Part shown: piece by piece, positions 1 through 64,000 of the stretch | Position numbering within the stretch: the stretch's first letter is position 1 | How the letters are laid out: each line of letters begins with the position of its first letter | Assembly (NCBI GenBank): GCA_963719515.1 | Contig: CAVRCJ010000007.1 | Coordinates: forward strand, 1 to 64,000 | Length of the DNA: 64,000 bases | From: an uncultured cyanobacterium | Lineage (GTDB): Bacteria > Cyanobacteriota > Cyanobacteriia > CAKZMO01 | Direction: 5' to 3' | Made by a program: the position numbers and the translations under genes | Notes under the pieces: model-generated | The model's input: only the letters and a program-made list of their open reading frames with translations | Told to the model about the DNA's origin: nothing | Databases searched by the model: none

Positions 1-10
1 ATAATTTCAG

Positions 11-463
11 TCAAATAAATCGCGATAAATCAAACTCATCCGGGGTATCAGCAGCGTCACTAACCGACTTCAGCAGCAGCAAAATTTGCTCCGTATAGTC
101 AATCGAGCCGCTCAGCTCAGCTTCTAAAATCTCAAGCCCGCCATTGGCATATTCCTCAAAAATTTTCACCCGCTGCACATCGTGCTCGTCGCTATTGGTC
201 AAAATTTTGGGGTCTTGCGTCTCATGTACCGCAATCAGATCGATTAAAAATCGTTTCTTAAACTGATCCTGCGGAATCGGGTCGGGGTCGTACTTGGTGC
301 TTTTCTCGATGGGTACCCGTCTTCCGCGACTGACGCCGATGGCGGCGGCAAAGGTCAACAGCTCGGAATAGGAGTTGAACAGGCCGGTCGAATCGTCGGC
401 AAGCCGCAGCGATTTGACAAAGTCTCCTTTCTCTTCTGCAATATGAACGCGGGCAAGCGGCAT
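11..463 (-). CDS. DNA phosphorothioation (dnd) system-associated protein 4-like
   Basis: 150 aa; N-terminus (RVHIAEEKGDFVKSL..GLFNSYSELLTFAAAIG) and C-terminal IFEEYANGGLEIL resemble the cyanobacterial dnd-associated-4 family; lies 3 nt downstream of the SMC-like ATPase. Confidence 0.7.
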   Translation of the reverse strand: MPLARVHIAEEKGDFVKSLRLADDSTGLFNSYSELLTFAAAIGVSRGRRVPIEKSTKYDPDPIPQDQFKKRFLIDLIAVHETQDPKILTNSDEHDVQRVKIFEEYANGGLEILEAELSGSIDYTEQILLLLKSVSDAADTPDEFDLSRFI

Positions 464-466
464 CGA

Positions 467-2548
467 TTAACTTCCCCCACGGTGCCGATGCACCTCAATA
501 ATTTCCGTAAACTCAAACTCACCGGGGCTCTGCCGCACCAGCGGGTAGTCGTCCCCCTCAATGCGAATCGCATCCCCCCGAGAATCTTCCTTGGTGGAAT
601 TGTAGACCAGCACATACTCCCGGCCCATGCGGGGCAGCATCTCCTCCTCCACCTCGCCGCGCCATTGGGTTTTGCTGGCCATCACAATCAGCTGATCGGC
701 CAGCGCAGGCAACAGCTTGGCAATCTGCCGCCGGTAAATCTCATCTAGGCTACCAAAGGGCGAATCCATCACCAGCGGAAAGGTGCTGCTGTCCGGCCCC
801 ATTACCAGCCGATCTTTGCTCCACTGGCGAATCCGTTCCACCACGCTGCCAATGAACGACAGGCTCAAAATCTGGTTCTCGCCGGTAGAGGCCCCCACCA
901 GCACGTCCTGACCGCCCACGTGCTCCACTAGGCTTAGCTCATACTTTTCGCTCAGCTTGGGCCGGTAGGCTTTAAAGGAAATCTGGTCGTAGAGGTCGAT
1001 CAGCTTCGCCTGCAGCTCTTGGCGAAACAGCACGTCCTGGTTTTCCTTCAGCTGCCGCAGCCGGTCGATTGCCTCCTGGGCCGCTTCAATGCGCTGTACT
1101 GCCAGCTTTTGCTTATGCTTGTTCTGGCGGCGATCGCGCACCTGCTTGCGCAACTGGGTCAAGTCCTGGCTCAGCAAGGCAATGCGCTCCTGGTTGGCCC
1201 CCTTCTCTAGGGTCAGCTTCTCCACCTTGCGGTCTACCTCATCTAGCCGCTCCTGCAGCTGCCGGATGTCTTCCCGGGGGCTAGTGCGCAGCTGGTCACG
1301 AATCTCCTCTAGCGCCTCCTCAATCTGAGACAGCTTCTGCTTAGCTTGGTTGAGGCTGGCCTGCTCCTGGTCTACTTCCTGCCAAAATTCCGCCTGCTGC
1401 CGCCCCAGATCATTCACCTGGGCATCCACGCGATACACCGCTGACTCCACCTCCGCCAGGCCCGCCCGCTGCAGCCAGGACTCCACCGCCTGCCGGTGGG
1501 GCGTGCCTTCATGCAGCTCCGCGCCGCAGATGCAGCGGCTGCGCTCCAGCAAATCCTCCACAAAGGACTGCTTAATGTCCGCTGGCAGCTCGCCCTGCCG
1601 CTCGCCCTGCTGGACAATGCCCTGAAATTTGGCCATCACCGCTGGCAGAAACACCGCATAGCCCCGCGAGGAAATCGCCCGTTTGAGACGCTTTTTAGAG
1701 ACCTGCAGCCGCTCCCGCAGGCTCTGCTCTTGCTCCTCTAGGGTATCTCGCTGGATTTGCAGCGCTTCCACCTCCCCCAGCTCCCGCATCCGACGACCAT
1801 ACTCCTGCCGTAGCGTCGCCTGGTGTCCCAGCTCCTCGTCAATTTCCAGCTGCCGCGCCTCTAGGGCGTCTTTCGTATTTTCCTGCTCCCGCTGCAGCGC
1901 CAGCAGGCTTTTCGTCTCCGCATCCCCAATGTCCCCCAGCTCGTCTTCCAGGCTTTTGCGGGCGGCGTTCAGGTGCTTGATGGCATTGTCGAGCACCTTT
2001 ACCCCCAACAGCTTCTGGGTGGCCTCCGCAATCTCCGCCCGGTTGTCTCGGCGCACCAGCTGCTCAATCCGCTCCCCGTCAAAAAAGAAGTACTGGTGCA
2101 GACTCTTGGGCAGCATGCGCCCCACCACGTCATCCGGGTTTTTGGAGGCGGGCAGCGTGGACCAGCGACCATCATCTCCCACAAACTGCATCACCACCTC
2201 GCTGCGGTCTTGCTCCACCTCGTCCCCAACGCGCAGGGCTTGGCAGGAGCGGCGGATACGGTAGTGCTTACCGTCGTGCTCAAAGGCCACCTCTACCCAA
2301 CAGGTGACGGCTTCACTGTCGCCGGCTTCAGCGATCGCCCGCCGATTGACCAGCTGATCGGGAGAGGCCAAAGCTGCCGTAAACCGCTCGTACAGCGCCC
2401 AGGTGAAGGCGTTGAGCAGCGCCGTCTTCCCAGAGCCGTTGTTGCCGTGAATCACGGTAATATTTTGCGCCTCAGTTTTGGCGAACGTTAGCTGATGCTC
2501 GCCATAGAAGGGACGGAAGTTGCAGAGCGCCAAACCCAGAAGCTTCAC
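467..2548 (-). CDS. SMC/Rad50-like (DndD-related) AAA ATPase with long coiled coil
   Basis: Walker A GNNGSGKT, FFFDGE, coiled coil with central CxCG (RCICG), signature ASTGE, Walker B/D-loop LVMDSPFGSLD; GTG start. Confidence 0.85.
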   Translation of the reverse strand: MKLLGLALCNFRPFYGEHQLTFAKTEAQNITVIHGNNGSGKTALLNAFTWALYERFTAALASPDQLVNRRAIAEAGDSEAVTCWVEVAFEHDGKHYRIRRSCQALRVGDEVEQDRSEVVMQFVGDDGRWSTLPASKNPDDVVGRMLPKSLHQYFFFDGERIEQLVRRDNRAEIAEATQKLLGVKVLDNAIKHLNAARKSLEDELGDIGDAETKSLLALQREQENTKDALEARQLEIDEELGHQATLRQEYGRRMRELGEVEALQIQRDTLEEQEQSLRERLQVSKKRLKRAISSRGYAVFLPAVMAKFQGIVQQGERQGELPADIKQSFVEDLLERSRCICGAELHEGTPHRQAVESWLQRAGLAEVESAVYRVDAQVNDLGRQQAEFWQEVDQEQASLNQAKQKLSQIEEALEEIRDQLRTSPREDIRQLQERLDEVDRKVEKLTLEKGANQERIALLSQDLTQLRKQVRDRRQNKHKQKLAVQRIEAAQEAIDRLRQLKENQDVLFRQELQAKLIDLYDQISFKAYRPKLSEKYELSLVEHVGGQDVLVGASTGENQILSLSFIGSVVERIRQWSKDRLVMGPDSSTFPLVMDSPFGSLDEIYRRQIAKLLPALADQLIVMASKTQWRGEVEEEMLPRMGREYVLVYNSTKEDSRGDAIRIEGDDYPLVRQSPGEFEFTEIIEVHRHRGGS

Positions 2549-2715
2549 TGGATGGTTTCCTTTACGATCCGCAAAATGTCGGCGTTGACCAGGCCGCGAT
2601 CGTTGCGGTCTAGGCGATCTTTTTCGATCTCTAGCACCTGCTGAATGATCTGCCTCACCTCAGGCGGCGCGGTTTCGATGGGCATTTGCACGTCTTTGGC
2701 GGTTAGTTCAGACAC
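2545..2715 (-). CDS. small hypothetical protein (56 aa) translationally coupled to the ATPase
   Basis: Not in the ORF track; read by hand as MSELTAKDVQMPIETAPPEVRQIIQQVLEIEKDRLDRNDRGLVNADILRIVKETIQ; its TGA overlaps the ATPase GTG (GTGA). Confidence 0.7.
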   Translation of the reverse strand: MSELTAKDVQMPIETAPPEVRQIIQQVLEIEKDRLDRNDRGLVNADILRIVKETIQ

Positions 2716-2757
2716 GGCTGGGCAGCTTGCGGGAGATGGGGTCTGTAGTTGTCTAGT

Positions 2758-2793
2758 TTGACATACTCCTTGCCCTTCAGAGCGAGGAGTATG
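2758..2793 (-). mobile_element. isolated IS200/IS605 right-end hairpin relic
   Basis: Minus strand CATACTCCTCGCTCTGAAGGGCAAGGAGTATGTCAA is a hairpin ending in TCAA, similar to the right end of the elements at 7389 and 11886 (..CCCCGCTCTTCAGGGCGGGGAGGATGTCAA). Confidence 0.5.
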
Positions 2794-2800
2794 GGGTAAA

Positions 2801-3139
2801 TCACTGCGCTCTCATCTTGTTAACGCATTCTCGCAGTGAGATGAGTTTGTTCTGAACAACATCCTAGATAATCTCATCGTCGATCGAGAAATAGGCATGC
2901 GCTAGGATGTTTCTCAATCCTGCAACCTTGCGCCACCCAATTTCGGTGTGAGAGCTACGCATCTCGGCTGGGATATTTTTGACGGCTTCACCAATAATTT
3001 GTAGGTTGTGGGCGACAGCATCGAAGGTGCGCTCGTCAGCTACAAACGATTCTTTAGACATGTTGGCTGTGTAGCGCTGTATTTTCTCGATACTTGTAAG
3101 GATATCGTCCAGGTAAAGCGCTATGCTACGCGACATCAA
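2801..3139 (-). pseudogene. HepT-like HEPN toxin (DUF86) with an internal TAG
   Basis: HEPN Rx4H motif (LRNILAHAY); TAG at 2864-2866 where the family has W (DDEII*DVVQNKL); frame continues to TGA at 2801. Confidence 0.8.
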
Positions 3140-3431
3140 TCGCGTCCTTTAGAACGGATTCAGCGATTTGGGACTTGAGCGATCGCCGTGTGACAAGGTC
3201 AACCGGTTTACCAAAAAGGTCTTCTAGAAAAAACTTTAGGTCCATGTAGCGATCAAAAGTGGCACCGCCGTCAAACTCGACAAGAAAGTCGAGATCACTG
3301 GTATCGGTAGCTTCGTCGCGGGCGACGGAGCCGAAGAGGGCTAGGGAACGGATACCGAAGCTGTGAAGGGTATCGCGGTGGTTATGGAGACGGGTTAATA
3401 CAGTTTGGCGGTATGAGGGTTTGGTCACCAT
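3126..3431 (-). CDS. MNT minimal nucleotidyltransferase (MntA-type antitoxin)
   Basis: LFGSVARDEA..SDLDFLVEF and VDLVT motifs; overlaps the HEPN gene. Confidence 0.9.
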   Translation of the reverse strand: MVTKPSYRQTVLTRLHNHRDTLHSFGIRSLALFGSVARDEATDTSDLDFLVEFDGGATFDRYMDLKFFLEDLFGKPVDLVTRRSLKSQIAESVLKDAIDVA

Positions 3432-3448
3432 GGGTCATGGCCTATTGT

Positions 3449-3604
3449 TTACTGGGTCTGGCGAAGGGTATGCAGGGTGGGGCGATCTTCCAGTGGGTGG
3501 ATCATAGTAAGGAGCTCCCCGTCCACGAGCTCGCATCGCTGCTCGGCATCTAGAGCGAGGTAAGCGTCAAACGTATAGCGCTGAGTCGTCGGTGTAATCG
3601 TCAT
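3449..3604 (-). pseudogene. truncated Uma2-family endonuclease (N-terminal 51 aa)
   Basis: MTITPTTQRYTFDAYLALDAEQRCELVDGELLTM is a typical Uma2 start; it then diverges and stops with no PD-(D/E)xK core. Confidence 0.6.
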
Positions 3605-3681
3605 GGATTAGGCCGATAGTCTTTCCGTCGGTGTAATCTTTGCTCAATTATGACAGCTACCAGCAGGCCGCTTGCCGCATG

Positions 3682-5073
3682 TCACATATCCAGCAGCCCG
3701 TAGCGCTTTTGCAGCCCCAACAGCTTCACCCTGGCCTCTCCTGCGTTGTCCGCCAGCTTGGCAAACTCGCTAAAGCGCTTTAGCTCCTTGGACAGCAGGC
3801 GTCGCTCCAGGAGGGTGGTACTGCTATCAAACTTGGGTGGGGCCACCACCATATCAAAAATCGTGGCGCGGTCTTTTCCTGGCGATCGCCGCAGTACCCG
3901 TCCCCGCCGCTGGATAAACTGCCGGGGGTTGCCGCTGCTCGCCAGGATGACCGCCGTGCGCGTAACGGGAATATCCACACCTTCATCCAGGCAGCGGATG
4001 GCCACCAGCCCCTGCAGCTCTCCGGTTTCAAACTGCTGGCGCAGGTCTTCGCGGGCGTCCAAAGGCGTTTCTGCGGTGTAAGTATTGACGCGGTAGCCCA
4101 GCTCTTTCCCCAGCAGGCGCGTCACCGCCTCCACCTGCCGGTAGGTGGTCTGCGACACCTCGTCTTCTACAGAGCCGTCGCCGCAGTAGAACAGGGTGTG
4201 GGTGGTATGGAGGCGATCGCCCATCAGCGATCGCAGGGCTTCCAGCTTGTTGGCGGCATTACTAATCAGCCTGGCCCGCTGCCGCAGCAGCGCTTTCAAC
4301 AGCTCATCGTCGGGTTCTTGCTCCTGGTCGTAGCCGGCCACCAGGTGGCCAATCTTTTGCGACAGCGCCGCGTAGCGAACGGCTTCCTCATCCGTGAGGT
4401 CTACCAGCAGGGGGTAGTAGCGATAGGGCACCAGCGCCCCCTGCTCAATGGCGTCTTCCAGGGTGAATTCGGGCTGGAGCACCGGGCCAAAGTAGTTCAG
4501 CAGGCTGGCGGTGCCCGCGTCGTCAAAATAGCGCTCTGGCGTAGCCGACAGCGCCAGCCGCAGCCCCACCGTCCGGGGGAGGTGCTTTTCCATGCGGCCC
4601 GCCCCCAGGTTGTGGGCTTCATCCCCCACAATCAGGGTTTTTTCCGGGAAATAGGGCAGCTGAGACTGAAAGCCCGCCGTAATTAGCGTCGCGTTGGTGG
4701 TCAGCACCGTCACAAACGGCTGGTGGCCTGAGCGTAGGCTGTAGAGCTGGCTGGAGAGTTGGCCTTGCCAACGCCGCACGCTCTCATAGGCTAAGACGGG
4801 GGCTAGCCCAAACTTTTGGCTCTCTCTGGCCCACTGCTGCACCAGATGCCGGTAGGGACAGACCACAATCAACGCCTGTAGACCAATTTTTTCGTAGAGT
4901 TCAGCGGCGATCGCTAGAGCCGTGATGGTTTTGCCGCTCCCGGTCGCCATCTTTAGGGTGCCGCGACCGCTATTGTCAAACCAGTTGCGAACGGCTTCCC
5001 GCTGGTAGTCCCGCAGGGTAATGGCATTAGGTAGGGCAGGCGTTCTGACGCTAGAGCTTTTCAAGAAATTCAA
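3682..5073 (-). CDS. SF2 DEAH helicase of the phosphorothioation-associated restriction-enzyme family
   Basis: LRDYQ Q-motif, MATGSGKT, DEAH, LSATP, CLDEGVDIP, QRRGRVLR; clustered with the SMC-like ATPase and dnd-associated-4. Confidence 0.85.
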   Translation of the reverse strand: MNFLKSSSVRTPALPNAITLRDYQREAVRNWFDNSGRGTLKMATGSGKTITALAIAAELYEKIGLQALIVVCPYRHLVQQWARESQKFGLAPVLAYESVRRWQGQLSSQLYSLRSGHQPFVTVLTTNATLITAGFQSQLPYFPEKTLIVGDEAHNLGAGRMEKHLPRTVGLRLALSATPERYFDDAGTASLLNYFGPVLQPEFTLEDAIEQGALVPYRYYPLLVDLTDEEAVRYAALSQKIGHLVAGYDQEQEPDDELLKALLRQRARLISNAANKLEALRSLMGDRLHTTHTLFYCGDGSVEDEVSQTTYRQVEAVTRLLGKELGYRVNTYTAETPLDAREDLRQQFETGELQGLVAIRCLDEGVDIPVTRTAVILASSGNPRQFIQRRGRVLRRSPGKDRATIFDMVVAPPKFDSSTTLLERRLLSKELKRFSEFAKLADNAGEARVKLLGLQKRYGLLDM

Positions 5074-5401
5074 CGGCGCAGCTATAGGAACCAGACTGTT
5101 CTCAAGTCAATGTAGCGCGATGCCAAGCGTCAGCAGATGTTGCATTACACTGATGAGCAAAGCCCCTCGCCAGCGCCATGACCACCACAGCTCAAACCAA
5201 CCCCTTCCTTGGCAGCAACTTCGCGCCCATAGTCGTAGGGCTAGAGGTGCTATTGGCATCTAGACAAGTTGATAGTCCATAATCGATGAGCTGTGCGATC
5301 GCAACAGTGAAGTCGTAACAGCATTTCCCAATCGCAAGCGTAGGCGTCCGCGCACAACTGTTAATGCTGATTCATGAGTATTGATCACTTTCGAACAAAC
5401 T

Positions 5402-5719
5402 ATGCCACACTTTCCCGAACAAATTCAGGCGCTGCCCGCCTTTAACGGACCCTTCGACGCCTTCAAGCTGGCGGCAGAGGGCTGCGACGTTCTGCTCGCC
5501 TCCTACCCGCCAGGCACCACTATCCCGCCCCACACCCATGACACCGATAACGTGGGCGTCATCACCCAAGGAGAGCTAATTTTGACTTTAGACGGAGAAG
5601 AAACACGGTACGGCCCCGGCGATTGGTATCACGTGCCCGCACAGGTTTCCCACGCCGCTCGATTTGAAGCGGCGACCTCCGAAATTGAGTTCTGGTTCGC
5701 CCGCCCGCAGCCTGAGTGA
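5402..5719 (+). CDS. cupin-domain protein
   Basis: PPHTH..GVITQGEL..GPGDWYHVPAQVSH cupin motifs; ATG at 5402 preferred over the TTG at 5381. Confidence 0.85.
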   Translation: MPHFPEQIQALPAFNGPFDAFKLAAEGCDVLLASYPPGTTIPPHTHDTDNVGVITQGELILTLDGEETRYGPGDWYHVPAQVSHAARFEAATSEIEFWFARPQPE

Positions 5720-5733
5720 ATACTCCCGACGTT

Positions 5734-5757
5734 CTTCCTGCGGAAGCGCTTTGCGAA
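5734..5757 (-). repeat. 24-nt double-hairpin small dispersed repeat (SDR-like) insertion
   Basis: TTCGCAAAGCGCTTCCGCAGGAAG contains CGC-AAA-GCG and CTTCC-GCA-GGAAG; removing it restores an in-frame TGA for tnpB. Confidence 0.7.
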
Positions 5758-6159
5758 CATCCTACGGATAGAGTGCGGGCTTCATCGGTCACCCGATGAG
5801 TGTCCTGCTTCTGGGCCAGTTGGCTAGATATGGCTTCCCACATCCCCGCTACCTCGACTCCACAGGCAATTTGAATACCCGAAATTCCACGGGCGTTGAT
5901 GACTTGAGCAGCGGCAATATCTCTCGGCTTCACAGACCCACACTCACCACAATGATGAACGCGATCGCCTATGGAATTTTTGACAGCAGCGCCGCAATCA
6001 GGACATTCCTGAGAGGTGCCGTAGGGGTCAACCTTTTCGTAATAGACACCGCGCTTGAAGCACACCCACGGCAAGACCTGGTTCACGAATTGCCCCAGAC
6101 CAGCATCGAGTGTGTGTTTACCCAGCATCCCTTTCGCCATGACGCGAAAGTCAAGGTCT

Positions 6160-6184
6160 ATGTCCTTCGGACAGGCTGCGCCAA
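6160..6184 (-). repeat. double-hairpin SDR-like insertion (net +24 nt) in tnpB RuvC-II
   Basis: TTGGCGCAGCCTGTCCGAAGGACAT contains GGC-GCA-GCC and TGTCC-GAA-GGACA; converts the expected IFAEDL to IFAVGAACPKDIDL. Confidence 0.75.
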
Positions 6185-7388
6185 CGGCAAAGATGATCTG
6201 GGCCTGGTCACAAAGCTTGTGGGCCAGCTTGAACTGCCAGTCAAGGCGACATGCTGCTATCTGCTCATGCACCCGTCCAATCCTTCCAATCAGCTTGGCG
6301 CGGTTATTCGAGCGCCGCTGCTTATTCTTCAGTCTGCGTTGCAGCAATTTAAGCTTGCGGTGCAGCTTACCAAAAAAGCGTGGGCGCTCTACCTGCAAGC
6401 CGTTGGAAGTGGACAGGAAGTGCTCAAGCCCTACGTCAATGCCGATACTCTCCTCATAGGGAACAGCATCAGGCACATTGACATCGGCTTGAATGCATAG
6501 GGTAGTGTACCGAATGCTTTTTGATGACGCGCACTGTCTTTACCTTGAATCCATCAGGGACAGGTCGGTGCAGAACGATGCCCATCGTGCCCAGCTTAGG
6601 CAACTTGATTTGGCTACCCGTCACCGGGTTTTCCTTGAACTGCGGAAAGAGGAACGAGCGGTACTGTCCAAACTTCTTGAAGCGCGGGAACCCATGACCT
6701 CTCTCCTTCCTAGCCGCAAACGCTGCTTCTACCCGCCCTATAACGTCTTGAAGAACCTGCGACTGCACTTCTTTCAGGTGGGGAAGCACTCTCTTAGCAG
6801 CCGTCAGCGATCGCTTTTGGTCGTAGTAACCGGGATATGGCGCGTTTGCCGCAATGATGTACTCCGATTGAAGCGAGCAGGTATTAGCTACGCAGCTTCT
6901 CGACTTTATCCAGTCCTTGCGTTCACGCAGCGCATAGTTATAGATGCCGCGACAAACCTCAAGCCAACAGACCATGCGGGCTTCCTGCTCAAGAGACGGA
7001 TAAATTCGGTAGGAGTAGTTCAAGGTCAACATACCTCAATTGTAGCATTTCTAGGAAGGGCAGTGCTACTCCCTAGAAATGCTCGTCTGTGACTCGCTCG
7101 CTTACATCCCGACGCTGACTCTCCGAGTACAGCGCGGGGCTTTCACGAACTAGCTAACCTACAGCACAAGTCCCCACCTCAACTCGGGGATTGCAATCTC
7201 GACTTCTAGACAGCCGCGAGTCTGTAGGGCTGTTATGTTTGTCTGTGACTAAGTTTCGCTTGCCGGTACGCTTCGCAACAACCTGAATGAATCGGAGCTT
7301 GCGGGGGGCTGCTTCTCGTCTGATGGGAGGAAGATGTTCTTCAATATTCAGCGCCCTGGTCTCACTATCATGCTCTATAGAACAGATG

Positions 7389-8679
7389 TTGACATCCTCC
7401 CCGCCCTGAAGAGCGGGGATTCCCGGTCTGCCCACTAGGTGGACTCCCGACGGGTGGACGCCTCAGCGCGAATTGCCCCTGACGAGGTCTTATGCCCGCT
7501 CCGCGTCCGTTTAGAGTCTCGGGCTAGCTCCAGCCCAGACGTTTCAATATTGCGGCTAGCATTGCCGTCTCGGTCTTGGGTTTTGCCGCAACCAAGACAG
7601 ACCAGCTCTCGAACCGACAGGTCCAGCTTGCCCCAGCGGTAGCCGCAGTCGGCACACTTCTGGCTAGTCGGCTCCCACCGGCTGATGACCGATACCTCGC
7701 GTTCCAGTATCATCGCGGCCTTTGCCTCGCACATCGTTCGCAGATCACGCCAGCCCTGCTGCGCAATAGCGCGGGCCAACTTGCGGTTGCGCACCATGCC
7801 GGACACGTTCAGGTCTTCAATAGCCACAACGCTATGGTTGCGAATCAGCCAGGTCGAGAGCTTATGCAGAAAATCCTTGCGGATGTCCCGCTGCTTGGCC
7901 TTTAGCTTAGCAATGCGCAGCCGGGTGCGCTCACGGCGCTTCGACCCCTTGAAGCGCCTATTCAGCTTGCGCTGCTCACGGCGTATCTTGCGGCCAATGC
8001 GGTCGTAACCAGGAGACTCAACGCGCTGGCCGCTGCTGAGCACCGCGAACGTCTTGATACCCAAGTCCACACCCACGCTTTGGTTCTCAGCGCGAATGTG
8101 GACTGGCTGCACTTCGACAACGAAGCTCAGAAGATAGCGGCCTGCTCTGTCCTTGATGACGGTGACGGATGACGGCTCAGACGGCAGCGGCCTCGACCAG
8201 CGCACCTTGAGGTTGCCAATTTTGGCTAGATAGACCTTGTCGCCCTTGAGCGAGAAGCCGCCCTTGCGGAATCGCGCCGACTGGCGGTTGTCTTTGCGCT
8301 TGAACCGGGGCGGCATCACCTTTGCTCCTTTGCGCTTGCCTTTGAGCGAATCAAAGAAGTTTTTGAACGCTACGCCCAAATCGGCGATGGACTGCTGCAG
8401 CGGGATATTTGATACCTCGCTCAGCCACTGGCGCTCAACCGTTTTCTTAGCCTGCGTGATGCAAGCCTTCTGAAGGTCGCCATTCTTAGGCAGCGAATCC
8501 GACTCCTTGCACAGTGCTAAGGCGTCGTTCCACACGACACGGCAGCAGCCAAACAGCTTGGCTAAGCTGATCTGCTGTCCGGACGTGGGATAGACCCGGT
8601 ACTGGTAGCGGCACTTCATAAATACAATTGTCCTACAAAAGCCGCCCTAAAGGGCGGGGCTTGAGACCCAGTTTTTTTG
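7389..8679 (-). mobile_element. IS200/IS605-family (IS1341-type, tnpB-only) element, copy A, 1291 bp
   Basis: Shares both boundaries with copy B: TGAC|CAAAAAAACTGGG left end with GCCGCCCTAAAGGGCGG hairpin; right end ..GCGGGGAGGATGTCAA. Confidence 0.92.
7435..8619 (-). CDS. tnpB: RNA-guided endonuclease TnpB
   Basis: YQYRVYP, VGVDLG, AIEDL, CADC/CLGC, DRDGNAS; all three RuvC acidic residues present. Confidence 0.95.
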   Translation of the reverse strand: MKCRYQYRVYPTSGQQISLAKLFGCCRVVWNDALALCKESDSLPKNGDLQKACITQAKKTVERQWLSEVSNIPLQQSIADLGVAFKNFFDSLKGKRKGAKVMPPRFKRKDNRQSARFRKGGFSLKGDKVYLAKIGNLKVRWSRPLPSEPSSVTVIKDRAGRYLLSFVVEVQPVHIRAENQSVGVDLGIKTFAVLSSGQRVESPGYDRIGRKIRREQRKLNRRFKGSKRRERTRLRIAKLKAKQRDIRKDFLHKLSTWLIRNHSVVAIEDLNVSGMVRNRKLARAIAQQGWRDLRTMCEAKAAMILEREVSVISRWEPTSQKCADCGYRWGKLDLSVRELVCLGCGKTQDRDGNASRNIETSGLELARDSKRTRSGHKTSSGAIRAEASTRREST

Positions 8680-8831
8680 GTCAGCCTATCCGCGTTTAGG
8701 CTGAACTCTAAGTCACAGCCCCTCTATTGCATTGGTTCAGCTCCTTGACATGTCAGAATCGGCTGAAAGCTTGACGTTGTGTAGGCAACTGAACGCGCAA
8801 ATGCTGTAATGCATTGGGACATTTGCCATAC

Positions 8832-10310
8832 CTAAGGCTTAGGCACCCACACCGACACCGACCCAGCGCCGCAGGAAAAGTCAGCCCAGCCCTCATCGTT
8901 GGTGGTCACCGGTTCGCTAACGTTTTCAGTTAGGTCAGCGTAGGTAGCGTTGGGCTGCCCCACTTCCATCCACTTCGTGCCCGCATCGCCGTTGCTCAGC
9001 ACCACCGCCATCCCGCCAGGATTCTCCGCCGTACCCAGCCGCGTCCAGCCAATAGCATTGGCGTGGTCGAAATAGTCGTACTGGTCGCCATAGCCGTAGG
9101 CGTGGCGGGCCTGCAAAAACTTATCGATAATCCACTGGTGGCTGTCGAGCCAGATCTCCTGCTCGTCGCCGTTGCCGTCGGTATCGACGTAGTGCGCGCC
9201 GTAGTAGTCGGCGTAGAACAGGCAGGGATAGCCCTCCTGCCGCAGCAAGATCAGCGCGTAGGCCAGCGGCTTGAACCAGGACTCGACCACTGACTCTAGA
9301 GACTGCAGCGGCTGGGAGTCGTGGTTTTCCACCAGGGTGACGGCTAGGGCAGGCTGATGCTGCACCAGGGTGCCATCGAAGATGGTGCGCATGTCGTAGC
9401 CGTTGCCGGCCTTGCTGGCTTCGGTGAAGTTGTAGTGCAGCGGCGCGTCGAACAGGGTAACGTTCCCTTCGGTGACGTCGATGAAGTGGTGCAGCGCCTC
9501 GATTTCGTTGGACCAGTATTCGCCCACGGCAAATAGAGGCCTACCCACATAGCTGCGGCAGTGCTTTAGCCAGTCGGGGAAAAATCCAGCCCGCACGTGC
9601 TTCACGGCGTCAAAGCGGAAGCCATCGACATCTGTGGTATCGAGATACCATTCGCCCCACTGCTTCAGCGCGTCCTGCACTTCGGGGTGCCTCATGTCGA
9701 GGTCGCATCCCATCAGGTAGTCGAACACCCCTTTTTCCAGGTCCACATCGCTGTCAAACGTCTTGCCCTCGAACAGAAAAACTGAGTGGTTCCCATCGTC
9801 GTAGGCGTTGTAGTCTACCGCCGTGAAGTGCCACCAGTGCCACGCCATGTCGGAGTGTTTGCCGTCTCGACCGGGAAACGTGAAGTGGGTGTAGGCGTTG
9901 ATGGTGTGGGGCTCGCCGAGGGGCTCTAGCCGGTTGTCTGGGTTGAAGGGAGTCGCAGTAGCCTCTTCAGTGTCGTCTCCTCCCAGCATGTGGTTGAGCA
10001 CCACGTCGGCATAGACGCGGATGCCTGCAGACTTAGCGGCTTTGACGGCGGTAACGTACTCTTCCTTGGTGCCGTACTTGGTGCGCACCGAGCCCTTTTG
10101 GTCAAACTCGCCCAGGTCGTAGATGTCGTAGACGCCGTAGCCCACATCCTGATCGCCACCCACGGCTTTGTAGGCGGGAGGCAGCCACAGAGCCGTCACG
10201 CCAATGTCGGCTAATGCTTGGGCGCGATCGCTCAACTCAGACCACAGACTACCGTCAGCAGGCAGGTACCAATGAAAGTACTGCATCATGACACCGTTCA
10301 TTGCAGGCAT
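8832..10310 (-). CDS. amyA: cytoplasmic alpha-amylase (GH13)
   Basis: NGVMMQYFHWY, DVVLNH, DGFRFDAVKH, AVGEYW, ENHDSQP catalytic regions. Confidence 0.92.
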   Translation of the reverse strand: MPAMNGVMMQYFHWYLPADGSLWSELSDRAQALADIGVTALWLPPAYKAVGGDQDVGYGVYDIYDLGEFDQKGSVRTKYGTKEEYVTAVKAAKSAGIRVYADVVLNHMLGGDDTEEATATPFNPDNRLEPLGEPHTINAYTHFTFPGRDGKHSDMAWHWWHFTAVDYNAYDDGNHSVFLFEGKTFDSDVDLEKGVFDYLMGCDLDMRHPEVQDALKQWGEWYLDTTDVDGFRFDAVKHVRAGFFPDWLKHCRSYVGRPLFAVGEYWSNEIEALHHFIDVTEGNVTLFDAPLHYNFTEASKAGNGYDMRTIFDGTLVQHQPALAVTLVENHDSQPLQSLESVVESWFKPLAYALILLRQEGYPCLFYADYYGAHYVDTDGNGDEQEIWLDSHQWIIDKFLQARHAYGYGDQYDYFDHANAIGWTRLGTAENPGGMAVVLSNGDAGTKWMEVGQPNATYADLTENVSEPVTTNDEGWADFSCGAGSVSVWVPKP

Positions 10311-10595
10311 AGGTGAAGTCCTTCCCGTTCGCGGGAGAAGTTAAGCCCAGGTGATTTTTGGAGGATTGATTGGCAGTGGCCAAAAGCTGGCGGAGTAGAG
10401 GCTCTCGGTATCTTGCTCACACCGTATAATGGCATTTGGAGAAACGGAGCGATATCTATCCTGAGAGCTATCTTAAGAAGTGTAAAGACGCAAAAGGGCA
10501 AAAGAACCGATTAGAAGTGTCTCTCGCCGTTCACATTGGGGTATTAGGAGTGAACAACCGTCTAAGGATAGATTCTTAGGATTGAAAGTCGTGAC

Positions 10596-11886
10596 CAAAA
10601 AAACTGGGTCTCAAGCCCCGCCCTTTAGGGCGGCTTTTGTAGGACAATTGTATTTATGAAGTGCCGCTACCAGTACCGGGTCTATCCCACGTCCGGACAG
10701 CAGATCAGCTTAGCCAAGCTGTTTGGCTGCTGCCGTGTCGTGTGGAACGACGCCTTAGCACTGTGCAAGGAGTCGGATTCGCTGCCTAAGAATGGCGACC
10801 TTCAGAAGGCTTGCATCACGCAGGCCAAGAAAACGGTTGAGCGCCAGTGGCTGAGCGAGGTATCAAATATCCCGCTGCAGCAGTCCATCGCCGATTTGGG
10901 CGTAGCGTTCAAAAACTTCTTTGATTCGCTCAAAGGCAAGCGCAAAGGACCAAAGGTGATGCCGCCCCGGTTCAAGCGCAAAGACAACCGCCAGTCGGCG
11001 CGATTCCGCAAGGGCGGCTTCTCGCTCAAGGGCGACAAGGTCTATCTAGCCAAAATTGGCAACCTCAAGGTGCGCTGGTCGAGGCCGCTGCCGTCTGAGC
11101 CGTCATCCGTCACCGTCATCAAGGACAGAGCAGGCCGCTATCTTCTGAGCTTCGTTGTCGAAGTGCAGCCAGTCCACATTCGCGCTGAGAACCAAAGCGT
11201 GGGTGTGGACTTGGGTATCAAGACGTTCGCGGTGCTCAGCAGCGGCCAGCGCGTTGAGTCTCCTGGTTACGACCGCATTGGCCGCAAGATACGCCGTGAG
11301 CAGCGCAAGCTGAATAGGCGCTTCAAGGGGTCGAAGCGCCGTGAGCGCACCCGGCTGCGCATTGCTAAGCTAAAGGCCAAGCAGCGGGACATCCGCAAGG
11401 ATTTTCTGCATAAGCTCTCGACCTGGCTGATTCGCAACCATAGCGTTGTGGCTATTGAAGACCTGAACGTGTCCGGCATGGTCCGCAACCGCAAGTTGGC
11501 CCGCGCTATTGCGCAGCAGGGCTGGCGTGAACTGCGAACGATGTGTGAGGCCAAGGCCGCGATGATACTGGAACGCGAGGTATCGGTCATCAGCCGGTGG
11601 GAGCCGACTAGCCAGAAGTGTGCCGACTGCGGCTACCGCTGGGGCAAGCTGGACCTGTCGGTGCGCGAGCTGGTCTGCCTTGGTTGCGGCAAAACCCAAG
11701 ACCGGGACGGCAATGCTAGCCGCAATATTGAAACGTCTGGGCTGGAGCTAGCCCGAGACTCTAAACGGACGCGGAGCGGGCATAAGACCTCGTCAGGGGC
11801 AATTCGCGCTGAGGCGTCCACCCGTCGGGAGTCCACCTAGTGGGCAGACCGGGAATCCCCGCTCTTCAGGGCGGGGAGGATGTCAA
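10596..11886 (+). mobile_element. IS200/IS605-family (IS1341-type, tnpB-only) element, copy B, 1291 bp
   Basis: Near-identical inverted copy of 7389-8679; TGAC target at 10592-10595; ends in TCAA at 11883-11886. Confidence 0.92.
10656..11840 (+). CDS. tnpB: RNA-guided endonuclease TnpB
   Basis: Differs from copy A by 2 aa (GAK/GPK, WRD/WRE); RuvC intact. Confidence 0.95.
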   Translation: MKCRYQYRVYPTSGQQISLAKLFGCCRVVWNDALALCKESDSLPKNGDLQKACITQAKKTVERQWLSEVSNIPLQQSIADLGVAFKNFFDSLKGKRKGPKVMPPRFKRKDNRQSARFRKGGFSLKGDKVYLAKIGNLKVRWSRPLPSEPSSVTVIKDRAGRYLLSFVVEVQPVHIRAENQSVGVDLGIKTFAVLSSGQRVESPGYDRIGRKIRREQRKLNRRFKGSKRRERTRLRIAKLKAKQRDIRKDFLHKLSTWLIRNHSVVAIEDLNVSGMVRNRKLARAIAQQGWRELRTMCEAKAAMILEREVSVISRWEPTSQKCADCGYRWGKLDLSVRELVCLGCGKTQDRDGNASRNIETSGLELARDSKRTRSGHKTSSGAIRAEASTRREST

Positions 11887-11979
11887 AGTCTTAAGAGAAT
11901 CTAGAACAGAGTCCTTAGTATACTCAAAACATCGCCTGGCTTTACTGACGCGCCTTAACCTTACTGAGCGAGAGTAGCA

Positions 11980-14433
11980 ATGGCCAAAACTGCTCCACGC
12001 CTTAGGCCAATAGAAGGTGCCCTGACGAGTCGCCGAACGCCTCATCGTCTGCAGCGACTGACGCGCCTGAAGCTTATCTTCACGCTCGTGCTGGCGGTGC
12101 CCTTCATTCTTCAAGTCAGCCTGGCCATTGGCCTAACAAGCTGGCTGTTGCTAAAATCTCGCCAGCAGGCCGTCGAAGATATTACATCCCGCTTTGTCAG
12201 CGAGATCAGCAATCAGGTCTATGACAGACTTGGAGACTTCCTAGAGACGCCCCACACCGTCAATCAGATCAACGCCGATGCAGTGCGTCTTGGGCAGTTC
12301 GACACGAACAACGTTCGTAAAATAGAGCTGCGATTTTGGCGACAAATTCAGGTTTATGACTCCCTCACCTCAATTGGGTTTGGCCGCAAAGACGGAACGT
12401 TTGTCGCCGGCGATCGCCGCAATAGCAGCTTCCGCAGCGGCCACCGCGACAGCCGCTCGCCCGAGGGCAGAATTCACATCTATTACACCGACAAAGACGG
12501 CAATTATCTAGGGCTCGCTCATCGAAGTGACCCAAACTACGATTCCCGCCTGCGGCCCTGGTATCAAGCAGGCGCAGAAGCTGTTCAGGGGCGCTGGACA
12601 GACATTTTCGCCTATTCCTCTCAGCCCATCTACGTTCTCTCTGCGGTGCAGGCCTTTTATGATCAGTCCGGCACTTTTCAAGGCGTAGCCGTCACGGACT
12701 TGATGCTGTCACATATCAGTGATTTCCTGCGGAGCCTCGATATTGGAGAATCCGGTGAGGTTTTTATTGTGGAGCGATCGGGGACTTTAGTGGCCACGTC
12801 CACACCAGACGCTCCCTACGAGGTCGTCAATGACAAGGCGAGGCGGCTGCAGGCCACCGAGAGCTATTCCAAGCTGATCCGAACAACGGCCCAGTCGATG
12901 CAGCAAGAGTTTGGATTCTCGACTATCGATATCTCAAGTCAAGAAGACTTCACGCTAGACAATAAGCGATATTTCTGGCAAGTCCTGCCCTATAAGGACA
13001 ATCGGGGCCTAGATTGGCTCATTGTGGTGGTGCTGCCCGAGTCAGACCTCGCTGTGAATGCGAGCTACATTCGCTCGGCGATCGCCCTTGCTTTGGCCGC
13101 CTTTGTTTTGTCGCTACTGGTAGGCTGGCTTATTTTGCGCTCCTTCGTTCGCCCCATTGCCAACCTGGCGGCCACCGCTACAGACGTTGCCTCGGGCAGC
13201 GGCAAAAAAACCGGCAGCGTGAGCCGCCTAGATGACCTGGGCGCGGTGACGATGGCGTTCAACCGCATGTCGAGACAGCTTCAGTCGTCACTGCATATGC
13301 TCGAAGACCAAAAGGCGAAGCTAGCGGAAGCCCAACAGCTGGCGCAGCTAGGAAGCTGGGACTACGACGTTGATAGAGATGAGTTTTCCTGCTCGGACGA
13401 GCTCTATCGGATTTTTGGGCTAGAGCCGGACACAGGCCACATTGCCCCGCTAACCATTGCCCAGCTCTACCAGCGCATACACCTGGAAGACCGCCCCCGG
13501 GTCAATACGCTGGTGCGTCAGGCCGTCCGCGATCGCATCCCAGTGGAGATGGATTACCGCATTCTTCAGCCCAGCGGCGGCTTTCGATACCTCTACAGTA
13601 AAGGGCGTCCGATAGCAGACGAGTCGGGCCGCGTCGTTCGCATGATCGGCACCATGATGGATATTACAGCGCGCAAATCTGCCAAAGCGGCGCTGGAGGC
13701 GAAGGCCCAAGAGCTCTCTACCGCCAATGACCTGTTGACCCAGGCGAAGCTTCATTTGGAGCGCCGCAACCAAGACCTCGATCGCTTTACCTATGCGGTG
13801 TCGCATGATCTGAAAGCTCCGCTGCGCGCCATTGACCAGCTGTCGACCTGGATTGAGGAAGACTTAGACGGCCAGCTGCCTGCTGATAACAAGGCTCAAC
13901 TGCGGCTGCTGCGACAGCGTGTGGCGAGAATGAAGGCGCTCATCAATGGGCTGCTGGACTTTTCCCGCGTTGGGCGGTCCAACGTTGTGGTGGAAGCGGT
14001 GGACCTCAACCGGCTGCTAGCGGAAGTCATTGACTCTCTTGCCCCGCCAAAGACATTTACGGTTCAGGTGCCGCCAGACTTACCTATCATCAACGCTAGG
14101 CGACTGTCCCTCCAGCAAGTGTTTGCCAATTTGATCAGTAACGCCATCAAGCATAGCGATCGCCCTGACGGGATAATTACAATTACGTTTGCTGAACAAA
14201 GCGAACAATACAATTTTTCTGTGGCGGACAACGGTCCTGGCATTGCAGCTGAGCACCACGAGCGCATCTTTAGCATCTTTGAAACCCTCAAGTCTCGCGA
14301 CAGCGTGGAGAATACGGGTATTGGGCTGACGTTGGTAAAGAAAATTGTGGAGACGGAAGGCGGGAAAATTACGGTTGAGTCCAATCTGGGCCATGGAGCG
14401 ACCTTCCGGTTCACCTGGCCGAAGCTGGCCTAA
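11980..14433 (+). CDS. membrane sensor histidine kinase (dCache-HAMP-PAS-HisKA-HATPase)
   Basis: Two TM segments around a YDSRLRPWY Cache domain, HAMP, LGSWDYD..IHLEDR PAS, SHDLKAPLR H-box, NLISNAIKH, DNGPGI, GIGL. Confidence 0.92.
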   Translation: MAKTAPRLRPIEGALTSRRTPHRLQRLTRLKLIFTLVLAVPFILQVSLAIGLTSWLLLKSRQQAVEDITSRFVSEISNQVYDRLGDFLETPHTVNQINADAVRLGQFDTNNVRKIELRFWRQIQVYDSLTSIGFGRKDGTFVAGDRRNSSFRSGHRDSRSPEGRIHIYYTDKDGNYLGLAHRSDPNYDSRLRPWYQAGAEAVQGRWTDIFAYSSQPIYVLSAVQAFYDQSGTFQGVAVTDLMLSHISDFLRSLDIGESGEVFIVERSGTLVATSTPDAPYEVVNDKARRLQATESYSKLIRTTAQSMQQEFGFSTIDISSQEDFTLDNKRYFWQVLPYKDNRGLDWLIVVVLPESDLAVNASYIRSAIALALAAFVLSLLVGWLILRSFVRPIANLAATATDVASGSGKKTGSVSRLDDLGAVTMAFNRMSRQLQSSLHMLEDQKAKLAEAQQLAQLGSWDYDVDRDEFSCSDELYRIFGLEPDTGHIAPLTIAQLYQRIHLEDRPRVNTLVRQAVRDRIPVEMDYRILQPSGGFRYLYSKGRPIADESGRVVRMIGTMMDITARKSAKAALEAKAQELSTANDLLTQAKLHLERRNQDLDRFTYAVSHDLKAPLRAIDQLSTWIEEDLDGQLPADNKAQLRLLRQRVARMKALINGLLDFSRVGRSNVVVEAVDLNRLLAEVIDSLAPPKTFTVQVPPDLPIINARRLSLQQVFANLISNAIKHSDRPDGIITITFAEQSEQYNFSVADNGPGIAAEHHERIFSIFETLKSRDSVENTGIGLTLVKKIVETEGGKITVESNLGHGATFRFTWPKLA

Positions 14434-14505
14434 GCCCTCAAAGCCCCACCCATCTACAGCTGCTATCTTAGTAGCGTGCCACCCGAAAAATATTAACTAT
14501 CGACT

Positions 14506-15489
14506 ATGCCGCTACGCCATCCTCTTACTGCTCTGCTCGCCGCCGCCACCCTTCTCAGCGCCTGCTCAGCAGTTGCCACACCGGCAAACGTCACCATCAC
14601 CCCCCTCGGTAGCCACGACGGCGAGTTCTGCGCCCGCGATCGCGCCCTTGTTCTCGAAGATCCCAGCGGGCTCCGCATCCTCTACGACGCCGGCAGAACC
14701 GTCGCCGGGGCCGACGACCCGCGCTTGGGCGACATCGACGTTGTGCTGGTGAGCCACGTTCATGGCGATCACTTAGGCGATCGCCGCATTGAGGCGGTCA
14801 ATGACGGCACCTGCGCCCAGCCTCAAACCGACGTACCCACCACCCCCAACTCCAACAGCGTCGAGATTGCTGTGGGTCAGGGGGCCCGCATAATTGTGGG
14901 CAGCGAGATGGCTAGCTTCCTCTCCAACAAGGTCGCTGGGCTGGGGGGCGATCCGGAATCTGTACAGCTGGTGCGTTTTGGGGCATCGCGCGAGGTGGAG
15001 GGCGTTAGCTTTACCACGGTGCCCGCCGTCCATTCCAACGGTCTCAGCGGCGATTTCATCGAGGGTGAGCTAGGGGAGAGCCTCAGCGATGCCGGGTTGA
15101 GCGCCTATGTAGGGCCACCGACGGGATACGTGATTACATTTTCCAACGGGTTGGTGGTCTATCTCTCTGGCGATACGGGCGTCACCGCCGAACAAGAAAC
15201 GGTAGTGGCGGGGCAGTATGGCGCTGAGCTGGTGGTGATCAACATTGGCGATACCTTTACCACCGGGCCAGCGGAAGCGGCCTACGTGATTGACGAGCTG
15301 ATTCAGCCCACTGCCGCGATCGCCTCCCACGCCAATGAAGCGGCGACAGAAGGCGGTGCGGTGCTGCCGGAGACGAGAACGGCAACCTTTATTGACGCGA
15401 CAGAAACCCCGGTTTACGTTCCCCTGAGCGGTAGCGCAATGTCGTTCGACGCCGAGGGGAACTGCAGTGAGGGATGCACAGCTCCATAA
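14506..15489 (+). CDS. MBL-fold metallo-hydrolase, probable lipoprotein
   Basis: LLSAC lipobox; SHVHGDH (HxHxDH), AVHS, YLSGDT. Confidence 0.85.
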   Translation: MPLRHPLTALLAAATLLSACSAVATPANVTITPLGSHDGEFCARDRALVLEDPSGLRILYDAGRTVAGADDPRLGDIDVVLVSHVHGDHLGDRRIEAVNDGTCAQPQTDVPTTPNSNSVEIAVGQGARIIVGSEMASFLSNKVAGLGGDPESVQLVRFGASREVEGVSFTTVPAVHSNGLSGDFIEGELGESLSDAGLSAYVGPPTGYVITFSNGLVVYLSGDTGVTAEQETVVAGQYGAELVVINIGDTFTTGPAEAAYVIDELIQPTAAIASHANEAATEGGAVLPETRTATFIDATETPVYVPLSGSAMSFDAEGNCSEGCTAP

Positions 15490-15497
15490 CAAGCCCC

Positions 15498-16613
15498 ATG
15501 ACACCAATTAAAAAGTCGGACTTCACGCTACAGCCCTACATGAGGAGCAACGACCTGCGGGCCACGGCCCAGGTGCTCAACACCGTTTTGCCCTACCTCC
15601 TGCTGTGGGCGATCGCCATCAGGGCCGCGTCCATTTCCCTATGGCTTTTGCCGCCCCTGATGGTGCTCATGGTGCTGTTTTCGACCCGGTGCTTTTCGCT
15701 GATGCATGACTGCGGCCATTACTCCCTGTTCACCTCTAAGCGGGTCAACAGGGCCGTTGGGTTCGGCTTCGGTGTCCTAAACGCCATTCCCCAATACCCT
15801 TGGTCGAGGGGACATGCCTATCACCACAAGACGAACGGGGACTGGGAGCGATATACGGGGCCGTCGATGCTCATTTCCACTGAAGAATTTGAAAAGCTGA
15901 CGCCGTTGGCTCAGTGGCGCTATGAGGCCGTGAGGCACCCTATCATGCTGTTGCCGTGGGGCTTTTTCTACCTGGCGATCAAGTCGAGGGTAGCCCTGAT
16001 TGCTGGAGCCTGGGGGTTTGTCTGTCACGCCTTAAGCTGTCTTAGAAAAGACTTTAAGATGAGTCCGTCGGCGATCGTTCACTCTTACAAATCGAAGCAT
16101 TGGTATACAGAAGCTGAGTTCTGGGATCTGCTCTTCAACAACATTTTCGTTGTGGGGAGCTGGGTTGCTTTGGGCTACTTCCTGGAAGCAAAGCTGTTCT
16201 TTGCTGTTTACTTTATTGTCTTAACGCTTTCCGCTGCGGTTTTTATCTACTTCTTTTTTGTCCAGCACAATTTTGAAGGCTCTTACGCCCACAAAACAGA
16301 GGGCTGGGACTATTTACTGGGCGCAATTGAGGGCAGCAGCTATCTGGAGCTGCCCCCAATTCTCAGATGGTTTTGTGCCGATATTGGCTATCACAACATT
16401 CATCACCTGTCTGAGAGAATCCCTAACTACAACCTGGAGGCCTGCCACCGGGCCAATAGTCATCTTCTCTCGGGGATAAAGACGCTCAGAATTTGGGATA
16501 TGCCGGCCTGCGCCAAGTTCATTCTTTGGGATGTAGATTCGAAGATCCTGGTCTCTATCGAAGACCATCGTCGGAGCGTCGAGATGAGAGCTATGGCGCT
16601 CAACAACGCCTGA
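15498..16613 (+). CDS. membrane fatty acid desaturase
   Basis: Three histidine boxes HDCGH, HAYHH, HNIHH; hydrophobic segments. Confidence 0.9.
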   Translation: MTPIKKSDFTLQPYMRSNDLRATAQVLNTVLPYLLLWAIAIRAASISLWLLPPLMVLMVLFSTRCFSLMHDCGHYSLFTSKRVNRAVGFGFGVLNAIPQYPWSRGHAYHHKTNGDWERYTGPSMLISTEEFEKLTPLAQWRYEAVRHPIMLLPWGFFYLAIKSRVALIAGAWGFVCHALSCLRKDFKMSPSAIVHSYKSKHWYTEAEFWDLLFNNIFVVGSWVALGYFLEAKLFFAVYFIVLTLSAAVFIYFFFVQHNFEGSYAHKTEGWDYLLGAIEGSSYLELPPILRWFCADIGYHNIHHLSERIPNYNLEACHRANSHLLSGIKTLRIWDMPACAKFILWDVDSKILVSIEDHRRSVEMRAMALNNA

Positions 16614-16749
16614 AGTCGGGGTGCCCGCAGCCTACCTTGCCCCAGTCGAGCCCTCTCTACAGCCCGAATCACAGCCTGGCGCTGAGCAGAGTCGATAAAT
16701 CCATAGCAGAATAAGGGAGCCTGACTTTTTGAGGTAGCGCCAAAGGATT

Positions 16750-18249
16750 ATGCAAAGCACAAGCGACGACTTGAGTAGGGTTTCGACGGGCATTCCACTA
16801 CTCGATCGAATCATCTGCGGCGGTCTGCCCAGAGGAGAGCTGTACGTCGTCAACGGAGAGCCGGGAGTCGGCAAGACGGTTTTAGCGCTGCACTTTCTCA
16901 AAGCAGGCGTCGAAGCCGGAGAAACAGCCCTCTGCATTGCCCTCTCCCAGCGGGTTGAGAGTCTTCGTCAGACTGCTGCCTCCGTAGGCATTGACACAAC
17001 TAATATCCTGTTTCGAGAATTGAGCAGCGCCGAGGCTCTCGAATCGCTGACCACCAGGCAAACGGTCTTTGACACCTCCGAGTTTGATCTGGAGAACACA
17101 ATGGCCTCCTTCACCCAGGCGATTGAGTCGGTGCATCCCCAGCGAGTGGTGTTTGACAGCATCTCTTACCTGCGGATGCTGGCCAGCAATCCCCTTAGCT
17201 ATCGGCGGCAGCTGCTAATTCTACGGGACTACATGGCGAGCCGAGACATCACCGTGCTGCTCACTGACACCCCAGAGCTAGCGCCGGGAAACAGCGAGCT
17301 GATTGCGCTTGCCCACGGCGTTTTGACCTTGTCTATTGATACCACCACCTCCGGCAGCGACTACCGCTACCTAAAAATCGCCAAGATTCGCGGCAGTGGC
17401 TACCAGCAGGGCATCCACAACGTCGAGATTTCAGAGCAGGGGATGCAGGTCTATCCCCTCTATGGCCACGGATCCGAACCCGAGCATCAGCCCCTCGATT
17501 GCCAAGTGACCAGCGGCACCTCCGAGCTAGACGAGCTGCTCGGCGGCGGCTTGCTCTCGGGGACGTCTTGTCTGCTACTAGGGCCTTCCGGTGCCGGAAA
17601 AACCTCCATCGCGACCATGTTTGCCCACAATCTGATACAGCAGGGGGGCAAAGCCAGCGTATTTCTCTTTGATGAGTTGGCCACCACGTTTTTGGCTCGC
17701 TCTCAGGGCTTGAGTATCGGTTTCGATAGCGATAAGCATTCAGGGCAATTTCGCCTTCATGAGCTAGGGCTGGGCAACATCACTCCCGGAAAGTTTGCCT
17801 ACTTGGTTGAGCAAGATGTGATGGAATGGGGCGCGAAAATTATCGTGATTGATAGCCTGACCGGCTATCTCAACGCCATGCCCAATTCCAAAATGCTGCT
17901 CACTCAAATGCATGAGCTGATGAAGGCGCTAAGTCGGCAGGGTGTCTTGACAATACTGATAGTTGGTCAGCACGGCGTTTTGGGCTCTGACACCAATCAA
18001 GACGTGGATATCAGCTACCTCGCCGATACGGTCCTGATGCTGCGCTACTTCGAAGCCGCTGGAACGCTGCGCCGCGCCATTAGCGTTTATAAAAAGCGCT
18101 ATGGTACCCATGAGCAGGGTATTCGCGAAATGCGCATGAACTCAAACGGCGTTCAAGTGGGCGATTTGCTAGATCAGTTTACGGGCATCCTCTCTGGCCA
18201 ACCCACCTACGTCGGCAGCGCCAGAGAGTTAATTGAAATCCATGAGTAG
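16750..18249 (+). CDS. KaiC-like double RecA-domain ATPase (not the canonical clock KaiC)
   Basis: STGIPLLD, GEPGVGKT, VVFDS, KIRGS; second domain SGTSELD, GPSGAGKT, IVIDS, SYLADTV, KKR; no kaiA or kaiB adjacent. Confidence 0.88.
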   Translation: MQSTSDDLSRVSTGIPLLDRIICGGLPRGELYVVNGEPGVGKTVLALHFLKAGVEAGETALCIALSQRVESLRQTAASVGIDTTNILFRELSSAEALESLTTRQTVFDTSEFDLENTMASFTQAIESVHPQRVVFDSISYLRMLASNPLSYRRQLLILRDYMASRDITVLLTDTPELAPGNSELIALAHGVLTLSIDTTTSGSDYRYLKIAKIRGSGYQQGIHNVEISEQGMQVYPLYGHGSEPEHQPLDCQVTSGTSELDELLGGGLLSGTSCLLLGPSGAGKTSIATMFAHNLIQQGGKASVFLFDELATTFLARSQGLSIGFDSDKHSGQFRLHELGLGNITPGKFAYLVEQDVMEWGAKIIVIDSLTGYLNAMPNSKMLLTQMHELMKALSRQGVLTILIVGQHGVLGSDTNQDVDISYLADTVLMLRYFEAAGTLRRAISVYKKRYGTHEQGIREMRMNSNGVQVGDLLDQFTGILSGQPTYVGSARELIEIHE

Positions 18250-19375
18250 CGCTACTGCATTACCTACCGATTGTGGTTCCATTGTGCTCAGTGCCCAGCT
18301 GCCGCAGAACACTGAGGCTATGGAGCGGGTGCTCGAGGAGCAGGGGTTCTCCTGCGCGATCGCCCCAACGATCGCTGCAGTTGTGGGCGCGATTCAGGCG
18401 GAGGTCGATTTGGTAATTTTGACCGAAGATGTACTGGCCATAGGCGGCGCAATCGATCAGCTCGTAGCCGGTCTAAACCAGCAGCCTGAGTGGTCCGATA
18501 TTCCCGTCATCTTTTTGCTCAAAGACTGTCGGCGGTTTCCGGCTTGCCTAGTGGCGCTGCAGGGGGCCCAGCGCCAAGGAGGGCTTACCCTACTCGAAAT
18601 TCCGCTCCAGCCCTACCGCTTTGTCTCCGTCGTGCGCGCCTGCCTGCAGCATCGCCAGCAGCAGTATAAGCTACGAGACACGCTGCAGCAGCTCAGAGAA
18701 AGCAACCAGGAGCTAGAGAGCTTCGGCTACGCAGCGGCCCACGACCTCAAGGCACCGCTGCGCGGTATTCACAATCTTTCGACGTGGCTGTCTGAGGACT
18801 TAAGCGGGGTAATTCCAGCCGAGAGCCAGGAGCAGCTCCAGATGTTGGGGCAGCGGGTTGAGCGCATGGAGGCGCTGCTCAATGATTTGCTGGAGTATTC
18901 CCGCATAGGGCGCACCAACCAGAAAATCGAGCCGATCGACGTCGGGGCGCTAGTTCAAGAGCTGTTGACTGCCTTTCAAGCGCCCCCTGAGATCGCCATT
19001 CAGCTCATAGCCCCGTTTCCCACCTTAGAGGGGAGGTCGCTGCGGCTGCGCCGGGTTTTCTCCAATCTCATCAGCAATGCCATCAAGTACGGGTGCGCCA
19101 ATCAGCAGGGTGAGATCACCCTCTCCGCTGAGGATCGTTCGTCTTACTATGAGTTTGCGATCGCTGACAACGGTCCCGGCATTGACCCGGCCTACCACGA
19201 GAAGATATTTGGCATTTTTGAGACCCTACAGCCTACCGATGCAGACAGCACGGGCATTGGGCTTGCGATCGTCAAGAAGCTCGTTGAGGTAGAAGGCGGC
19301 AGTGTTCGAATTGAGTCTGAAAATGGCGAAGGCACGACGTTTTACTTTACCTGGCCAAAGCAGGCGTGGCCATAG
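18242..19375 (+). CDS. histidine kinase with degenerate N-terminal receiver-like domain
   Basis: LVILTED/QPEWSDIPVIFL REC-like region; AHDLKAPLR, NLISNAIKY, DNGPGI; ATG overlaps the last 8 nt of the KaiC-like gene. Confidence 0.88.
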   Translation: MSSATALPTDCGSIVLSAQLPQNTEAMERVLEEQGFSCAIAPTIAAVVGAIQAEVDLVILTEDVLAIGGAIDQLVAGLNQQPEWSDIPVIFLLKDCRRFPACLVALQGAQRQGGLTLLEIPLQPYRFVSVVRACLQHRQQQYKLRDTLQQLRESNQELESFGYAAAHDLKAPLRGIHNLSTWLSEDLSGVIPAESQEQLQMLGQRVERMEALLNDLLEYSRIGRTNQKIEPIDVGALVQELLTAFQAPPEIAIQLIAPFPTLEGRSLRLRRVFSNLISNAIKYGCANQQGEITLSAEDRSSYYEFAIADNGPGIDPAYHEKIFGIFETLQPTDADSTGIGLAIVKKLVEVEGGSVRIESENGEGTTFYFTWPKQAWP

Positions 19376-19635
19376 TCTGCAGAAACCATCGACAGCTTTG
19401 GTCCCGATGAGGTGTCCGAAAAGCTGATGGAGATGACCAAGGGCATGTCCCTGGATGAGAGCAAAGCCCGCATTGGCCGCAAAATTCTCTGGGGTGGCGA
19501 AAATATCCAGCTCCTGAATGACTATTTGGAAGCGGCTGTAGAGCAGGCTGAGCAAACTGCCCGGAGAAAGGGAGCGCCCCTGCGAGCTGATTACGCCGCC
19601 ATGGCGACTAAATACGAACAAGGTCGAGCTTTGCA

Positions 19636-20187
19636 TTATTGGCCGAGCAATTGTTCGACAGAAACCTCAACACCTGGAAATGCTGTTGGTTTGACGGTTC
19701 CGGTCGTCAAGGTTTGGCGCGATTGGTAATCGCCCTGCTGTGGGTTTGTGAAAATAATTAGCTCGCTGGTTTTTAGGTTGACGACCCAGTACTCTGGGAT
19801 GTTGACTGAGGCATAAACGAAACGTTTGGGCTCTAGGTCTTTAGCCAGGCTAGTGTTAGAGAATTCGATTAGCCAAAAGACGTCTTCTGCGTAGGGATGG
19901 CGGTTTCGGTACCCTTGACCCAGCGGGGCAACGACTGCAATGTCGGGTTCTGGCTCTGAGTTGTCAGGAAGCGTGATCGGGCGTCCTTCTCTAACTTTGG
20001 CGCGGCTTCCGAGCAGAGCTTCTAGATAGTCTCCGGCCTCGTCTGCCAGGTAGGCGTGGGTGGGGCCTTCTGGCGACATTTCAACAATTTCTCCTTGCAG
20101 TAGCTCGACGCGGCGATCGCTTAAGATGCCTGCTTCTACTATCTTGTGGTAGTCGTGGAGGGTCCATTTGGCCGTGGTTAGCGTCAT
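19636..20187 (-). CDS. Uma2-family (PD-(D/E)xK) endonuclease
   Basis: RVELLQGEIVEMSP, SEPEPDIAV, LIEFS, IPEYWVVNL. Confidence 0.92.
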   Translation of the reverse strand: MTLTTAKWTLHDYHKIVEAGILSDRRVELLQGEIVEMSPEGPTHAYLADEAGDYLEALLGSRAKVREGRPITLPDNSEPEPDIAVVAPLGQGYRNRHPYAEDVFWLIEFSNTSLAKDLEPKRFVYASVNIPEYWVVNLKTSELIIFTNPQQGDYQSRQTLTTGTVKPTAFPGVEVSVEQLLGQ

Positions 20188-20235
20188 GGGAGGAGCCTGG
20201 GTGCGCTGCGTCTAGTTTAGCGGAGGACTGAGGCG

Positions 20236-20814
20236 CTAGAGGCGATCGCTCTCGGCAAGAGCTGTGATATTTACAATGCCTCTCACGAATATCGTAAAGC
20301 TAGAAGATCTATTATCCTCCACCTCGAGATATTTTCCTATTTCTCTAGATCCTGAGATCTTCTGGTATTTGTAGCGAGTAATTTTTTCAACCTCCTGTGC
20401 AGCATTATTGAGCCGATCAGGATTGCGAAACTTACTTTTTTCTCTATACTGGTCAGACAAACCAGGAATCCTGAGTCCCTGCTCGACTGCTCTGAGGTCG
20501 CCTAAGTACCAGCTTTCTAGCTCTCTGCAGGCAATTCTAATCAATGTATTAGGCTTGCCAGCCTGACTACAGATTCTTTTCAGGTTTTGCTTTATTTCAA
20601 CACAGTCGCCGCTGTCTTGATCACGTAGAACTACAAAGACTGAGCTTGGTTTCTGCCAAGCCCTAAGCTTAATCGGCAGGCTTTTCTCTAAGTCAGTCTT
20701 GCCTTCAAACACGACGTAAATAGGATGTACATAAGCTGGTAGCATCCGAGGTAGTAAATTTTTTAACATTTCTTTAGCACTGCGCTCTTCCAAGAAAAAG
20801 ACTAGCTCCATCAT
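20236..20814 (-). CDS. DUF4276-family (TOPRIM-like) protein
   Basis: LVFFLEERS, LRDQD, RELESWYLGD, NRSSSF motifs; ATGA overlap with the upstream ATPase. Confidence 0.75.
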   Translation of the reverse strand: MMELVFFLEERSAKEMLKNLLPRMLPAYVHPIYVVFEGKTDLEKSLPIKLRAWQKPSSVFVVLRDQDSGDCVEIKQNLKRICSQAGKPNTLIRIACRELESWYLGDLRAVEQGLRIPGLSDQYREKSKFRNPDRLNNAAQEVEKITRYKYQKISGSREIGKYLEVEDNRSSSFTIFVRGIVNITALAESDRL

Positions 20815-22001
20815 TGTGGATCTACTCCTCCAAGAAGACCTTGCTTCCACAGGTATCCCATCTTATCACCAGCATTCATGAAAGCAACTAATTGTTCGTC
20901 TTGGTTTGCCCTAAATATTTTTGCATATCCGTTTTCTTTAACAAGCCAAAAGACCTCATCTATCCGAGTGGCATTGAGAAAATCTGGTGAGTGAGTAGAT
21001 ACAAAAACTTGACCTCCCCGAAGCGCATAACTTTGAAATTCCTCGGCAAGTTCTGGCAGTAGACTCACATACAGTTGATTTTCAGGTTCTTCTATACATA
21101 AGATTGGATGAGGCGACGGATCGTATAGCAAAACGAGATAAGCGAACATTTTAATTGTTCCATCTGAAACATATCGATCTAAAAAAGGATCCTGAAATGA
21201 ACCATCCTGAAACTGCAATAGCAGGCGACCTTCTACCGTACTGACTGTTCTTATATCAGAAATTCCCGGAACGCGGCGCTTCATAACTTCGATGATGTCA
21301 TCAAAGGTTTCCTTGTGGTTCTCAAATATATTTCGAGCCACCAGCTGAAGATTGTCACCACTATTTGATAAGTGCTCTTCATATCCGGCGGCATCTTTAG
21401 AACCACGCGCTGCAGAAATATGGAAGTCCGATATATGCCAGTTTTCGATTAGCTTACGAAACGCACTAGCGGCTTTGAATCTTTCAAACTGCCCCAATCC
21501 CTTTATTGCTAAAATATCAGGAGAGTCCAGCTCCTGAGTTTCGCGATTGAGCTCTTCATCTGGTCTTGAATAGTCCTCTTCGTTTGTAATTGCGTATCCT
21601 TTTCCTCTAGAAAAATCTAGGAAATGATATGGACTTCCGAAAGAGCCACGCTTATAGCGAAGAATCTCTCTCTCAACAACAACATTTCCTGAGTCTTTCT
21701 GAATACACAATATATATGTAACTAGTCGCTCTTTTCCGGCAATCTCTAATCTAAACTGAATCTCAAACTCTAGCTTTTTTTCGTCTGTATTTCGGCTTAA
21801 AACCTCTTCAAATCCTCCCCGAACCTGCAGCGCTCGGCGTACGTTGAACATTAAACATCCCTTTAAAAATTCAAAGACGTCGAATAGTGTAGACTTGCCA
21901 GTTCCATTTGCGCCGATAACAACGCAAAATTGCGGAACATCTAGCATCTCGACATCTTTAAAAACCTTGAAATTCTTAATTCTTAACGTTTCTATTCTCA
22001 T
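20811..22001 (-). CDS. ABC-type AAA ATPase (AAA_21/AbiEii-like)
   Basis: IKNFKVF, GANGTGKS, VSDGT signature, LCIEEPEN, STHSP; visibly AT-rich. Confidence 0.88.
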   Translation of the reverse strand: MRIETLRIKNFKVFKDVEMLDVPQFCVVIGANGTGKSTLFDVFEFLKGCLMFNVRRALQVRGGFEEVLSRNTDEKKLEFEIQFRLEIAGKERLVTYILCIQKDSGNVVVEREILRYKRGSFGSPYHFLDFSRGKGYAITNEEDYSRPDEELNRETQELDSPDILAIKGLGQFERFKAASAFRKLIENWHISDFHISAARGSKDAAGYEEHLSNSGDNLQLVARNIFENHKETFDDIIEVMKRRVPGISDIRTVSTVEGRLLLQFQDGSFQDPFLDRYVSDGTIKMFAYLVLLYDPSPHPILCIEEPENQLYVSLLPELAEEFQSYALRGGQVFVSTHSPDFLNATRIDEVFWLVKENGYAKIFRANQDEQLVAFMNAGDKMGYLWKQGLLGGVDPQ

Positions 22002-22040
22002 AAAATTCTTAAAGATGTTGGATTTATTTGCTCCATAGGC

Positions 22041-22288
22041 TTGTTCTCACAGTAAAACTGTAGTACATTCAGCCATGGCGCTCATGCGCAGACACGCCCC
22101 CCGTTCGTACTAGGCATACGACCGAGAGGCTAACCCCCGAATTTGGCATTAGCAAATTCAGCGGCTACGTTGAGTTTACTTCACCGTATAGCTCACAAGC
22201 AGCTGTGCTTTGCATCGCTCCTAGCGGAGTACAGATCCGGGGTGGCCTGCCGCTGAGCGCCACCACACCCTCATAAGGAGCACTCACA
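22041..22288 (+). promoter_or_regulatory. putative sigma70 promoter and ~215-nt structured 5' leader
   Basis: TTGTTC-17-TACATT at 22041-22069; serial hairpins (TCGTA/TACGA, GAATTTG/CAAATTC, CGGA/TCCG, GTGGC/GCCAC); GTGCTTT can pair with the AGGAGCAC RBS. Confidence 0.5.
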
Positions 22289-22627
22289 ATGCAACTGCAT
22301 AACTACACCGGCGAGCCCACCCCTCGCCACAGCTCGCGCAGCCCAATTATCACCCTCCCGGACACAAGGCTAAACGAACTCAACACCCCCGACGCCGACA
22401 TCGTCCCCACCATCCAAGAAGACGACAGCCTGCTGCATATCCTCATCGGGCCCCTATACGCCGTCAACAACTGCCGCCACGAGCTGCACCTGCGCGGCTA
22501 CGCAGAACCCAACGACTGGTCCATTCCGCTGAAGCTGTTGCACACCGCCGGAGTCCTGCGCGGCCAGCACCCCAACGACATCATGCGAGTTTTGAGGAAG
22601 CAGATTAGGCCACGGCAGCTCAGCTAA
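22289..22627 (+). CDS. hypothetical protein, paralogous to the gene at 54907-55288
   Basis: AAGGAG RBS; core LLHILIGPLYAVNNCRHELHLRGYAEPNDWSIPL aligns with LRHIIIGSPADVQDAIARLHLLQYVERRLWTPLI. Confidence 0.75.
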   Translation: MQLHNYTGEPTPRHSSRSPIITLPDTRLNELNTPDADIVPTIQEDDSLLHILIGPLYAVNNCRHELHLRGYAEPNDWSIPLKLLHTAGVLRGQHPNDIMRVLRKQIRPRQLS

Positions 22628-22662
22628 ACCCTGCTACAGCAAGTGTCCTAACTTGTGTATTT

Positions 22663-22782
22663 ATTTAGCGCAGACTTGGCCCTCTCCCCCCAGCCCCTCT
22701 CCCAATCCTGGGAGAGGGGATTCTGATCCCCTTCCCTCAGAATTGGGGGAAGGGCTAGGGATGGGGGCTTCCATGACGCTAA
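22663..22782. repeat. cyanobacterial REP-like palindromic element
   Basis: CCCCTCTCCCA-ATCC-TGGGAGAGGGG, CCCTTCCCTCA/TGGGGGAAGGG, outer TTTAGCG/CGCTAAA; lies between convergent genes. Confidence 0.7.
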
Positions 22783-22977
22783 ACGCGTACTGACTTGTTA
22801 AGACATCTGCCATATTGGCCCGCCCGTCGCAGGTCAGCTCGCCCGTCGCGCTGGGCGCAACAGCAGACGCCACATCGAAGATGCGTAGCTTCTGCAGCGA
22901 TCGCCAAAAAGCCAGCGGTAAAGGACACTTCACCGCTGGCCTAGCGTTAAATTTCAGTCAGTCCTAGTTAGGCAATC

Positions 22978-23559
22978 CTAGAGCTGCGCATCCAGCGGCA
23001 GAATCACCTGATCTACCGCGTGGATGACGCCGTTGCTCGCCGGAATATCGGTTTGGATCACGGTGGCATTGTTCACCATGACGTCGCCCGTCGCGTCATC
23101 CACGCTGATCGTCAGCGGTTCCTCAGCAACGGAGACCACCTCACCCGGCGACACATCAGCCGCCATCACTTCCGCAGGCAGCACATGGTAAGTCAACAGC
23201 TGAGTTAGCGTTTCCTGATTCTCGGGCAGCAGCAGCTGGTCTAGCGTGCCCTCCGGCAGCGCATCAAAAGCGGCGTTGGTGGGTGCAAACACGGTGTAGG
23301 GGCCGTCTGCCGAGAGGGTTTCCGCAAGGCCCGCAGCCTCAATTGCCTGCACGAGGGTGCTGAAGTCCTCGTTGCCCGCGGCGACATCCACAATAGTGCC
23401 TGCTTCCTCATCCATGGCGGCAGGTTCTTCTGTGGTAGGCGGCTCCACCGGGTCAACGACGGCGGTATCCGGCTCCTGCTGACAAGCCCCTAGAACCACG
23501 GCAGCGCTCAGACCAGCCAGGCCAATCATCATTCGCTTAGAAGCAGATTTTGTCATCAT
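22978..23559 (-). CDS. fasciclin (FAS1) domain lipoprotein
   Basis: VLGAC lipobox; YTVFAPTNAAF, LLTYHV, NGVIHAVDQVI. Confidence 0.93.
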   Translation of the reverse strand: MMTKSASKRMMIGLAGLSAAVVLGACQQEPDTAVVDPVEPPTTEEPAAMDEEAGTIVDVAAGNEDFSTLVQAIEAAGLAETLSADGPYTVFAPTNAAFDALPEGTLDQLLLPENQETLTQLLTYHVLPAEVMAADVSPGEVVSVAEEPLTISVDDATGDVMVNNATVIQTDIPASNGVIHAVDQVILPLDAQL

Positions 23560-23661
23560 AGAATGTTTACTGAGTACAATATTGTAAATAGCTTATAGAA
23601 TCTTAATGACTCACTGGAGATAACAGCCTCGTCCCTCTGACAGATATTCTTTAAAAGAGAC

Positions 23662-26600
23662 TCAAACCCGCTTGTCAGCGGAAACATACGGCTCGCCGCG
23701 AACCGCGTCCTCCTGGACTAGCGGTATCTCATCAGCATCGCGGCCTAGCCAATCGTGCAGCAGCACATAAAAGCACGGAATAATAAACAGCGTCAGCAGG
23801 GTCGCCAGCGCCAGCCCCGAAAACACCACGATGCCCAGCGGCTGCAAAAACTCTGACCCTTCCCCGATCCCTAGCGCCAGGGGAAACAGCCCCAGCACCG
23901 TCGTCACCGTCGTCATCAAAATTGGGCGCAGCCGCTGGGGAGCAGCCTCGCGAATGGCTAGGGCATAGCTGACGCGATCGCGATCGCGAATCTGGTTGGC
24001 CAGCTCCACCATGATGATGGCGTTGTTGACCACGATGCCCACCAGCAGCACCGCCCCCACAATCACCGTCGCTCCCACCGCCGTCTGGGTAAAAAACAGT
24101 CCCCAAATCCCCCCCGCTAGGGCCAGAGGCACCGTGAGGATAATCACCAGCGGGTCAATCAGCGAGTTGTACTGCAGGGCCATGACCACAAAAACCAAGA
24201 ACACCGCCAGCAGACTCAGGGTTCTGAGGGAAGACTGCAGCTGGCTGTTGGCCCCAGCGGCGAAGCTGGGCAGGCGTAGCACGTCCTCAGGCAACTCTAG
24301 CCCCGCTAAAATCGTGTCCACCTCCGCCAGGGCCTCACTGAGGCTGGCTCCCTCCACCAGGCTGCCTTCAATCAGCAAAATCTGCCGCTGATTGATCCGC
24401 TGAATCTCTCCCGGAGCCTGCCCCGACTCAATATCGGCAATGTCTCCCAGCTGCACGGCCTGATTATCCTCGGTGAATAGGGGAATGGTGGCCAGCTGGC
24501 TCGCCGTCTGCAGGCTACCGGGGGCGAGCTGCACCCGAATATCTACGAGGCGATCGCCCCGCTGCAGCTGGGTGGGCACCGCACCATCCAGCGCCGTTTG
24601 AATCGTGTCTCCCACCTCTTGAGCCGTCAGCCCCAGGTCGGCCACCCGCTCCCAATCGGGGAGAATCTGCACCTCGGGCAGAGGCGGGGCGGCGTCGAAC
24701 TCGTAGCGGGCCAGGGTGGCGTTTTGCAGCGCCTCTAGGGCGATTTCCCCGGCCTCATCCAAGCTGCGGGTGTTGTTGCCCTGAAACAGGACATCGACGT
24801 CGTCTCGGGTGGGGGAGTTAGACAAAATCAGGCCACGCACCGAATCGGGCCGGGTGCGAATGGAGGTATCAATCAGCGGAATTTGCTCTCCGATGGTCTG
24901 GTTCACGCGGTCGACGTAGGCCGAGATATCGCTGCCGGGTTTGAGGGTAATGGTGCTCGACCCGCGCAGGGCGTTCTCGCTAGTAACGTTGGCAAACAGC
25001 GCCCCGCCCGAGGTGGTAAAGGCGTATTCGGTTTCAGGCTGCGCCAGCAGCAGCTGGTCCACGGCGGCCATCACTCGCCGGTTGTCTTCGATGGGGGTGC
25101 TGGGGGGAAACTGGACTCTTAAAGATCCCTGGCCCGTATCGATGCGGGGCAGTATTTCCTGCGGCAGCTGTCCCCACATCCAGCTGCTGCTGCCGCCTAA
25201 GACAAAGAAGGCGATCGCAATCACCAGCAGCCGGTGGTGCAGCACCCAAACCAGGCTGTTGCCGTAGCGGCGGGTGAGCTGGTCCAATCGATGGCTAAAG
25301 TGGCGAATAGGGGCCAGATTGTTGACGCCGCTCGACCTCCGCATGGCAAAGAGGCGAGACGCTAGGGCGGGCACCACGGTGAGGGCAATGACTAGGGAGG
25401 CCGCCACCGCAAAGCTAATAGTCAAAATTAGCTCGCTGAACAGCAGGGCGACAAAGCCGCCAATCAGCAGGAACGGCAGCACCGCCACCAGGTTGGTGGT
25501 GGTGGACGCCAGCAGAGCCGACTCTAGCTCCCGGCTGCTGTCTTCAGCCTGCCCCATGATCTGAGCCTTACCGGAGGAGCGCGCCACGCCTTTAGCAATG
25601 TTCTCCAGCATGACGATGGAATTATCCACCACAATCCCCACGCCTAAAGCCAAGCCCCCGAGGCTAAACACGTTCAGCGACAGGCCAAACAGCCCCATCA
25701 GCAGCAGCGCCGACAGGGTAGCCAGGGGAATCGCCAGCACAATCACCACGGTTTGCCGTAGGGAGCCCAGGAAAAACAGCACTGCGATCGCCGCCAGCCC
25801 TGCCCCGGAAAGGCCAGCGATCGCCACGTTTTGAATTGAGTTGCGAATGTACTTCGATTCGTCCAGGGTGGAGACCATGTCCATATCTTCTGGAATCAGC
25901 CCCGAGCCCTGTAGGGTGTCGAGCTTCGCCTTCACCCCGTCGACCACGGTAATCGTATTGGCATCAGGCTGCTTTTGCACGCTCACCTTCACCGCCGGTT
26001 GCCCGTTGAGGGTGACGATCACCCGCTGCTCTTCCGTCCCGTCAACGACCTCGGCCACATCCCCCAGCCTGATTTGCTGAGGCGGCGTGGTCCCCTCCAC
26101 TTCCAGCATCAAGTTGCGCACCTCATCCGCCGAGCGAAATTTGCCCACCAGCCGGGTGAGCGACTCAGCGTCGCCGCCCCGCAGCAGTCCCCCGGAGGTG
26201 TCTCGGTTGCGCTCCTCCAGGGCGTCCAGCACGTCGGTGAGGTCGAGATTTACCGCCTGCAGGCGCTGCAGATCTAAATTCACCTGCACCTCTTCCTCCA
26301 CCCCACCGGAGATATCCACATTGGCCACCCCCGGGACTCTCAGCAGCTCGCGCGCCAGCTCCTCATCGGCAAACACCCGCAGCGCCACCGGCTCTAGAGA
26401 CGCGGAGGTGAGCGCCAGCTCGTACACCGGCAGCTGCGACGGGTCGAACTTAAACAGGCGCGGCTGGTCCACCGTATCGGGCAGAGCGTCGCGGGCGCGG
26501 TTGAGGGTGGCGGTGGCGTCGTTAAGCGCCTGGTCAATGTCTTCGCCGGGTTCAAAAAAGAGGTCAATGCTGATGCGGCCTTCGCGGGTTTGGGAGAAGA

Positions 26601-26850
26601 TTTGCACCACTCCTTCTGTGGCGGCCAGGGCTTCTTCTAGGGGGCGAGTGACCTCGGTAATCGCTACCTCCGGCACCACGCCGGGGGCATCGGCCCGCAC
26701 CCCAATGCGGGGATAGGTAATGGAGGGCAGCAGGTCTACCGGCATGCGGCTGACGACGAACAGCCCGACTACCACGACGGCGAGGGTGGCCACTAGGGTG
26801 CCAATGTGTCGCCGGATGGCGAGGGTGCTGAGGCTAGGTCTGGGGGTCAT
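23662..26850 (-). CDS. RND efflux permease (AcrB/AcrD/AcrF family)
   Basis: GIVVDNSIVMLENI, GIVVNNAII, RLRPILMTT; ~1060 aa; start could be as far upstream as 26892. Confidence 0.95.
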   Translation of the reverse strand: MTPRPSLSTLAIRRHIGTLVATLAVVVVGLFVVSRMPVDLLPSITYPRIGVRADAPGVVPEVAITEVTRPLEEALAATEGVVQIFSQTREGRISIDLFFEPGEDIDQALNDATATLNRARDALPDTVDQPRLFKFDPSQLPVYELALTSASLEPVALRVFADEELARELLRVPGVANVDISGGVEEEVQVNLDLQRLQAVNLDLTDVLDALEERNRDTSGGLLRGGDAESLTRLVGKFRSADEVRNLMLEVEGTTPPQQIRLGDVAEVVDGTEEQRVIVTLNGQPAVKVSVQKQPDANTITVVDGVKAKLDTLQGSGLIPEDMDMVSTLDESKYIRNSIQNVAIAGLSGAGLAAIAVLFFLGSLRQTVVIVLAIPLATLSALLLMGLFGLSLNVFSLGGLALGVGIVVDNSIVMLENIAKGVARSSGKAQIMGQAEDSSRELESALLASTTTNLVAVLPFLLIGGFVALLFSELILTISFAVAASLVIALTVVPALASRLFAMRRSSGVNNLAPIRHFSHRLDQLTRRYGNSLVWVLHHRLLVIAIAFFVLGGSSSWMWGQLPQEILPRIDTGQGSLRVQFPPSTPIEDNRRVMAAVDQLLLAQPETEYAFTTSGGALFANVTSENALRGSSTITLKPGSDISAYVDRVNQTIGEQIPLIDTSIRTRPDSVRGLILSNSPTRDDVDVLFQGNNTRSLDEAGEIALEALQNATLARYEFDAAPPLPEVQILPDWERVADLGLTAQEVGDTIQTALDGAVPTQLQRGDRLVDIRVQLAPGSLQTASQLATIPLFTEDNQAVQLGDIADIESGQAPGEIQRINQRQILLIEGSLVEGASLSEALAEVDTILAGLELPEDVLRLPSFAAGANSQLQSSLRTLSLLAVFLVFVVMALQYNSLIDPLVIILTVPLALAGGIWGLFFTQTAVGATVIVGAVLLVGIVVNNAIIMVELANQIRDRDRVSYALAIREAAPQRLRPILMTTVTTVLGLFPLALGIGEGSEFLQPLGIVVFSGLALATLLTLFIIPCFYVLLHDWLGRDADEIPLVQEDAVRGEPYVSADKRV

Positions 26851-26926
26851 GGGCGTTGCGTCGATGTCGGAAAGGACGGATAGATATGGCACCGGACAGG
26901 GGAGTGCCCCGTGCCTACGGGAGGCG

Positions 26927-28168
26927 CTACGTTTCGGACAGCAGGCTGCGCCGCACGGTTTGCCCCGCCGTCAGAGGGCGATCGCTCTCCACCACGTAGA
27001 GTTCGCCTGAATCGAGGCCCGTCAAAACTTCGACCTGGTCATCGCGGCGATCGCCCAGCTGCACCGGTCGCGGCTCAACGGTGGGCTCCTCATCTCCGCT
27101 GACCACGAAGACCGTCTCACCATCAGAGGCGTCAAGGGCGCTTTGCGGAATCAAAATCGCCTCGCGGGGGGCTGTTTCAACCTGGACCCGCGCAATCAGG
27201 CCGCTGCCAATTTTACCGCCGGGGTTAGATATGGTGATCTCCACCGGAATCAGGCGAGCGGTGGCATCGGCCACCGGAGAAATGCGGGTGACAAGGCCGG
27301 TCATCGTTTGGCTAGGAAAAGCGTCCAGGATAACCTCAACGCGCTGATTGAGGGCGATGAGGCTGCGATCGCGGTCGGAGATATCGATCAAAACATGCAC
27401 CTCGCTCAAGTCCCCAATCTCCACGACGGTCTCACCGGGCTGCACTAAATCCCCCGGCTCCGCCGCCTTAGTGAGCACGACGCCTGAGAGGGGAGACTCT
27501 AGCCGCGCGTAGGACAGCCGCTCCCGGGCCTGGTCTACAATCGCCTGCTGGGACTCCGCTCGCTGCTGGGCCGAGGCGATCGCCTGCTCGCGGGTGCGCA
27601 CCTGCTCCTGGGCCGACAGCAGCACTTGTTCAGCGGTGCGCCGACCGGTCACGGCTAGCTCCGAGTCTTGGGTAGAGATGGCGCCATCTTGCTCCAAGCG
27701 CTGCAGCCGTTCGGCGTCGCCCTGGGCCTGCTGCAGCGTCGCCCGCGCCTGCTCTACCTGGGCGCGGGCCTCCGCCAGCTGAGACTGAGCCTGATCCACG
27801 TCAAAGCGGCGGGCGGCTAGCTCCGACTCAGCCTCCTGCACCGCAGTCACCAGCAGGTTGTCGTCTAAGCGGGCGATCGCCTGCCCTTGGCTCACAGCAT
27901 CCCCCACGTCTACCAGCAGCTCTAATAGCTGCCCCTCCACCCGCGAGGTGAGAGAAATTTGCTGCAGCGGACGGGTGGTGCCGGTGTAGCTGAGCTGACC
28001 TAGAGCCGAGCTGGGCTGCGCCACAGCCACCTCCACAACCGGAGGCTGATTATCCTCAGCGCCGGGGCGACCCGACTGAGCGCTGCTTTGGGGGTCGAGG
28101 GTGCAACCGACGGGGAGCAAAAGACTTGAGGCGAGGAAACAAGACGCAATCTTCTTCCGAGAGACCAT
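26927..28168 (-). CDS. RND efflux periplasmic adaptor subunit
   Basis: Lipoprotein-like N-terminus, VDVGDAVSQGQ and SPLSGVV..GDLVQPG lipoyl halves, helical hairpin. Confidence 0.92.
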   Translation of the reverse strand: MVSRKKIASCFLASSLLLPVGCTLDPQSSAQSGRPGAEDNQPPVVEVAVAQPSSALGQLSYTGTTRPLQQISLTSRVEGQLLELLVDVGDAVSQGQAIARLDDNLLVTAVQEAESELAARRFDVDQAQSQLAEARAQVEQARATLQQAQGDAERLQRLEQDGAISTQDSELAVTGRRTAEQVLLSAQEQVRTREQAIASAQQRAESQQAIVDQARERLSYARLESPLSGVVLTKAAEPGDLVQPGETVVEIGDLSEVHVLIDISDRDRSLIALNQRVEVILDAFPSQTMTGLVTRISPVADATARLIPVEITISNPGGKIGSGLIARVQVETAPREAILIPQSALDASDGETVFVVSGDEEPTVEPRPVQLGDRRDDQVEVLTGLDSGELYVVESDRPLTAGQTVRRSLLSET

Positions 28169-28239
28169 GAGGAGACCTGTTTTGGCGGAGCTGCGCCGTG
28201 GCTTTAGAATTCTTTAAACAAATTGTAGCAACCCTGTGG

Positions 28240-30207
28240 CTATTGCTCATCGTCGTAAAACCGATAGAAAAAATACGAATCCTGAAACAGCTGCTCATCC
28301 GCCACGTGACGAATCACCCCTCGGTCCATCAGCATCTGGCCAATGTCCACTGCCCCCTGCTCCGACACCCCCTGGGTACGCATCAACCAGTCCACTGCCT
28401 CACAGCCCAAAAAGCTCTGCTCATAGAGCCGCAGCCGATAAAAGCGGTCCTTAATTTCTATTCCATTTTTCCCCCGCATCTCCGCCATGAGGGCATCGAC
28501 ATCGATCGCCGTCAGGCTCTCCTCCAGTCGCGGCTGCGAAATCAGCGCGTTCTGCTCTGCCGGGGTCTGGCCATCAGTCGGCGCGTTCAGCGCTTGGCCG
28601 CTGGCGTTATACAGCCGGGGGGTCGACGACGTCTCTTCCGGATTCCCGTGGTCTGCGCTCCACTGATCCACCAAATGCTCCAGCTTGGGCGATCGCACGT
28701 GGATATCCTGCTGCTGGTGGGGAATGCGGATGCCGTAGCGCTGGAACCGCTTCACGACCAGGTACTGGAGGTCGCTTTTGAGTAAAAATTGGTCTTTGGG
28801 GTCGCGGGTGGCCACAATCATCCGCAGATGCAGGGCGCTCTCCCCCAGCTCGGTGAAGATCACTAGCGGTTGCGGATGGCTCAGGACGGATTTGTGGTGC
28901 TTCGCGATATCGAGCAGCACCTGCCGCACTTGATCTAAGTCCGCCTCGAAGGTCACTCGAATAGTTACGGCGACCCGCACCACCCGCTGACCGTAGCTCC
29001 AGTTAACCAGCTGTTTGTTAAGCAGCTCGGCGTTGGGGATAAAAATGGCCACCTGGTCTAACCGCCGAATTTGGGTGCTGCGGGGACCGACATGCTCCAC
29101 AATGCCAAACAGCCCGTCCAAATCGATGAAGTCCCCCGCCTGAACAGGCCGCTCTAGCAGCAGCACGACGCCGCTAACAAAATTATTGGCCAAATCCTGC
29201 AGCCCAAAGCCAATCCCCACCCCCAACACGCTGGCGACGATGGTCAGTGAGCTGATGTCGATGCCCCAAGCCTGCAGCAGCCCAAGGCTACCGATAACGG
29301 TGAGGCCGTACTGCGCTAGGGTAGCGATCACTTCTTGGGTGCCCTGTGGTACCCCCGTCAGCCTCAAAATGCGGGCCTTGACCCCTCGTACCACCGCCCG
29401 CACCCCCAGCCACAGCAGCAAAATCAGCCCGACCAAAATCAGCAGATCCGCTAGGGAATAGGTCTGCTCTGCAAGACGAAAAGCGGGAAACCAGAGGCTG
29501 GTTTTGAGCAGGTACCACCCCTGGTAGCGCCACTGGCGAATGACGGGAAACAGCGCCGTGCCGTAAGCCGCCACCCCTAGCCACAGCAGCAGCCGGCCCG
29601 TTAGCCCGAGGAGCACAAGCCGCGATCGCCGCCGCTGCAGCACAGGAGACTGGCGGGAGGGGGAGCGGTGATAGCGAGCCAGCAGGCCGTCGACCAGCCG
29701 CAGCGATAAGACGTGAAGGAGAAGGGCGATCGCGGCGAGGCTTCCGAGTCGAATGGCAGCCCCCCGAAGATAGTCAGAGGTCCGCTCTACCAGCGCTTGC
29801 CTTAGGACCGGCTCAATGCTGTCTTTCCAGGCCTCTGCCCGCTCTTCTGGAGGCTCTCCCGGCACCACGTCGCTTTCGGTTACCGTCAGCAGCTGCCGTT
29901 GGTTGAGCCGCAGGGTCACAAAGCCACCTCGCTCTAGCACCCTCACGCTGACCGATTTAGGGCGGGGGCGCAGCATATCACGAATCACTTGGTTGGCCTG
30001 GGCGGCTCGCTCCTCAGCGGTAAACCCCTCAATGCTGCCCACAGAAAACTGCGATCGCCCGTCGACCACCACCGTGGCCCGAGTCGAGTCGAGGTTAACA
30101 AATCGGGTCGTAGGCTGGGCGATCGCGGGGAGAGAAAGTCCTATGGCAAAGAAAATCAGTGCGCTTACGCTGCACAGTCGCCTAAGCATGAGCCTAGCGT
30201 CAATCAT
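28240..30207 (-). CDS. MscS-family mechanosensitive channel with C-terminal DEP domain
   Basis: GVGIGFGLQDLANNFVSG, FIPNAEL; C-terminal IKDRFYRLRLYEQSFLGCEAVDWL..GQMLMDRGVIRHV..FQDSYFFYRF. Confidence 0.9.
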   Translation of the reverse strand: MIDARLMLRRLCSVSALIFFAIGLSLPAIAQPTTRFVNLDSTRATVVVDGRSQFSVGSIEGFTAEERAAQANQVIRDMLRPRPKSVSVRVLERGGFVTLRLNQRQLLTVTESDVVPGEPPEERAEAWKDSIEPVLRQALVERTSDYLRGAAIRLGSLAAIALLLHVLSLRLVDGLLARYHRSPSRQSPVLQRRRSRLVLLGLTGRLLLWLGVAAYGTALFPVIRQWRYQGWYLLKTSLWFPAFRLAEQTYSLADLLILVGLILLLWLGVRAVVRGVKARILRLTGVPQGTQEVIATLAQYGLTVIGSLGLLQAWGIDISSLTIVASVLGVGIGFGLQDLANNFVSGVVLLLERPVQAGDFIDLDGLFGIVEHVGPRSTQIRRLDQVAIFIPNAELLNKQLVNWSYGQRVVRVAVTIRVTFEADLDQVRQVLLDIAKHHKSVLSHPQPLVIFTELGESALHLRMIVATRDPKDQFLLKSDLQYLVVKRFQRYGIRIPHQQQDIHVRSPKLEHLVDQWSADHGNPEETSSTPRLYNASGQALNAPTDGQTPAEQNALISQPRLEESLTAIDVDALMAEMRGKNGIEIKDRFYRLRLYEQSFLGCEAVDWLMRTQGVSEQGAVDIGQMLMDRGVIRHVADEQLFQDSYFFYRFYDDEQ

Positions 30208-30393
30208 GGATACATTCCGTAGTCTGCTGAGACGGTCACTGGCGCTGCCATGCTATCCCAGAGTTAACGGCCATGAATGAGCAACAGCTGAACGTCGGGT
30301 TCGTGGCGGTTCAGCGGCGCTTTAACTCACTAACCAAAACGTCTTCTGTTTGTTTCAAGTATTTGTCTTGGATGGGAGAGAAATCAGAAGAGA

Positions 30394-31438
30394 CTAAAGG
30401 GTCTCGTGAACAACGACTTGCTTACTGCTGAGCAGCGCCGGCAAATCCAAAACGTACAGGCTCTGAGCACTGTACGACGCCACCCCTTGAAGGTGGTCTC
30501 GATTAAACGAGCAAAGATGGGTCTCCGCTTTTTTGAGCGCTTGAGAATCAACAGAAAACATGGCATCGTGAACTGCTTCCACGAGCACAGCAACAGCTGT
30601 ATCCTCAGACTCAACGACGACCGCCTTAGGCAGTCTGGAAAGGGCCTTCACGGGTAATCCCAGAGGTCCACAGAGATCCAAAACGGTCAGCACTTCACCC
30701 CGCAGATTGATATTACCGACAACGTGAGGTGGGCAGCAGGGAACGGGCATCGCTTGGCGAACTGTAATGAACTCCTGCACCAGCTGTGAGTCAAGGCCAA
30801 AGAGCCGACCCCCAATCCTCACCACCGCTAGGCTTTTCGACTGCCTCAACTGCTTCACTCTCATCAAGCGATCGCCTCAGCGCTTCGGCCCGCTGGCGAA
30901 GCACGATTTGATCCTCGGAGGAGAAAGTCGCGCCGAGTGAGGCCTCGCTATCCTCGCCGTGAATCTTACCAATCAGAAAGCTCGTCACCGATACCACCTG
31001 CTGCAGGCTGCTCACGTTCAGCCAGTGCTGGGGCTCTTTCAAGACGAGACAGCTGTCTTCTAAAACTACACCGGCCAGCATATCCCTGGCCTCGGGGCCA
31101 AACAGATCTCGATGCTCAGCAAGGTTGGTCGCGATCGCCTCTGGGTCAAGCTCTCTTATCCCTTGGGCTGCGCTGACAATCACGCCAACCTTTAAGTCGG
31201 CATGGGTGATTACCAGCAGACTATCGGTGACCTGATAGCGACGGGGGGAATCGGCGGCGACAAGCTTGAGATCTAAGACGGGCAAAATTTCTCCGCGAAG
31301 ATCCACCACGCCAATAATCCCCAAAGGAGCGTCAGGAAGCAGCGTCAGCTCGGGCAGTGCCAGAACCTCTCCCACATGGACGGCAGCGATCGCGGCGAGC
31401 TGCTGATCAATCCGAAAGAGAAAGTAGGGCTGTGCCAT
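30394..31438 (-). pseudogene. cheW: double-domain CheW split by a +1 frameshift at ~30845 (may be a sequencing error)
   Basis: Two CheW cores (GVVDLRGEILPVLDL; GNINLRGEVLTVLDL); removing one G from GAGGCAG joins them. Confidence 0.8.
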
Positions 31439-31445
31439 GGGTCAC

Positions 31446-32555
31446 CTATTCAGCTATTTTTGAATTCTGTTCAATTTGGGCGATTAGCTCAGCGGCGGTC
31501 AGGTTTCCCAACCTGGGAATCCGCATGTCCGCCGGAAGCTGCTTCAGCAGCCCTAGCGCTGACTGCTGCATTTTGGTATTGCTGCCTTCAAACTGCTGCT
31601 CTAACGGGCGGGCATCTTTCTCCTTTGAGGCAGCCCTGCGGTAAGGAATTCGACCGGCGGGCGATGCTTGAGGCGATCGCATCGAGCGTTCCGGAATGGG
31701 CCGGTAGGCGATCGAGTCATCAAACATTTTGACTTGAAACTGGCTAAGATTTTGGCTGTGTAGCTCCGCATGGCCGACGATAAGATAGCCGCAGCGATCC
31801 AGCGCGTCGTAAAATTTGCTCAGCACCTGCTTGATGGCGACGTCGCTGAAGTAGATGAATACGTTACGACAGAGCACTAAGTCCATATGGGCTACAGGAA
31901 ATGGCAAAGCGTCGAAGTCATCCGTCAGCAGGTTCACGGTTTGAAACTTCACCATATTCTTGATATCGGGCGCAATATGCAGTAGGCCGTTTTTCTCGTC
32001 AAAAAACTGCTGCTTTATCTCTGGAGGCACCCCTCTGAAAGACCAGGGGCGGTAAATTCCGGCCTGAGCTTTTTCAACTGCGGCTGAGTTAATATCAATG
32101 CCGATGACGGTAATATTCCACTGCTGAATGTCAGGCAGAATGTCGCTCAGCAGCATCGCAATAGAGTAGGGCTCCTCCCCGGTAGAGCATCCCGCGCTAC
32201 AGATGCGCAGCGTCTTTCCCCGCTGGTTTTGCTGAATTAGGTCTGGAAGAATGTCATTTCTCAGCAGCTTAAACTGCCCTTTATCCCGAAAGAAGAAGCT
32301 TTCGGAATTTGTAATTTCAGCAATAAAGTCTTTCCACTCTTCGCGGCTAGATTCGCTGTCGGCCTCTAGAAGTTCATAATAATTTTCGGAGAAAGGCAGG
32401 CCGACAGCCTGACGCCGACCGGCGACGAGGCGCTCAAAGGTTTCCTGATCGTTTTCTCTAATTTTTATACCGGTACGCGCAGCAATTAGTTGAGCAAACG
32501 CCTGCTTTAGCCCTGGGCTCAGCGGTTCCACCCGCGATACGTTACGCTTCACCAT
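31446..32555 (-). CDS. cheR: chemotaxis methyltransferase CheR
   Basis: TNSESFFFRD, SAGCSTGEEPYS, LCRNVFIYF. Confidence 0.95.
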   Translation of the reverse strand: MVKRNVSRVEPLSPGLKQAFAQLIAARTGIKIRENDQETFERLVAGRRQAVGLPFSENYYELLEADSESSREEWKDFIAEITNSESFFFRDKGQFKLLRNDILPDLIQQNQRGKTLRICSAGCSTGEEPYSIAMLLSDILPDIQQWNITVIGIDINSAAVEKAQAGIYRPWSFRGVPPEIKQQFFDEKNGLLHIAPDIKNMVKFQTVNLLTDDFDALPFPVAHMDLVLCRNVFIYFSDVAIKQVLSKFYDALDRCGYLIVGHAELHSQNLSQFQVKMFDDSIAYRPIPERSMRSPQASPAGRIPYRRAASKEKDARPLEQQFEGSNTKMQQSALGLLKQLPADMRIPRLGNLTAAELIAQIEQNSKIAE

Positions 32556-32576
32556 AATGACAAAATATATAAACGA

Positions 32577-33653
32577 TTAGATTGAGCGGAGTGCCGGACG
32601 CTCAACCGCCTTTAGCAAGGTCGGCGCGATTTTTTGGATGGGCAAAATGTGCTGGGCCGCGCCTGAGGCGATCGCCTCCTTGGGCATGCCAAACACCACC
32701 GAAGTCGCCTCGTCTTGAGCGATCGTCAGCCCCCCGGCCTCAGCAATCTTCTTCAGCCCATCAGCGCCATCGCGCCCCATGCCGGTGAGCAAAATTCCCA
32801 CCGACCGACGACCATAAAACTGAGCCACGGCGGAAAATGTGGCCGTCACCGAGGGCCGATGGCCGTCGACGGGCGGCAGCAGGGAATAGGTCAATCGACC
32901 CCGCGAGTCGATCTCAAGGTGCTGACGCTCTGGGGGAAAGTAGATGTGGCCGGGCGCCGGCCTTTCCCCGTCTTGAGCAATTTTTATCGGCAGGGCGCAG
33001 GTGGCGGAGAGCCAGTCGATGAGACCCTGAAGAAAGCCTAAGCTAATGTGCTGGACACAAACAATCGGCAGGGGGAAATCGGCGGGCAGGGGCGAAAACA
33101 GCTCTTGCAGGGCGATAGGACCGCCCGTAGACGCCCCAACAGCAACGATTTTGGGGTTGCGGCGGACCACCGAGGTCGCTACGCTCGCTGGGGCAGCGGT
33201 CAGGCGCGATGACCGCTTTGGGAGCGCTGGGCGCGATCGCTTTTTAAACACCCGCACGCCAGACAAAATTTTGACTTTATCGATCAGCGCTTGCCTGAGC
33301 TGTAAATCCTCAAGGTCTAGGCCCACCCTGGGCTTGGGCAGGATGTCTACGGCCCCTGCTTCTAGCAGCCGAAAGATGCGGTGGGTATCTTCCTCCTGCA
33401 CGGAGGCGCTGATCACCAAAATGGGAAGCGGGCAGTTCGCCATCACCTGCGACGTCAGCTGTAGGCCATCCATCTCGGGCATAAAGAAGTCAGTGCAAAG
33501 CACGTCGGGCTGCGCTGTCGGAATCAGCGCTAAGGCTTCGACCCCGGTTGAAGCCGTTCCGACGATTTCAATCTCGGGGGATGAGTCCAGTATTCTTTTG
33601 AGAACGGTGAGCGCGATGGGTGAATCTTCAACGAGAAGGACGCGAATCGACAT
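32577..33653 (-). CDS. cheB: chemotaxis methylesterase CheB (REC + esterase)
   Basis: REC domain; GASTGGP, VQHI, HRPSV, LTGMGRDGA. Confidence 0.95.
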   Translation of the reverse strand: MSIRVLLVEDSPIALTVLKRILDSSPEIEIVGTASTGVEALALIPTAQPDVLCTDFFMPEMDGLQLTSQVMANCPLPILVISASVQEEDTHRIFRLLEAGAVDILPKPRVGLDLEDLQLRQALIDKVKILSGVRVFKKRSRPALPKRSSRLTAAPASVATSVVRRNPKIVAVGASTGGPIALQELFSPLPADFPLPIVCVQHISLGFLQGLIDWLSATCALPIKIAQDGERPAPGHIYFPPERQHLEIDSRGRLTYSLLPPVDGHRPSVTATFSAVAQFYGRRSVGILLTGMGRDGADGLKKIAEAGGLTIAQDEATSVVFGMPKEAIASGAAQHILPIQKIAPTLLKAVERPALRSI

Positions 33654-33708
33654 GGGCTATCCAAGGTTAGGGTTTGACGAGCTAAGGCCAGCGCTATACG
33701 ATCAAGCG

Positions 33709-36700
33709 CTATATGATCAGCCGCTCTAGGGTTTCTAAAAGCGCCTCCTGATTAAACCGGCCCTTGATGATGTAGCCGTTTGCCCCCGCGTCCGCGCCTC
33801 GCCTGCGGTCCTCATCAGAATCCAGCGTCGTCACCAGCACAATGGGAATGTTGTCATACTCCCGATGCTGACGAATGCGAGCCACCAAAGAGAAGCCATC
33901 TAGATGGGGCATTTCCACGTCGGAGACCACCGCATCGAACTCGCGCATTCTGAGCTTTTCGTAGCCCTCTAGGCCGTGGACTGCGGTAACCACCTCGTAC
34001 CCGGCCCCCTCGAACAGGCGCTTTTCCTGAATCCTCACGGGCGGTGAGTCTTCTACGAGCAAAATCGTGGGTTTGGCTCGCGGAACCGGCCGTGGCGCAG
34101 TCGTCAAGAACGGGCGCTGCCGCTGCAGCGATTTGACCAAATCTGAGGGATTGAGGATCATGCACACCTCCCCAGTTCCCAAGAGGGTCGAGCCGCTGAC
34201 GTTGCGCACCCGCTTGAGCACCGAGCCTGAGGGTTTAACCACGACCTCCTGCTGGGTAATGAGCCGGTCTACAAAGAATCCGGCCTGCGCTTCCCCGAGC
34301 TTAAGCAAGACGCAGGGACGGCGATCGCTTGGGGCGGGCGGCTGGGCCACCTGAGCGTAGAGGGGAGAGCGGGAGAGCTCTAGGACGTCCCCTAAGTCTG
34401 CAACGGGTACAGTCTCCTCCCCCACGACGATGGTGTCTCGGCCATCGACCGATACCACCTGATCCGCAGAGACCAGCAGCGACATCTGCAGAAACTCGAT
34501 GGGTAGGGCAAACGTAATCCCCTGGACCTCCACGAAAATGACGTTGGCCGTACTCAGGGCCGTACTCAGCTGCAGCCGGAAGGTGCAGCCTTCACCGGGG
34601 GTAGAGTCGATCTGAATGCCCCCTTTCAGTCGCTCCACCTGGGTGCGCAGGACATCTAACCCCACGCCCCTGCCGGAGACTTCGGTGATAAAGGTGCGCG
34701 TCGAGAATCCCGGCGCTAGGACAAGCTGCTGAATTTGACTGGTGGTCATCTGCTCTAGATCTTCTCCGGTGTGGAGCCCCCGCTTGATGGCGGTGCGCTT
34801 GATGCGCTCCATATCCAGCCCTCGACCGTCGTCCGTGATTTCGAGGGTGAGGCTGATGGCGGTTTGGTAAGCCTTAACCCGCAGGGTCGCGGTGGCAGGC
34901 TTACCGGCAGCTATCCGCTCATCTGGCGTCTCAATGCCGTGGTCTACCGCATTTCGCACGAGGTGCATCAGAGAGTCCCTGATGCCCTCCAGCAGGCGTT
35001 TATCAGCGGTAACTCCCTCCCCCTCCAGCACCAGCTCCACGTCCTTAGACTGCTGCTTAGCCAGGTCGCGCACCAGTCGGGGCAGCGGCTGAAATAGGGT
35101 CGAGATGGGCAGCAGCTGCAGCTGGCGAACGCGATCGCGGATGTCCTCTGCAACGACGTTCAGCTTGCTGCTGTTCTCCTGCACCGTCAGCCGCAGCGAT
35201 CGCAGCAGGGTTTCCATCTGCTCTTCGTAGGAGGGGGCTGAGGCATCGAGAGGCTTTTGGCCCGTCTGCCACTCGTCCCAGAGGGCAATCAGCTGCTGGG
35301 CTTGGGTAGAGGACTGGGCTAGCTGAATCCGGGTGACGGCTAGCTCCTCCGCCTGGGAGGTCAGGGCGTCTAGGTCCTTCGTTTTGACCCGGATAGAGTC
35401 GACTTGAGGACTGTCCTCTCGGGGAGCCGGCGTCTCCTGCGGCCCAGGCTCAACCGGCGACCGCACTAGAGCGTCCTGCAGCACGGGAGAGGGCGGCACT
35501 AGCGCCCTGAGGGCCCCAGCCAGCTGGTCGATATCGACCCCAGCCGCAGTCCCCGCCACGGCTTCTTGAACCAACAGCCCAACGGCGTCTAGGCTCCGGT
35601 AAAGGGCATCGCTGACCGACCGTGTCGAGGGCGATCGCCTGCTGCTGAATCCCCACCAGCACGTCCTCCACGGCGTGAGCGATCGCCTCTACCGAATCCA
35701 CCCCAGTGCTTCTGGAATCCCCTTTCAGGCTGTGAGCTTCCCGCATGAGGACGGCCAGGGTGGCCTCGTCCTGAGGATTCTTTTCGAGGTAGAGCAGCTG
35801 GGCTTCTAGGGTCTGCAGCCGCTCTTCACTGGTGGTGCGGTAAATTTCCCGCAGCTCTGCATCTTCGATGGTGACGGGCTGCGCAGGCAGATTGGCGGCG
35901 GGAAGCAGGGCCGCTTCATCTTTTGCCGGAGCGATCGCTTCGATATCGGCCGCTGTTTCCGTCTCGGCATCAGTCGCTAGCTCTGCAGCAGCCATCTCCT
36001 GCAGCGTTTCATGCACCAGCAAGAGATCGACCCCGCTGGGCTCACCCGATACAGCCTCATCAACCAGCTGGCCAATCGCGGCCAAACCGTAGCTCAGCCC
36101 CTCCCCCATCAAAGGGGTAAACAGGGTCGGCTGCAGCTGCACCAGTTTGACCGTGTCTTCAATGCTCTGAACCAGGTCCGCCAAGTCGTCTAAGCCCACC
36201 ATCCTAGAATCGCCTTTGAGGCTGTGGGTTTCCCGCCGCAGCGTCTCTAGGACATCGGCGTCGACAGTTCCCAGCATCAGCACGCCCAAACTCACCGAGA
36301 GAGACCGCAGTCGGCCTTCGCTGGTGCTGCGGTAGATTTCCCGCAGCTCTTCGTCGTCAATGTAGAGATCGGATGTCGGGCGGGGGCGGGCGCGGGCTGT
36401 CCCGACAGCGGGCTGCTGAGCAAAGCCAGCATAGCGTCAATATCGACGTCCCCCACTTCTCCCGTCGCCGCCTCGTGGAGCAGTTCGCCGGTGGCCTGGA
36501 GACCCTGATAGAGGCGATCGCCCACGGCTTCCGTGAAGGTTGCCTCACCCTGCTGCAGGGCTCTGACAATGTCCTCGATCTGCTGAGTGAGGCGGGCGAT
36601 CGCCTCTAGCCCCATCACTTTAGAATCGCCTTTGAGGCTGTGGATCTCTCGCCGCAATTCCTCAAGAACGGCCTGATCGCCGGGCCACTGCTCTAGGTGC

Positions 36701-36783
36701 AAGAGCCCCATCTGGAGATTTTGAAGTCGCTCTAGGCCTGTGGTCTGGTAGAGATCACGCAGCTCTTCATCTTGAATCATCAT
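33709..36783 (-). pseudogene. cheA: hybrid CheA (3x Hpt, HATPase, CheW, REC) split by two frameshifts (may be sequencing errors)
   Basis: Three HSLKGDS motifs; HLVRNAVDHGIE, SGRGVGLDV, C-terminal REC; -1 shift at ~36378 and +1 shift at ~35620. Confidence 0.85.
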
Positions 36784-36854
36784 GGTGGGGGTCGCTGTTT
36801 ACGCCGGTCAGAAATGCGGTGTGGCCAGGCCTCAGAATGGGCGCAGCGTCGGGG

Positions 36855-38753
36855 CTAAACCATCTGCTGTAGCACTAGGGCCGCGTCGTTGAGCTGCTCG
36901 GTGCCCACTTTGGACTGGTTTAGACCGGTGGCCGTTTCCTTCGCGCCTCGGTCGATTACTTCCATCGCGTCCACCACCTGCTGAATGGCGTCCACCTGCT
37001 GCTTCAGGTTCAAAGACACCTGCTGGTTGTTTAAGACCACCTGGTTGACCGATTCCTTAATCTCACCGAAGGCCGTCTCCGTCTGCTTAGCAATTTCGAC
37101 GCCCGCTTTCACGGTTTTGGTTCCCTCTTCCGTCACCATCACCGTTTCGTTGATGGCCTTTTGGATGTTAGACACCAAGGCGTTGATCTTGTCGGCAGAC
37201 TGCTGGCTTTGGTCTGCAAGCTTGCGAATTTCGTTAGCGACTACCGCAAAGCCTTTGCCGTGCTCTCCTGCCCGCACCGCCTCTACGGAAGAGTTGAGGG
37301 CCAACATGTTAGTTTGGTTGGCAAAGTCAATTACCAGCTGAGAAATATTGCCGATTTGACTCGCTTGACTGCTGAGATCCACCACCTGCTCAGCAATCAC
37401 TTCCACATTCTTCTGCAGCGCCTGCATGCGCTCTAGGCTTTGGTTTACGGCCAGTGAGCCTTGGTCGGAGGCGGCAAACGCCCGCTTGGCGGCTTCCACG
37501 GCGGCAGCGGCCTGTTCTGACGCATGGCGAGAGGAGGCCTCTAGCTCGTCCATGGTGGTGGTGGTCTCACTCACCGAAGCAGCCTGCTGGCTAGCCACGC
37601 GCTCTTGCTCGGCGATGGTGGTGGCCATCTCCTGGCTAGAGGTGGAGATGTTAGTGGCCAGGTTTTCCATCAGAGCCACCAGCTGTCGCCCCCGCAAAAC
37701 GGCGATGGGGATACCGACCGCGAGGCACAAAAACACCGCTAACCCAGACAGCAGCTCGAATTTCTTTACCGAAGAATACACCACGCCTTTGGGCACTTCG
37801 GCGATCGCCACCAGTGAGCTAGGGTGCTCTGGGTCAGGCACAAACTTGTGGTGGGAGAGCAGGTGACTGCCAGTGTCGACCACGCCGACTTCGGTTGTCA
37901 AGATTTCGTCCACAACCTCCGGGGAGAAGTCATTCGCGAGGGTTTCTTCTTTACCCAGCTCGAAGCCCCAGGTTTTTTCGAGGTCGGGGTGATAGATGTA
38001 GTACCCATCCTGGTTAACAAGAATCAAATCCTCGTTGCTGTGCAAGTCATCGGTCTCGCGAATTTGAGAGAACTGGTCTATCAACGGCTGAGCAAATACG
38101 TTGGCGATAACAATCCCCCGCTTTTGACCGGAAGAGTCTGTAACGGTGGTGGCGTAGCGGATCACTGGCGTGGGGGGATCTTGAATTTCATCTTCCATGC
38201 GATTCAGCTCTACGGGCGAGATGTAGACATTTCCAACCTCCATCTTCATCGTCTCGATAAAATACTCAGAATTGGACTTATTTTCCAACTGAGAACCAGA
38301 GTCGACGTTAATTTCACTCCCGTTCGAGGTTACCCGCACCAGCTCTTGGCCTGATGCATCGATGTAGCGCAGCTGCATATAGACGGGCTTTTCAACCATC
38401 ATCTCTTTAAACAGAAGCTCTAGCTGACTGCCCCACTGCTCAGAAGATAAATTACCCTCAGGGTCTGCGCCGCCACTATTCTCTGCCCGAATAATGCCTC
38501 GAACCTCAGGCAGCTTGCTCAAAAACAGCACGTCGCTGCTGACGCCATCTAGAAAACTGTCGAATTCTTCAACCTTGTCGTCTACTTCTTCTTGAAGCGT
38601 AGCGGTTGCGATATTTGATAGGGAGCTTGACGCAGAGAATACGCCAGCCAAGCCGACTAAAGCGGCAGGAATAGCGGCGCTGAGCACAACCAGCAGCAAA
38701 AACTGCTGCTGAATTCTTAGGGTCTTGAGACCGTTAGTAAGCTTAGATAACAT
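36855..38753 (-). CDS. methyl-accepting chemotaxis protein with Cache sensor
   Basis: Two TM segments, Cache-like periplasmic domain, QTNMLALNSSVEAVRAGEHGKGFAVVANEIRKLA. Confidence 0.95.
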   Translation of the reverse strand: MLSKLTNGLKTLRIQQQFLLLVVLSAAIPAALVGLAGVFSASSSLSNIATATLQEEVDDKVEEFDSFLDGVSSDVLFLSKLPEVRGIIRAENSGGADPEGNLSSEQWGSQLELLFKEMMVEKPVYMQLRYIDASGQELVRVTSNGSEINVDSGSQLENKSNSEYFIETMKMEVGNVYISPVELNRMEDEIQDPPTPVIRYATTVTDSSGQKRGIVIANVFAQPLIDQFSQIRETDDLHSNEDLILVNQDGYYIYHPDLEKTWGFELGKEETLANDFSPEVVDEILTTEVGVVDTGSHLLSHHKFVPDPEHPSSLVAIAEVPKGVVYSSVKKFELLSGLAVFLCLAVGIPIAVLRGRQLVALMENLATNISTSSQEMATTIAEQERVASQQAASVSETTTTMDELEASSRHASEQAAAAVEAAKRAFAASDQGSLAVNQSLERMQALQKNVEVIAEQVVDLSSQASQIGNISQLVIDFANQTNMLALNSSVEAVRAGEHGKGFAVVANEIRKLADQSQQSADKINALVSNIQKAINETVMVTEEGTKTVKAGVEIAKQTETAFGEIKESVNQVVLNNQQVSLNLKQQVDAIQQVVDAMEVIDRGAKETATGLNQSKVGTEQLNDAALVLQQMV

Positions 38754-39174
38754 TGCAATAACCTGTAATAGCTAGTGAATTTATTGGATTTGAAGAACGC
38801 GTTCGTTCAGCTCTGAAAAGCGCTATGCGCAAATCCATTTGCGGTAAGAATCAAAGCTCTACTCTTGAGTACAAGCCGCGGCCCACAGCTTGTTTACGCA
38901 GATCGACGTCAGGCCTTAGGCGATAGAGAGTCAATCGAGAGTCACCATACAAAAATCAAAAAAAGCGCAGGACGAAAGCAAGTTGACTAAACAAGTTTTC
39001 TTATTCGTCATTGGTAAACAGAACTAGTTTACAAACCTTAACAGTGCTTTGCCGCAATTTTCTAGGCGCTGAATTAGAGCATTAATCTGGAACAATGCTG
39101 CAGAATAGTAAAGCGCTTTTCTCTATACTGCTCGCAGCTTACCGGTCGCGGTAGCCGATTGAACTAATCTTTAA

Positions 39175-39237
39175 AATTGCAATACTTGCAAATATTATAA
39201 AGAACAACAGTCCTTGGATAATTGCAATACTTGCAAA
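39175..39237. promoter_or_regulatory. pair of 18-bp direct repeats, putative operator
   Basis: AATTGCAATACTTGCAAA at 39175-39192 and 39220-39237; core TTGCAA-TAC-TTGCAA is dyad-symmetric. Confidence 0.55.
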
Positions 39238-39507
39238 CGTTAAGGAAAGGCAAACTATTAGGAACTTGTTTGTCTTTTCAAGATGATCAGTGTTAGGTTG
39301 TGGGTCAATAGACAACCCTCCAGCATCACCGTTTAAGTTGGGCGTCTCTTTAAAAGTTTTGATGGTGACGCTACCGTTAGATCAGACTCCAGCTCGCTCA
39401 CCGCTGTGCTGCATCGCCAACGCCCTGACGCAAGCTTTTTTGAACCGATACCTTTCGAACGTCTACAAACCTCAGGCGCTTTGAACCATCTTCAGGGCCC
39501 GTCTCTC

Positions 39508-39576
39508 TACAGCGATTCCCAATTGCGTGAGGTACGGATTTAGCCTCCGTACCTCACCAGCATTAGAAATGCTGTA
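39508..39576. repeat. short palindromic REP/MITE-like element
   Basis: TACAGC...GCTGTA ends enclosing the 12-bp stem GTGAGGTACGGA/TCCGTACCTCAC. Confidence 0.6.
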
Positions 39577-39765
39577 CAGCTGTAGTCCAATGCCGGGCTA
39601 GCTTCAAGAAGCTCAAGCTCGGTATGCGCTTCTAAACGAGTCTTCTACAAGCGCTAGGTTTGCTTTGGCTAGGGACTAAAGCTTTGGCGAGCGCTACCTA
39701 ACAAGTTTTCTGGGAAATACGCTACAAACTGCAGCTACGTTAAAGCCATTTAACATTTAATTCAA

Positions 39766-40989
39766 ATGAAACTTACTGAGCTAGTTCAGCTTCTCGAGCC
39801 GCCCAACAAGCACTTCAGCGGGTACTTATTCTTAAGCAATCAAAAGGTTGCTTGGGGTCTTATCTTCATTCAAGGCCAGCTTCTCTATGCGGAGGATAAG
39901 CGGCATGCGGTTCGTCGCTGGAGCCGCAATATAGAGCAGTATTTCCCAAACTATGACTGGCGAGCGGACCTTACCCAACCCGCAGACTGCTTTTCTTGGC
40001 AGGTTCGCATCCTTGACAACGGCATTCACTGCCAGAGATTGAGCTTAGTCCGCGCTAAGCTTATGCTGCGAAACCTGCTTCAGGAATGCCTATTCGAACT
40101 CAGTCTTTGCGATCGCCTCGACATAAACTGGCAGCCGACTTCGCTACCAGTATCGCGATCTTGCCAGAGCATTGCCCTTTCTTCTTGGGAAAGCAAAATG
40201 ATTTTTGGCAAGGTCGACATCATGCACAAGCAGTGGCAGGAGATTGGACTCATGCAGTGGGAGCCAACATTGTCGCCAACGCTTAAGAAGGACGTTCAAG
40301 CGTCGCAGCTCTCTACGAATCTGCCGGTTGATCATGCCTACCTCAGGGGCGACTTTACCCTTTGGGAAATTGCGGGACAGCTCAACAAGCAGCCCGGAGA
40401 AGTCGCGGAGACTTTGCTACCGTTCATCCATGAGGAAACGTTAGACTTCCTGGCGATCGCTGATTTTCCGATACCGAATGCCCAGGCTACGGCCCCCAAC
40501 ACGGCACCGCAGCAGATCTCGGTCGCAGCCCAGATTGCTCAATCGAGTACCGCGCTTGAAGTAGGCCACACCAGACCACAGGCAGGTCCATCAGACTGCG
40601 TTCAGCCGTTGATTGCCTGCATTGACGATAGCCCTGTTCTGACCCACAGTCTAAAGAAAATGCTGGGTTCAGTGGGCTACCGGACACTCATTATTCAAGA
40701 GCCAATGCGGGGTTTTTCGCAGCTTATAGATCATAGACCGGCCTTGATTCTGCTCGATTTGATGCTGCCCAACGCTGACGGCTACAGCGTCTGTAAGTTC
40801 TTGCGAAATACGCCGGTGTTTGAAAAAACGCCCATTATTATTCTGACTGGGCAGAGTAAGCCTATCGATCGCGCTCGGGCCAGCTTGGCGGGGGCAACGG
40901 AGTTTTTGGTAAAGCCTCCAAAGCGCGCCCAGCTGCTGGAGATGATTGGTCGGTATGCAGGCCTCGAGGCCTGTATTAACCACGCCTGA
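39766..40989 (+). CDS. PatA-family response regulator (PATAN + REC)
   Basis: N-terminal WGLIFIQGQLLYA..HAVRRW; C-terminal IACIDDS, LLDLMLP, FLVKP; divergent from the che operon. Confidence 0.88.
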   Translation: MKLTELVQLLEPPNKHFSGYLFLSNQKVAWGLIFIQGQLLYAEDKRHAVRRWSRNIEQYFPNYDWRADLTQPADCFSWQVRILDNGIHCQRLSLVRAKLMLRNLLQECLFELSLCDRLDINWQPTSLPVSRSCQSIALSSWESKMIFGKVDIMHKQWQEIGLMQWEPTLSPTLKKDVQASQLSTNLPVDHAYLRGDFTLWEIAGQLNKQPGEVAETLLPFIHEETLDFLAIADFPIPNAQATAPNTAPQQISVAAQIAQSSTALEVGHTRPQAGPSDCVQPLIACIDDSPVLTHSLKKMLGSVGYRTLIIQEPMRGFSQLIDHRPALILLDLMLPNADGYSVCKFLRNTPVFEKTPIIILTGQSKPIDRARASLAGATEFLVKPPKRAQLLEMIGRYAGLEACINHA

Positions 40990-41047
40990 TGCCCTTTGCC
41001 GCAGGCTTCTCTCCCTACCGGTCGTAGAGCAGTCACGATTCGGCTTA

Positions 41048-42133
41048 TCAAAATATATCCGGGTCAAAATGTACCTTCACCCCCAGCATCTCCTCCATCG
41101 CCGCAATCATCTCCTCCGGCGATGGCGGGCTAGGGCCCTCGACAAACTCCTGAATCGTTATCTTGCGATCGCGAAAATCCCGCACAAAGTCTCGGATTTC
41201 CTCCATCGCCTTGATCTCTACCGCCGCTTCCTCCACCAGCTCGCCCACTAGGTCAACCCCTTCCTTAGCCGCCTTACGGTAGGTCTTCACCATCACCCCT
41301 TCCTGGGTATTGTTCCGCAGCTCCCGAAGCTCATGCTTGATGCTCTCATACTGCTCCTGCAGCTGAACGTTCTCCCGAGCTAGCCGCTGGCACTCGCGCT
41401 CAACGTCGCTCTCCGCCGAGCTAACGGTCTCCGCCAGCTCGGCGTCTTGCTGCTCTAGCTCCAACAGCCGCGCAAAATCCCCCGACTTATAGGCCCGGTT
41501 GATCTCTTTCATGATTTCCGTATTGCGGGCTTGGGCCGTCTCGTCCTCAGCCCGATCGGGGTGGTAGACGGAGGCTAGCCGCAAAAAAGTTTGCCGAAAG
41601 GCGCGATCGCGCCCTGCTGAGGCGTCGGATGCTGCTGCACTGTCGTCGGCTGCACCATCATCGGGTTCTGGCCCTGAGGACTCCCCGTCCTGCGGCCCAA
41701 ATCCAGCTGAGAAGGGATCTGCCTCTGCAGGGTCAAAATCGGATTCATCCTCGCGAAAAAAGTTATCGCCATTAGAGTTGAAGCTGATGATACCCTGCAT
41801 CTGCAGCGAACGATAGACCTGCTCCACCTGGCGGCGCGATCGCTTCCCGAGCTTGCGCTTTTTAAAAATTTCGTCAAATAGAGCGTGAATTTCGGCATCC
41901 AGGACTCTCATCTCACTTAGACTCCCAGAACTGCGCTGAAACAGCTCGCTCGCCAAGTCGCGCATCTGGGTGATGAAATTATCGAGTTCACTGCGCTTGC
42001 GGCGAATCTGCTTCAGCAGCCAGCGGCGCTCTTGCTCTAGCCCCAGCAGCGTTTCGTGGGGAATGACCTCAGCTAAACCAGACTTACTGCTTGCAGCCGG
42101 CGATTTTTGCTTTACCACTAGGGCCTCCCGCAA
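41048..42133 (-). CDS. J-domain-containing coiled-coil protein
   Basis: FLRLASVYHPD..MKEINRAY. Confidence 0.8.
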   Translation of the reverse strand: MREALVVKQKSPAASSKSGLAEVIPHETLLGLEQERRWLLKQIRRKRSELDNFITQMRDLASELFQRSSGSLSEMRVLDAEIHALFDEIFKKRKLGKRSRRQVEQVYRSLQMQGIISFNSNGDNFFREDESDFDPAEADPFSAGFGPQDGESSGPEPDDGAADDSAAASDASAGRDRAFRQTFLRLASVYHPDRAEDETAQARNTEIMKEINRAYKSGDFARLLELEQQDAELAETVSSAESDVERECQRLARENVQLQEQYESIKHELRELRNNTQEGVMVKTYRKAAKEGVDLVGELVEEAAVEIKAMEEIRDFVRDFRDRKITIQEFVEGPSPPSPEEMIAAMEEMLGVKVHFDPDIF

Positions 42134-42217
42134 CGCTCTTCAAAGATGGCAGCTAGAGTATTATTACCACAGCGACTCGCCAACGCGCTGTTGCGTCAGA
42201 GAAAGTTTTGGGTCCGG

Positions 42218-42736
42218 CTAAATTACCACTGACCGATTGCCGTAGAAAAGCTGGGATAAGCAGGTGGCAAACGGAGCGTCAAACATCACGTCTTGGCGAT
42301 CGCGGATCGTTCCATCGGGAAGCACCGCGTTAGTAATCAGCGCGTAGCGGAGCTGCTCCCAGTTGACCTTAGCCCCCGCCAAATTAGCACCCCGAAGATC
42401 TGCGCCAATCAAGTTCGCCCCCAGCAGGTTCGCCTGACGCAGGTCTGCTCCCCGCAGGCAAGAGACAATCAGCACCGCATTGCTTAGGTTAGCTCGCCTG
42501 AGGACAGCGCTTTCCAAATTTGCGTTTTGCAAATTAGCCCCGCACAGCGTTGCCTCCGTCAAGATTGTGTTGCGCAGGTCAGCGCCGCTCAGGTCCGTTC
42601 TGGCGAAACTCGCCCTGTTGAGCTTAGCGCTATGCATCGTAATTCGGCTCAGATCGCGATCGCTCAGGTCCGCACCCGCAAGGGAAGCGGCTACCAAATC
42701 AGAGGTCGAGTAGACGCTCGACGCTATATCTTCCAT
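42218..42736 (-). CDS. pentapeptide repeat protein
   Basis: Tandem A(D/N)Lxx repeats. Confidence 0.88.
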   Translation of the reverse strand: MEDIASSVYSTSDLVAASLAGADLSDRDLSRITMHSAKLNRASFARTDLSGADLRNTILTEATLCGANLQNANLESAVLRRANLSNAVLIVSCLRGADLRQANLLGANLIGADLRGANLAGAKVNWEQLRYALITNAVLPDGTIRDRQDVMFDAPFATCLSQLFYGNRSVVI

Positions 42737-43119
42737 AAGTTGTTTACCGTAAATGGGTCTCGCTGGCCCCTGCTGGCACCTGCTGGTCCCTGTGGAGCCA
42801 GATCATCGCCTCTAGACATTTCCTCAGTAGAGTACCCACACCCCCCAATGGAAGCCATGTCGAACGCCCCTCTTCTCCGTTATAGGAGCAAACGGCCTCA
42901 ACGCCGTTAAGGCACTGTAAAAAAACGCGATTGAGTGTATTTTTAAGCACATTGGCCTCCGTACGGAGGAGCATTTTACAGTTGAGCACGTCCGCAGATT
43001 TGGCCCAATCACAGTGTTGTTTTCCTTCACCCCCTCGTCGAGACCGCGCCCAACCGCCGCGATCGCCAGCAGGCCTAATCGCTAAGAAAAGTTACAAGTT
43101 TATGGGTGGATCAAGCTTT

Positions 43120-43365
43120 GAGGCTGTGGAAAAGCTCTAAAAGACTGTGGAAAACTGGGGGGAAATATTGTTGAAAACAGGGGCCTTCAATGAGGAAAAC
43201 TCAGTAGTACAGGTAAACTGTGGGAATCTCGCCGTTTTCCCCACAGGTTTTCCACAGGACTTGTTCAGACGGAAAATCCTTGTATGCCGTTAGTTCACAG
43301 ATTTTCCACAGTTTCCACAGGTCCTACTACTGATCCGGTTTAAAAACTTTCTTTTAAAGAAGTAG
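43120..43365. other. putative chromosomal replication origin (oriC)
   Basis: Cyanobacterial DnaA boxes TTTTCCACA/TGTGGAAAA, perfect at 43125, 43146, 43248, 43302 and near-matches at 43169, 43191, 43219, 43237, 43311; then GGTC-CTACTACT (trio-like) and an AT-rich tract; directly upstream of dnaN. Confidence 0.85.
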
Positions 43366-43536
43366 AACTCTTTAGACGCGAGCAATTCAATAATTGAACC
43401 CGCAAGACAGGAGTGCTAGAATCTCGTTCTCAGGATGCTTAACTTTTTGATACCGAGCACTTGCGCCGAGCGCTTGCACAGCAGGCTCTCGGCTTACACC
43501 GCGCTTCTCAGCCCCAAATTCAGTTGCTGGTACCCC

Positions 43537-44670
43537 ATGAAACTCATCTGCTCCCAAAACGAACTCAACACACAGCTGTCTTTGGTTAACCGAGTGGTAC
43601 CTTCTCGGCCTAGCCATCCCGTTTTGGCAAATGTGCTGTTTCAGGCGGACGCTGAGCGACAGCAAGTCAAGATGACCGGTTTCGATTTGAGCATTGGCGT
43701 GCAAACCAGCTTTGGAGCTCAAATCGAGTCAGGGGGGACCATCACGCTGCCCGCCAAGCTGCTGAGCGATATTGTCTCCCGACTTCCCGATGGAGACATC
43801 ACGCTAGATGACGATGAGGGAGAAGAGCTGATTACAATCACGGCGGCATCGGGGCGATACCAGGTTCGGGGGTTAAGCGCTGCTGACTACCCAGAGTTGC
43901 CCACCGTCAGTGAGGGTGATGTGGCGACGCTGCCGGTCGATACGCTGACGGAAGGGCTGCAGGGGGCCCTGTTTGCCTCTAGCTCCGACGAAGCAAAGCA
44001 GGTGCTTACTGGCGTTCACCTGACCTCTGCAGCTGATGGCCTCGAATTTGCCGCCACGGACGGACACCGGCTTGCCGTCGTAAAAACCGTTGAAGGAAAC
44101 GCGCCGGAAAGTGCGGCTGAGTTTGATGTGACTGTGCCGGGCAAAGCGCTACGAGAATTGGAGCGGATGCTGCAGTCGAATCCAGCGACTGAGGCGATCG
44201 CGCTTCAATTCGACCAAGGACAGCTGGTCGTCGAGTGGGAGGGCAAGCGTCTTACGAGCCGCCTACTAGAAGGGCAGTATCCCAACTACCGGCAGCTGAT
44301 TCCAAAACAGTTTGGCAGACAGATGACGGTGGAGCGCCGGCTGCTAGTGGCGGCGCTAGAGCGAATCTCGGTGCTGGCGGATCAAAAAAACGGTATTGTG
44401 AAGCTAGAGGTGAGCAACGCCGATCGCGAAGTGATTTTGACGGTAGACGCGCCAGATGTGGGCAGCGGCAAAGAAGCCGTGCCGGCTCAAGTTACCGGGG
44501 AAGATTTAGAAATTGCGTTTAACGTGCGCTATCTACTGGAGGGGCTGAAAGCCATCAGCTCGGCGGAGGTGCAGATGCAGTTTAACAACCCCACTAGTCC
44601 GGCTATTGTGACACCCTTGGGCGGTATCAAGATGACCTACCTCGTGATGCCGGTGCAAATTAGGTCATAG
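43537..44670 (+). CDS. dnaN: DNA polymerase III beta sliding clamp
   Basis: MKLICSQNEL, HPVLANVL, AATDGHRL, YPNYRQLIP, YLVMPVQIR. Confidence 0.97.
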   Translation: MKLICSQNELNTQLSLVNRVVPSRPSHPVLANVLFQADAERQQVKMTGFDLSIGVQTSFGAQIESGGTITLPAKLLSDIVSRLPDGDITLDDDEGEELITITAASGRYQVRGLSAADYPELPTVSEGDVATLPVDTLTEGLQGALFASSSDEAKQVLTGVHLTSAADGLEFAATDGHRLAVVKTVEGNAPESAAEFDVTVPGKALRELERMLQSNPATEAIALQFDQGQLVVEWEGKRLTSRLLEGQYPNYRQLIPKQFGRQMTVERRLLVAALERISVLADQKNGIVKLEVSNADREVILTVDAPDVGSGKEAVPAQVTGEDLEIAFNVRYLLEGLKAISSAEVQMQFNNPTSPAIVTPLGGIKMTYLVMPVQIRS

Positions 44671-44750
44671 CCCCCTTGGATAGTAAATCTTGGATAGTTA
44701 AAGTAGCGCCTCGGTTAGGCAGAAAACTTCACCGCTCAAAACGATTTTAA

Positions 44751-45174
44751 CTTTTAGGCGGGAAGTCCCGCGCTTTAATCTTTGATTAAGCGTCGGGATG
44801 AGAGCCGCGTGAGCCGGAGGTGAACAGTACTTGTGCATGCTAGAATGTATACATATCAATTGTTTAGCAAGGTTTTCCACCCCTCCAAGGTGTTCGTCGA
44901 GAAAAGTATCACCCATAGAAAACGTAACGGTGACGCGACACAGTTTTTGGAAGAAAGGAAGCTCAAAAAAGCAATCTGTCTGGGGTTGGTCATTGCCCGG
45001 ACGTAAAACAAATTTCCTATGGATGGGATCTAATCGGGGCCAGTACAGCTTGCTGTATGGCTAGACAGGACCAGATGAAGTAGGAAACCTTCTTGTGCGG
45101 TACCCATTCGTTTGCGGTGCGTGAGCCAAGAAGCCCGTGCTGTATGCGCAGCATCAGCGTCGGGAGTATGTCAC
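44751..45174 (+). mobile_element. non-autonomous IS200/IS605 derivative retaining both ends and the omega-RNA region
   Basis: Left end GAAGTCCCGCGCT..AGCGTCGGGATG; right end GAAGCCCGTGCTG..CAGCGTCGGGAGTATGTCAC; both resemble the ends of the 5716-7153 element; no intact ORF; left boundary approximate. Confidence 0.75.
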
Positions 45175-45348
45175 TGAGCTCTGGCTTTGGTAACTTTTGT
45201 TGCTGATTGTGAGAACGCGATCGCGGCTAATTATCGCCACAGTGCGTTTTTGTGAGAAAAGGTCGATTCCCCTGTTTCAACAAAGGTAGATTAGGCGTTA
45301 TCGTATTGCTTGACTGCATCTGTTGGAACCGGTTGTGAGCCTTTTGCT

Positions 45349-46374
45349 ATGCCTGAGCTGTTGACCCGAATTCTGCTACTCGCCATTTTCGTTTGGCTCT
45401 TTTGGTATATCGTTCGAGAGCTAATCCCCGGCAACTATTTGACCATTTTGGGAGGCATAGCGCTGGTTGCCTTAGCAGTTGTTGCTTTTCAAGATCCCAA
45501 CGATCGCCTGGTCGGGCCTATTTGGACGGTGCTTTCCTTTCCGTTCAAGCCTTTAGGGCTATCGATCTTGCTGCTGACGATCGCCCTGCGTAAAGGCCTC
45601 AAAGCAATGGATTCAAATCTTGTTGCTTGGGCCTTAGCGGTTTTATGGATTTTCAGCACGCCCCTAGTCGCCTATTGGCTGGTGGGGCGTACCCAGGAAA
45701 CCGCTGAGCAGCTCGCTGCCCTCAACGATCAGGGCCGAGCGGCGGATGTCATTGTAGTGCTGGGAGATGGCCTCAACCCCGCTGACCCGGCCTATCGCGG
45801 GGGCACTCAGCTCAATAACCCAGACAACGGGTTTGGCAATAGCTTTGTTAGCCGTTTGCAGTATGCCGGACAGCTCTATCAAGAGCAGCAGTTTCTGGGC
45901 GGGGCTCCGCCGCTAGTCATTGTCAGCCCAGGGCCTCAAGTCATTGAAGATACCGATGAGGTGGAAGATAGCGTCTTACGTATTCTGGGCGCCTTTGGGG
46001 TGCCCTCAGACCAGGTCGTGGTAGAAGAATTCGGAGTCGACATGCGCACCAGCGCTGATGGCGTGGCCTTTATTCTCGAAGGCCGAGACTATTCAGAGAC
46101 GGGGTATACCCTGCTGCTGGTTGCGCCTGCGAATAAGGTCCGCCGGGGGCGCTCCACCTTTGCCGATGCCCTAGGCATTCTCAACGATAATGTTGTGCCT
46201 GCCCCCACCGATTTCTATGGGTTTCAGACCGCCAACAGCGATCTGATCATGCGGCTAGGCGACCTGCTCCCGACGGCTGAGGCCCTAAATTTATCGAGCG
46301 ACGTCGTTGAGGAGTATCTTGCTATGATCTACTACTTCTTAAGAGGGTGGCTGTACGACCCAATCGACGCATAG
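45349..46374 (+). CDS. YdcF/DUF218-family membrane protein
   Basis: N-terminal TM helices; DVIVVLG, SRLQYAGQLY, VPAPTDF, VVEEYLAMIYYFLRGW. Confidence 0.8.
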   Translation: MPELLTRILLLAIFVWLFWYIVRELIPGNYLTILGGIALVALAVVAFQDPNDRLVGPIWTVLSFPFKPLGLSILLLTIALRKGLKAMDSNLVAWALAVLWIFSTPLVAYWLVGRTQETAEQLAALNDQGRAADVIVVLGDGLNPADPAYRGGTQLNNPDNGFGNSFVSRLQYAGQLYQEQQFLGGAPPLVIVSPGPQVIEDTDEVEDSVLRILGAFGVPSDQVVVEEFGVDMRTSADGVAFILEGRDYSETGYTLLLVAPANKVRRGRSTFADALGILNDNVVPAPTDFYGFQTANSDLIMRLGDLLPTAEALNLSSDVVEEYLAMIYYFLRGWLYDPIDA

Positions 46375-46499
46375 GCCCAATCGACGCATAGGGTATCTCG
46401 CCTCAAGGCAGGAGGCATCTCATCAAGAGGCAGTAGCATGGATGGGTACGTGCTGTATTGTGCGCTACGATTCGATCTCCCCTTTGCCTGTTGCCAACG

Positions 46500-48248
46500 A
46501 TGACTCAATCTACCCCCGCCACCCTCCGCTCTTACGTTCGCCCTTATTGGCATAAAACAGCGTTAGGCATCGCTGCACTGCTAGTGGTCAACGGCATCGG
46601 AGCCTACATTCCTCAGCTGATCCGCAGCGGCATCGACCGCTTAGAGGTTGCTTTTGACTTTGACCAGATTTTGCAGGCTGCCGTCACGGCGATTCTCCTG
46701 GCTTCCGTGATGTGGGTCATGCGCATGGTGTCGCGCATTTTGATTTTTGGGGTGGGGCGTCAGGTTGAGTTTGATCTCAAGCAGCGGATTTTTCAGCATT
46801 TGCTCAAGTTGGAGCCTGCGTACTTTGAGCAAGTGAAGCCAGGGGAAATTATCAGCCGCGCCACCAGTGACGTCGACAATATTCGTCGCCTGGTCGGGTT
46901 TGCGGTGCTGAGCCTGGCCAACACCCTGTTTGCCTATGTGATTACGCTTCCCTTCATGCTCGCCATCAACGTCCGGCTGACCCTGGCCTCGCTGGTGGTC
47001 TATCCCATCATGCTGTTTATGGTGAGTCTATTTAGCGAGCGCCTGCGGGATGAGCAGCAGGTGGTGCAGGAGAAAAATGCCAATATCAGCGACCTCATTC
47101 AGGAAGACATGAGCGGTATGGCGCTGATCAAAATCTATAGCCAGGAGGACAACGAGCGGCAGGCTTTCCGTCAGCTTAACCATCAGCTCCTCACCGCTAA
47201 CCTCCAGTTAGGCCGCACCCGCAATACCCTGTTTCCGCTCTTGAGCGGCTTGGCCAGCGTCAGCTTACTGGTGATTTTGGCCTTAGGGGCCGGGGCGATC
47301 GCCGATGGCTCCTTAAGCGTCGGCGATTTTGTGGCCCTGCTGCTCTACGTGGAACGGCTAGTGTTTCCGACGGCGCTGCTGGGCTTCACCATCACGGCCT
47401 ACCAGCGCGGCGAGGTCAGTATTAACCGGGTGGAAGGCATTCTGTCGGTAAAGCCGAGCATCTACAGTGGGTCCCAGGCTGAGCCCCTGCCTCAAGCTGA
47501 GGTGAAGGGCCATATTGAAGCCCAGCAGCTCAGCTATAGCTACCCTGGCGCAGCGCAACCGGCCCTGGAGGACGTGACTTTCGCGATCGCCCCCGGAGAA
47601 ACCGTGGCTGTGGTGGGGCCAATCGGCTCTGGTAAGTCGACCTTGGCCAATGCGGTTCCCTACCTGTTGGACCTGCCGCCAGGACAGCTGTTTGTCGACG
47701 GTCACGATATTACGACCCTACTGCTGCCCGATCTGCGAGAGGCGATCGCCTACGTGCCTCAAGACAGCTTCTTGTTTAGCACTAGCATCCGCAATAATAT
47801 TCGCTATGGCGCTCCCCTAGCCGAGCAGCCTGCGGTAGAGCAGGCCGCCAAGCAGGCGCAGATTCACGGCGAGATTCTTAACTTTCCGAAGCAGTACGAT
47901 ACTTTGGTGGGGGAGCGAGGGATCACCTTGTCGGGAGGCCAGCGCCAGCGGACTGCCCTGGCCCGAGCGCTGCTGGTAGACGCCCCCATTTTGATTTTGG
48001 ATGACGCGCTCTCCAGCGTTGATAGCCGTACGGCAAGCGCTATTCTGGAAAACCTGTCGGGGGGAACGGCCCAAAAGACGGTGATCTTCATTTCCCATCA
48101 AATGGCGGCGGCGGCCACCGCCGATCGGATTTTTGTGATGGATAAGGGTAGGATTGTGCAATCAGGCACCCATAGTCTTTTGCTTCGGCAGGCCGGACTT
48201 TACCGTCAGCTTTGGGAGCAGCATCAGCTAGAAGAAGTCCTTCGCTAG
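46500..48248 (+). CDS. ABC exporter, fused permease/ATPase
   Basis: TM domain; GPIGSGKST, LSGGQRQR, ILDDALSSVD. Confidence 0.95.
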   Translation: MTQSTPATLRSYVRPYWHKTALGIAALLVVNGIGAYIPQLIRSGIDRLEVAFDFDQILQAAVTAILLASVMWVMRMVSRILIFGVGRQVEFDLKQRIFQHLLKLEPAYFEQVKPGEIISRATSDVDNIRRLVGFAVLSLANTLFAYVITLPFMLAINVRLTLASLVVYPIMLFMVSLFSERLRDEQQVVQEKNANISDLIQEDMSGMALIKIYSQEDNERQAFRQLNHQLLTANLQLGRTRNTLFPLLSGLASVSLLVILALGAGAIADGSLSVGDFVALLLYVERLVFPTALLGFTITAYQRGEVSINRVEGILSVKPSIYSGSQAEPLPQAEVKGHIEAQQLSYSYPGAAQPALEDVTFAIAPGETVAVVGPIGSGKSTLANAVPYLLDLPPGQLFVDGHDITTLLLPDLREAIAYVPQDSFLFSTSIRNNIRYGAPLAEQPAVEQAAKQAQIHGEILNFPKQYDTLVGERGITLSGGQRQRTALARALLVDAPILILDDALSSVDSRTASAILENLSGGTAQKTVIFISHQMAAAATADRIFVMDKGRIVQSGTHSLLLRQAGLYRQLWEQHQLEEVLR

Positions 48249-48276
48249 GGCCCAATCAGAGTTATCCGCTAGGTTA

Positions 48277-49752
48277 ATGCCAAATATTATTACCCGCTCT
48301 AAACCGAACCTGGAGTTTATTCCCCCTCGGTACGCTGCTGCTGTGAGGTGGGCTGGCGCCCACGTGATCCCGTTTTGGCTGCGGCATCAGCTGCGGGTGA
48401 CCGAAGTCGAGCTAGTTGGCAGTAAAGAGCTTGCTGAGCTGTATCAGTTCTTTGAGTCCGGAAAGGTAAAATTTTTGCTGGCGTTTCGCCATCCCACAAC
48501 GGATGACCCGCTCTGCATTGCCCATGCCCTCTGGAATAAGCTGCCTCAGGCGGTCCCTGAAGCTCGCGCCCTCGGCAAAGCGACCCACGCCCACTTTGTC
48601 TACGAGCGCGGTATTCCCCTCTGGGCCGGACGGTGGACGGGGTGGCTCTTCTCTCGCTTAGGTGGGACACCCATCCGCCGTGGGGTTCTCGATACCCAAG
48701 GGCTGCGCTCTATTCGCGACCTGCTGGCTTCGGGAGAGTTCCCGGTGGCGATCGCTCCCGAGGGGGCGACTAATGGCCATAACGAGCTTGTGAGCCCTAT
48801 CGAGCCCGGTATTGCCCAGTTTGGGTTTTGGTGCCTAGATGACCTGCACAAGGCTGGGCGAGGGGAGGACGTCTTGATCGTGCCCTTAGGTGTGCAGTAC
48901 CACTTTGTGAACCCGCCCTGGGGAGCGCTGGTAGACCGTCTAGCCCAGCTTGAAGCTGACACCGGCCTCGAGCCACCAGATGAGTCGCTGATGCTGCAGG
49001 ACGGACAGCCGCCCTCCCCTGAGGAGGACGAGCTGCTCTACCGGCGGCTGCTGCGTCTTGGGGAGCATTTGCTCTCTCAGGTCGAGACGTTCTACCAGAC
49101 CTATTACGGCTACCAAGCGACCTCAGAGGCCTTCGATACTCAAAGGCCTGACGCACGTGATGTAAGGTCTACCGCCGCTGGTTCCCCTACAACGGGTTCC
49201 CCCACAGCTGGTCCTGCCGCAGCGGTTCCTGCCGCAAACCGCGACTTCGCCACCCGCCTCAGAAACCTACTCAACGTGGCGCTATCGGTGGCAGAGGAAA
49301 CCTTTGACATTAAGGCTAAGGGCAGTTTGAGCGATCGCTGTCGGCGGGTGGAGCAAATGGGATGGGACCGCATCTACCGGGATGACTCTGCCCCAGAAAT
49401 TTCTCCTCTGAAGCGCGGGCTTAACGAGCTGGTGGCGGAGGAGGCAGACCTGCGCATTTGGCACATGCGGCTGGTGGAGAGTTTGGTGAGCGTCACGGGA
49501 AAATACGTGGCCGAGGCGCGAACCATTGACCGCTACGCTGATACCACCTTGTTAATGTGGAAAATCGTCAACCAGATCTGCGGCAAGCGGTCGGCCCGTC
49601 GCCAGTACTTAGGCGATCGCACGGTGCAGGTGACCGTGGGTGAGCCCATATCGGTGGGCGATCGCCGGTCTGAGTACAAAGAAAATCGACGACAGGCTGT
49701 AGCGGACCTCACCCAAAAGCTACAGACGGCAATGGAATCCTTGGTTGTTTAA
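48277..49752 (+). CDS. phospholipid/glycerol acyltransferase (PlsC-like)
   Basis: FRHPTTDD (Hx4D), GGTPIRRG, APEG. Confidence 0.85.
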   Translation: MPNIITRSKPNLEFIPPRYAAAVRWAGAHVIPFWLRHQLRVTEVELVGSKELAELYQFFESGKVKFLLAFRHPTTDDPLCIAHALWNKLPQAVPEARALGKATHAHFVYERGIPLWAGRWTGWLFSRLGGTPIRRGVLDTQGLRSIRDLLASGEFPVAIAPEGATNGHNELVSPIEPGIAQFGFWCLDDLHKAGRGEDVLIVPLGVQYHFVNPPWGALVDRLAQLEADTGLEPPDESLMLQDGQPPSPEEDELLYRRLLRLGEHLLSQVETFYQTYYGYQATSEAFDTQRPDARDVRSTAAGSPTTGSPTAGPAAAVPAANRDFATRLRNLLNVALSVAEETFDIKAKGSLSDRCRRVEQMGWDRIYRDDSAPEISPLKRGLNELVAEEADLRIWHMRLVESLVSVTGKYVAEARTIDRYADTTLLMWKIVNQICGKRSARRQYLGDRTVQVTVGEPISVGDRRSEYKENRRQAVADLTQKLQTAMESLVV

Positions 49753-49862
49753 CGCGCCCGTTCAAAGGGCCACACAGCCAATCCCCACGTTATCCTCAGG
49801 TCCGCTTCAGCTTTAGATGGCGTAATAGGCACAAGACCAGGTTGTCGCAGTAGAGCCGTCCT

Positions 49863-50738
49863 ATGCTTCTTCCCTCATTTCTCCTCAGTCGTTCCAGCCG
49901 CTTGATTCAGCTTTCAGTCCTGCTAATTCCCTTGGCGCTGCTCGGGTGCTCAGCCCTTCCTGGGCAGCAGTCTCGTTCTACGGTTAGCCTATCGGGTACT
50001 ACCGAACCCTATCAGCTTGACCAGTACCAACAGGTGCTCAGTCGCTACGTCGGCGAGCAGGGGCTGGTCGACTACGACGGGCTGCAGGCCGACCGAGAGA
50101 CGCTAGACCAGGTGGTGGCCTCTTTTGGCGCGGTGACTCCTGAAGCCTACGGCTCCTGGAGCGAAGACGAGCAGATTGCCTTTTTGATCAACGCCTACAA
50201 CGTTTTCACGCTGCAGTCCATTATTGACCAAGAACCGCTGAAATCGAGCATTCGCGATATTCCTGGCGTTTGGCGATTGCGCCAGTTTGCCATCGCTGGG
50301 GATACTAAGACCCTCGACAATATTGAGCACGACACGCTGCGAAAGAACTTCAACGAACCCCGCATCCACTCTGCCCTTGTGTGTGCGGCCATCAGCTGCC
50401 CTCCTCTGAGGTCTGAGCCCTATCGCGGTGACCAGCTTGACGCTCAGCTCGATGAGCAGGTGAACCAGTGGCTCGCTGGCGACCACGGCCTTATGGTGGA
50501 TCAGCAGAGCGATCGCGTTGCCATCTCGTCAATTTTTGAGTGGTTTGGAGAAGACTGGGTGCCCACGTACGGCAGCAGCTCAGCCCAGAACGAGCAGCTC
50601 CCCGGCAGCGATCAGGAAAAGGCGGTGCTGAACTTCATCAGCAACTACGTTAGCCCTGAGCTAAAGACCTACCTTGAGTCGGGCGGCTACGAGCTGACTT
50701 ACCTTGATTACGACTGGTCCCTAAATCGGCAAGGCTGA
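49863..50738 (+). CDS. DUF547-domain lipoprotein
   Basis: LLGC lipobox; AFLINAYN, EPRIHSALVCAAISCPPL, YDWSLN. Confidence 0.88.
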   Translation: MLLPSFLLSRSSRLIQLSVLLIPLALLGCSALPGQQSRSTVSLSGTTEPYQLDQYQQVLSRYVGEQGLVDYDGLQADRETLDQVVASFGAVTPEAYGSWSEDEQIAFLINAYNVFTLQSIIDQEPLKSSIRDIPGVWRLRQFAIAGDTKTLDNIEHDTLRKNFNEPRIHSALVCAAISCPPLRSEPYRGDQLDAQLDEQVNQWLAGDHGLMVDQQSDRVAISSIFEWFGEDWVPTYGSSSAQNEQLPGSDQEKAVLNFISNYVSPELKTYLESGGYELTYLDYDWSLNRQG

Positions 50739-50869
50739 TCTGAGATTTTTTCAGATAATAGCTTCCGATGTAGCGGCTATACGTCAGAGGACATATTTTC
50801 GCAGGTTCAACTTCTTCCGGCAAGTCGATGCGGGTCTTAACAAAAATTTGCTTTCATGATGACTGAACT

Positions 50870-51430
50870 ATGTCAAATCAGCAAAGTAGAAGAGTAATTA
50901 TGCGACCCATCAATATTGGCTTAACGGATGAGCAGCGGAAAGGCGTCATCGATATGCTGAACCAGGACTTGGCCGATCAGTATCTCTTGAACATCAAAAC
51001 GAAGAAGTATCACTGGGATGTGGTTGGTCCTTCATTCCGCAGCCTGCATGAGCTGTGGCAAGAGCACTACGAAGCAATCACGCTGAACATTGACGCGACC
51101 GCAGAGCGGGTCCGCGCTCTGGGCGGCTACCCCGTCGGCACAGCAGAGGGGTTCCTAAAGCTAACCACCATTAAAGAGCACACGGGTGACCTGCCCAACT
51201 CCACTGAGATGGTCTCTCGCCTAGTGGAAAACCACGAGCAAATTATCCAGAACCTGCGGTCTCACGTGGATGACTGCGGAGAGAAGTACGGCGACGAAGG
51301 TACGGCCGACTTCTTGACGGGGCTCATGGAGCAGCACGAAGAGATGGCCTGGATGCTGCGCTCCTTCATCGAAGGTCAGGCGCTATCGCCGTCTGGTCAG
51401 CGTGAAGGCGACGCGTCTGTCGCGGTGTAG
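50870..51430 (+). CDS. dps: Dps-family ferritin-like DNA protection protein
   Basis: KTKKYHWDVVGPSFRSLH, DATAER, HEEMAWML; start may be at 50900. Confidence 0.92.
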   Translation: MSNQQSRRVIMRPINIGLTDEQRKGVIDMLNQDLADQYLLNIKTKKYHWDVVGPSFRSLHELWQEHYEAITLNIDATAERVRALGGYPVGTAEGFLKLTTIKEHTGDLPNSTEMVSRLVENHEQIIQNLRSHVDDCGEKYGDEGTADFLTGLMEQHEEMAWMLRSFIEGQALSPSGQREGDASVAV

Positions 51431-51479
51431 CCACACGATATAACCCCCTGTATCTACGTAAAAGAGAAGATTTTGCATC

Positions 51480-52250
51480 ATGGTAGCCGAAACCTATAAA
51501 GCTGAGAAAACTGTATCTGCAGTGTTCGAATCTCAGCAAAAAGTCAACGACGTGATTCAACGCTTGCTCGATCGCGGTGTGACGCAGGAGCATATTTCTG
51601 CCCTAGGCCGCAACTTTGAGACAGAGACCCGCATCACGGGATTCATCTCCAAAAAGGATGTGATTCTTGGCGGCCTTAGAACCGGCGCCATTTTCGGGTC
51701 TCTGTTTGGGTCTTTGCTCAGCCTATTGACCGGCGTTGGGGTCTTGTTCATCCCCTTTATAGGCTCAGTCGTGGCGGCGGGCCCGATTGGGGCGGTGCTT
51801 CTAGGGGCGGCGAGTGGCGCTTTAGCCGGTAGCGCGGGCGCGGGTATCGCCTCTGCCCTGGCCACCCTAGGCATGCCTCAGGAAAAAGCAGCCATCTACG
51901 AGACGCGCCTGAAAGCGGGCGAGTTTATTGTGATGGCTGAGGTGCCCGCCGACCGGACGGGAGAGTATCAGCTGCTGATGGAGAGCGCCGGTGGTGAAGA
52001 GATTCACACTCTAGAAACCGCGCTGCCTCGCGCCTGTCCGGGCCGGTGCAGCGGGCCTGAGAGCTTATCTCCTGAGGTGCGCTCGCATCTCTCCGAGGAA
52101 GCGCAGCCCCTGTTCATCGATCGCTACAACGAGGTGTTCGACGAAACTCAGGACGAGTCGAAAGCTGAGCATGAGGCTTGGTCCGTCGTCCGCGATCGCT
52201 TTGACGAAGATGAAAACGGCGTTTACTCGAAACCTAAGGTGAACGCCTAG
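51480..52250 (+). CDS. general-stress membrane domain fused to a ChaB domain
   Basis: Gly-rich hairpin [13 protein letters not shown]-terminal [24 protein letters not shown]. Confidence 0.75.
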
Positions 52251-52512
52251 CGACGGGTAGACGGCCAGGCCGCTAGACTGGGGCGTGCAGCGTACTGCGT
52301 GCCCCATTTTCATGCGATGGGGGACATATCCGCTCTGCCGATAGAGGCCTCGCGATATATAGCTTTAGCCCCATTGCTTGAGACAATATCGCGGGCTCAA
52401 ACCCTCACATGGCATAGACAATGTGGCGCGCAAATGTCCTAAGCCTTGGAACATTTCTATAACAGCAAAGACAAGCTTCAGCCTTTGCCCTTTGCCCTAA
52501 CCTTGAGCATTT

Positions 52513-53754
52513 ATGCCGCTGTTTAAAGGCCTGCGGGCCAAGTTCGATCTGCCGGTGCAGTTTTGGGTTGTCGCGCTGATTGCGTTTATCAACTCGGTCA
52601 GCTTCACCATCATTATCCCGATTCTCTATCCCTACGCTAAAGAATTTGGGCTGAGTGACTTTCAAGCGAGCTTGCTCACAACGGCATACGCTGTTTCGCA
52701 GTTTGTTGCCACACCGCTGCTGGGGCGGCTTTCCGATGTCATGGGCCGTAAGCCGCTGTTGGTGGTCAGCCTTGTGGGGACGGTCATCGCCAACTTGATC
52801 GCCAGCTGGGCCTCGTTTGCCTGGCTGCTGTTTAGCGCTCGCGTTCTGGACGGCGTCACCGGGGGCAATAACTCCATTGCCCGCGCTGTCATCAGCGACA
52901 CCACCTCCCCTGAAGATCGCCCCAGAGCCTTTGGCCTATTTGACGCGGCCTTTCGCATGGGGTTTGTTACTGGCCCTGCCATCAGCTTTTTTGCCCAGGG
53001 TTTGCCGACCATACCCGGCGTCTCGCCTTTGGGAATGAGCTTTTTTGCGGGCGCGGTGATGGCGGCAATCGCCACCGGCCTGACGATGCTGCTGCTTAAG
53101 GAGACGCTCCCTCAAGATGATTGCGCAGATTCTTTGAAGCTGAGCTGGAAAATGTTTGGCTTTGGGAAAATCATCAGCTCCATTCGCCGCCCTTGCCTGG
53201 GGCAGGTGTTTTTGCTCACCTTTTTGAGCGGCTTTACCTTCACCATTTTCACGTTTGCCTTCCAGCCCTTTTTCCTCAACGTGCTGGGACAGGATGCCCA
53301 AACCCTGGCAATTCTGTTTACCATGATTGGCGTTGTTGGCGTGCTGACGCAGATTTTTGCGGTGGAGCCGCTGACGAAGCGGTTTAACCTAGCGGATATC
53401 ATGTTTGTGGCGATCGCGGTGCGGGGGCTGCTCTTTTTGCTGATGCCGGCGTTCCCCACGGTAGCGGTGTTTGTGGGACTGCTGGCGCTCCTAGGAGTAG
53501 TGAACTCTTTTCCCATGCCGCTGATCAGCTCTATCTTGAGCAACAACAGCGGCGATCGCGAGCAGGGAGAGGTGATGGGCATCAATGCCTCCTACTTGAG
53601 CATCTCGAATGCGATCGGTCCGGCCACGGCAGGGCTGCTGGTGAGCTTTGGCTACGGGACGCCGTTTTGGGTGACGGGGGTGCTGACGCTGCTGACGGCG
53701 GGGTTTGCACTACACCTGAAGCGGGTAGCGGACTGCGACAAGAAGGTGGCTTAG
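52513..53754 (+). CDS. MFS transporter (TetA/DHA1-like)
   Basis: GRLSDVMGRKP motif A, ARVLDGVTGG, ~12 TM segments. Confidence 0.92.
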   Translation: MPLFKGLRAKFDLPVQFWVVALIAFINSVSFTIIIPILYPYAKEFGLSDFQASLLTTAYAVSQFVATPLLGRLSDVMGRKPLLVVSLVGTVIANLIASWASFAWLLFSARVLDGVTGGNNSIARAVISDTTSPEDRPRAFGLFDAAFRMGFVTGPAISFFAQGLPTIPGVSPLGMSFFAGAVMAAIATGLTMLLLKETLPQDDCADSLKLSWKMFGFGKIISSIRRPCLGQVFLLTFLSGFTFTIFTFAFQPFFLNVLGQDAQTLAILFTMIGVVGVLTQIFAVEPLTKRFNLADIMFVAIAVRGLLFLLMPAFPTVAVFVGLLALLGVVNSFPMPLISSILSNNSGDREQGEVMGINASYLSISNAIGPATAGLLVSFGYGTPFWVTGVLTLLTAGFALHLKRVADCDKKVA

Positions 53755-53780
53755 ACCCATACTAGTGGCGACAATACAAT

Positions 53781-53814
53781 TGAGCCACCCCGCGAGCATG
53801 AACGGGGTGGCTCA
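53781..53814. terminator. strong hairpin after the MFS gene, possible terminator
   Basis: 12-bp perfect stem TGAGCCACCCCG/CGGGGTGGCTCA between convergent ORFs; no U-tract. Confidence 0.5.
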
Positions 53815-53945
53815 CTCAGTAAAACCATTCTCCAAGGTGAGAACGGCTGTACCGGAGCGCTCACAGTTGACGCGGCGATCGCGACGCGAAGGCAATGGCT
53901 CTATCGCCGTATTACAACATCGTTTTATAGCACGATGGTCAACCG

Positions 53946-54236
53946 CTACGCCGCTAGCTCACTCGCCACGGTGAAGCTGACGTCTGCTACCGCACCGCTT
54001 CCTGCCAGGAATACCTCCATACGGGCCACGATATCCCCTTCGCCCAGGGCAAAGGTAGCGTCAGCCTCTGCCTCTAGAGGCAGACCTAAAGCGACCAAAC
54101 CAGCGGTGTCCAAATCGCCTGCGATCGCGTCAACAGCGCCGCTCACGTCGGTGAGTTCGATGTCAGCCGTGTCCAAGAATTCCTCGTCAAAGAAGAGGCT
54201 GGTGACGCTAGAGGAATCGCTGCCCCCCACAACCAC
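53946..54236 (-). pseudogene. acidic fragment of a probable extracellular protein
   Basis: Protein-like acidic beta-rich sequence with no RBS or good start, and a stop just upstream. Confidence 0.35.
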
Positions 54237-54459
54237 AAACTGACTTGCTCAATGTGTAGCCTAGAGCACAAACGATATAATCAATTTATGCAGGTTTCTG
54301 AGCAACTTCCCATCAGCTTCTTATGGTCTGCTCAGAGTTCAGTCAGGAGCGGCTCAGATAGCTCCGGCACTATAGAAACTGTAGACAACAGGCAAATCGC
54401 TTCATTCAGCTTCGACCGCTGCCTGCAATGCGCCCCCAATTTTTAAGGAGATTTCTGTT

Positions 54460-54819
54460 ATGAAACGTATCTTTACCGCCGTTCTATCCATCGCCGCGAT
54501 CGCCGCCTTTACTGCCCCCGCTGCTGCGCTCTCTGGCCGCCACGCTGAAGAGTTCCACGAAGGCCTAGGCAATAAGCTCTCGGGTCGCTTTGAAGAAGAG
54601 TTTCGTGAAGGTCTGGGCAACAAGCTCTCGGGTCGCTTTGAAGAAGAGTTTCGTGAAGGTCTGGGCAACAAGCTCTCGGGTCGCTTTGAAGAAGAGTTTC
54701 GTGAAGGTCTGGGCAACAAGCTCTCTGGCCGCTTCGAAGAAGAGTTCCGTGAGGGTCTGGGCAATAAACTCTCGGGTCGCTTTGAAGAAGAGTTTCGCGA
54801 AGGTCTAGGCAACAAATAG
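54460..54819 (+). CDS. secreted tandem-repeat peptide (signal peptide + 6 x 16 aa)
   Basis: TAAGGAG RBS; 23-aa Sec signal ending AAA; LSGRHAEEFHEGLGNK then five LSGRFEEEFREGLGNK; own terminator. Confidence 0.85.
   Translation: MKRIFTAVLSIAAIAAFTAPAAALSGRHAEEFHEGLGNKLSGRFEEEFREGLGNKLSGRFEEEFREGLGNKLSGRFEEEFREGLGNKLSGRFEEEFREGLGNKLSGRFEEEFREGLGNK
54529..54816 (+). repeat. 48-bp coding tandem repeat, 6 units
   Basis: Contiguous units without spacers; units 2-6 differ only synonymously. Confidence 0.95.
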
Positions 54820-54870
54820 AGGTTTTACCTGAGGTAAAAAGTTCGAGCTACCACACAGACATAGACACAA

Positions 54871-54901
54871 TTCCAGGGCCTCAAAACCCTGGGATTTTTT
54901 T
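54871..54901 (+). terminator. rho-independent terminator
   Basis: TCCAGGG-CCTCAAAA-CCCTGGG hairpin followed by A and a T7 tract. Confidence 0.8.
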
Positions 54902-54906
54902 GCGGG

Positions 54907-55288
54907 TTAGCGCGTCGGGCGCTGCTGCACCAGATAGCTCAACACTTGCCCCTGAGCCGGTGTGATTCTAATGCCCTGCTCCCGGATCGCAATCAGCGGG
55001 GTCCACAGTCGTCTTTCGACGTACTGCAGCAGGTGCAGTCGGGCGTTCGCACTAGCGAAGGCTTTGCCTTATCGCATCCTGGACGTCTGCGGGGGAGCCG
55101 ATGATGATGTGCCTCAGGTGTGAGTCTCCGCCTGATTCTGAAGGATCGACACAGCTGGGGGCTGGGGACGGCTCGATTAACACTGGCGCGATGGGTGCTG
55201 TGTCTGGCGCGGAGCCGGGTACATCGCTGGGCAGCGCGGGCTGTGCCGCCTCTTCGGTGGAGGGCGACAGATAAGTTTTAGGTAACAT
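54907..55288 (-). pseudogene. paralog of the 22289 gene, disrupted by a 25-nt insertion
   Basis: Deleting 55046-55070 restores GCGATCGC and a 118-aa ORF (..VQDAIARLHLLQYVERRLWTPLI..QQRPTR*). Confidence 0.8.
55046..55070 (-). repeat. 25-nt double-hairpin SDR-like insertion within a HIP1 site
   Basis: GCGAT[AAGGCAAAGCCTTCGCTAGTGCGAA]CGC; overlapping hairpins AAGGC-AAA-GCCTT and TTCGC-TAGT-GCGAA. Confidence 0.85.
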
Positions 55289-55539
55289 GAGGGACTCCTG
55301 TTTACGTTGGGTTAGGAGTCCCCCAAAAACCGGTCATCACCAAACGTTTACGCGGTTCGAGATGACACAGGTAAAATTACCTCAGTTCTTCCCGACAGCT
55401 GTAACCTGTCGTGTGGGATTAGGGGCCGCATGTTGTCTGCATCAACATGCGGCTCCGCCCGACCGAATTCTTGGGAGACTAAGCCATGGAGACCACGGCT
55501 ACAGCAACTGAGGATAATACATTTGGTCTTTGGAGGCAA
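55289..55539 (-). promoter_or_regulatory. putative sigma70 promoter and ~215-nt structured 5' leader
   Basis: TTGCCT-17-TATCCT; hairpins AGCCGTGG/CCATGGCT, GCCGCATGTTG/CAACATGCGGC, CGACAG/CTGTCG, GTCATC/GATGAC; GGGACTCCT/AGGAGTCCC covers the RBS. Confidence 0.6.
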
Positions 55540-55623
55540 GGTGTCTGATGGTGGCGATCGCGTCTAAGCGTTAGGCAATTCCCGACGGGTTGAAGTGGAG
55601 CCGATGATGGCAAAGGGCAGAGC

Positions 55624-55863
55624 GTGAAAGCGGCTGAACTACTGCGACTCTATGAGGCGGGGCGGCGGGCCTGGATTCGCGCTACTTCTGTCGCGTTTGC
55701 GGCAACGGGTGGCACGAGCTTTTACCGCGCTAATCTGACGGATGCTAGTTTTGCGGGGGCTCAGCTTCGGGGTACGGATTTTCAGCAGGCGACATTGACT
55801 GGTGTAATTTGGCGAGAGGCTGAGGGGCTAGCCTGGGTGCGATTGGATGAACGGCTTGAATAG
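55624..55863 (+). pseudogene. internally deleted pentapeptide-repeat protein remnant
   Basis: MKAAELLRLYEAGRR start joined directly to WIRATSVAFAATGGTSFYRANLTDASF, which normally lies far downstream; early stop. Confidence 0.55.
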
Positions 55864-55995
55864 CTGTAAAAGCTAAACTTACTGATTTGTGGTCAACAAG
55901 AGGAAGGCGATCGCGGTTTTTGGTTGGCGATCGCTTCGATGCTCCGAAGGACCTTCGAGGGCGTAGTCTATTGCGAACGAACGTCCTTCGCTGTT

Positions 55996-57750
55996 CTAGA
56001 TGAAGTCTGCGCGATTAAGATCACCGACGTTCACGTTTTCTAACAGAAGTATGCTGCGTCCGCGAAATTGCACCAGCACATCATCTCGCCGCTGATCTAG
56101 AGTAATCTGACCCAAGCCAATACCAATCAAATTAACTCTGTCACGCCTGTCTTGAAAGTCGGTAACGCGGTCGAATCCTTTACCGCGAATAATGATTTGG
56201 TCGCGTCCGGAGCCAGTCTTTATGACGTCGCTGCCGCCGCCGCCATCAATACGATCATTTCCCGCGCTACCAATCATAACGTCGTTGCCGCCGCCGCCGC
56301 CCAAGCGATCGTTGCCGGCCCCACCAATCAATCGGTCCTTGCCGCCGCCGCCCTCTAAGCGGTCGTTGCCGGCTCCGCCAATCAAGACGTCTCTACCGCC
56401 GCCGCCAAGGAGCGTATCCCTGTCAATACCGCCAACGAGTCGGTCGTTACCGCCCTGGCCTATAAGACGATCGTTGCCGGAACCGCCTATGAGACGATCG
56501 TTGCCAGAACCGCCTATGAGCTGGTCGTTACCGATGCCACCATTGAAGCGATCGTTTCCAGGGGTACCGACTATAACATCATCGTTGGGCGGTGGCAGTA
56601 TTGGTTGTGGCGATGGCAATATCGGCTGCGGCGATGTTGGCTGTGACGGTGCTCCGGTTGGAACTTGGGTAATGTCTATGTTGTAAGTAGTTGAGGCCCC
56701 TCCTATCCGAATAAAGTAGGTTCCAGCCGATAGATTTGTAGATAGTCTGTCACGCCCACTGAATCTCCGAGCAACACGCTCACTAGATTCAGCAACGTTG
56801 TTACCATTTCTATCAGCAAAGATATCAAAAAATATTCTATTGGTTTCTCCACTAAAAACTACACCTAAGTTACTATTTTGGGCCAGTGTAAACTTATAGA
56901 AATCGAACTCATCTAAAGTACCTACGTAATCGCGGATACTGCGCCCTCTAGGTAGTACGCCTAAATCGAGCGCCTGGGCAATATTATTTCCGGGGTCTAC
57001 AGGAATATTGCTTGGCTTTAAAGTTGGTGATAGTCGAAGATCATAGTTTGTTGTTGCTCCATCTACCTCAATGAAGTAGTCTCCGGCTGGTAAGTCTGTA
57101 GAAAGAACATCGCGTACATTTGATCTTCTTACGATGTCTTCACCGCGATCAAAAATTCTATTGTTGTTTCGATCGGAAATAATTCTGATAGTGTTAATTC
57201 TATCATTACCTTCTTCATCAACGACTACTGCAAGATTTCCATTCTCGGGTAGCGTAAGCTTGTAAAAATCGGAGTCGTCCAATTCTCCTATATAGTCTTT
57301 TAAGCTAAGTTCTGCAGAGACTATTCCCAGATCAAATGCTTGATCGATGCTATTTCCAGGGTCTGAAACAAGATTACTTCGTCTTTCGGTTGCTGCTAGC
57401 TGAACGCTATAGTCGACTGTGTTGCTTATGAATGAAGGCACAGATAGCTGAATAAAATAAGCTCCAGCTGTTAAAGGTCTAAAAAATCTTCCTGATGTTG
57501 GAAAGGAGCTTCCCCTAATACGCTCGGTATCTTGAACAATTCCATCTTTATTTATATCAGTAAGTAGAGTGAATGAGGGTGTTCTCGTTATACTACTTAT
57601 GTTTGCTGAAAAATCGCTGTTTTGATTAAGGGTGAATTGATAATACGCAGTCTGGTCTGTGTCATCAAAGGTATCAATGATAGTACGCAGGCTAGACAGA
57701 ACGCCGAGATCATTTGCGGTTGCGAGGGTATTGTCGGACAGTGAAACCAT
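55996..57750 (-). CDS. RTX/hemolysin-type calcium-binding protein with three PPC-like repeats
   Basis: Three ~120-aa repeats (A.DLGVL..D.DFYKFTL..AGTYFI), Pro-rich linker, many GGxGNDxL nonamers; AT-rich. Confidence 0.9.
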   Translation of the reverse strand: MVSLSDNTLATANDLGVLSSLRTIIDTFDDTDQTAYYQFTLNQNSDFSANISSITRTPSFTLLTDINKDGIVQDTERIRGSSFPTSGRFFRPLTAGAYFIQLSVPSFISNTVDYSVQLAATERRSNLVSDPGNSIDQAFDLGIVSAELSLKDYIGELDDSDFYKLTLPENGNLAVVVDEEGNDRINTIRIISDRNNNRIFDRGEDIVRRSNVRDVLSTDLPAGDYFIEVDGATTNYDLRLSPTLKPSNIPVDPGNNIAQALDLGVLPRGRSIRDYVGTLDEFDFYKFTLAQNSNLGVVFSGETNRIFFDIFADRNGNNVAESSERVARRFSGRDRLSTNLSAGTYFIRIGGASTTYNIDITQVPTGAPSQPTSPQPILPSPQPILPPPNDDVIVGTPGNDRFNGGIGNDQLIGGSGNDRLIGGSGNDRLIGQGGNDRLVGGIDRDTLLGGGGRDVLIGGAGNDRLEGGGGKDRLIGGAGNDRLGGGGGNDVMIGSAGNDRIDGGGGSDVIKTGSGRDQIIIRGKGFDRVTDFQDRRDRVNLIGIGLGQITLDQRRDDVLVQFRGRSILLLENVNVGDLNRADFI

Positions 57751-58351
57751 GTGAATCTATAGTGACAAGTGTGGCTATCAATCAAGACGAACATGTATAA
57801 TTTATCACTAGAAAATCGAAGTACATCTAATATTGCGCGATGGTAACAATTCCGCAAAGAGATTAACATTTTGGTAAGAATTTTAAAATTTAATCAAATG
57901 ATCATTGCGCAGGCTCTACAAGCAGTTGTGGCATGTTTACAACTACTACAATCGTGAGCGATAAATACGCACAGGTTGAAGTATCTCTGTCGTAGCGTTA
58001 TTTTTAGGCCGGAGTAATCCTGATTTTGTTTTCCGGAACGGTGATCAAGGCTATCCATTGTTCCTACTCTACGTACTGCAGCAGATCCAATGCCGCCGCC
58101 GTCGGCAACATCACCAGCGGAGCCGTCACCTTCTCCGGCGACCTTAACAGCTTCGCCAATAACCTCACCGAGCTAACCCAGACCCTAGGTATTCCCGTCG
58201 AGCAGGTGCAAACGCCTCAGCCGTAGGCACACACCATTGTCATACAGACTGCATCTCGATTAACCTAAAGCGACAAATTGACAATATTTTGTGCTGGGAC
58301 AGCTACCATAGCTCTGTAATTATATGTATTGCGCAATATTTCAATCGACCT

Positions 58352-59206
58352 ATGACCCTAAAATTACTCATAACCCTAGCGGCCCTGCTCACCCTGCCCC
58401 TCCCTGCTGTCGCCCAAAATATTCAAAGCGTTGACGACGCCCCCAACGACACCTTCAGCGATCGCGTCTCCATCGCTCCTGACGTCACGCGAATCTTTGG
58501 ACAGCTTGAGCCACCGGAAATCCCTGACACAGACTATCGCACTCGCGAAGCGATGAGTCGGGGCGAAGCCAACACCGTGACGATTACCGGCCTGCCCGCC
58601 TCCGAGCCCTTCTTCGCCTGGGTGGAGTCTGACGACTCAATGGACCTCGTCATGGCGCAGTTCGACGGTGCCGGAAACATGATCCTATTCGACGACGACA
58701 GCAGTCCGTTTGGAAGCCTTGCGCCAGCGATTCGAGGCATCGTACCCAGTAATGGGACGGTAGAACTCAAGGTATCGGGGCTTGGGGATGACGATTTCGA
58801 CGGATTTCAGGATTACTACAACCCCGAGGGTGTGGTGTCGTCGCGCGACCCACACGGCCAAGCAGGAGACTATACCCTATCGGTACTCACGGGTGAAGAG
58901 AGCATCACCGGTGACCTCGACTTCTTCACGCTGAGTGGACTGACGCCGGGAGATGTTTTTTCGGTAGCCGTCAGCCTCGCAGAAGCTGGGGCTTCCGTAG
59001 GCTGGCTAGCGGGCGATGGCAGCCTAATTGGCCGCAGCATTTACTCTGAGGTGGATAGTCGTGAGCAGGTCAGCGGCCTAGTTCCGGCCAGCGGCGAGAT
59101 TCATCTTGTGGTGAGTGGGTATGAAGACTTCAGATTTGAAGGACGTCACGGAACCTCTGGAGAATACGTTATAGCTGTCGAGACCCGAGCTGTTGAGTCA
59201 CCATAG
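58352..59206 (+). CDS. secreted acidic protein with PPC-like beta domains
   Basis: Signal peptide ending AVA; FDDDSS, GDDDFDG, GDYTLSV, DLDFFTLSGLTPG. Confidence 0.7.
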   Translation: MTLKLLITLAALLTLPLPAVAQNIQSVDDAPNDTFSDRVSIAPDVTRIFGQLEPPEIPDTDYRTREAMSRGEANTVTITGLPASEPFFAWVESDDSMDLVMAQFDGAGNMILFDDDSSPFGSLAPAIRGIVPSNGTVELKVSGLGDDDFDGFQDYYNPEGVVSSRDPHGQAGDYTLSVLTGEESITGDLDFFTLSGLTPGDVFSVAVSLAEAGASVGWLAGDGSLIGRSIYSEVDSREQVSGLVPASGEIHLVVSGYEDFRFEGRHGTSGEYVIAVETRAVESP

Positions 59207-59278
59207 GATACAGGATTAGAGTTGGTGCTGTCGGAGAGCGCTTCTTGATGAGAGTCTCTCCAGCAGCTCAGAGCCCCC

Positions 59279-60016
59279 ATGTCTGAATCAAGGCGCTACC
59301 TACAGGATATGTATCTTTCAAAAGGACTTATCTCCTCCATTGCTGCGGTTTCTCCCAATGCCGTTTTCTTCAAGCCGACGACAGAAAAAGTTATTGGCCT
59401 GACCATTGATGATGTGCCAACGGCGGGTGAAGCGGGCTACCCCTCGACCCAGCTTATCTTGGAGGCGATCGCCCGCCATAACCAAACCCTTGACGAGCGG
59501 GACCACGCCCACGCCACCTTTTTCGTCATCGGTAGCCAGCTTACCCACGGCACCGATATCCTGCACCAAATTCTGGAGCAGGGCCATGAGCTGGGAAATC
59601 ACGGCATGATGGACTGCTTTCACGTCAGCCAATCGCCTCAGGAATTTGAGGCCGAAATTTGGCGATCGCACGGTTTGCTCACCGAAGGCACTGCTGCCCG
59701 CGTGCAGTGGTTTCGTCCGGGGCGGGCTTTCTTTAACCCCACCATGGTCACCACGCTGAAAGCGCTACAGCCCCAAGGCTATCGCCCGCAGATGGCGCTA
59801 GCTTCGATGATGCCTCTCGACACCCGCGACGAATTCAAGAATCCAGCGTTTACGCTTCAGTACGCCCTGCGGTTTGTGTTCCCCGGAGCAATTCTAGTGC
59901 TGCACGGTGGCAGCGAGGAGCGGGATAGAAATACGGCGATGGTGCTCAAATTGCTGCTGCCTCGCCTTCGCGCCATGGGATACCGGGTGGTGACGCTGTC
60001 TCGGCTGTTTTCTTAG
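59279..60016 (+). CDS. polysaccharide deacetylase (CE4/NodB)
   Basis: LTIDDVP, ATFFVIG, GHELGNHG, WFRPG, GAILVLH. Confidence 0.9.
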   Translation: MSESRRYLQDMYLSKGLISSIAAVSPNAVFFKPTTEKVIGLTIDDVPTAGEAGYPSTQLILEAIARHNQTLDERDHAHATFFVIGSQLTHGTDILHQILEQGHELGNHGMMDCFHVSQSPQEFEAEIWRSHGLLTEGTAARVQWFRPGRAFFNPTMVTTLKALQPQGYRPQMALASMMPLDTRDEFKNPAFTLQYALRFVFPGAILVLHGGSEERDRNTAMVLKLLLPRLRAMGYRVVTLSRLFS

Positions 60017-60192
60017 CGGAGGTAGTAGTTGCCGCGATAGCGCAGGGCGAGGGCGGAATCTATTGACCGAGCGACACCCTGACGGAAGGCCGTTCCGCTG
60101 CCGCGATAGGTCCCCGACAGGCCAAGTTCGGCTGTCTTGATGGAAGTGGTCTTGACAACGAATTCAGCGCCACGGTAGGTAAGATTTTTCAT
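60013..60192 (-). CDS. DUF4278-family small protein (59 aa)
   Basis: Three YRG motifs (LTYRGA, GTYRGS, LRYRGNYY); ATG at 60192. Confidence 0.8.
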   Translation of the reverse strand: MKNLTYRGAEFVVKTTSIKTAELGLSGTYRGSGTAFRQGVARSIDSALALRYRGNYYLR

Positions 60193-60639
60193 GGGGTCAA
60201 AGGGGTAGAGACATCGAAAGCACTGCCTGTGCGCTGCCCTCGATGAGTCTAGTATGACAAAATTTTTCAGCAAGAAAATACTGAAGAGTTGAGATTTGTT
60301 CAGGACTGACCTCAGGTTTATTCAAAGCTTTCTTTCTCCACTCAGGCGATTCAAGCTCACCGAAGCAATAAAAAACGTTAAATGGTCTGCAGTAGAATGT
60401 AGACCGTTGCTATAACCCTGGGCAACAAATTTTACGTCAGAACGTCCAGGTTCTGTAGCAATTATCCTGATGCATTGGGATAATTATGTGTGTTAGCGCT
60501 GATGCGGTGCAGTAGCTTGAGCCGGTCAAATTGTCCTCGCTGGGGCCAATGCAACAGGGGGCAGCGCGGTTTGTCCCTCTAGGGGTAAAAAGGGCGCTTC
60601 GCCCAAAACTTTGCTTGCATAGTCGTCAGGATTGAGCGC

Positions 60640-61950
60640 ATGAATCCTCATCTCAAAACCTTGGGCCGCTTGTCCCTAATCTTAGCTGCCACCATCGGCC
60701 TAGCCTCAGCTATAGACGCAGATCGAAACCGCTTGGGCCTTGTTGTGACCAATTGCCGCACCGCGCTGCCGGATTGCCCAGCGCAAACGCCCACGGCCAC
60801 GATGAACCTGTCTCCCGCTCAGCAGCGGCAGCTCGACGAGCAGGGGGCCGACTATTTGCAGAACGCCAACTCTTACGAGGTGCTGCGGGCCTCTGCCCCT
60901 CCAGCAGAGCGCGGCGATCGCTCCTCTGAAGGTGCGAGTGAACTCGGCGGGGAAAATTCGGGCGACATTACGGGCCGGGTTTACTACTTTCCAGCTCGGG
61001 CCTGGGTGCCCTACGCTGGCCTAACGCTGTTTGGTTTGACGGCTTGGACGACTGCGGAGGTGTTGCTAAGGCAGCGGCGATCGCAGCAGCGGCAGCTCCA
61101 CACCCTCAAGAGTAGCCTGCAGCTCACTCAAAAAAGACTAGCCCAGGCCAAAGCGCTTGGCCGTAGGGAGCAAGAGACAAAGCTTAGAGCAGAGCTAGCC
61201 GCTTGGCAGCAGCAGACTGATACCGCCAATCAAACCGTCGAGCAGCTCAGAGCTGACCTTGAAGGTCTGCAGCATGGTCAGGATGAGGCGGCTGCAGAAA
61301 TCCGCAGGCTGCAGCGTAGCCTGCGGCGCGCGCAGTCAGCGGCGGACCAGGTCGGCCCGCTGGAGCAGGAGCTAATCAATACCCAGGGGACTGAATCGCT
61401 TGCGGTGGCGGAGAATGAGGAATTAAGGCGCGAAAACGAGGGCCTAAAGCGCGATGCAGAAGGCCTAAAGCGCGAGATTTTGGGGCTGCAGAACCGGCTT
61501 GAGACCAGACGTAGCGCTCACACGCTGGCTCAATCTATTAGCTTGAGCCAGGAAGATTACGCGATCGCCCTAAAAGCAACTGAAGCCGACCTCTACCTCG
61601 ACGAAAAGCGCGATATTTTGCTCGACCTGCTGCGTGAGGCGCTGTCCACGGTTCCGGGGAAAAGCCGCAGATTTCATCTCCTGTGCGACCTTATCGACTG
61701 CAACCCTGCGTCGGGGCGTCGGGGCGAGCTGCATGCGCAGGTCCACCAAACCTTGAAGGCGTATCGGTCGATGGATTCTCAAATTGAAAAATCTCTCAGG
61801 CAAATGGGATTCGACCTGAGGAAGACGGGTAAGCACCACAAGATCATATTTTGCGGCGACCCGCGATACGTGGTGACGATGTCCAAAACCGGCAGCGATC
61901 GCCGAGGAGGTCTCAACTTGGTGAGCCAAATCCGCAGGCATTGCCTTTAG
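60640..61950 (+). CDS. membrane-anchored coiled-coil protein with C-terminal HicA-like domain
   Basis: Signal-like N-terminus, TM (WVPYAGLTLFGLTAW), ~150-aa coiled coil, then LRQMGFDLRKTGKHHKI..TMSKTGSDRRG. Confidence 0.6.
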   Translation: MNPHLKTLGRLSLILAATIGLASAIDADRNRLGLVVTNCRTALPDCPAQTPTATMNLSPAQQRQLDEQGADYLQNANSYEVLRASAPPAERGDRSSEGASELGGENSGDITGRVYYFPARAWVPYAGLTLFGLTAWTTAEVLLRQRRSQQRQLHTLKSSLQLTQKRLAQAKALGRREQETKLRAELAAWQQQTDTANQTVEQLRADLEGLQHGQDEAAAEIRRLQRSLRRAQSAADQVGPLEQELINTQGTESLAVAENEELRRENEGLKRDAEGLKREILGLQNRLETRRSAHTLAQSISLSQEDYAIALKATEADLYLDEKRDILLDLLREALSTVPGKSRRFHLLCDLIDCNPASGRRGELHAQVHQTLKAYRSMDSQIEKSLRQMGFDLRKTGKHHKIIFCGDPRYVVTMSKTGSDRRGGLNLVSQIRRHCL

Positions 61951-63494
61951 TCGTCGTAGTCCGCTCCCGCCCCGTACCGCCAGGCCTCTATCCGCCGGTT
62001 TAGGCTGTATCGCTGCCGCAAGGGCAGGTCTCCCAGCAGCGGCCCAGCTGCCTCCCCCAGGGCGCTCAGCCCTGCGTAGGCCCCCAGGCTGCCGTAGTGC
62101 CCCAGCCACCGCAGCAGCGACAAGGGGCCGACCTGAGGGAGCACTCTCAGCGGCATATTGGGGTGGCGCAGTGAGGTTTGAATTAGGGTGCGCGTCAGCG
62201 CCGGGAACTGCACCACGTCCTGCAAAAAGGGCTTAAGCACCGGGTCCCCCAGCCGCTCCATCTCTACAAACACGTCCGACAGCAGCTGGTTGATTTGATT
62301 GGGCGATGCCATCTCACCCACCCCAACGCTCATAGTTTGCTGAAATAGCCAGGTGACCGACAGGCTAGGCTGATAGGGCTGCAGCAGAGCGATCGCTTTT
62401 TGCCCCAGGGCATCGGCCTCCAGCGCTTCTGAGACGCCAGTGGTCAGCCGCGCTAGGTGACGCAGCATTGCCCCGAAGCCGCCAAAGCTCAAAGGAGACT
62501 GATTGCCGCTGCTATCGCCAATAGCCAGTAGGCGATCGACGGGAAACCGCAGCGGGCTATCGCGATAGCAGGGAAAGAGGCCAAACAGGGCGCGCTTGAC
62601 GTCGAGCTGGTCTAAGCTGACGTTTTGATACTGGGGCAGCAGCGTAAAGTAGTCCTCAAACAGATCTTCGAGGTCGGGGCGCTGGGGGTGGGCGTCGAGA
62701 TAGGTAAAAAGGTAGGTGGTGCGCCCGTCGCGGGCGGGGAAGGCTTCCCAAAAGTACTGGCACTGGTTGCGGATGGGGGTAAAGGAAGCCAGCAGGTCCC
62801 CGGTATCGTTTTGGGGATAGCCCGTAGCGCAGGTGCCCACCACCAAGCAGACGGCGTCGGGCTTGCCTCCCCCTCGGGCCTGCAGCGCCAGCGGTGAAGC
62901 GTGGCCCATAGCATCTATGAGCAGGCGGGTCGTCAGAGCGTTCTCTGGCGTTTCCACCCGTACGCCATCCGGATGTACCGTGGCGGATTTGAAGGGCGCT
63001 TGTTCAAAGAGCTCCCCACCTGCCGCTAAAAACTTAGCCTTCAACCGCTCTAGCAGGTACACCGGATCCACACCGATGTTGAGCACATCTTTGACCCAGA
63101 GCTCCGTTCCCTCATGAAAGGCAACGCGGGCCGGGTTGTACTCGGTGGCGATCGCTTCTTTAATTTCCTCGGCGCTCAGCAGCCCTAAGCGCTGAAACAC
63201 CTGGAGCTCTGAGCGGGAAGTATTCCACTCTTGGGCGCGGCCCCGCAGCTGGCCTCGCTCTAGCACCGCCACCCGCCAGCCCTGCGCCGCGAGGGCTGCC
63301 CCCAAGAAAATGCCCAGGGTCCCCCCGGAGATAACCACATCCCAATCCGCTGGGCCCAGCTCGCTGTCATCAGTGCTGTAGGCCTGAGGCACCGAAATTT
63401 GACCCTTTCGCAGCGATCGCCAGCGCTCGTCAGCCTGACGCAGAGCCTGGAGCTGACCCGGCAGGGCCTCCAAAATTTGCTCGGTAATCATCAA
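61947..63494 (-). CDS. cruP: CruA/CruP-family FAD-dependent lycopene-cyclase-like protein
   Basis: GGTLG, RGRAQEWN, LLIDAMGHASP, QYFWEAFP, QSPLSFGGFG; 515 aa fits CruP. Confidence 0.8.
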   Translation of the reverse strand: MMITEQILEALPGQLQALRQADERWRSLRKGQISVPQAYSTDDSELGPADWDVVISGGTLGIFLGAALAAQGWRVAVLERGQLRGRAQEWNTSRSELQVFQRLGLLSAEEIKEAIATEYNPARVAFHEGTELWVKDVLNIGVDPVYLLERLKAKFLAAGGELFEQAPFKSATVHPDGVRVETPENALTTRLLIDAMGHASPLALQARGGGKPDAVCLVVGTCATGYPQNDTGDLLASFTPIRNQCQYFWEAFPARDGRTTYLFTYLDAHPQRPDLEDLFEDYFTLLPQYQNVSLDQLDVKRALFGLFPCYRDSPLRFPVDRLLAIGDSSGNQSPLSFGGFGAMLRHLARLTTGVSEALEADALGQKAIALLQPYQPSLSVTWLFQQTMSVGVGEMASPNQINQLLSDVFVEMERLGDPVLKPFLQDVVQFPALTRTLIQTSLRHPNMPLRVLPQVGPLSLLRWLGHYGSLGAYAGLSALGEAAGPLLGDLPLRQRYSLNRRIEAWRYGAGADYDD

Positions 63495-63524
63495 TCGCGA
63501 CCTGGCTGATCGCGGTCTAGTCCA

Positions 63525-64000
63525 TTACTCTCCACCGCCGCGCTCCAGATTTTCTAGCCCAGAGACCACCCGCGCCGTCTCAATGCGATCGCCCTGTTGA
63601 ATGTCGTCGACAATGGCCATATCTTCCTCCTCAACGGAGCCAAACACCGCATACTCGCCGTCTAAAAAGCTGAGGTCTGACAAAGCAACGTAGAACTGGG
63701 ACGAGGCAGAATCTGGGAACTGAGAGCGAGCCATAGCGACTGCCCCGCGAACGTGGCGAAGCCGAGGCGGGTCAGTGATACCGGCGGCGGAAAAGGGCTG
63801 GCTGTAGGTCGGCTCGTCGGCCCCTTGAGGCACAATTTCTAGAGGGATATAGCGGGGAGCTCCCGTATCCGGATCGTTAAAGCTGCCGGTGCCCAGGCGC
63901 TCCTGGGGGAAGTCGGGGTCTTTACTTTGAGGATCGCCCGCCTGAACGACGAAGGGTTCGGGCTCCCGGACGACGCGATGAAACGAAACGCCGTCGTATA
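63525..64000 (-). CDS. cyclophilin-type peptidyl-prolyl isomerase (5' end outside the window)
   Basis: YDGVSFHRVVREPEPFVVQAGDP, GAVAMARS, SASSQFY, YAVFG. Confidence 0.92.
   Translation of the reverse strand, partial: YDGVSFHRVVREPEPFVVQAGDPQSKDPDFPQERLGTGSFNDPDTGAPRYIPLEIVPQGADEPTYSQPFSAAGITDPPRLRHVRGAVAMARSQFPDSASSQFYVALSDLSFLDGEYAVFGSVEEEDMAIVDDIQQGDRIETARVVSGLENLERGGGE

Follow-up and report, generated by a model that had tools for sequence, protein, structure and literature searches.

A 119-codon open reading frame on a contig from an uncultured cyanobacterium encodes a predicted signal peptide followed by six 16-residue units, and raises the question of whether such an array is cut into separate peptides or works as one chain. 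The window analysed here is the whole 64,000-nucleotide stretch of contig CAVRCJ010000007.1 in which this frame lies. An earlier note on the window had proposed a stand-alone secreted precursor from which cleavage after the Lys at the end of each unit would release near-identical 16-mers. We consider below the anatomy of the gene, the family to which it belongs, the selection acting on its units, and the export genes that accompany one of its paralogs, and weigh against one another the readings that these observations allow.

A signal peptide followed by six contiguous units

The open reading frame at 54460-54819 (plus strand; sequence and ORF list) encodes 119 amino acids, and its length arithmetic is exact: a 23-residue Sec-type signal peptide and six 16-residue units give 23 + 6 × 16 = 119. 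The parts of the gene and its flanks follow one another in this order:

54330..54358, plus strand: direct repeat GCTCAGA-N15-GCTCAGA overlapping the −35 position, a candidate regulator site
54371..54376, plus strand: −10-like hexamer TATAGA within the conserved GGCACTATAGAAAC block, a putative promoter element placed by conserved alignment columns
54445..54450, plus strand: ribosome-binding site AAGGAG, 9 nt upstream of the ATG (read directly from the sequence)
54460..54528, plus strand: Sec-type signal peptide of 23 codons, MKRIFTAVLSIAAIAAFTAPAAA, with a predicted signal peptidase I site AAA↓L
54529..54576, plus strand: unit 1, LSGRHAEEFHEGLGNK, once (the "HA type"), unlike the later units (unit comparison)
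54577..54816, plus strand: units 2-6, LSGRFEEEFREGLGNK, five times (Tandem Repeats Finder and unit comparison)
54817..54819, plus strand: stop codon TAG, immediately after the Lys of unit 6 (sequence and ORF list)
54869..54903, plus strand: terminator-like hairpin with a 10-bp stem (54869-54896) and a U run (terminator call and folding)

The signal peptide is laid out as MKR / IFTAVLSIAAIAAF / TAPAAA↓L, with a basic n-region (KR), a hydrophobic core at least 10 residues long and small side chains at −3 and −1. By rule it is thus of the Sec type I kind, the cleavage site being placed by the −3/−1 rule of thumb alone; a lipobox Cys and a twin-Arg motif are both absent. Tandem Repeats Finder describes the rest of the gene as a repeat of period 48 with 5.6 copies, 90% matches and a score of 433. 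As computed, the mature chain has 96 residues, a mass of about 11.03 kDa and a pI of 5.1; it is acidic (net charge −1 per unit) and very hydrophilic (GRAVY −1.19), with 19% Gly. The earlier description of a ribosome-binding site, a 23-residue signal peptide and six units running from AAA↓L to the stop therefore stands in every part, and the view of the gene as a stand-alone, precursor-like gene for a secreted product is supported.

Its proposed terminator calls for a qualification. The hairpin at 54869-54896, with a T run behind it, has a folding energy of −14.6 kcal/mol (z = −2.39 relative to shuffled sequences), but its reverse complement is likewise called terminator-like and it lies just past a convergent minus-strand ORF remnant, so that it could end the remnant too. 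On the upstream side, the GCTCAGA repeat sits in a block of about 150 nt; an alignment of 7 upstream regions shows this block to be conserved across the genus in Sec-type paralogs and orthologs. A scan for sigma-70 consensus promoters called no plus-strand site at TATAGA (54371..54376), so the assignment of this hexamer follows conservation alone. In a genome-wide pattern scan, the six-unit gene and one paralog (C6) alone have this repeat spacing and inner sequence, and they are also the only two genes at which the repeat occurs together with TATAGA; the arrangement therefore gives no functional hint, and the idea of a regulon was dropped. The sole Rfam match over 53700-56000 was a chance miRNA at E = 0.47.

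An undescribed family nearly confined to one lineage

The six-unit gene belongs to an undescribed family that is nearly confined to one cyanobacterial lineage. All 17 genomes of the source organism's own family contain members, whereas of 400 other cyanobacterial genomes sampled 1 does; every examined genome of this filamentous lineage has the family, with several paralogs per genome. The source genome carries four such genes, three with a Sec signal peptide (the six-unit gene among them) and one with a double-glycine leader. We found 45 database relatives and, in GTDB species genomes, 47 loci, of which all except 2 carry titles of cyanobacterial MAGs. A search of 1.84 billion representatives returned only 46 matches, among which 6 large non-family proteins were inspected and had other or loosely similar repeats, and 4 more were excluded by length alone. 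The unit number ranges from 2 to about 17, so the count of exactly six given in the earlier note does not characterise the family.

The earlier impression that no such family had been described agrees with our searches. For the six-unit protein, the best Pfam match had E = 0.029 (below cut-off), the best NCBIfam match had E = 0.22 (none above cut-off), and ESM Atlas scores were at most 0.82, below lead level and with no informative name. A profile search of the PDB gave 0 matches at E up to 10, and a text search of the main papers for the unit motif GLGNK and for cyanobacterial Gly-Gly or repeat precursors found no description of the family.

Several known short motifs were considered and rejected. 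Calcium-binding repeats would be RTX nonapeptides (GGxGxDxUx) or the 12-residue DxDxDG loop of EF-hands; the protein matches neither HemolysinCabind nor an EF-hand model of Pfam at E up to 1, and by eye G-L-G-N-K lacks Asp ligands and the period is 16. An ATCUN metal-binding motif was found neither by eye nor with Pfam. The K-L-S-G-R at the unit junction is similar to the PatS-like morphogen motif RGSGR, yet position 3 of the unit may be Gly, Glu or Asp. The ApcE-like phycobilisome linker of the source genome also contains a match to the core motif; by rough estimate about 3 matches to this pattern would arise by chance, and we treat this one accordingly.

Selection on the units

A tandem array may also be a frame that is open by chance, generated by slippage and without function, and the DNA identity of units 2-4 does show recent expansion. 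The remaining units speak differently. Unit 5 differs from units 2-4 at 7 positions and unit 6 at 3, and these 10 differences, together with 8 between units 5 and 6, are all synonymous; the earlier statement that units 2-6 differ only synonymously is thus right for every difference there is, except that units 2-4 show none. The same pattern holds beyond this gene: comparisons with orthologs and paralogs give a pN/pS of 0.04-0.14 over the mature region at a pS of 0.7-1.0, and the units of the C6 paralog have 24 pairwise nucleotide differences, 0 of them nonsynonymous. At a pS of 0.4-0.6, no amino-acid difference separates 31 of 65 within-gene unit pairs, compared with 2 of 866 between-gene pairs. 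Selection acts on the unit sequence, which is more than a slippage product, as the earlier note had suggested from the synonymous differences. With a ribosome-binding site, signal peptide, terminator and conserved upstream block all present, and with the family in all 17 related genomes, we consider a non-functional repeat almost certainly the wrong explanation; these data show the six-unit ORF to be a real gene under strong purifying selection. Positions that vary from one protein to another are kept uniform among the units of any one protein, which points, further, to a specific partner for each unit type.

Unit phase and possible cleavage into separate peptides

Unit phase carries meaning throughout the family. 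At least 70 of 93 members have an N-terminus in phase with the units: unit 1 directly follows a Sec signal peptide in 43 of the 93 unique relatives and a Gly-Gly leader in 27, and a spacer separates signal peptide and unit 1 in about 15-18. Phase at the other end is less general, the stop being in phase in just 45 of the 89 relatives in which it is visible; the other 44 have C-terminal tails, mostly conserved modules of 14-16 residues. The exact start of the units that had been noticed in the six-unit gene is thus common in the family, and their exact end is found in about half of it. First units are themselves distinct, with His5 in 59% and Ala6 in 44% (n = 77) against 25% and 17% in later units (n = 197).

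One reading of this regularity is a polyprotein of signalling or other bioactive peptides, in which, once the chain is exported, an endoprotease of the envelope or the medium would cut each G-N-x↓L-S junction and free many copies of one 16-mer per gene, a distinct first peptide and sometimes a tail peptide, the copy number setting the dose. It would account for mature chains of an integer number of units in the six-unit gene and many relatives, and for the conservation pattern within the unit, where the junction G-L-G-N-K/L-S-x-R is the best-conserved part and positions 5, 6, 10 and 11 vary between genes. The protein identity of units within a gene despite synonymous divergence fits as well, since known polyprotein precursors likewise keep their units identical, and AlphaFold2 (below) shows no fold that needs the whole chain. 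A signal peptide followed by tandem cores is also the plan of the fungal Kex2-processed repeat proteins, as these are presented in the part of PMC7329392 that we draw on.

The residue that would precede the cut is, on the other hand, not conserved. The earlier note had every unit ending in Lys, which is true of the six-unit gene; across the family the terminal Lys is found in 90% of unique units, with Gln, His, Asn or Arg in its place in the other 10%. Relative P0018 has not one Lys-ended unit, and in the 17-unit and 8-unit relatives Lys-ended units alternate with Gln- or Asn-ended ones. With Lys missing from some unit ends, a Lys-specific cut cannot be the general mechanism, although the cleavage into 16-mers proposed earlier may still occur. 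The tails on half of the members also count against a polyprotein, as do the double-glycine members, which carry just 2-3 units, a 48-residue mature product being of ordinary size for exporter cargo that is not cut further.

The gene neighbourhoods bear on the same question. In a Pfam scan, the six ORFs around the six-unit gene are a Dps/ferritin gene, a YflT+ChaB gene, an MFS transporter, a pentapeptide-repeat gene, a PPC+RTX gene and one unmatched ORF; the PPC+RTX neighbour has no protease domain, and no exporter gene was found among these neighbours. The earlier observation that no protease or modifying enzyme adjoins the gene holds for these six ORFs. No recurrent protease or modifying enzyme was seen among 80 neighbours of Sec-type genes, where one partial subtilase is the only protease-like gene, or in those double-glycine clusters that we examined. 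The placement beside stress genes is not conserved, since the Dps-YflT-MFS block of a sister genome is without the six-unit gene. We know of no unmodified multi-copy peptide precursor that has been established in bacteria. Taking both sides together, we regard release of the units by an endoprotease as possible but doubtful. We are a shade more hesitant still about its extended form, in which the family would be a bacterial polyprotein system of 2 to about 17 copies of one unmodified 16-mer plus a distinct first peptide, using two export routes and serving as lineage-specific signals among filaments.

Paralogs with double-glycine leaders and an adjacent exporter

A second type of leader is found in front of the same units. 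In 27 of 93 unique members, including the paralog of the source genome that we call C14, unit 1 is directly preceded by a double-glycine leader of about 24 residues ending in ELSDEQLxxVAGG; the six-unit protein itself has the Sec signal peptide in its place. Twelve of 13 tested double-glycine leaders match the Gly-Gly-proximal ends of CTB, Nif11 or NHLP models, all below cut-off. The best scores against the NHLP and Nif11 precursor models TIGR03793 and TIGR03798 are 26.6 bits (cut-off 32.3) and 15.7 bits (cut-off 50.9), in matches that cover only the last 17-30 model positions, and the CTB family bacteriocin model NF038167 (cut-off 32 bits) gives scores of 14.4-23.2 bits, confined to the leader, in 11 of the 13 double-glycine members. 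None of TIGR03793, TIGR03798 and NF038167 matches the six-unit protein. The family leaders fit the published leader logo, which in the part of PMC2887384 used here has Leu2, Ser3, Leu7, Val10 and Gly12-Gly13.

An NHLP-type export gene set lies beside the C14 paralog. It comprises a C39-peptidase ABC transporter (TIGR03796, 1119.7 bits, cut-off 853), a second, peptidase-less ABC transporter (TIGR03797, 960 bits, cut-off 709), a cyclic-nucleotide-binding accessory protein (TIGR03896, 203 bits, cut-off 161) and a short HlyD-like gene of 201 residues (TIGR03794, 147.5 bits, just under the cut-off of 156.2). The TIGR03796-type gene is the only peptidase-containing transporter (PCAT) above cut-off in the source genome, and the C14 paralog is the only ORF there that fits the strict Gly-Gly-leader pattern; among relatives, a PCAT and a family gene share one contig in 8 of 14 PCAT-bearing genomes. 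Since the same unit array stands behind a Sec signal peptide in some genes and a double-glycine leader in others, the array is probably a cargo that works outside the cytoplasm, and we take the double-glycine paralogs with their exporter as the strongest evidence for such a role as export cargo. The leader swap is in effect a natural experiment, which suggests that function is carried by the array and not by the leader, and that it would be exerted outside the cytoplasm.

Leaders and exporters of this kind are typical of RiPP systems (PMC2887384, in the part that we draw on), and RiPPs with Sec signals exist, bufferins being the example given in the part of PMC11626156 used here. One could therefore picture a multi-core RiPP precursor whose units are modified before export by a remote enzyme, such as an ATP-grasp ligase that links Ser2 or Lys16 to the side chains of Glu; each unit does hold Ser/Thr2, Lys16 and three to four Glu/Asp. 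These donor residues are not invariant, however, position 2 being Glu or Asn and position 16 Gln, Asn or His in some units. The double-glycine leader is short and of transport type, with no recognisable enzyme-recognition part, and most members have a plain Sec signal peptide. No PatA/PatG protease or ATP-grasp ligase, such as accompanies the precursors of cyanobactins, graspetides and microviridins, was found at the six-unit gene, in the C14 cluster or among the 80 neighbours of Sec-type genes, and no radical-SAM, LanM-type or other RiPP enzyme among those neighbours or in the double-glycine clusters examined. We accordingly rate modification as very improbable.

An unmodified antagonist of the class II bacteriocin or microcin-like kind, exported by the PCAT or by Sec, is also improbable, if slightly less so. 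In its favour, the exporter genes match models that NCBI names for bacteriocin export and the double-glycine leader resembles class II bacteriocin leaders; class II bacteriocins use Gly-Gly leaders or Sec signal peptides, as in enterocin P and divergicin A. The product, acidic and very hydrophilic at −1 per unit and a GRAVY of −1.19, is nevertheless unlike membrane-active bacteriocins, and chains of 10-17 units far exceed bacteriocin size. No immunity-like small membrane gene recurs beside family genes, and the presence of several paralogs in each of 17 related genomes, under purifying and not diversifying selection, also argues against antagonism.

A proposed chain of equivalent modules acting intact

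The explanation that we place first, at about even confidence, is an uncut chain that works as a flexible series of equivalent binding modules, its valency set by the number of units. Signal peptidase I would cut at AAA↓L and free the 96-residue chain into the periplasm; a double-glycine paralog would be cut after Gly-Gly and then pumped out by the adjacent exporter. The array would work unmodified outside the cytoplasm, and its partner may be an ion, an envelope or matrix polymer, or a protein. Each module would form one short helix, at about residues 4-13, bounded by the nearly invariant G-L-G-N-K and L-S-x-R, with no packing into a fold. In the AlphaFold2 models each unit is one short helix and the units do not pack, with a pLDDT of 41.8 for the six-unit protein and 32.5 for a 10-unit relative; because the alignments are shallow (21 and 11 rows), this low confidence is weak evidence. 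An amphipathic helix was considered and dropped, the unit's hydrophobic moment of 0.32 being reached by 34% of shuffles.

Three observations count for an intact chain: some members have no Lys at their unit ends, about half carry conserved tails that are not units, and unit 1 is differentiated. The lack of a recurrent modifying enzyme or protease near either type of gene counts for an unmodified cargo. Against an intact chain stands the fact that a chain of an integer number of units, a conserved junction and one unit type per gene are equally expected of a polyprotein. As a side observation, in three genomes belonging to one genus a cellulose-synthase gene lies near pairs of double-glycine genes, the sole hint of a role in biofilm that we encountered.

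Comparison with known systems

Most of what is known of small peptides exported by cyanobacteria concerns RiPP natural products, PatS-type morphogens and EbfG biofilm proteins. One close likeness is to peptides of the NHLP-type three-gene ABC systems (TIGR03794/03796/03797; described by Haft et al. 2010 in the part of PMC2887384 that we draw on), which the C14 paralog resembles in its leader, C39-peptidase ABC transporter, peptidase-less ABC transporter, HlyD-like gene and TIGR03896 protein. The family differs from them in that its leader is short and not homologous to nitrile hydratase or Nif11, its cargo consists of tandem acidic 16-mers with no Cys and no clustered modifying enzyme, and most members, including the six-unit gene, use a Sec signal peptide. 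EbfG1-4 of Synechococcus elongatus are small double-glycine proteins that are exported by the C39-peptidase transporter PteB, are not antibiotics and are needed for biofilm, according to the part of PMC4997328 used here. They provide a precedent for unmodified Gly-Gly cargo as extracellular material, the likeness being one of export logic alone; that part of the source mentions neither tandem 16-residue units nor Sec-leader paralogs for EbfG.

Fungal Kex2-processed repeat proteins, including alpha-factor, combine a signal peptide with a tandem peptide in variable copy number, and many are stand-alone genes with no modifying enzymes (PMC7329392, in the part that we draw on). Kex2 systems are, however, eukaryotic, act in the Golgi and use dibasic KR or RR sites. 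The six-unit protein has the signal peptide and the tandem cores but no dibasic sites, and the family offers Asn-Lys↓Leu, a single basic residue that is absent from 10% of unique units.

Repeats that stay in one chain and act multivalently are known from the multi-core graspetide plesiocin. Multi-core graspetides share with the family repeated short cores, rich in Ser/Thr/Lys and Glu/Asp, in one exported chain; they are defined by an adjacent ATP-grasp ligase, and none is near any family gene examined. Hydrophilins, for their part, combine Gly above 6% with high hydrophilicity. The mature chain resembles hydrophilins and LEA-type proteins in its Gly content and GRAVY, in having no predicted fold and in its helix-prone repeats of variable number, and the six-unit gene adjoins the Dps and YflT/ChaB stress genes. 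It is unlike them in having no Pfam LEA match, in being predicted to be exported and not cytoplasmic, and in a unit with an invariant Gly-x-Gly-Asn.

Against this background, the family adds a type of cargo that the family libraries and text searches used here did not recognise. Its informative features are a pure array of one 16-residue module, its occurrence in all examined genomes of a lineage, and two export routes in one genome. Were the polyprotein signal system to prove true, it would be the bacterial counterpart of the fungal alpha-factor/KEP and animal neuropeptide precursors, and the question of multi-copy linear peptide precursors in bacteria is directly testable in an organism with four such genes.

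Anatomy of the window gene

The window gene and its upstream region were delimited as follows:

54306-54459: upstream region with GCTCAGA-N15-GCTCAGA, delimited by conservation; the same region precedes the C6 paralog, on another contig of this genome
54460-54819, forward strand: ORF of 119 aa, from the sequence and the ORF list

An AAGGAG site is read in the sequence 9 nt 5' of the ATG, and residues 1-23 (MKRIFTAVLSIAAIAAFTAPAAA) are laid out like a Sec signal peptide, Ala occupying positions -3 and -1 of the predicted cleavage site. Six contiguous 16-mers make up the other 96 residues, one LSGRHAEEFHEGLGNK followed by five LSGRFEEEFREGLGNK (Tandem Repeats Finder: period 48, 5.6 copies, score 433); the stop codon immediately follows the Lys of the last unit, and 50 nt further 3' comes a hairpin followed by a U run. 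Units 2-4 show no DNA differences among themselves; unit 5 differs from them at 7 nt, unit 6 at 3 nt, and units 5 and 6 from each other at 8 nt, all synonymous. Since ORF, leader, units, stop, hairpin, and synonymous differences were all seen as described, the earlier note's account of a secreted precursor of six 16-mers, with units 2-6 differing only synonymously, holds, with the qualification that the array is in part a very recent expansion.

Selection acts on the unit sequence

The window gene is shown to be a real gene under selection, and a non-gene reading is excluded for practical purposes. Between orthologs, pN/pS is 0.04-0.14 in the mature region, with synonymous sites nearly saturated, and 0.11-0.39 in the leader. 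Across 187 unique units, the logo is dominated by Leu1 (94%), Arg4 (92%), Glu8 (96%), Phe9 (96%), Leu13 (89%), and Lys16 (90%), with Gly12, Gly14, and Asn15 fixed by the extraction pattern rather than measured as conserved. The three units of the C6 paralog are identical in protein while accumulating 24 nt differences summed over the three pairs (0 nonsynonymous), and protein identity despite synonymous differences recurs in units 2-6 of the window gene and in internal units of several relatives. At pS 0.4-0.6, zero amino acid difference was found in 31 of 65 within-gene unit pairs versus 2 of 866 between-gene pairs, the pairs being non-independent and pS noisy on 48 nt. Because units remain protein-identical despite synonymous divergence, positions 5, 6, 10, and 11 differ between genes and are held constant inside one gene, the first unit excepted. 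His5 occurs in 59% of first versus 25% of later units, and Ala6 in 44% versus 17%; two unit types alternate in some genes.

A family restricted to one lineage

The window protein has no match in Pfam, NCBIfam, or PDB. Searching 5.8 billion proteins brought up 45 relatives; where a source is named, it is an Elainellaceae or Leptolyngbyaceae MAG. With a profile built from three mature units, only 46 hits were obtained among 1.84 billion cluster representatives. Long proteins account for at least 10 of the hits, and the 6 inspected carry other or only loosely similar repeats. The family is restricted to one lineage: all 17 genomes examined from the window's own family and order have it, usually in several copies, compared with 1 of 400 evenly sampled other cyanobacterial genomes. 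Scanning the GTDB species genomes for the pattern located 47 loci, of which all except 2 bear cyanobacterial MAG titles. Members in the own family have 2-10 units; the largest count, about 17, is in the single outlying genome, in a protein of 312 aa.

That Sec-type relative (L010:1420-2358, on G158:C2) belongs to a different cyanobacterial family; many of its units alternate LSERQRDEFVSGQGNQ and LSERQRDEFIDGLGNK, which makes a super-repeat of 32 aa, and Gln, not Lys, is the last residue of over half of the units. Its genome holds three additional multi-unit copies. Within the window's genome, the sole match to the family core pattern outside the family was an ApcE-like phycobilisome core-membrane linker (G000:C6:335227-337947, containing ...KEFIEGLGNS...), which we judged a chance match.

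Two leaders and an exporter set

The window's genome has four paralogs: three Sec-type genes (window gene, 6 units; C6 and C1 genes, 3 units each) and, on contig C14, one in which the same three units stand behind MSEDIKKSQDAELSDEQLQDVAGG, the array beginning immediately after Gly-Gly. Across 93 unique members of the family, unit 1 directly follows a Sec signal peptide in 43 and a Gly-Gly leader in 27, the other 23 comprising about 5 parsing misses and 15-18 with a spacer behind the signal peptide; Gly-Gly-type members have at most 3 units. Sec and Gly-Gly leaders are thereby shown to be interchangeable before the unit array. Genes flanking the C14 paralog match these NCBIfam models:

TIGR03797, ABC exporter without peptidase: 960 bits
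TIGR03896, cyclic-nucleotide-binding transport-associated protein: 203 bits
TIGR03794, HlyD-like: 147.5 bits, just under the cut-off of 156
TIGR03796, C39-peptidase ABC exporter (PCAT): 1119.7 bits

A dedicated exporter set is thus shown to adjoin the Gly-Gly form. No PCAT of this genome other than the one in this set scores above cut-off, and the C14 paralog is the only ORF there matching a strict Gly-Gly-leader pattern; 14 of 17 related genomes have one such PCAT, on the same contig as a family gene in 8 of the 14. The Gly-Gly leaders agree with the logo for bacteriocin, NHLP, and Nif11 leaders published in PMC2887384, and 12 of 13 tested leaders gave sub-threshold matches to the Gly-Gly-proximal ends of the corresponding models. 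A bacteriocin-like role for the cargo is improbable in our estimation.

At three loci of genus g160 (L057, L058, L059), double-glycine-type genes form a tandem pair, one with 3 exact units, the other with 2 units and a G.ESDPxxVGQTFEG tail. At a distance of 0.6-2.4 kb is a gene matching the cellulose synthase catalytic subunit (TIGR03030, scored only in L058: E = 9e-143, under cut-off), which may hint at a matrix role or be mere synteny within one genus.

Upstream block and neighbourhood

About 150 nt upstream, holding GCTCAGA-N15-GCTCAGA and a TATAGA hexamer, is kept among Sec-type copies of the genus and is roughly as conserved as the coding region (window versus C6 copy, 78%); in this genome the block occurs only at these two genes. 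The sequence suggests that a promoter was duplicated together with the Sec-type gene and points to a specific regulator.

The window gene lies behind a Dps / YflT-ChaB / MFS block (50870-53754) that is syntenic with locus L076 in a sister genome (G412:C16), where a MerR-like gene follows. L076 has neither the repeat gene nor the multi-copy ORF after the MFS gene; the stress-gene neighbourhood is therefore no conserved association, and the segment past the MFS gene is variable among close relatives. Other features downstream are:

54908-55541, reverse strand: frameshifted copy of a ~125-aa ORF family, convergent with and directly downstream of the repeat gene; N-terminal 78 aa open (55052-55288), C-terminal part in a different frame
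55996-57750, reverse strand: protein of 584 aa that combines three PPC (pre-peptidase C-terminal) domains with RTX calcium-binding repeats and lacks a protease domain
58289-59206, forward strand: ORF of 305 aa, unmatched in Pfam and NCBIfam, whose N-terminus resembles a signal peptide

The ~125-aa family (consensus-like ...HLRHIIIGSPEGV...LWTPLIAIG...GQVLSYLVQQRPxR; no Pfam match) is represented about 20 times in this genome, with DNA identities of 66-82%. Two more loci of the repeat-gene family (L077 and the C14 cluster) also have RTX-repeat genes nearby; given how common such genes are in cyanobacteria, this may be coincidence.

Intact chain or released peptides

Protease and modifying-enzyme genes do not recur among 80 neighbours of Sec-type genes (28 loci): a partial subtilase turned up once, ATP-grasp and radical-SAM enzymes not at all, showing that such enzymes do not cluster with family genes. 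RiPP-like modification by a remotely encoded enzyme we regard as slightly less probable still than a bacteriocin-like role; the exported product is probably unmodified. Modelled by AlphaFold2 from family alignments, each unit forms one short helix and the helices do not pack (pLDDT 41.8, window protein; 32.5, a 10-unit relative); the helix has no notable amphipathicity. The mature window chain is acidic and very hydrophilic (19% Gly, pI 5.1, GRAVY -1.19).

Following removal of the leader, presumably at AAA/L or behind Gly-Gly, the array would act in the extracytoplasmic space. We see about an even chance that it works whole, as a flexible multivalent chain: Lys16 is absent in some members or in alternate units, unit 1 differs from later units, the 48-aa Gly-Gly cargo requires no second cut, and about half of members, in both leader classes, carry conserved non-unit tails (G.xSDPxxVGxxFxG and xYxxDxxxLxxxFGNG). 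Cleavage of the chain into unit peptides, as the earlier note proposed in suggesting a multi-copy signal cut after Lys, seems to us less likely than the whole chain but more likely than a bacteriocin-like role or RiPP-like modification; in its favour, many mature chains are an exact integer number of units, the junction is the most conserved stretch of the unit, and each gene keeps one unit type.

Comparison with known systems

Class II bacteriocins switch between Gly-Gly and Sec leaders, as this family does. For the cargo, which consists of EFx[ED]G[LM]GNK-type 16-mers and nothing else, Pfam, NCBIfam, PDB, and the papers searched held no counterpart. In architecture the family resembles fungal Kex2-processed repeat proteins (PMC7329392), but differs from them in lacking the dibasic site and the protease. 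The export logic of the Gly-Gly form corresponds to that of double-glycine peptides served by NHLP-type transporters (PMC2887384) and to that of EbfG/PteB of Synechococcus elongatus (PMC4997328).
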